Source of the DNA: a virus
DNA length: 11,272 bases
Virus genome (UHGV): UHGV-1554766
Reading direction: 5' to 3' (one strand)
Translations under genes and position numbers: made by a program
Shown here: one piece after another, positions 1-11,272 of the stretch
How the letters are laid out: each line of letters starts with the position of its first letter
Numbering within the stretch: position 1 is the first letter of the stretch
The notes under the pieces: model-generated
Seen by the model: only the letters and a program-made list of their open reading frames with translations
What the model was told of the DNA's origin: nothing
Database searches by the model: none

Positions 1-353
1 CGCTGGTCTTCATCAATGAATCCCATGCCTTTACGAACGGATTCAATCTGGTCTGGATATTGAGTAGCCAACTGACGCAAAGCACCGCGATCACCAGAAG
101 CATAAGCATTAGCGTATGCCTGCTGAAATTCTTTCTGCCGCTGAGCCTGCTTTTCCTGCTGAAACACCCCCGCAATACCTGAAAGGCCTTGCAAAGCAGT
201 CAGCCCAACATTGTTAGCGCCTGAACGCTCAATATCATTGTTCTGCCTGATAAGCTGAAGCGTATTGCCGATGTCATTTACGCTCGGAGCGTTTGAGTTG
301 ACGCCGCCGATACCAGCCAACAATCCGCCGTTTGTTCCTTGCCAAGTAGCCAT
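1..353 (-). CDS. DNA ejection protein, P22 gp20-like; 5' portion only (ATG at 353..351, gene continues beyond window start)
   Basis: Hand translation of the minus strand from ATG 353..351 is open to position 3 (117 codons, no stops): MATWQGTNGGLLAGIGGVNSNAPSV... Preceded by GGGG Shine-Dalgarno (taaGGGGTAATCatg) 9 nt after the gp7-like stop. Product assigned by position after gp7-like in the P22/Sf6 order (26-14-7-20), not by recognised sequence. Confidence 0.55.
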   Translation of the reverse strand, partial: MATWQGTNGGLLAGIGGVNSNAPSVNDIGNTLQLIRQNNDIERSGANNVGLTALQGLSGIAGVFQQEKQAQRQKEFQQAYANAYASGDRGALRQLATQYPDQIESVRKGMGFIDEDQ

Positions 354-362
354 GATTACCCC

Positions 363-1055
363 TTAAAACAACGAGCCAAGCAATCCGATACCAGCACCAA
401 TGCCAGCGCCCCAAGGCGTTGATGTTCCCAAAAGGCTGGCAAGACCTGCACCGGCAATCGCACCAGACGTGCCACCGCTAATTGCAGTCTGAAGACTTGA
501 TGGTTTGTTGGCATTAGCAGCGGCAAGAGCTGCGCTTTGCTGTGCAATGCTGCTCATGTTGTTGGCGTACGTCTGCCCGGCGTTTGCCTGACCTTGCAGA
601 GCACCAAGCCCAACGTTTGCCAGATTGTTGTAATTGCTCATCTGGTTTGATAACCAAGACTGACCGAGAGTCGGCGCGATCGTAGCCAGTTGATTGCTTG
701 TGGCTGTCGAACCAAGTCCACCCGTCGCCTCCGCAGCAGCGAGACTCTGGTAACGCGCCTGACCTGCAAGGTCTTTATACTGCTGAGAGTTGTAATACTG
801 ATTAAGTGCCTGCCCCTGACCTTCTAAACTGGAAAGGTTCTGAAGCTGGTTAACATACTGTTCCGCAAGAGGCGTGAACGGAGCAAGGTTTTTCATGATC
901 GTCTGCCACTGCTGATTTTGCAGGTCTGCTGCATACTTCTGAGCTTCTGCGGCATACTTTGCGCTTTTATCAGAACTGCCACCTTTCCCACCCTTTTCAG
1001 GGCAATAAGGTTCCTCGCCGCGCAGTTTTCTGCCCAGCTTAAATGCATATAACAT
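363..1055 (-). CDS. DNA ejection (injection) protein, P22 gp7-like, 230 aa
   Basis: ORF track 363..1055. Length close to P22 gp7 (about 229 aa as I recall). N-terminus MLYAFKLGRKLRGEEP...KGGKGG; C-terminal about 35 residues are Gly/Ala-rich and hydrophobic (GAIAGAGLASLLG...GAGIGAGIGLLGSLF). GGGAGA Shine-Dalgarno 5 nt upstream of ATG. Synteny after gp14-like. Confidence 0.75.
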   Translation of the reverse strand: MLYAFKLGRKLRGEEPYCPEKGGKGGSSDKSAKYAAEAQKYAADLQNQQWQTIMKNLAPFTPLAEQYVNQLQNLSSLEGQGQALNQYYNSQQYKDLAGQARYQSLAAAEATGGLGSTATSNQLATIAPTLGQSWLSNQMSNYNNLANVGLGALQGQANAGQTYANNMSSIAQQSAALAAANANKPSSLQTAISGGTSGAIAGAGLASLLGTSTPWGAGIGAGIGLLGSLF

Positions 1056-1057
1056 GG

Positions 1058-1513
1058 CTATCTCCCGTGATTCAGGAAGTCGATTAGTTCTTCGCGTGTG
1101 GCGCTGTAAAAAGTCACGTCATCCACGCCTTTGAAGTATTTCTTGATGGTTCCTACACGCTTAAGGCCAATCATTGCGCAGTACATCTGACCGTGGCGGA
1201 ATTTGCGTGCAGCGAACGATGTTACGCACTGAACGGTGGTGTTAGTCAGAATGTATCGCCAGAACGCCAGCCCGATTTCCTTGCTGAATCCACGAACCTC
1301 TGGCAGGTACATGGCGTGGCAATCGAATGTCAGCGGCTGAATCTCCTGATAGTAAACAATGCCGCCGAACTGCCCGTGCACGTTCACCTCAAAGTAACGG
1401 CAATCATGTTTATAGTCGTATCCATCACCGTTGTTGCTCCCGGCAATAATGTCAGGGTGATTTCCGACTGCTTCGATCAGGTCGATGTTTCGCGTTGGTT
1501 TGAACTGAATCAT
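1058..1513 (-). CDS. P22 gp14-like virion-associated protein, 151 aa (function poorly defined)
   Basis: ORF track 1058..1513. Start ATG overlaps the tail-needle stop by 1 nt (TAATG). Sits at the position of P22 gene 14 / Sf6 gene 10 between tail needle and gp7-like. Product name is by synteny only. Confidence 0.65.
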   Translation of the reverse strand: MIQFKPTRNIDLIEAVGNHPDIIAGSNNGDGYDYKHDCRYFEVNVHGQFGGIVYYQEIQPLTFDCHAMYLPEVRGFSKEIGLAFWRYILTNTTVQCVTSFAARKFRHGQMYCAMIGLKRVGTIKKYFKGVDDVTFYSATREELIDFLNHGR

Positions 1514-2361
1514 TACTGCTCCGCGATTATCTTGATGGTTGTTGCAGTAAACGCCGCACCATTCGACTGAATGGTTAACGTACTGCCATTTGTGGCAAGA
1601 AAGCCGTCTTTATCCACGCTGAAGAACGTAGCTAACAGGATGTTATCGGTTGTTGTCGCCGAGTTGCGACTGCTTACCAGTGTGTCAGGAACAGAGCCGG
1701 AAAAGGTTAGCTGCATTGATCTGTTGGCGGTTCCGCTGGGCCACGCCCCGACGATCGACAGCTTGAAGAACAAGGTTTTGTTCTCGTTGAACACAACCAT
1801 CTTGTTGTTAACGGTGTCGAAGAATGGTGCCAACGAGCCTGATGACGGCGTGAGCGTTTTCAGCAGGCTAACAAGGTTGGTCGGCGCTGTCGGGATGGTT
1901 ACAGATACGCCAGAGTAAACAACCTCTGACTTCTTGCGAGTAGTGGCATACTCCAGAGCATCGATGCGCGTTTCATGGTCTGAAACCTGCGACTCCAGCG
2001 ACTGAACTCTGGTATCAAGCGACGCAATATCGCTTTCATTCTGAGCGATTCGCGTTTCATGTTCCTGAAGAGTTGATTCTGCCTGGCTGATTCGCTCCTC
2101 ATGATTAACAAGCGTTGCTTCCGCAGCAGAAATTCGCTGCTCATGGTCAGCGAGAATCACATCCTGCTCATCGTTCCTGACTTGTGCGTCATAAGCACCC
2201 TGTCCGGCCTCGTTGGCTTTGTTCGCCACGTTACCAACATCAGTGCCCTGTGCGATAACGTAAAGCAGATACGACTGCGAGAAGATATTGCGTGGAAGGA
2301 CTGATGTGTCGAGCCGTGTAGCCTGAATGATTACCGGCACATTGAGATTCGAATCCGCCAT
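1513..2361 (-). CDS. Tail needle (cell-envelope penetrating plug) protein, P22 gp26-like with Sf6-type C-terminal knob, 282 aa
   Basis: N-terminal about 60 aa ([43 protein letters not shown]...NDEQDV) closely match my recollection of the P22 gp26 N-terminus. Central segment has HE-x-RI heptad-type repeats typical of a trimeric coiled coil. About 50 aa longer than P22 gp26 (233 aa as I recall), with a Ser/Thr/Asn-rich C-terminal domain. Start overlaps gp10-like stop (TAATG). Confidence 0.9.
1960..2150 (-). repeat. In-frame imperfect DNA repeats inside the tail-needle gene encoding HE(Q/E/T)RI coiled-coil motifs
   Basis: Plus-strand motif cg(c/t)g(t/c)t(t/c)catg(g/a)t recurs near 1967, 2050, 2096 and 2137. 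Spacing of about 42, 46 and 83 nt matches the protein motifs DHEQRIS, NHEERIS, EHETRIA and DHETRID. Confidence 0.5.
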
Positions 2362-3779
2362 TACTCAATCCTTATCTGGCAGCCAGACAGAGTGACAGGT
2401 GACTTCGTGATAACGCGCAATTTGAAGCCAATGTTTTTCCTGATGCGCCCTACTCTCTTCCACAAAACGCGTTTGTCGTAAACGAACGGTTCATTCTGCT
2501 CAATCATCTGCTCACGGCCGTAATTGATGCCGTCAGTTGTAGCAGAGAGGAACAGGCGGTCAGCGTACTGCGCAACACCAGTTGACGATTCAACTTCAAG
2601 GTCAAACACTCTTGCGTTATCCGCTTTGAACAATGGAGTAAACAGCAGGTGTTCCTGTTGCTTGTCGTACTGGCTGCTGATATCGAACTGCAGTTTCCCG
2701 GTCACGGACTCCAGTTTATCGCCGCACGTTATCTGATTGCCTTCGTAAATGAAGTCGATAGCGCGGTACACATCGTCATACAGGCCTGTTTTCAGCACAC
2801 ACCATTGCGGACCATTAGCGCTTGAAGATGCGTCATACACTAGGACGTGGCGCGGCAGGTGGATAATCAGCAACTCATGAGCATCAAAGCGCAACGATTC
2901 CATCACGCCATCAGCCAGTTCATCAGCAGTGTAGGAGCGGAGGATTTTCTCAATGCTCGCGCTGGCAATTGGTGACACCTGACCGGAGCCGATGATATAC
3001 ACAGACGGCGCACCCGTTGCCGGATTGCTGATGAACGCATACGAATCAGCAAACGGCGTTTTGCAGTAAGTCCCGGCAATACCTTTCTGCACCATCAATG
3101 ATGGCTGTGCGACATACAAAGCGGCACCAACGGTGGTTGCCCCCGTCAGGGAGAAATATTCAATCGTCGATGAACCAAAGCAGACGATGAAGTCTCGCCA
3201 TGTTCCGATGCCGATGATGCCGTCAGGCTGAGACTCAGCACGATATTGTGCGCTGTAACGGTCAGGATGCGATTCGTCTTCAAGGTCAGTGATAAACCAT
3301 GAATCAGTTCCGTCTTTTGACCACGCATAACGCCCACGTAAGCGCGTAATGTCACGAACCGAACCTAACTCATACTGCGTGAATCCGCTGTCTGTAGGCC
3401 AGTTTGAGACGGTTTTAACCGTGCCATCATAGCGATACTCGACCAGTTGACCATTAACGCCTACAGCCTGAGATGTCCGACCATGCGCCATTGATACGCG
3501 ACCACTTCCGGCGACGTCACCGACTTCACTTTCTCCTTTGTACAGTTTGCCACCACACACGCGATAAACAGCATTCTGCGCCATGTTGTACTCGACGCCT
3601 CGTGATACACCGTTCACATCAGAACGTTTGGCAATGCCCGGGAATGAGCGAAGATATCCGCTGCTGTTCAGGATTTCTTTGGGTGTAGCCAACATATTCA
3701 CTGGCAGATAGTCGATATAGTCGGCGTTTCGAAAGTCTTTGCCGACACCTTTCATAAGCGGAAGTTGCTGAATCGGCAT
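2361..3779 (-). CDS. Tail accessory factor / head completion protein, P22 gp10-like, 472 aa
   Basis: ORF track 2361..3779. Length identical to P22 gp10 as I recall it (472 aa). Lies between gp4-like and the tail needle as in P22 (4-10-26). GGTGA Shine-Dalgarno upstream of ATG, 9 nt after the gp4-like stop. Confidence 0.85.
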
Positions 3780-3788
3780 TTATTCACC

Positions 3789-4250
3789 TCACGTACTCGG
3801 ATCATCTTTCTCGATGTAAAACCGATTCCACGTAAACGCGCTTTTGTTACCACTACCGCGAGGCATGTCATTTCGCCGCTCAAGTGGTGGTATTTTGGTT
3901 AAAGCGATGCAAATTGTCTGGTATGCACTGTCAGCAGCGGTAAGGAGAACGTCTGACGGCTGAATGACGTTATCCATGCACACTTGCACAGCGAGTTTCA
4001 AGGCGACGCCATCATTTGCCCATGCAGGGATACCTGAATCATCGTCAGGTAACGGCATGATGCCGTTTTCTGTATCAGCAAACTGATATCCAAGCTCGAT
4101 ACCTTTAGCCTGCCATGCTGCCATCATGTCTTCGAGGTCATTAATGGCATCTTCAATTGCCTGAGGGTCAGCATCTGTCAACGTGGCATTGGAATACAGC
4201 CCAGCTTTTCGTAAAGCCTTTAGAACGAGATCACCCTTCGTTTTCGCCAT
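3789..4250 (-). CDS. Tail accessory factor / head completion protein, P22 gp4-like, 153 aa
   Basis: N-terminus MAKTKGDLVLKALRKAGLYSNATLTDADPQAIEDAINDLEDMMAAW resembles the P22 gp4 N-terminus as I recall it (..KTKGDLV..ALRKLG..ATLTD..PQ...DA.DDLEAMMAEW). Size close to P22 gp4 (about 166 aa). Synteny. Confidence 0.85.
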   Translation of the reverse strand: MAKTKGDLVLKALRKAGLYSNATLTDADPQAIEDAINDLEDMMAAWQAKGIELGYQFADTENGIMPLPDDDSGIPAWANDGVALKLAVQVCMDNVIQPSDVLLTAADSAYQTICIALTKIPPLERRNDMPRGSGNKSAFTWNRFYIEKDDPST

Positions 4251-4419
4251 CTTCTTCCGCCTTAGCCACTTTTTGCTTCGTTGCGGTTTCTTCAGGAGTT
4301 TTTACCCAACCTTTTTTCAGGTGAGATTTAACTTCTTCGTCATCAACAATGATGTAATCGACAGCAAACTGACCACAGGTGATCATGTTGCCAGGCTTAT
4401 AGAGCATTGTTCGTGCCAT
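4231..4419 (-). CDS. Small hypothetical protein, 62 aa, at the position of Sf6 gene 6 (between coat and gp4-like)
   Basis: The track ORF 4231..4458 starts inside the terminator hairpin. The internal ATG at 4419..4417 has a well-spaced Shine-Dalgarno (GGGAGAAGACAatg) and gives MARTMLYKPGNMITCGQFAVDYIIVDDEEVKSHLKKGWVKTPEETATKQKVAKAEEDGENEG. Its 3' end overlaps the gp4-like start by 20 nt in another frame. Confidence 0.5.
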   Translation of the reverse strand: MARTMLYKPGNMITCGQFAVDYIIVDDEEVKSHLKKGWVKTPEETATKQKVAKAEEDGENEG

Positions 4420-4430
4420 TGTCTTCTCCC

Positions 4431-4454
4431 AATAAAAATGGGGCCGAAGCCCCA
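4431..4454 (-). terminator. Rho-independent terminator directly downstream of the coat gene
   Basis: Plus strand 4439..4454 tggggc-cgaa-gcccca forms a perfect 6-bp GC-rich stem with a 4-nt loop (UUCG on the minus-strand transcript). On the minus strand it is followed by TTTTTATT (4438..4431). It begins 7 nt after the coat stop codon. Confidence 0.7.
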
Positions 4455-4460
4455 CCAAAA

Positions 4461-5714
4461 TTACTGCCCGGCAATAACGATGCCCGTATATTCAGGAACC
4501 AGTACAGAGCAACCGTACAGAGTGGTGAAACGTGCAGTGGTTACGCCTTTGATGTGGTCGAAGGCGTAAGACATGATCAGCGTAGCGCCCTGCTCGGTGG
4601 TTGCTGTCATTACCTGTGGCCCCTGACCAGTCGGGAATGCCAGTTTGCCGTACATCAGTTCAACAGAACCATCAGCCCAGAATAGGTTAGCCGGTGCTGC
4701 GTTCTTGTTGAGAATGGTGATTGCTGCTGATTCTGCCGGTTTGGCATCGACGTTTGCATATGGACGACTCGCAACATCAGTATTTTCAACAGGGAGAATC
4801 TTTGGAGAAATTGTTACGGTAGTTCCGCTAACAGCCAGAACACGGAATACCTGCGGTTGACCGGTGGTATCTTTTGTGATCTGGTGTACGGAATTCACAC
4901 CGGCAATGGTGAACGCATCACCAACCTGCAAGCCAGATGCAGATACCGTAATAGTCCCCTGTCGGTTATCAACTGGCATACCATTTGAATCTTTCGCTTC
5001 AACCTTGTGTTCAGGTTGGCCTGATACTGTCAAGGATTCAGTGCTTCCTTTCGGTAATCGACCAGAAATATCGGTCTTGTAGCTATCAAAGGACGCAACC
5101 GGAGGGATCTGCGCTTTTTCGTATGCTGTCAGGGTTGCGCCCTGAGCATAGGCACGGTGACCAAGCTCGCCAGCAAGGTCTTTGTAGTTGAAGGGGTTCC
5201 AGAAAGAGCGGCGGTTGATACCCTGTGGTACACCAATCGCCGTCATGGTGGCATCAATACCTGCCGCACAGTTCCACAAATCACGGCCCTGTGAACCAGT
5301 GGTTGAGTCAGCCATTGTGATCACGTTAGTAGCACGCTGCGTGACCATGGAAATCAGGTCAGAGTCAATCTGTGCAGCAAGGCGCATACCTGCGGCTCGA
5401 CCAGCTTCAGTTTTATGTTCCGGGTCACGCATTTCACGCGCATCCAGAGTGTACAGAATGTTTTTCGGCTCCTTGAACACAGAAGGAACAAGGCGCTGAA
5501 CCAGTGCTGTAGGCGTTTTGCCGCTGAGATCGAGGCCTTCTTCAATGTTCATGTGGTAATGCTGCGGACGATACAGAACATCACCTGCTCGCTGCATTGC
5601 TGTATCACCGGGACGGAATTTTTTAGCGTTACGGGAAACTACGCAGGCGGCCTCAAAGCCTTCAACGTAGTTTTCGAACATGATTTCAAGGTCTTTTGCT
5701 AATTGGTTAGCCAT
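4461..5714 (-). CDS. Major capsid (coat) protein, P22 gp5-like, 417 aa
   Basis: ORF track 4461..5714. Size near P22 coat (430 aa). C-terminal segment RPYANVDAKPAESAAITILNKNAAPANLFWADGSVEL resembles P22 coat [37 protein letters not shown] as I recall it. Directly downstream of scaffold as in P22 (8-5). GGAG Shine-Dalgarno upstream; strong terminator after the stop. Confidence 0.9.
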   Translation of the reverse strand: MANQLAKDLEIMFENYVEGFEAACVVSRNAKKFRPGDTAMQRAGDVLYRPQHYHMNIEEGLDLSGKTPTALVQRLVPSVFKEPKNILYTLDAREMRDPEHKTEAGRAAGMRLAAQIDSDLISMVTQRATNVITMADSTTGSQGRDLWNCAAGIDATMTAIGVPQGINRRSFWNPFNYKDLAGELGHRAYAQGATLTAYEKAQIPPVASFDSYKTDISGRLPKGSTESLTVSGQPEHKVEAKDSNGMPVDNRQGTITVSASGLQVGDAFTIAGVNSVHQITKDTTGQPQVFRVLAVSGTTVTISPKILPVENTDVASRPYANVDAKPAESAAITILNKNAAPANLFWADGSVELMYGKLAFPTGQGPQVMTATTEQGATLIMSYAFDHIKGVTTARFTTLYGCSVLVPEYTGIVIAGQ

Positions 5715-5732
5715 GCTTAATGCTCCGATAGG

Positions 5733-6626
5733 TTATTTTTTTGCCTTTTTAGCGGCGAAATACGGCGTCCAGTCACCAGTTTCCAGCGCCTTGGCTTTCA
5801 ATTTGTCGAGGTTGTTGATTACTGCGCCGTTGCTCCCCTTAACTGTCGGGGTTGTGGCTGCCGTGGTTTTTGCTTTTGGCATGATTCTGGCCTTCGATTC
5901 GATACGTTCCAGCAGACGACCAATTGCTACGGGGTTGGTAGCTTCTGCCAGTTGCTTGCGCAGTTCAGCGTTGCGACCGAGTGCCAGAACAACGATTTCC
6001 GGCTTCTCTGACTCAAACAGGATCGCGTTTTGTGTCTCGATGGGGATTTCCTCGAGTACGGCCTGTTCTGCTTCCTGATAGCCAGGAACCTTGAGAGCCT
6101 TAACACGTTGCTGATATTTGGATAATCGCTCTTGATAAGCAGCCTGAAGCTCCTGCTCCTTCTGCTTGCGAGCCATCTCCTGTTGCTGGTACTTTCCGTT
6201 ATCCTCTGCCCACTTAGCCATGCGTTGCTGATAGATTTCTTCATCGAAACCGATGTCCTCATCATCCAGTTTTGGCATTCGCGGTGGTTGAGTGATTACC
6301 GGCTGCTGCTCGACGGGTTTCTGAGACTGACGCATCAGCTCTTTCAGCTCGCGGTCTTTCTCTTTAATCGTCTTGCGAAGGTGTTTTACCAGTCCATGCT
6401 CTGCGCCATCTTCGCTGGTTGGCGAATCCAGCTTTTCGTCACCAAAGTAGAATTCCTGTTCTGATTCGTCGTCATCAGTTTCAGTAGCTTCCTCTGCATC
6501 ATTGCCGGAGGACTCACTGCCATCTTCTGTTTCGACTTCTTCAGCCAGTTCGACATCATCAGGAATCTGCTCTGACGCGTCGGTTTCGATTTCAACTTCT
6601 GGTGTGTTTTCTGCCATCTGGTCCAT
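5733..6626 (-). CDS. Scaffolding protein, P22 gp8-like, 297 aa
   Basis: ORF track 5733..6626. Very acidic N-terminal third (D/E-rich), charged central helical region (QQEMARKQKEQELQAAYQERLSKYQQRVKALK) and basic C-terminus (KLKAKALETGDWTPYFAAKKAKK), consistent with a coat-binding C-terminal helix-turn-helix. Size near P22 gp8 (303 aa). Between portal and coat. AGGGG Shine-Dalgarno 6 nt upstream of ATG. Confidence 0.85.
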   Translation of the reverse strand: MDQMAENTPEVEIETDASEQIPDDVELAEEVETEDGSESSGNDAEEATETDDDESEQEFYFGDEKLDSPTSEDGAEHGLVKHLRKTIKEKDRELKELMRQSQKPVEQQPVITQPPRMPKLDDEDIGFDEEIYQQRMAKWAEDNGKYQQQEMARKQKEQELQAAYQERLSKYQQRVKALKVPGYQEAEQAVLEEIPIETQNAILFESEKPEIVVLALGRNAELRKQLAEATNPVAIGRLLERIESKARIMPKAKTTAATTPTVKGSNGAVINNLDKLKAKALETGDWTPYFAAKKAKK

Positions 6627-6716
6627 TTGTTACCCCTGTTTACTCGATGTTCAGCCCATCGGAAGGCAATAGGGTGCCAGGCCTCATAAAGACAGCCATT
6701 GCACGTTATGGGTTAA

Positions 6717-8915
6717 TTACTGCTGTGGTTGTTGCTGAGTTGATTTTTGCAGGATGCTGCTGATGTCCATGCGCTGCGCATGACCCTGTGCCTGACTTTT
6801 CAGGACAAGCTCTGCATCAGCACGGGCATTGTCTCCTTGCTGTTGCTGGAACTGTCCGAGCAGTTTCAGAGCCTCGCGGATATCAGATTTCTGCTGGCTA
6901 TCGGCAGATGCGAGGATTTTCACAACATTTGCCGCTGCAACCTGAGCATCAGTCTGTGCCTGGAATGCTTTAACCTGAATGGCTGCCTGTTCGTTCTGCG
7001 CTTTCTGCAATTCAGCCTGACCAGCAAGAAGCTGACCTTGCGCTGCAACCATAGCCGGATCTGGCTGACTGGCCTGTTGTTGTTTCGCCTGCTCAACCAT
7101 TTGCTGTTCTTCTGGTGTTCTCGGCTTGATAACCCCAGACAGAAGCAACTGATTGCGGTTGTATTCTTTAAGGTCGTCCATCCCTTCGCCGTCCATATTG
7201 TCGAGAATCATCGACGATACAAGGTCGTGTTTCGGCGTTCCTGGCGGGATAAGTGCCAGCATGGAAAGTAACGACTTAACCGTTGCATCACGGCGAGTAG
7301 CGAACGACTGACCGACATCGACAGTCACTTCATAGTTACCCTGCGAAAGGTCATTAAGCGCGATAACCCGCCCTGTCTGACGGTCAACCACTTCACCAGT
7401 CATCAGCGCCACGTCATCGCTGCCGTCCTCATTAACGATACGCATCGGCGTATCACTGCCATAGACTTCACGAGCCATAGAAAGCCACACGACGCCAGCA
7501 CGGCGCATGGATTTAGCCATGTTGTCCATGTAGATATAGGACTGCGTGTCCATCCGGTTAAAGATGCTATCAACGGTATCGGTAGCGACGTTGCTCGGCA
7601 TGTTCTCAAGCTGCGACGCACCTGTAATTTGCTGAATAGCCGTTCCGGTGTACTGCAATAGCCCGGCAAGAGCAGGAGGCATTTGTGTCGGAGGTGTCCA
7701 GCCAGCAACCTGAGCCTCTGAAATGACCGTTCCGTTTTTGTCCTTCTTGCTGGTCATAGGAAGAACTGCAGGTCTTTTCTTATTCCTCTCTGCCCAGTGA
7801 TTCATTAATGGACCGGGAATGAAATCAACATCCACGATAGGAATGCCATCACCGCCCGCCTGAGTAGCGTTATCTGCAATCATGGAAACCATCAGGTTCT
7901 CAAGACGCTGTGCATCCATCGCTTTTGCTGCGTGGCCTTCGATTCGCTCCTGATTATCAACAAATGAACGACGCCCATATACCGGGATGAGAGGAATATG
8001 TTCGCCAGGAATACGCTTCGGTTCTTCCAGCCATTCAGCGCCAGACAGAAGACCGCAATAAACTCTGCGTTTCTTCACTGTCCGCTCACCAATCAGTTCG
8101 AATGCGCCATCGGTCAGCTCGTCGACAATATCTTTGATTTGCTCTTCATCATAGATTGCCGTTTCTCCGCTAACAGGGTTGCGCCATGCCGTGAGCTTCA
8201 CCTTCTCTATGCGAACTTCGTAGTAGCGACCAACATAGATAGCATCAGGGGTTGACCAGTCATATTGAGTGCCAGTGTCATCACGAGAAAGGCTTGCCGC
8301 GATGGAATCAGGGTATTCAGCCTCGAACGCTTTAGGCGTCATGGAGAACATTTCCATAGCCCACATAGCATCAGAGCGGTCATATTGCTTGCTGTCCTGA
8401 TCGAAGAAGACGCATGTGGCCGGGTCGTAAACAGGAAGAAGGCTGATGCGTCGCTGCTCGTTACTTGGGTCCATTTCATCTTCGTAATCGGCACACATGC
8501 GGAAACAACCGAATCCGCCCGTTACAGCATCATCAAATGCGTTATCACACGCTTCGCCACCGGATGTTTCCTGATAGTCAGCGCGGAATTTGCCGTTCAT
8601 CTTTTCGGCTAACGCTTCCGATGCCTTATCGTCCTTCGGCCTGAATTTAACGCTGATGCGATTCTGTCGATACTCGCCAATGATGCGATCACATTCACGG
8701 GCAATCTTATTCAGTTCAAAGCGCGGGTAATGCTCAAACCTTCCTTCATCAAATGAGTAACCAGCGTTTGTGCTGCCTTCCCACTGTGCGCCGGACACCC
8801 GGACGAAACGTTGAGCCTCAATAATCTGCTCACGCATATCCTGCGTTGCTGACCAGGCATTATCAAAGTTGCACAGCACCTTGCGATGCCAGTCAGTCAT
8901 CTTTTTTTCTGCCAT
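6717..8915 (-). CDS. Portal protein, P22 gp1-like, 732 aa, with C-terminal Gln-rich helical barrel
   Basis: Several segments match P22 portal as I recall it: GEHIPLIPVYG versus GEHIPIVPVFG, and KPRTPEEQQMVEQAKQQQASQPDPAMVAAQGQLLAGQAELQKAQNEQ versus [47 protein letters not shown]. Size near P22 gp1 (725 aa). Start is 1 nt after the large terminase stop. Confidence 0.95.
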   Translation of the reverse strand: MAEKKMTDWHRKVLCNFDNAWSATQDMREQIIEAQRFVRVSGAQWEGSTNAGYSFDEGRFEHYPRFELNKIARECDRIIGEYRQNRISVKFRPKDDKASEALAEKMNGKFRADYQETSGGEACDNAFDDAVTGGFGCFRMCADYEDEMDPSNEQRRISLLPVYDPATCVFFDQDSKQYDRSDAMWAMEMFSMTPKAFEAEYPDSIAASLSRDDTGTQYDWSTPDAIYVGRYYEVRIEKVKLTAWRNPVSGETAIYDEEQIKDIVDELTDGAFELIGERTVKKRRVYCGLLSGAEWLEEPKRIPGEHIPLIPVYGRRSFVDNQERIEGHAAKAMDAQRLENLMVSMIADNATQAGGDGIPIVDVDFIPGPLMNHWAERNKKRPAVLPMTSKKDKNGTVISEAQVAGWTPPTQMPPALAGLLQYTGTAIQQITGASQLENMPSNVATDTVDSIFNRMDTQSYIYMDNMAKSMRRAGVVWLSMAREVYGSDTPMRIVNEDGSDDVALMTGEVVDRQTGRVIALNDLSQGNYEVTVDVGQSFATRRDATVKSLLSMLALIPPGTPKHDLVSSMILDNMDGEGMDDLKEYNRNQLLLSGVIKPRTPEEQQMVEQAKQQQASQPDPAMVAAQGQLLAGQAELQKAQNEQAAIQVKAFQAQTDAQVAAANVVKILASADSQQKSDIREALKLLGQFQQQQGDNARADAELVLKSQAQGHAQRMDISSILQKSTQQQPQQ

Positions 8916-8916
8916 A

Positions 8917-10332
8917 TCAACCTACACCACAAGGAATTGAGTAACTGGAATAGTCGGGTTGCGCAGCCGACTCCGGGCAATGCATACACATCATCAGCGC
9001 ATCAGCCAGGTTAGGAGATGGAATACCGAGCTTCTGCTTCATTTCGACCTTAGTCATTAGCTCCAGCTTCCCGTTGTTATTGAATTTGCGCTGAATCTGC
9101 GTCAGTTCTGCAAACAGCTTCTCCAGCATCTTCTCGCCTATCGCTTCTTTGTCGAAACTCAGCATGTCGTCGGGGTCTGCATACTCACCGTGAACAACCG
9201 CCCGATATGTCAGATACAGCCTGTCAGCCAGCGCGTAATAGAATTGCGCTCGCTTATTGCGGAACACATCGCCAATAGTGCGAACGTTGTCGCCCTGTAC
9301 GACTTCATCAGCCCATGCCCCGGCCTGATACGGCGCATCTTCATCGAATGGCGATTCGCTACCCTTGAACATCGTGGCGGTGATTTTCTTGCCGGAGAAC
9401 GCTTCCGTTGTCTGTCTGCGTAGCCCAGCACCAACACCATCACCATCCCACAGGTAATGGTCAGCGCCGTCTTCAATCGCCAGCGAAGTAGCCCAGTCAG
9501 CACCCTCGTTGATGTCCATCAGCAGACCTTCGGCAATGCGCTTAACCACCGAACCGTGACGCGATGCGTAACCTTTAGCATCTGGCCCTGTATCTGACGG
9601 GTCATGTGCAGAAACAACCGCGCCTTTCGCTTTCCATCCGAGTTTCTTGTGCGCATCGGTTGCGGCTTCAAGCCATTCACGTTTGATGATTGCCATATCA
9701 CTTGCGCTTACTGGCTCACCAAGCCAGATGTGACGATACAGTGTCGGGTTTCTGCGTTTACACTCTTCCATCTCCAGACGGAGAACTTCAGGAAAGTGCG
9801 GGTTGTCGGTGTAGTTCACCGTCAGCAGACAAATATCATCGGGAGGATTTACGACGAATCGCTGATAGGTATCGTCGAGGATGTTTTTTGGGTTAAAGCT
9901 CACCCATATTTCAGAGAACGGCTTACGGATGGTTGGTATCAGGATATCCCATGATTCCTTCGTTACCGCTTCCGCTTCTTCCACCCAGCAGATATCAATG
10001 CCTTCGAGCGATTTAATCTTCGTCGGGTTGTTTTTGATGCCGTAGAACATGAATTCAGCATTCGTTCCGAGATGACGAATCATTGAACGCTGAATTTCAA
10101 ACTCAGCCGAATACCCTTCACGCTCTATGGTGTCTTCAAGCAACCGGATTACCGAATCGCTGATACTGTTTTGCAGTTCACGAGCGCAGAGAATACGCAC
10201 AGGCTGCCGACGCGCCGCTTCAACAAGCAGCCTCGCAATTGCCCATGACTTACCGCTACCTCGACCGCCTTTGGCGACTTTGTAGCGATGCGCCTCAATG
10301 AACGGTTCAAAGATAGGATTAATCGAGGTCAT
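8917..10332 (-). CDS. terL: Terminase large subunit (ATPase/nuclease), Sf6 gp2-like, 471 aa
   Basis: N-terminal Walker A P-loop (VAKGGRGSGKSWA). Size matches Sf6 gp2 (about 470 aa as I recall). Acidic C-terminal half consistent with an RNase H-like nuclease domain. Start overlaps small terminase stop (ATGA). Immediately upstream of portal. Confidence 0.93.
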   Translation of the reverse strand: MTSINPIFEPFIEAHRYKVAKGGRGSGKSWAIARLLVEAARRQPVRILCARELQNSISDSVIRLLEDTIEREGYSAEFEIQRSMIRHLGTNAEFMFYGIKNNPTKIKSLEGIDICWVEEAEAVTKESWDILIPTIRKPFSEIWVSFNPKNILDDTYQRFVVNPPDDICLLTVNYTDNPHFPEVLRLEMEECKRRNPTLYRHIWLGEPVSASDMAIIKREWLEAATDAHKKLGWKAKGAVVSAHDPSDTGPDAKGYASRHGSVVKRIAEGLLMDINEGADWATSLAIEDGADHYLWDGDGVGAGLRRQTTEAFSGKKITATMFKGSESPFDEDAPYQAGAWADEVVQGDNVRTIGDVFRNKRAQFYYALADRLYLTYRAVVHGEYADPDDMLSFDKEAIGEKMLEKLFAELTQIQRKFNNNGKLELMTKVEMKQKLGIPSPNLADALMMCMHCPESAAQPDYSSYSIPCGVG

Positions 10333-10751
10333 TTTCCGAATAGAGTGCTCATCGGTGATGTTTCAATCTGAATTGCGCCGCCGTCCTTACCGACAAGCTC
10401 GTTAGTTACCTTGTCGCCATACTTACGGGGATTCATTCGGGCCAGCGCCCATTTGCGGGTATCAACGCGAAGTCTTGCCTTTGCCACCTCAGCAGCATCT
10501 GGAATCGCATTGTCAGCAATTTCGAATATCTCTTCGAAAATAGAATCAGCTCGTGCCTCAGTTGCCTTCGCGTACTTGTCGCGAAAATCCTCATGCTTTG
10601 CCAACCAGCGGAAAACAGTGGACTTATCCGGCATACCAGGACGCTTACATACTTTCAGCAAACTTTCGCCAGAAGAAAGCAACGAGCAGATATCGTCAGC
10701 CACCTCCGGCATATAATCAGAGGGGCGACCAGCTTTTGGTTCAGTCGCCAT
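10329..10751 (-). CDS. terS: Terminase small subunit, Sf6 gp1-like, 140 aa from ATG 10751 (alternative in-frame ATG at 10757 gives 142 aa)
   Basis: Sequence MATEPKAGRPSDYMPEVADDICSLLSSGESLLKVCKRPGMPDKSTVFRWLAKHEDFRDKYAKATEARADSIFEEIFEIADN matches my recollection of Sf6 gp1 (140 aa, helix-turn-helix DNA-binding domain). The second ATG has better Shine-Dalgarno spacing (GAG about 8 nt upstream). 4-nt overlap with terL. Confidence 0.88.
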   Translation of the reverse strand: MATEPKAGRPSDYMPEVADDICSLLSSGESLLKVCKRPGMPDKSTVFRWLAKHEDFRDKYAKATEARADSIFEEIFEIADNAIPDAAEVAKARLRVDTRKWALARMNPRKYGDKVTNELVGKDGGAIQIETSPMSTLFGK

Positions 10752-10774
10752 ATTCATCTCACTTAATTGTCATT

Positions 10775-10954
10775 TCAGGCTGAGGACTCTTTCGCGCCTT
10801 CAATCAGTGACTGCTTCAGTAATTCGAGTGTACCAATCGCCTCGCATAAACTGATTTCACCATCGTAATCATGGATGACGCTTTCCAGTCGCTCGTATAG
10901 CTCTTGAGTAATTGGGAATTTCTTCTCCTTACCCAAATTGATTACGCGGCTCAC
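10775..10954 (-). CDS. Possible small ORF, 59 codons, GTG-initiated, hypothetical protein (may correspond to the small ORF that precedes gene 3 in P22-like phages)
   Basis: Hand translation: GTG at 10954..10952 preceded by GGAG with a 6-nt spacer (ccGGAGcatgatGTG); open to TGA at 10777..10775. Product (M/V)SRVINLGKEKKFPITQELYERLESVIHDYDGEISLCEAIGTLELLKQSLIEGAKESSA. Start region overlaps the stop of the upstream 80-aa ORF. Below the ORF-track length cutoff and has a non-ATG start, so uncertain. Confidence 0.3.
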   Translation of the reverse strand: MSRVINLGKEKKFPITQELYERLESVIHDYDGEISLCEAIGTLELLKQSLIEGAKESSA

Positions 10955-10955
10955 A

Positions 10956-11198
10956 TCATGCTCCGGTGGTGAACAGGTCTAACGCTTCCTTCGATTTACG
11001 CACCGCTTCGATAGTGCGGGTCGTGATATCTGAATTAGCGCCACCTGACTGGAAGTGAATTTTGAATAGCTCAAGCTTCAGCTCGTCAGTGCCAATGAAT
11101 TGAAATGCTTCTTCTGCGGCTGCGTTCTGGTTCATGACCAGTTTGTAAATCTCTAACTGGAATTTCTGTTCTTCAGTCATGGGAATAATCTCTGCCAT
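10956..11198 (-). CDS. Hypothetical 80-aa protein upstream of the terminase genes (size and position reminiscent of P22 orf80)
   Basis: ORF track 10956..11198. GGAG Shine-Dalgarno 6 nt upstream of ATG (acGGAGccaacaATG). Same strand as the operon. Function unknown. Confidence 0.55.
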   Translation of the reverse strand: MAEIIPMTEEQKFQLEIYKLVMNQNAAAEEAFQFIGTDELKLELFKIHFQSGGANSDITTRTIEAVRKSKEALDLFTTGA

Positions 11199-11272
11199 TG
11201 TTGGCTCCGTTTATCCGTTAAAAGGGATATCAGTTAAGTTATCCCGTGTAGGGTATAAGCCATTATCAAAGC

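Follow-up and report, generated by a model that had tools for sequence, protein, structure and literature searches.

The window, by which the whole analysed stretch of 11,272 nucleotides from the virus genome UHGV-1554766 is meant, carries genes of a P22-like late (virion-assembly) operon (Table 1). All late-operon genes of the window lie on the minus strand, and the window together with an identical metagenome contig gives the gene order gp4, gp10, needle, gp14, gp7, gp20, gp16 and tailspike. The annotation of the gp10-type hub agrees with that of the orthologues in Sf6, HK620 and phiKp_30, and its Pfam match was found on the identical contig. The tail needle gene is flanked by the genes for the gp10 hub and for gp14, which is the position of a P22-like needle, and the order gp10, needle, gp14 is the same in Sf6 and HK620. 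At both ends of the needle gene TAATG stop/start overlaps are present on the minus strand, one at 2359-2363 (gp10 stop and needle start) and one at 1511-1515 (needle stop and gp14 start), an arrangement that would fit translational coupling within the late operon. The whole window contains four sigma-70-like promoter matches versus 11.2 ± 3.0 expected from shuffled sequence, and this deficit would fit a long late operon transcribed from one upstream promoter. A terminator-like hairpin is found on the minus strand at 4437-4456 (GGTGGGGC-TTCG-GCCCCATT, then a T-run). It is strong, with an 8-bp stem comprising 5 G-C pairs, and lies directly after the stop of the coat gene, where the annotations of Sf6 and HK620 have the terminator 't coat' or 'tGP5'. 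Scanned against Rfam, the window as a whole matched no family.

Table 1 Genes of the window and predicted parts of the tail needle protein
Feature	Position	Strand	Remarks
gp7	363..1055	minus	late operon; the gp20 gene begins where the window ends
gp14-like DUF2824 gene	1058..1513	minus	directly downstream of the needle gene
Tail needle gene	1513..2361	minus	from the ORF list; 282 codons plus stop
C-terminal knob, predicted Sf6-type TNF-like jellyroll	1516..1944	minus	residues 140-282; matches to 3RWN and 4K6B, PF16532
Predicted trimeric coiled-coil shaft	1945..2142	minus	residues 74-139; heptads with recurring 'HExRI' motifs
N-terminal block with predicted plug docking in the gp10 tail hub	2143..2361	minus	residues 1-73; common to knobless needles
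gp10-type tail hub ('packaged DNA stabilization protein gp10')	2361..3779	minus	ORF; PF11134; orthologue annotations
gp4	3789..4250	minus	late operon
Coat	4461..5714	minus	late operon; small ORF between coat and gp4
Scaffold	5733..6626	minus	late operon
Portal	6717..8915	minus	late operon
Large terminase	8917..10332	minus	late operon
Small terminase	10329..10757	minus	P22-like late (virion-assembly) operon

The predicted product of the needle gene is an orthologue of the products of Sf6 gene 9 and P22 gene 26. Over its full length the gene shows 96.3% nucleotide identity to Sf6 gene 9, and among the PHROGs the protein is assigned to phrog_1030 ('tail needle knob', E 5.9e-135). Chains of P22 gp26 match residues 1-137 and 1-144 with E values from 1e-46 to 8e-44, and 8EAP covers residues 3-64. 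The original prediction had described the N-terminal plug and the coiled-coil shaft as gp26-like, and the matches over residues 1-144 bear this out. In a single-sequence AlphaFold2 model a helix extends over residues 42-142 with pLDDT >90. The matches, the predicted helix and the heptads together give the architecture of a P22-like needle, namely an N-terminal gp10-binding plug followed by a coiled-coil shaft. The shaft is the short variant of Sf6 length. Tandem Repeats Finder detected no DNA-level repeat in 1400..2500, so the periodicity of the 'HExRI' heptads exists at the protein level only. In the N-terminal block all codon differences from Sf6 (8/8) are synonymous.

Codon 140 begins at 1944 and the final sense codon ends at 1516, so that the interval behind the shaft comprises 143 aa. 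It very probably represents the knob at the C-terminus of a tail needle of the Sf6 type, from a temperate P22-like phage (Lederbergvirus) in the Escherichia/Shigella group, and no observation speaks against this identification. Residues 130-282 align without gaps to the knob of Sf6 gp9 (PDB 3RWN, E 1.7e-89) as well as to the knob of the E. coli HS prophage HS1 (PDB 4K6B, E 5.2e-89), a similarity far above chance expectation. Within residues 140-282 there are three substitutions in comparison to 3RWN and two in comparison to 4K6B, which makes the knob about 98% identical to both crystal structures. The Pfam family PF16532 (Phage_tail_NK, 'Sf6-type phage tail needle knob'), which has a curated gathering cut-off of 27 bits, is matched with 386.5 bits by residues 108-282 over the complete profile (1-175/175), and the other Pfam matches of the needle protein are weak coiled-coil noise. 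From the close identity to the two solved structures we infer a TNF-like jellyroll fold for the domain. AlphaFold2, run with the single sequence of the full-length protein, gave pLDDT <50 for the knob; the fold therefore rests on homology to the crystal structures and was not independently reproduced. The matches to 3RWN, 4K6B, PF16532 and phrog_1030 agree with the earlier proposal of a beta-rich C-terminal knob of about 140 residues and assign the ~143 aa to the Sf6 type.

The residues known to contact ligands in Sf6 are retained as well. All four L-glutamate-contact residues (E146, K200, S248 and D250 in Sf6 numbering) are present at the same positions, and the phosphate triad of the distal tip (S231-R232-N233, Sf6 numbering) is also found in the knob of the window. 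The L-glutamate contacts are conserved in all known homologues, including distant ones which are not P22-like (PMC3741392), and the S-R-N triad is conserved among the knobs of P22-like phages (Leavitt et al. 2013, PMC3741392). The knob of phiKp_30 has D233 in place of N233 in this triad.

Two ORFs on the plus strand run under the knob (1571..1918 and 1193..1570) and were rejected as chance ORFs. The probability that the first of them, with 115 aa, is the true gene and the knob an out-of-frame artefact is practically negligible. Its one point of support is an entry in a mechanical ORF list, whereas translation of the minus strand yields matches to two crystal structures (E ~1e-89) and to a curated Pfam family, and the late-operon genes are without exception encoded on the minus strand. 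Furthermore, 15 knob codons differ from Sf6, and 12 of these differences are synonymous and three non-synonymous. This bias marks the minus-strand frame as the coding frame and indicates purifying selection on the knob codons. The peptide quoted in the original prediction occurs verbatim in the minus-strand ORF of the needle.

It had also been predicted that the needle carries an extra C-terminal domain absent from P22 gp26, and this is what the alignments give. The P22 gp26 chains (2POH, 3C9I, 4LIN, 4ZKP, 4ZXQ and 8EAP) align within residues 1-144 only, whereas 3RWN and 4K6B match residues 130-282. When a tip of the P22/HK620 type (gp26 residues ~141-233) was sought in the C-terminus of the needle, no P22 or HK620 chain aligned past query residue 145, and the alignment to the needles of HK620 and Sf101 fails beyond the plug. 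The assumption that both Sf6- and HK620-type needles carry knobs holds for Sf6 but not for HK620, which has a 233-aa P22-type needle (PDB 5BU5). HK620 gp26 is the very protein of this PDB entry (E 6.4e-145, 233/233 residues); from residue 68 to residue 233 it aligns to the tip of P22 gp26. A sequence of the Escherichia phage Dewey (PQ850600.1, 1501-2202) was considered as a second knob type and rejected, since it encodes a 233-aa knobless needle of the HK620 type. The label 'tail needle knob' of this CDS is an annotation error, probably inherited from the automatic family name.

The borders of the domain were compared with those of related needle genes. In comparison to Sf101 (212 aa) and HK620 (233 aa), both phages with a knobless needle, nucleotide homology extends from gp10 into the needle gene and ends at about window position 2141, i.e. 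at codon 74. It restarts exactly at the needle stop and the gp14 start (1513-1515), and the shaft of the window's needle has no nucleotide homology to the shafts of Sf101 or HK620. Breaks at about codon 74 and at the stop mean that the swapped unit is the shaft plus the knob (residues ~74-282) and not the knob alone. A recombination breakpoint at the knob boundary, as had been envisaged, is not supported by the comparison to the knobless needles, which break at about residue 74 instead. In comparison to the phage Gally, high nucleotide identity returns at gene position 402 (about codon 134, window ~1960), which places a second junction a few codons upstream of residue 140. Judged from these alignments the mosaic junctions in the needle gene are real. 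The expectation that the knob domain is exchangeable is supported both by these natural junctions and by engineered P22 chimeras (PMC3741392).

Mosaicism is also seen elsewhere in the window. The part from 1 to 3789 (gp10, needle, gp14 and gp7) is Sf6-like with 95.6% nucleotide identity, and the part from 3789 to 8500 (gp4, coat, scaffold and most of the portal) resembles Sf6 and HK620 little or not at all at the nucleotide level. The genes of the latter part are of the Sf101/CUS-3/phiKp_30 type, so the window as a whole is mosaic. The region 10417-10958, which comprises the 5' portion of the small-terminase gene together with neighbouring sequence, is absent from the otherwise closest phage, phiKp_30. 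It matches Sf101, Sf6 and HK620 and therefore marks a further mosaic junction.

Needle genes with 96-97% identity over the full length exist in the phages N7, phiKp_30, Sf6, Louie and Kapi1. Among 5,426 complete E. coli genomes, 469 contain the needle gene, covered over at least 80% of its length, under the PGAP name 'tail needle knob protein', and 349 complete E. coli genomes cover 80% or more of the whole window, the highest identity being 97.1%. The best nucleotide identity of the needle gene is 98.1% in the complete E. coli genomes and 96.9% in phage records. An exact copy of the gene was found in neither of these two collections but only on metagenome contigs. Two ENA metagenome contigs are 100% identical to the window and run on beyond it with gp20, gp16, an Mnt/Arc-like repressor, the tailspike and gtr-like O-antigen modification genes.

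The phage phiKp_30 (LC768498.2), which matches 95% of the window with 95.5% identity and carries a knob needle, is listed as a Klebsiella pneumoniae phage. This label is at odds with a survey from 2013, in which knob needles of P22-like phages were found in Escherichia/Shigella only and in none of 48 Salmonella phages (PMC3741392), so that the host assignment deserves a check. For the metagenome-derived phage of the window itself, a host outside Escherichia/Shigella, or an altered tip function due to knob substitutions such as S176, is very improbable. The knob of the window has S176 and the other four knobs compared have T at this position. If true, such a host would break the reported genus restriction of knob-bearing P22-like phages; neither the host nor an altered tip function would change the identity of the domain.

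A mechanism for the needle can be drawn from published work on Sf6, HS1 and P22, while the sequence of the window gives the identity of the protein and its contact residues. The 282-aa needle protein would trimerise, and residues 1 to ~60-73 would form the plug in the gp10 tail hub that holds the packaged DNA in the virion. It is established that the N-terminus of the needle plugs the channel of the gp10 hub, and cryo-EM of the Sf6 tail shows the needle and its interface with the hub (PMC9728967). Residues ~61-139 would constitute a trimeric coiled-coil shaft which projects past the tailspikes, and this position suggests that the needle makes the first contact with the outer membrane. The Sf6-type knob has a TNF-like fold and binds three L-glutamates as well as a phosphate at its distal end (PMC3741392). 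Residues 140-282 would correspondingly form a TNF-like jellyroll trimer, in which each subunit interface would hold one L-glutamate and the distal tip a phosphate. The tailspikes would digest the O-antigen and bring the needle tip to the outer membrane; the needle would then be released and the channel opened to the ejection proteins and the DNA. The knob would not set the host species, and the nature of the tip would affect the speed of DNA delivery.

Whether the knob could instead be a receptor-binding domain which helps to set host specificity, for example by recognising an outer-membrane component of Escherichia/Shigella, has to be weighed against this mechanism. The knob is the most distal part of the tail and belongs to the same fold class as the receptor-binding knobs of adenovirus and PRD1 (PMC3741392). 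Its restriction to phages of Escherichia/Shigella in the 2013 survey, with none in the 48 Salmonella phages (PMC3741392), would also agree with such a role, as would the fact that the close matches are all from these two genera apart from the one record labelled as a Klebsiella phage. However, P22 derivatives with the Sf6 knob plus two-thirds of the Sf6 shaft, or with the HS1 knob alone, plate and grow normally on Salmonella (PMC3741392), from which it follows that the knob confers no species specificity. Moreover, a specificity determinant is expected to vary, whereas the knob is almost invariant (139/143 to 140/143 identical residues) despite differing shafts, head genes and tailspikes. In addition, the expansion of the Sf6 host range maps to the tailspike according to PMC9400499. 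Receptor binding as a determinant of specificity is therefore improbable. Among P22-like phages the knobs diverge by no more than 4.9% (PMC3741392), and those of the needles compared here by about 2-3%. This small variation and the P22 chimeras contradict the original prediction, which saw in the specific knob type the most likely host-interaction variable. The real dichotomy is between the knob and the P22-type tip, and 'knob type' is not a variable.

Somewhat more probable, although still doubtful, is the idea that the knob acts mainly as a trimerisation or stability cap for the coiled-coil needle and has no specific contact role in infection. In P22 constructs a foldon tip can stand in for the natural tip (PMC3741392), and one conserved plug is combined with either of two unrelated tips, the knob or that of the P22 type. 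Mutants of the L-glutamate contacts, too, give roughly normal phage yields without an evident phenotype (PMC3741392). On the other hand, several tip changes slow the release of potassium, which points to a role of the tip in the kinetics of DNA delivery; these effects were measured in P22 chimeras on Salmonella and not in a native knob-bearing phage (PMC3741392). The conservation of the L-glutamate contacts even in distant homologues (PMC3741392), together with the excess of synonymous differences among the knob codons, argues for more than a generic cap. A tip which influences the speed of DNA delivery without setting the host species is the preferred reading of the knob.

The main host determinant, the tailspike, is located outside the window. 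On the identical metagenome contig it comprises 576 aa (15848-17578), and only its residues 1-118, the N-terminal head-binding domain, match the solved tailspikes of P22 and Sf6. The receptor-binding part is ~62% identical to proteins of the Shigella boydii type 1 phages Ag3 and MK-13. Two convergent gtr-like glycosyltransferase genes follow the tailspike gene (contig 17611-19960), which suggests O-antigen serotype conversion.

The knob itself is already known with respect to sequence, structure, family assignment and routine annotation. The Sf6-type knob has been crystallised twice, a cryo-EM map gives its place in the Sf6 tail, it has its own Pfam family and it is routinely named by PGAP. 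The significance of the locus past its correct annotation is accordingly small, and the knob should not be treated as a predictor of host range. Useful for reading the knob are the corrections that HK620 is not knob-bearing and that the natural unit of exchange is the shaft together with the knob, from about residue 74 to the stop.

Among the known needles, Sf6 gp9 also has 282 aa and shares 276 of 282 residues with the protein of the window without any indels. The six substitutions (window residue first) are S92R, E100D, A113S, S176T, A206T and A270S, the last three of them inside the knob. Plug, short shaft, knob and ligand-contact residues are common to both needles, whereas the head genes differ, with portal, scaffold, coat and gp4 of the window being of the Sf101/CUS-3 type. 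The crystal structure of the Sf6 knob (PDB 3RWN) is that of Bhardwaj et al. 2011, as cited in PMC9728967. Like the HS1 needle, that of the phage Gally has a length of 317 aa; it is identical to the needle of the window at 139/143 positions of the knob and 72/73 of the plug. Its shaft shows 45/66 identical residues over the common part and possesses 35 extra residues. The shafts of HS1 and Gally are thus longer than that of the window by 35 residues or five heptads, and 11 heptads were counted in Sf6 versus 16 in HS1 (PMC3741392). P22 gp26 and HK620 gp26 (2POH, 3C9I and 5BU5) possess a homologous plug and a shaft that is likewise a coiled coil (residues 1-144, E ~1e-44) and have the same gene position and plugging role as the needle of the window. 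With 233 aa they end in a P22-type tip, however, and are devoid of the PF16532 knob. Outside this group, the TNF-like fibre knobs of adenovirus and of the phage PRD1 (P5) are trimeric jellyrolls like the Sf6-type knob (PMC3741392, PMC9728967). The likeness, as described in the literature, is at the level of the fold only: receptor binding is proven for the knobs of adenovirus and PRD1, whereas for the Sf6-type knob no receptor is known.

What the first reader, a model, noticed from the sequence alone, without database searches (positions are those of the whole stretch)
4231..4460. Strong intrinsic terminator inside the late operon immediately after the coat gene, followed by a small overlapping ORF
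A perfect 6-bp GC stem with UUCG loop and a U-run sits 7 nt after the coat stop. This could attenuate transcription so that downstream tail-accessory and ejection genes are made at lower levels than coat and scaffold, or it could stabilise the coat mRNA 3' end after processing. The next ORF (62 aa, good RBS) starts just after the U-run and overlaps the gp4-like start by 20 nt, which suggests translational coupling. Its product is basic/acidic and of unknown function.
Basis: partly seen in the sequence, partly recalled or inferred. Interest (0 to 1): 0.4.

Follow-up and report, generated by a model that had tools for sequence, protein, structure and literature searches.

The report
Known terminator hairpin after coat gene
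This is the ordinary, already annotated terminator-type hairpin and small conserved gene that sit between the coat gene and the head-completion genes of P22-like phages; the sequence features are real and strongly conserved, but what the hairpin does in infected cells has never been measured.

Summary
On the minus strand, 6-7 nt after the coat stop codon, lies UGGGGC-UUCG-GCCCCA followed by UUUUUAUU. A Shine-Dalgarno sequence and a 62-codon ORF follow, and the ORF overlaps the gp4-like start by 20 nt. The stem has 5 G-C pairs plus one U-A pair, not 6 G-C pairs.

The window is 98.5% identical to phage CUS-3, so it is CUS-3-like rather than Sf6-like. The same element is already annotated in Sf6 ("t coat", gene 6), HK620 ("tGP5", hkbT) and P22 (stem-loop, orf69). 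Lambda and HK97 carry an equivalent hairpin after their major capsid genes.

- **Conservation:** 28 of 32 diverse P22-like loci have a terminator motif within 40 nt of the coat stop, although their coat proteins are often only 16-31% identical to the window's. About 0.07 such sites are expected by chance.
- **Small ORF:** it is a real gene (phrog_1175, dN/dS 0.01-0.37) of unknown function.
- **Coupling:** gp4 has its own conserved Shine-Dalgarno sequence, so translational coupling is not required.

The most likely function is a leaky terminator and 3'-end protector that raises coat and scaffold mRNA relative to downstream genes. This is inferred, not shown. Novelty: already known. Interest is low.

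The parts
4461..5714 (-). Coat (major capsid) gene, 417 aa, CUS-3 type; stop TAA at 4463..4461
   Evidence: ORF list. 98.5% nucleotide identity to CUS-3, where it is annotated 'putative coat protein'.
4437..4456 (-). Terminator-type hairpin. Core GGGGC-UUCG-GCCCC at 4453..4440, plus the U4454-A4439 pair and two G-U pairs.
   Evidence: The motif is conserved in 28 of 32 P22-like loci.
4431..4438 (-). U-run UUUUUAUU directly 3' of the stem
   Evidence: The three T columns after the stem are nearly invariant across loci.
4426..4430 (-). Shine-Dalgarno sequence GGGAG of the small ORF, 6 nt before its ATG
   Evidence: Read from the sequence. A GGAG-type motif sits at the same place in the relatives.
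4231..4419 (-). Small gene, 62 aa. It belongs to phrog_1175, the family of P22 orf69 and CUS-3 ECRS218_0017. Residues about 3-45 are folded and the tail is charged and disordered.
   Evidence: Synteny in 30 loci. dN/dS 0.01-0.37. AlphaFold2 mean pLDDT 77.
4257..4264 (-). Shine-Dalgarno-like TAAGGCGG of the gp4-like gene, embedded in the 3' end of the small ORF, 6 nt before ATG 4250
   Evidence: Read from the sequence. A TAAGG or AAGG core 5-6 nt before the gp4 ATG is present in 22 of 30 loci, including Sf6-type and P22-type.
3789..4250 (-). gp4-like head-tail adaptor gene, 153 aa. Its first 20 nt overlap the small ORF.
   Evidence: An overlap of 17-26 nt is seen in 24 of 30 loci.

Best explanation
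This is the CUS-3-type copy of the 't coat / tGP5' element of P22-like phages. It is an RNA-level, sense-strand intrinsic terminator at the border between two groups of genes. Upstream are the procapsid genes, whose products are needed in hundreds of copies (scaffold, coat). Downstream are the head-completion and ejection genes, needed in a few to a few tens of copies.

Proposed mechanism:
- RNA polymerases that do not carry the Q-type antiterminator stop at the hairpin and U-run, and so does some fraction of those that do.
- The C(UUCG)G hairpin left at the 3' end then shields the upstream message from 3'-to-5' exonucleases.
- Together these effects give more coat and scaffold mRNA than downstream mRNA.
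- Read-through transcripts carry the 62-aa gene. Ribosomes translating it run across the gp4 Shine-Dalgarno sequence and AUG.

Shown here: the motif, its strand specificity, its conservation and covariation, the reality of the small gene, and the conserved overlap and gp4 Shine-Dalgarno sequence.

Inferred: that termination happens in vivo, how efficient it is, that the hairpin stabilises the message, and any effect on protein ratios.
For: **Canonical anatomy**
- GC stem, UUCG tetraloop closed by C-G, and 7 U in the 8 nt after the stem.
- It is the only convincing sense-strand terminator motif in 11.3 kb.

**Conservation**
- 28 of 32 non-redundant loci carry the motif within 40 nt of the coat stop. 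Only 7 other sense-strand sites occur in 187 kb, where shuffles give about 10.
- Information content peaks only on the stem and the T-run, while most coat proteins are 16-31% identical to the window's.

**Pairing support**
- 87% of cells pair, and 0 of 500 shuffles reach that value. All slid registers score lower.
- There are double changes at two pairs: AU/GC/UA and GC/AU.
- Ralstonia phage RSK1 has a different stem (GCCGCCC/GGGCGGC) with the same loop, U-run and position, directly before its small-gene homologue.

**RNA-level signs**
- The loop reads UUCG on the sense strand in 18 of 26 distinct sequences and never CGAA.
- The U-run is on the sense side only.

**Same architecture elsewhere**
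- Sf6, HK620 and P22 annotate it.
- Lambda has UGGCCC-UUCG-GGGCCA plus a U-rich tail, 3 nt after the stop of gene E and before FI.
- The HK97 record lists putative terminators after the major head gene and after the major tail gene.

**Operon context**
- CUS-3 carries a Q antiterminator gene upstream on the same strand.
- Leaky terminators that balance phage gene expression are documented for other phages (PMC9163698).
Against: - I found no transcript 3'-end or read-through data for any P22-like phage in the searchable library.
- From established knowledge, Q-type antiterminators make RNA polymerase resistant to hairpin-dependent terminators. Termination of the main late transcript may therefore be slight.
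- The stem is short (5-8 pairs, -9.6 to -13.3 kcal/mol), so 'strong' is not established.
- Two loci (L114, L120) keep the hairpin but have a poor U-run. That fits a hairpin-only role.
- The stem sequence, not only its structure, is nearly invariant. A plain terminator does not require that.
Confidence: 0.55

Rival explanations
1. The hairpin is a protective element only. Q-modified polymerase ignores the site. After downstream endonuclease cuts, the hairpin blocks 3'-to-5' exonucleases, so the coat and scaffold message outlives the distal message. No meaningful termination occurs.
For: - A Q antiterminator gene lies upstream in CUS-3.
- L114 and L120 keep the hairpin while their U-run has decayed.
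- The C(UUCG)G tetraloop is exceptionally stable (own knowledge: Tuerk et al. 1988, T4 intercistronic CUUCGG hairpins).
Against: The U-run is kept in 28 of 32 loci, and the first three T after the stem are nearly invariant. An exonuclease barrier does not need a U-run.
Confidence: 0.2
2. The site is an insulator. It stops only transcripts that started without antitermination, from internal or spurious promoters or from read-in during lysogeny. It keeps such transcripts out of the head-completion and ejection genes and has little effect on the true late transcript.
For: - This role is proposed for phage L (PMC8022706).
Against: - No promoter-like site stands out upstream in this window: 4 consensus matches against 11 expected.
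- This role does not explain why the same placement recurs after the high-copy genes of lambda and HK97.
Confidence: 0.1
3. The element acts at the DNA level as a module boundary. The shared 14-bp sequence serves as a short homology patch (a 'boundary sequence') where coat modules and head-completion modules are exchanged between P22-like phages. Its terminator shape would be secondary.
For: - The stem sequence is nearly invariant next to coat proteins that are mostly 16-31% identical to the window's.
- Within the CUS-3 clade, the 600 nt downstream are 94-99% identical, while the upstream 600 nt fall into classes of about 100, 87, 65 and 21% ungapped identity.
- In L083 identity starts exactly at GGGGC, next to a coat only 67% identical.
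- The CUS-3 record annotates 'boundary sequences' elsewhere.
Against: - The loop orientation and the U-run are specific to the sense strand.
- RSK1, lambda and HK97 have different stems at the same place.
- Joints at gene borders are expected from selection alone.
- Another joint lies inside the small ORF (L035).
Confidence: 0.08
4. The hairpin serves the downstream gene. In read-through or processed RNA it forms a 5' stem-loop about 10 nt before the Shine-Dalgarno sequence of the small ORF. There it would stabilise the distal message or set the translation of the small ORF and, through the overlap, of gp4.
For: The arrangement of hairpin, U-run and Shine-Dalgarno sequence is similar wherever the small gene directly follows the hairpin, and in RSK1 the hairpin stays next to the small gene rather than the coat.
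Against: In Xenorhabdus prophages and in L121 an extra gene is inserted between the hairpin and the small ORF. There the hairpin stays with the coat gene.
Confidence: 0.05

Closest known systems
Sf6 't coat' terminator with gene 6, and HK620 'tGP5' with hkbT (GenBank/RefSeq annotations)
   Same: Same slot between the coat gene and the gp4-type adaptor. Same GGGGC...GCCCC stem with a U-run, followed by a Shine-Dalgarno sequence and a ~61-aa ORF that overlaps the adaptor start.
   Different: - The loop is UUAC, not UUCG.
- The coat is of a different type, 17% identical.
- The small protein belongs to another PHROG (phrog_3251). Its homology to the window's protein is not shown (hhalign probability 23%).
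P22 stem-loop after gene 5, with orf69
   Same: Same stem, with loop UGCG. orf69 and the window protein are both in phrog_1175 (E 4.5e-31 and 9e-29). The overlap with gene 4 is 17 nt. orf69 is reported as non-essential with unknown role (PMC2629481, citing Eppler et al. 1991).
   Different: - The P22 coat is 31% identical.
- orf69 has a longer tail with a KGRKPKA basic motif. The window protein has only KQKVAKA.
Phage lambda hairpin between E (major capsid) and FI, and the HK97 putative terminator after gp5
   Same: A GC hairpin and a U-rich tail lie a few nt after the major capsid stop, inside a Q-antiterminated late operon. Lambda has the UUCG loop and HK97 a GAAA loop. In lambda the hairpin is followed by a small accessory gene and then the head-closure gene.
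   Different: - The stems have different sequences.
- Lambda FI is not detectably related to the 62-aa protein (hhalign probability 0.6%).
- HK97 has no small gene at this position.
T7 T-phi terminator after gene 10 (major capsid), a leaky terminator that balances expression (own knowledge; T7 is cited as the example in PMC9163698)
   Same: An inefficient terminator placed right after the most abundantly needed structural gene.
   Different: It acts on the phage's own single-subunit RNA polymerase, with no Q-type antitermination. There is no sequence relationship.

Membership tests
Rho-independent (intrinsic) terminator | GC-rich stem-loop on the transcribed strand | tested here: met
   5 G-C pairs plus 1 U-A pair (and 2 G-U pairs), UUCG loop, -9.6 to -13.3 kcal/mol.
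Rho-independent (intrinsic) terminator | U-tract immediately 3' of the stem | tested here: met
   UUUUUAUU at 4438..4431. Conserved in 28 of 32 loci.
Rho-independent (intrinsic) terminator | RNA 3' ends are formed there by RNA polymerase | not testable with these tools
   I found no transcript data in the library.
t coat / tGP5 element of P22-like phages | Located between the coat stop and the small gene that precedes the gp4-type adaptor | tested here: met
   Same order in 30 loci.
t coat / tGP5 element of P22-like phages | GGGGC-N4-GCCCC core followed by a T-run | tested here: met
   Exact core at 4453..4440. Alignment A3.
phrog_1175 (P22 orf69 family) | Significant match to the family profile | tested here: met
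   E 9.2e-29 over residues 2-56. P22 orf69 scores E 4.5e-31. There is no Pfam or NCBIfam model.
phrog_1175 (P22 orf69 family) | Coding sequence under purifying selection | tested here: met
   dN/dS is 0.01-0.37 for the N-terminal 44 codons in pairs within subgroups.
Translationally coupled overlapping gene pair | The upstream stop lies at or beyond the downstream start | tested here: met
   20-nt overlap here. Overlaps of 17, 20, 23 or 26 nt occur in 24 of 30 loci.
Translationally coupled overlapping gene pair | The downstream gene lacks its own ribosome-binding site, so it depends on upstream translation | tested here: not met
   A conserved TAAGGCGG lies 6 nt before the gp4 ATG (window 4264..4257). 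Actual dependence on upstream translation cannot be tested here.
Repeat module of the C-terminal arm of some GIY-YIG homing endonucleases (presumed DNA-binding) | Profile similarity to the repeat G.I.I.K.G..K.I...EL..YL..GW | tested here: inconclusive
   A profile search found 300-800-aa proteins with 4-7 matching stretches. Of the seven scanned against Pfam, two carry a GIY-YIG domain and one also a NUMOD3 motif. hhalign gives 96% probability and E 4e-9, but over only 20 columns. No solved structure exists. Nucleic-acid binding is untested.
Lambda FI packaging chaperone | Sequence or profile similarity to FI | tested here: not met
   hhalign probability 0.6%. Only the position after the capsid hairpin is shared.

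The most novel reading that the evidence does not exclude
The 62-aa protein may be a one-module nucleic-acid-binding protein rather than filler. Its folded domain (a beta-hairpin followed by a helix ending in ...L..GW) appears to be a single copy of a module that is repeated 4-7 times in the C-terminal, presumably DNA-binding, halves of some GIY-YIG homing endonucleases. Many family members add an AT-hook-like KKPGRKPKA tail.

It could act on DNA at head completion or packaging, in the same slot as lambda FI. It could also act on the message next to the hairpin.
Probability: 0.2. Interest if true: 0.45.

Novelty: already known. Interest (0 to 1): 0.2.

Why it matters
How a single long, antiterminated late transcript yields proteins in ratios from a few copies to several hundred per virion is only partly understood. 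This hairpin sits exactly where the required copy number falls, and it is kept across phages whose coat genes have diverged almost beyond recognition. It is therefore a good, cheap target for a direct test by 3'-end mapping plus stem and U-run mutants.

For genome annotation the result is routine. The element and the small gene can be transferred from Sf6, HK620 and P22 to CUS-3-like prophages.

Tried and rejected
- **Rfam:** no family matched in the window at gathering thresholds.
- **Small protein in curated libraries:** no Pfam or NCBIfam family. There were only weak DUF7302 hits (best E 0.002, 13 of 36 members).
- **Homology between the two small-protein types:** CUS-3/P22-type against Sf6-type gave hhalign probability 23%, so it is not established.
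- **Homology to lambda FI:** rejected.
- **Purging of sense-strand terminators:** I asked whether terminator-like motifs are depleted on the sense strand inside the operon, which would suggest that antitermination is incomplete. The 7-versus-28 sense/antisense asymmetry is explained by base composition, because shuffles give 10 versus 21. Rejected.
- **Database scans:** The search for related loci with the small-protein alignment failed because it has no conserved stretch. The viral-contig scan with gp4 returned only near-identical relatives. The genome scan gave the needed diversity.
- **Literature:** nine searches found no measurement of termination or mRNA decay at this site. The CUS-3 paper and the Casjens and Thuman-Commike 2011 paper are not held.
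- **Bad comparisons set aside:** my first within-clade comparison used a wrong register and was redone. The window-versus-Xenorhabdus dN/dS values are off by one codon and should be ignored.

Full report
**What is there.** The genes of this window run on the minus strand. In order they are small and large terminase, portal, scaffold, a 417-aa coat gene (5714..4461), a small ORF, gp4-, gp10- and gp26-like head-completion genes, a gp14-like gene and a gp7-like ejection gene.

After the coat stop codon (TAA, 4463..4461) the RNA reads UUUUGG-UGGGGC-UUCG-GCCCCA-UUUUUAUU-GGGAGAAGACA-AUG. The GC core is 4453..4440. U4454-A4439 gives a sixth pair and two G-U pairs extend the stem to 4456..4437.

The hairpin alone folds at -9.6 kcal/mol (5 pairs) to -13.3 kcal/mol (20 nt), and few or no shuffles fold as well. 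A wider 61-nt context is not exceptional (z = -1.2), so the signal is the local hairpin and nothing larger.

The 62-codon ORF runs from 4419 to 4231 and has a GGGAG Shine-Dalgarno sequence 6 nt before its ATG. It overlaps the gp4-like start (ATG at 4250) by 20 nt.

**Where the window comes from.** The 2.1 kb around the site is 98.5% identical to Enterobacteria phage CUS-3 and 93-98% identical to ten other records of Escherichia, Shigella and Klebsiella phages of the genus Lederbergvirus. Similarity to Sf6 and HK620 at the DNA level begins only at the 3' end of the gp4-like gene. The window's coat protein is 17% identical to the Sf6 coat and 31% identical to the P22 coat. The phage is therefore CUS-3-like rather than Sf6-like.

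In CUS-3 the small ORF is annotated as hypothetical protein ECRS218_0017. RefSeq calls the identical Sf101 gp06 a 'virion structural protein' without stated evidence. CUS-3 carries a Q antiterminator gene, followed by the lysis genes, upstream on the same strand. The site therefore lies inside a Q-dependent late operon.

**It is already annotated in relatives.**
- The Sf6 record marks a 'stem-loop that is likely to be a transcription terminator; t coat' between gene 5 and gene 6.
- The HK620 record marks 'consensus termination sequence following major capsid transcript; tGP5' before hkbT.
- The P22 record marks a putative stem-loop 'similar in location to stem-loops in phage HK97 and phage lambda' before orf69.
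[quoted passage not shown] It says the roles of such terminators 'are not known', and suggests partial termination or the stopping of transcripts that start without antitermination (PMC8022706).
- The epsilon34 paper says the gene at this position varies in length, has an unknown role, and is not essential in P22, citing Eppler et al. 1991 (PMC2629481).

**How conserved is the hairpin?** A scan of one genome per bacterial species with a gp4 alignment gave 38 prophage loci from Escherichia, Xenorhabdus, Arsenophonus, Proteus, Yersinia, Pantoea, Erwinia, Tatumella, Citrobacter and other genera.

I defined a strict motif: at least 5 pairs with at least 4 G-C, a loop of 3-6 nt, and at least 5 T in 8 nt.
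- It occurs within 40 nt after the coat stop in 28 of 32 non-redundant loci.
- Only 7 other sense-strand sites occur in 187 kb.
- Dinucleotide shuffles give about 10 sites per 187 kb, which is about 0.07 expected in those 32 short windows.

When the loci are anchored on the loop, information content rises only over GGGGC-N4-GCCCC and the following T-run. The last coat codons, the spacer (5-19 nt from the stop to the core) and the sequence beyond the T-run are unconserved.

On 26 distinct sequences, 87% of cells pair, and 0 of 500 shuffles reach that value. Every slid register scores lower. Two pairs show double changes: A-U/G-C/U-A at the outer pair and G-C/A-U inside the stem. The other core pairs never vary, so they say nothing either way.

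Long-range support comes from more distant phages:
- Ralstonia phage RSK1 has GGGCCGCCC-UUCG-GGGCGGC plus a U-run directly before its homologue of the small gene.
- Lambda has UGGCCC-UUCG-GGGCCA plus a U-rich tail, 3 nt after the stop of gene E and before FI.
- HK97 has GGGCGGG-GAAA-CCCGCCC plus UUUU after its major head gene, annotated as a putative terminator. It has further putative terminators before and after the major tail gene.
- Folding energies at these sites range from -12 to -21 kcal/mol.

The loop reads UUCG on the sense strand in 18 of 26 distinct sequences and never CGAA. The T-run lies on the sense side only. Both point to a function in the RNA.

**Most likely mechanism.** The element has everything a Rho-independent terminator needs. 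It sits where the required protein copy number drops, from hundreds for coat and scaffold to a few or a few tens for the products downstream (copy numbers are established P22 knowledge).

I therefore favour a leaky terminator whose hairpin also protects the 3' end of the upstream message, so that coat and scaffold mRNA exceed distal mRNA (confidence 0.55).

The main uncertainty is Q-type antitermination, which is known to make polymerase resistant to hairpin terminators. The element may then act mainly after transcription as an exonuclease barrier (0.2), or mainly on polymerases that were never modified (0.1).
- The conserved U-run argues for real termination.
- Two loci that keep the hairpin but have lost most of the U-run (L114, L120) argue that the hairpin has value on its own.
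- I found no transcript mapping for any P22-like phage that settles this. The BTP1 prophage transcriptome paper reports only that the capsid cluster has four coding-strand promoters (PMC7067206).
- Leaky terminators that tune phage expression are documented elsewhere (PMC9163698).

**A DNA-level side to the story.** The near-invariance of the stem sequence is more than a terminator needs. Within the CUS-3 clade, the 600 nt downstream of the hairpin are always 94-99% identical to the window. The 600 nt upstream fall into discrete classes.

In contig L083 the coat is 67% identical in protein, and nucleotide identity switches to 100% exactly at the first G of the core. In L035 the switch lies about 65 nt into the small ORF. 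The hairpin therefore coincides with a mosaic joint.

This could mean that the shared 14-mer helps module exchange. It could equally mean that only joints at gene borders survive.

**The small gene.** It is a real gene.
- It matches phrog_1175 (E 9e-29), as does P22 orf69.
- More than 500 protein clusters match a family profile, and all are unnamed.
- A small ORF occupies the same slot in all 30 loci examined.
- The N-terminal 44 codons show dN/dS of 0.01-0.37 within subgroups.

Two sequence types occupy the slot. The CUS-3/P22 type reads MLYKPG...VV..EE...L..GW..HP. The Sf6/HK620 type (phrog_3251) reads MDRMSVF..DNE.G.VQAVI..DF..GFV. Their homology is not shown.

AlphaFold2 predicts a beta-hairpin (residues 3-26), a helix (27-35), a second helix (42-56) and a disordered end. 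Mean pLDDT is 77, and above 80 for the first 40 residues. No solved or annotated fold matches significantly.

Long forms of the protein carry an inserted WDGH domain. These include a 206-aa protein in L114 and, by its size and matching PHROG, phage L orf186.

The last six residues (DGENEG) are simply the other reading frame of the conserved gp4 N-terminus MAKTKGD. The 'KA' before them is encoded by AAGGCG, the core of the gp4 Shine-Dalgarno sequence.

**Translational coupling.** The overlap is conserved, at 17, 20, 23 or 26 nt in 24 of 30 loci. A Shine-Dalgarno-like TAAGGCGG also lies 6 nt before the gp4 ATG, and a TAAGG or AAGG core at that spacing is present in 22 of the 30 loci, including both types of small gene (window 4264..4257).

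gp4 therefore has its own ribosome-binding site. Ribosomes translating the small ORF must pass over it and stop 17-26 nt beyond the gp4 AUG. They could open or occlude the site, but strict coupling is not indicated.

**An unexpected lead.** An exhaustive profile search with the family alignment found 467 representatives. Among them were proteins of 300-800 aa with 4-7 matching stretches.
- Of the seven I scanned against Pfam, two (P0191, P0192) carry a GIY-YIG nuclease domain at the N-terminus, and P0192 also has a NUMOD3 motif.
- P0191, P0192 and four further such proteins have C-terminal halves made of tandem copies of G.I.I.K.G..K.I...EL..YL..GW..G.
- A profile-profile comparison of the small-protein family with 28 such repeats gives 96% probability and E 4e-9, but over only 20 columns.
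- Many family members also have an AT-hook-like KKPGRKPKA tail. The window's protein has only KQKVAKA.

This suggests, and does not show, that the protein binds nucleic acid.

**Verdict.** It is a known and annotated feature of P22-like and other lambdoid phages, and the small ORF is a known conserved hypothetical gene. Novelty: already known. Interest: 0.2.

Noticed in passing
window 4440..4453 compared with locus L083 (about 2297) and L035: A mosaic joint coincides with the hairpin. In L083 the coat is 67% identical in protein, and nucleotide identity to the window jumps to 100% exactly at the first G of the core. In L035 the jump is about 65 nt into the small ORF. Across 82 CUS-3-clade loci the downstream 600 nt are 94-99% identical, while the upstream 600 nt fall into discrete classes.
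   Followed up: partly
L090, L091, L093 (Xenorhabdus prophages) 2038..2331; L121 2013..2249: Extra genes are inserted between the coat hairpin and the small ORF. In Xenorhabdus it is a 97-aa Tad2-like protein (Thoeris anti-defence 2-like, PF11195, E 1.4e-23). In L121 it is a 78-aa ORF with no family. The slot after the terminator seems to accept added genes.
   Followed up: partly
window 4231..4419 (-) compared with proteins P0191, P0192, P0196, P0201, P0207, P0213: The folded domain of the 62-aa protein resembles a module repeated 4-7 times in the C-terminal halves of six long proteins, two of which have a confirmed GIY-YIG nuclease domain (consensus G.I.I.K.G..K.I...EL..YL..GW..G). hhalign gives 96% probability over 20 columns. 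The repeat has no Pfam family of its own and no solved structure.
   Followed up: partly
L114 1885..2505; phage L orf186 (PMC8022706): Some phages have a long form of the small gene with a WDGH domain (PF25311, phrog_3769) inserted between the N-terminal module and the charged tail. The P22 and CUS-3 forms lack it. This fits the 'internal deletions' noted in the epsilon34 paper.
   Followed up: partly
window 4257..4264 (-): A Shine-Dalgarno-like TAAGGCGG for the gp4-like gene lies inside the small ORF, and a TAAGG or AAGG core at that spacing is present in 22 of 30 loci in both types of small gene. It explains the conserved Lys-Ala near the small protein's C-terminus. The final DGENEG is the alternative frame of the conserved gp4 N-terminus.
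   Followed up: yes
L127 (lambda) 160..192; L128 (HK97) 693..714, 2193..2220, 2944..2963: Lambda has a C(UUCG)G hairpin and a U-rich tail 3 nt after the stop of gene E, before FI. The HK97 record lists putative terminators after the major head gene and on both sides of the major tail gene. Hairpins after high-copy structural genes look like a general habit of lambdoid late operons.
   Followed up: partly
window 3873..3890 and 4051..4067 (+ strand, antisense to the gp4-like gene): Two terminator-like hairpins with T-rich tails lie on the antisense strand inside the gp4-like gene. Across all loci, the number of antisense motifs is close to what shuffles predict, so these are probably chance.
   Followed up: partly
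NC_027398.1 (Sf101) gp06, identical to the window's 62-aa protein: RefSeq labels this protein 'virion structural protein', whereas every other record calls it hypothetical. I found no evidence for the label.
   Followed up: no

Follow-up and report, generated by a model that had tools for sequence, protein, structure and literature searches.

A conserved RNA pseudoknot before the scaffold gene of P22-like phages as a candidate operator of scaffold autoregulation

Introduction

What is the role of a long untranslated gap between two head genes of a compact phage operon? This question is raised by a stretch of 11,272 nucleotides from the virus genome UHGV-1554766 (the whole of this stretch is referred to as the window), in which the portal and scaffold genes are separated by 90 nt. 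The autoregulation of the P22 scaffold is a classic case of assembly-coupled gene control. To our knowledge, its RNA target has never been defined, and a full-text literature search yielded no description of an RNA target of P22 scaffold autoregulation. As cited in PMC5529062, P22 scaffold synthesis is autoregulated post-transcriptionally by the unassembled protein (Casjens & Adams 1985; Wyckoff & Casjens 1985), and the N-terminus of the scaffold protein was implicated in translational autoregulation (bioRxiv 10.1101/2022.12.13.520362). An earlier note on the window, made from its sequence, had proposed the scaffold leader as a plausible regulatory target. Here, we used comparative sequence analysis to ask what this leader contains, how widely its content is shared among phages and which function would explain it best.

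Results

The portal-scaffold spacer and its genomic context

The genes of the window are all encoded on the minus strand in the order small terminase, large terminase, portal, scaffold, coat and head-completion genes (Table 1). The portal-scaffold spacer occupies positions 6627–6716 of the minus strand and is exactly 90 nt long. The scaffold start is not movable upstream because an in-frame UAA is located two codons 5′ of the AUG and a Shine-Dalgarno sequence lies in between the pseudoknot described below and the start codon. Shigella phage Sf101, in which both genes and the gap between them are annotated identically, matches the spacer region at 100% identity. For CUS-3, Kapi1, Huey and further phages, the identity is at least 98.6%, and each of them is annotated with portal followed by scaffold. 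The window is a CUS-3/Sf101-type P22-like prophage.

Table 1 Features of the window, with the parts of the portal-scaffold spacer and the neighbouring genes.
Feature	Position	Strand	Remarks
Small terminase	10329–10757	minus	
Large terminase	8917–10332	minus	
Portal ORF	6717–8915	minus	stop UAA at 6719–6717
Poorly conserved 5′ part, UUAACCCAUAACGUGCAAUG	6697–6716	minus	46–76% identity to relatives versus 80–89% for the core
19-codon ORF MAVFMRPGTLLPSDGLNIE	6640–6699	minus	overlaps element; judged not a gene
Hairpin P1, clade-specific	6681–6696	minus	proposed by RNAalifold
Linker CUGGCACCCUAU	6669–6680	minus	CUAU invariant in clade
S1 5′ strand (U)GCC	6665–6668	minus	pairs with 6656–6653
L1 UUC	6662–6664	minus	last C invariant, can pair with G of AGU tail
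S2 5′ strand CGAUG	6657–6661	minus	pairs with 6649–6645
S1 3′ strand GGC(U)	6653–6656	minus	directly after S2 5′ strand, no spacer
L3 (U)GAA	6650–6652	minus	
S2 3′ strand CAUCG	6645–6649	minus	
Tail AGU	6642–6644	minus	conserved
A-rich AAAC, Shine-Dalgarno AGGGG (6637–6633), UAACAA, scaffold AUG	6624–6641	minus	
Scaffold ORF	5733–6626	minus	AUG at 6626–6624
Coat	4461–5714	minus	
Terminator-like hairpin 3′ of coat	4456–4437		GC-rich, strong, then U-run

The untranslated gap had been recognized in the earlier note, and both its coordinates and the scaffold start codon hold, in agreement with the Sf101 annotation. Its description as the only sizeable spacer, with all other junctions below 25 nt, is right in part: with junctions of −4, 1, 90, 18, 41, −20, 9, −1, −1 and 2 nt, the spacer is the largest in the operon, but 41 nt separate the coat gene from the next ORF (198 nt precede the small-terminase gene). 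This 41-nt gap contains the terminator-like hairpin listed in Table 1, and the records of P22 and Sf6 annotate the same post-coat feature. The view that no sigma70 promoter is present was borne out, as no promoter-like site was found on either strand between 6300 and 7100 and hence none inside the spacer. Likewise, the spacer contains no intrinsic terminator; the one terminator-like site in the scan is on the opposite strand, inside the portal gene. A search of positions 6300–7000 against Rfam 15 returned nothing relevant at E ≤ 10.

Length and core of the spacer are conserved

We compared the spacer with 27 fetched CUS-3-type relatives from eight genera (Escherichia, Salmonella, Citrobacter, Serratia, Providencia, Xenorhabdus, Yersinia and Symbiopectobacterium), whose scaffold proteins form a graded series from the protein search with 50–90% identity to that of the window. 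In all 27 relatives, the spacer measures 86–97 nt (lengths of 86, 87, 88, 89, 90, 93, 94 and 97 nt), with indels of single bases. The 70-nt 3′ core of the spacer is better conserved than its coding flanks, for which identities to the window of 55–83% (last 300 nt of portal) and 61–77% (first 300 nt of scaffold) were obtained, while conservation is poor over the 20 nt at the 5′ end of the spacer (Table 1). Among the relatives, the identities of portal and scaffold to the window vary independently of each other, so recombination does occur near the spacer. Further sampling added few loci: a contig search with the scaffold protein yielded only two, both from Escherichia, and a metagenome pattern scan only six.

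Within the species, the region is present in 421 of 5426 complete E. coli genomes with 96.5–100% identity over 451 nt. Since all of these, eleven phage records and the best 80 of 283 viral contigs are at least 96.5% identical, such near-identical copies are of no use for covariation and were employed for a map of population variation only. Across 83 of them, 9 of the 90 spacer columns are variable, compared to 18% of the columns in portal and 21% in coat. Five of these nine are located at 6672–6679, in the 5′ part of the linker, which represents the least constrained stretch of the core and also differs between genera. Both stems, L1, the tail and the Shine-Dalgarno sequence show no variable column at all, and the single population variant within the pseudoknot region falls into L3 (position 6652). 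In contrast to what would be expected of a spacer free to change in length and sequence, both its length and its core are kept among relatives, with a covarying structure inside. On the basis of these comparisons, we consider that the spacer is under selection.

A pseudoknot is supported by covariation

The 3′ half of the spacer reads (U)GCC-UUC-CGAUG-GGC(U)-GAA-CAUCG-AGU, corresponding to S1, L1, S2, the S1 return strand, L3, the S2 return strand and the tail. The crossing helices both show changes on both sides across phages (see below), the loop lengths permit the fold, and a conserved H-type RNA pseudoknot is thereby predicted with high confidence before the scaffold gene. In the window, it spans 6668–6642 and ends 18 nt 5′ of the scaffold AUG and about 7 nt 5′ of the Shine-Dalgarno sequence. 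Only short inverted repeats of 4 bp had been seen here before, which understated the pairing given the 5-bp CGAUG/CAUCG stem. S1 of the window comprises 3 bp only, with a U-U mismatch at the fourth position. Throughout the CUS-3 clade the stems hardly vary, and the outermost S1 pair alternates between U-A and the U-U mismatch.

The single-sequence folding energy of the spacer is no better than that of shuffles (z = +1.33), and the minimum-energy nested fold shows S2 only (ViennaRNA, whose predictions do not include pseudoknots). The signal of the spacer becomes visible only when related sequences are compared.

In a cross-clade alignment of 20 sequences from enteric phage groups, 96.7% of cells are paired versus 17–44% with the partner strand slid, both partners vary at four of the nine pairs, and none of 500 shuffles reaches the observed covariation. 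An extended set of 63 distinct elements shows changes on both sides at 10 of 12 pairs (S1 5/5, S2 5/7) and includes 31 and 27 distinct helices for S1 and S2, respectively. Here, 197 cells with changes on both sides were counted versus 47 ± 8.5 in shuffles, the covariation score is 0.71 versus 0.18, and pairing with a slid partner amounts to 26–43%. The 63 elements were registered by a descriptor that itself demands pairing, so that their 100% pairing exists by construction and the real controls for this alignment are the shuffle null of the descriptor and the number of distinct helices. Kinship among environmental sequences inflates the cell counts, whereas the 27–31 distinct helices are independent of kinship. 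Both alignments were registered by hand or by descriptor with N-padded loops, as plain MAFFT misregistered loop 1.

The first descriptor (S1 3–5 bp, L1 1–4 nt, S2 4–6 bp, L3 2–12 nt, NGU, in-frame start) was applied to 80 environmental P22-like loci, which were obtained by a search with a four-sequence scaffold alignment and encode scaffolds 43–83% identical to that of Ralstonia phage Firinga; the fold was found in 57 of them. A descriptor score of at least 12 was reached by 72% of real leaders and by 0.2% of dinucleotide shuffles. Nearly all loci missed by the descriptor still show this fold, differing by one mismatch or by a tail that reads AGA or AGC.

The composition of the element is constrained at one place in particular. 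The first S2 pair is C:G in 63/63 elements, while each of the other S2 positions shows three to five pair types. L1 ends in C in all 57 matches of the first descriptor, which did not demand it. The first tail position is A in 57/63 and C in 6/63 elements; the G at the second position is demanded by the relaxed descriptor (see below), and the tails of loci that escaped the stricter first one read AGA or AGC. The tail A is probably bulged, with the tail G paired to the invariant C of L1, and the data fit a model in which this arrangement of C:G, bulged A and C:G at the S2 base is the only sequence-invariant feature of the pseudoknot. Among the 63 elements, L1 has 2–3 nt (or 1–2 nt when its final C is counted as paired) and L2 has 0 nt. 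L3 has 3–6 nt in all except one, with 49% A; short, A-rich third loops of this kind are usual for H-type pseudoknots. In 102 leaders, S2 ends 12–26 nt before the start codon, most commonly 17–19.

Upstream of the pseudoknot, hairpin P1 pairs GCUgUC (6696–6691) with GAGGC (6685–6681) across the loop UUUAU (6690–6686). Its clade consensus GCYgUC/GAGGC is paired in 98.9% of cells versus 31–57% with the partner slid, and the sequence of the 5-nt loop is variable. As the only stem changes are C/U opposite G, the covariation of P1 is not significant; the hairpin appears compatible with the data, though not proven.

Several other folds and signals were considered. The alternative pairings GGCA/UGCC, CCUAUUG/CGAUGGG (proposed by RNAalifold) and ACCCU/GGGGU of the CUS-3 clade are impossible in other groups or broken in several lineages; they may represent a conformational switch confined to this clade. 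The ACCCU/GGGGU helix would sequester the Shine-Dalgarno sequence. Inspection by eye for GGA motifs of the CsrA type, for an RNase E consensus located at the tail and for a role of the S2 return strand resembling that of a Shine-Dalgarno sequence revealed nothing general across the family. A decayed C-terminus of a longer portal protein or a frameshifted ORF was rejected, since stops close all three frames within the first 11 nt of the spacer and the alignment of the portal already extends almost to the end of the P22 portal. The same stops (6719–6706) and the untranslated position of the element also led us to discard a −1 frameshift stimulator.

The element is found before scaffold genes of diverse phages

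After the descriptor had been slightly relaxed, 104 of 109 leaders including about 75 environmental contigs were positive for this topology before the scaffold gene, with stem sequences that differ between phages; two of these positives (P22 and locus L192) are spurious. The carriers include lytic enteric phages, phages of Ralstonia, Pseudomonas, Shewanella and Sphingopyxis, as well as APSE-1 and Sf6. Besides UGCC/GGCA, CGCC/GGCG and ACGGC/GCCGU, the S1 variants of relatives comprise CCC/GGG (Skarpretter, C130_2, STP9), GUCC/GGAC (Shewanella phage ZP9), GCUC/GAGC and others. For example, Murrayvirus phages (IME_EC2, ST231, Lumpael), Sortsne and Kc237 carry CGCC-AC-CGAUG-GGCG, and locus L139 (scaffold 42% identical, 112-nt gap) reads GCUC-UC-CGGUG-GAGC-UAAU-CACUG-AGU. 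Likewise, UGCUU-UC-CGCG-GAGCA-UGAAG-CGCG-AGU is found in Ralstonia phage Firinga and AGGC-AUC-CAUCA-GCCU-CAA-UGAUG-AGU in Pseudomonas phage PfAn1.

The position of the element relative to the portal gene differs among phages. In APSE-1, the element AGUU-AC-CUGCG-GACU-UCU-CGCAG-AGU is placed within a 50-nt gap. In Sf6, AGUC-AC-CGGCA-GACU-UAA-UGCCG-AGU lies inside the last codons of the portal gene, directly followed by the portal stop codon, and the fold is similarly located within the portal ORF in NM-3, phiSG1 and Sphingopyxis phage VSN-002. Lytic enteric phages (Murray-, Skarpretter-, Sortsne- and Hungariovirus) have two to four small genes between portal and scaffold, and the pseudoknot still directly precedes the scaffold gene. 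In these groups, a terminator-like hairpin with a U-run and then a promoter-like site come before the element; the latter was called by the tool in Skarpretter, 12 nt upstream of the element, and by eye in the other lytic relatives (about 7–12 nt). Inspection by eye also revealed TTGCTA-N18-TAATAT 6–7 nt upstream of S1 in ZP9 and L139. A covariance model built from the enteric sequences found exactly one copy per locus, always before the scaffold gene.

Judged by these positions, the element is tied to the scaffold start codon and not to the portal gene or to the gap. Gap length differs among syntenic phages because the element is kept either in a spacer or inside the portal ORF, and the 90-nt gap of the window arises because the element lies outside the portal ORF in the CUS-3 clade and about 45 extra nt were gained. 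The same RNA structure can consequently be retained in a dedicated spacer, as in the window, or overprinted on the last codons of portal, as in Sf6.

Relation to scaffold autoregulation in P22

The scaffold gene of P22 is homologous to that of the window and has a homologous position in the late operon; the window proteins are 35% (portal) and, over a partial alignment, 28% (scaffold) identical to those of P22. The two differ at the portal-scaffold junction, as the gap of P22 measures 13 nt (3880–3892 of NC_002371), the same length as in Sf6. Consequently, the 90-nt spacer as such cannot mediate the autoregulation in P22. Furthermore, P22, ST-35, ST-87 and IME10 contain C-CGGC...GCCG-AG, an S2 hairpin with the invariant CC/GAG base, which precedes the AUG by 27 nt and in P22 lies within the end of gene 1. 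These four P22-type phages showed no S1, as the loop is too short and no complement is present, whereas CUS-3-, Sf6- and APSE-type phages and many others have the full pseudoknot.

The earlier proposal of the scaffold leader as a regulatory target therefore needs to be divided. Reading the spacer as a leader that regulates the scaffold message is well-founded, based on the conserved length, a core conserved above the flanking coding DNA and a covarying structure 18 nt upstream of the AUG; the 90-nt spacer itself is not shared with P22. While the structure is supported by covariation, we infer its link to scaffold autoregulation.

Discussion

A candidate operator and alternative functions

Taken together, the spacer of the window would represent a structured 5′ leader of the scaffold gene, with P1 and a variable linker preceding the pseudoknot in the CUS-3 clade. 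A fold that is conserved, linked to the ribosome-binding sites of a single gene family and equipped with a sequence-specific S2 base points to control of translation initiation or mRNA lifetime, presumably acting in cis on the scaffold or, probably, the scaffold-coat message. Most likely, such a cis-acting element would be the predicted operator of autoregulation, a tentative reading to which we give slightly less than even weight. Free, unassembled scaffolding protein would bind the pseudoknot and repress its own synthesis; the bound protein could keep the 30S subunit off the neighbouring ribosome-binding site or trap it there, and the untranslated message would be left exposed to decay. The end of S2, 12–26 nt from the AUG in 102 leaders, places the structure within reach of the ribosome-binding site. 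An operator of this type would be expected to resemble such a pseudoknot, next to the Shine-Dalgarno sequence and with a bulged A for recognition. It is from patterns of this kind that we infer the regulatory role and the scaffold protein as ligand. The weak point of the operator model is P22: autoregulation was measured only in phages of its type, and these have the S2 hairpin alone. In addition, S1 of the window is only 3 bp long and its single-sequence folding is not above shuffles, both of which count against the model.

The other of the two best-fitting models, in our view the less likely one, sees the pseudoknot as a constitutive insulator or stabiliser with no dedicated protein ligand. 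It would shield the scaffold-coat transcript from RNase E attack or scanning at the 5′ end, keep the ribosome-binding site clear of long-range pairing and, together with the post-coat hairpin, bracket a long-lived and heavily translated message. The strong GC hairpin and U-run after coat in the window, annotated in P22 and Sf6 as well, is consistent with such bracketing, and nearly all stem positions covary freely, as expected if shape matters rather than sequence. Moreover, a stabiliser of the ompA type is located at the 5′ terminus, and the element would form the mRNA 5′ end wherever it closely follows a promoter-like site, as in Skarpretter, Murrayvirus and other lytic relatives, ZP9 and L139. 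This extreme 5′ position in several relatives counts against the operator, as it fits a stabiliser equally well. However, the window and the Sf6-type phages have no promoter there, so that their 5′ end would need processing, and the retention of the element within the portal ORF of Sf6 would not be accounted for by a stabilising role alone. The invariant S2 base and the narrow distance to the start codon suggest a specific recognition tied to initiation, and it is for these two features that the operator model is favoured over a stabiliser.

The remaining explanations fare considerably worse. A pseudoknot in the late mRNA might dock portal and/or scaffold protein and couple scaffold translation to nucleation at the portal vertex. 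A portal protein/mRNA interaction (1990) is among the mechanisms proposed for P22 portal incorporation, and the element sits at the portal-scaffold junction in temperate members; in lytic relatives, however, several genes followed by a hairpin resembling a terminator and by a promoter-like site lie between portal and element, which makes an assembly-linked site quite improbable. Size, H-type topology, A-rich L3 and proximity to the Shine-Dalgarno sequence also resemble small pseudoknot riboswitches such as preQ1-I and guanidine-III, and a new small-molecule riboswitch could control the adjacent ribosome-binding site. This appears highly improbable: permissive E-values still gave no match to any Rfam model, the regulated gene encodes a capsid scaffold with no evident metabolite logic, and only about five nucleotides are invariant while nearly every stem position covaries, so that a conserved ligand pocket is missing. 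A leader peptide or small protein of 19 residues (6699–6640) is an even more far-fetched reading. An ATG-to-TAA ORF is present, and a 19-codon ORF is readable at the same place in some relatives such as loci L090 and L096, but a Shine-Dalgarno sequence is lacking, L089, L102, L107 and L109 do not retain the ATG, frame or end is altered in L092 and L100, and the spacer lengths differ by non-multiples of three. Single-base indels, the loss of start or frame in lineages and the mostly non-synonymous population variants (five non-synonymous versus two synonymous) argue that the conserved content is non-coding, and the conserved blocks are accounted for by RNA pairing. Finally, the spacer might be a neutral remnant that mosaic recombination between the portal and scaffold modules left behind, or a site acting at the DNA level (promoter, terminator or protein-binding site). 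Independent variation of portal and scaffold identities and the poorly conserved first 20 nt would suit a leftover. Nevertheless, with a core better conserved than the neighbouring coding DNA, compensatory changes that include strand-specific G-U pairs and no promoter- or terminator-like site in the spacer, such a reading is already contradicted by the conservation and covariation data and carries hardly any weight.

Novelty and implications

A search of 15 element-bearing loci against Rfam 15 gave no match at E ≤ 1, and the GenBank records of P22, Sf6 and Sf101 have nothing annotated at the position of the element. Our full-text literature search, whose coverage of subscription journals is thin so that an older description is possible, returned no description of the pseudoknot. 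The pseudoknot family appears to be new, while a leader pseudoknot at a ribosome-binding site is of a known kind.

With more reserve than for the window itself, this pseudoknot of about 30 nt could be regarded as a widespread phage RNA family and as a candidate operator for unassembled scaffolding protein. If true, the assembly state of the capsid would be coupled to gene expression in P22-like phages, and phages of Enterobacterales, Pseudomonas, Ralstonia, Shewanella and Sphingopyxis along with many uncultured ones would be concerned. The analysis provides a concrete, covariation-backed candidate target of about 30 nt for scaffold autoregulation, which is amenable to mutation, probing and binding assays, and the presence of the full element in Sf6, CUS-3/Sf101 and several easily grown lytic coliphages offers usable systems. 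Besides that, it would add a structured RNA family to phage biology, marks scaffold gene starts for annotation and may serve as a compact translational control part in P22-based capsid or nanocage expression systems.

Comparison with known systems

Among known RNA elements, the leader pseudoknot of T4 gene 32 is an autogenous operator by which the product limits its own translation once its normal partner is saturated. Both are H-type pseudoknots in the 5′ leader of a phage gene. In T4, however, the pseudoknot is located further upstream and serves as the nucleation site from which a protein that binds single-stranded nucleic acid cooperatively coats an unstructured leader, whereas the scaffold pseudoknot abuts the Shine-Dalgarno sequence (12–26 nt from the AUG) and its candidate ligand is a capsid scaffold protein, for which we know of no RNA-binding activity. 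The leaders of E. coli rpsO (S15) and of other ribosomal-protein genes likewise have a small pseudoknot at the ribosome-binding site, where the protein stabilises the fold and the 30S subunit is trapped or excluded. Those folds contain the Shine-Dalgarno sequence or the start codon and are mimics of rRNA, while the scaffold pseudoknot leaves both outside.

The operators of MS2 and PP7 offer a further parallel. There, the coat protein represses a phage gene via a small hairpin with a bulged adenine as key determinant, which is reminiscent of the bulged A proposed between the two invariant C:G pairs of the scaffold pseudoknot. The MS2/PP7 operators are simple hairpins that contain the start codon and belong to single-stranded RNA phages, in contrast to a pseudoknot upstream of the ribosome-binding site in double-stranded DNA phages. 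The preQ1-I and guanidine-III riboswitches are also H-type pseudoknots of about 30–40 nt with an A-rich third loop beside the Shine-Dalgarno sequence; compared to them, the scaffold element matches no covariance model and has almost no conserved nucleotides from which a ligand pocket could be built.

Detection of the scaffold pseudoknot family

Most members of the scaffold-pseudoknot family escape sequence-based models, and a structure-based search is therefore required. In Sf6 (L002), for example, the covariance model built on enteric phage leaders scored below threshold (12.1 bits, E = 0.79), and this sub-threshold match (1275–1326 of L002) coincides exactly with the pseudoknot embedded in the Sf6 portal ORF. 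Within the window, the invariant-based descriptor gave two further matches, both lying within or antisense to coding sequence and without a Shine-Dalgarno or start-codon context. They are probably chance matches, given this location and the missing context.

Features in the window and in related phage loci
Feature	Locus	Position	Strand	Details
Stretch of 198 nt	window	10758–10955		between 80-aa ORF (10956–11198) and small-terminase gene
Terminator-like hairpin with U-run	window	region 4420–4460; hairpin 4456–4437	minus	in the post-coat gap
Additional descriptor match	window	6850–6879	plus	invariant-based pseudoknot descriptor, score 11.5
Additional descriptor match	window	2495–2467	minus	same descriptor, score 9.0
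Terminator-like hairpin with U-run and promoter-like site	L142; L151; also L141, L152–L155	L142 2634–2660; L151 1174–1196 and 1218–1247		
Promoter-like TTGCTA-N18-TAATAT	L139; L161	L139 about 2925–2955; L161 about 1300–1335		by eye
ORF matching Pfam PF11195 (Tad2-like)	L089; L106	L089 2778–3017; L106 3681–3894		immediately 3' of coat gene
Scaffold–coat gap, 119 nt	L162	2134–2252		Sphingopyxis phage VSN-002

Possible transcription signals and gene content around scaffold and coat

A promoter-like site (TTGCCA-18-TACACT in Skarpretter) and a terminator-like hairpin with its U-run directly precede the scaffold pseudoknot of Murray-, Skarpretter-, Sortsne- and Hungariovirus phages, whose scaffold and coat genes probably constitute a separate transcription unit. 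Read by eye, a promoter-like sequence is common to Shewanella phage ZP9 (L161) and L139, an uncultured phage, and ends 6–7 nt upstream of stem 1 of the pseudoknot. In VSN-002, the pseudoknot is overprinted on the end of the portal ORF, and the scaffold–coat gap holds a long GC hairpin (GGUGCGAGGGGG...CCUCCUCGCAUC).

Among the relatives, the PF11195-matching ORF, possibly an anti-defence insertion, is present in one uncultured contig and in one Xenorhabdus prophage. It occupies the place of the 62-aa ORF of the window.

At the operon head of the window, the stretch ahead of the small-terminase gene is longer than the portal–scaffold spacer; its sole ORF encodes 59 aa (GTG start, 10775–10954).

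Following the coat gene, the window has a 41-nt gap containing a strong GC hairpin, GGUGGGGC-UUCG-GCCCCAUU, and then UUUUUAUU, which together form an intrinsic-terminator-like structure. The scaffold–coat segment is bracketed by the pseudoknot and this hairpin, which resembles the stem-loops annotated as 't coat' in Sf6 and P22.
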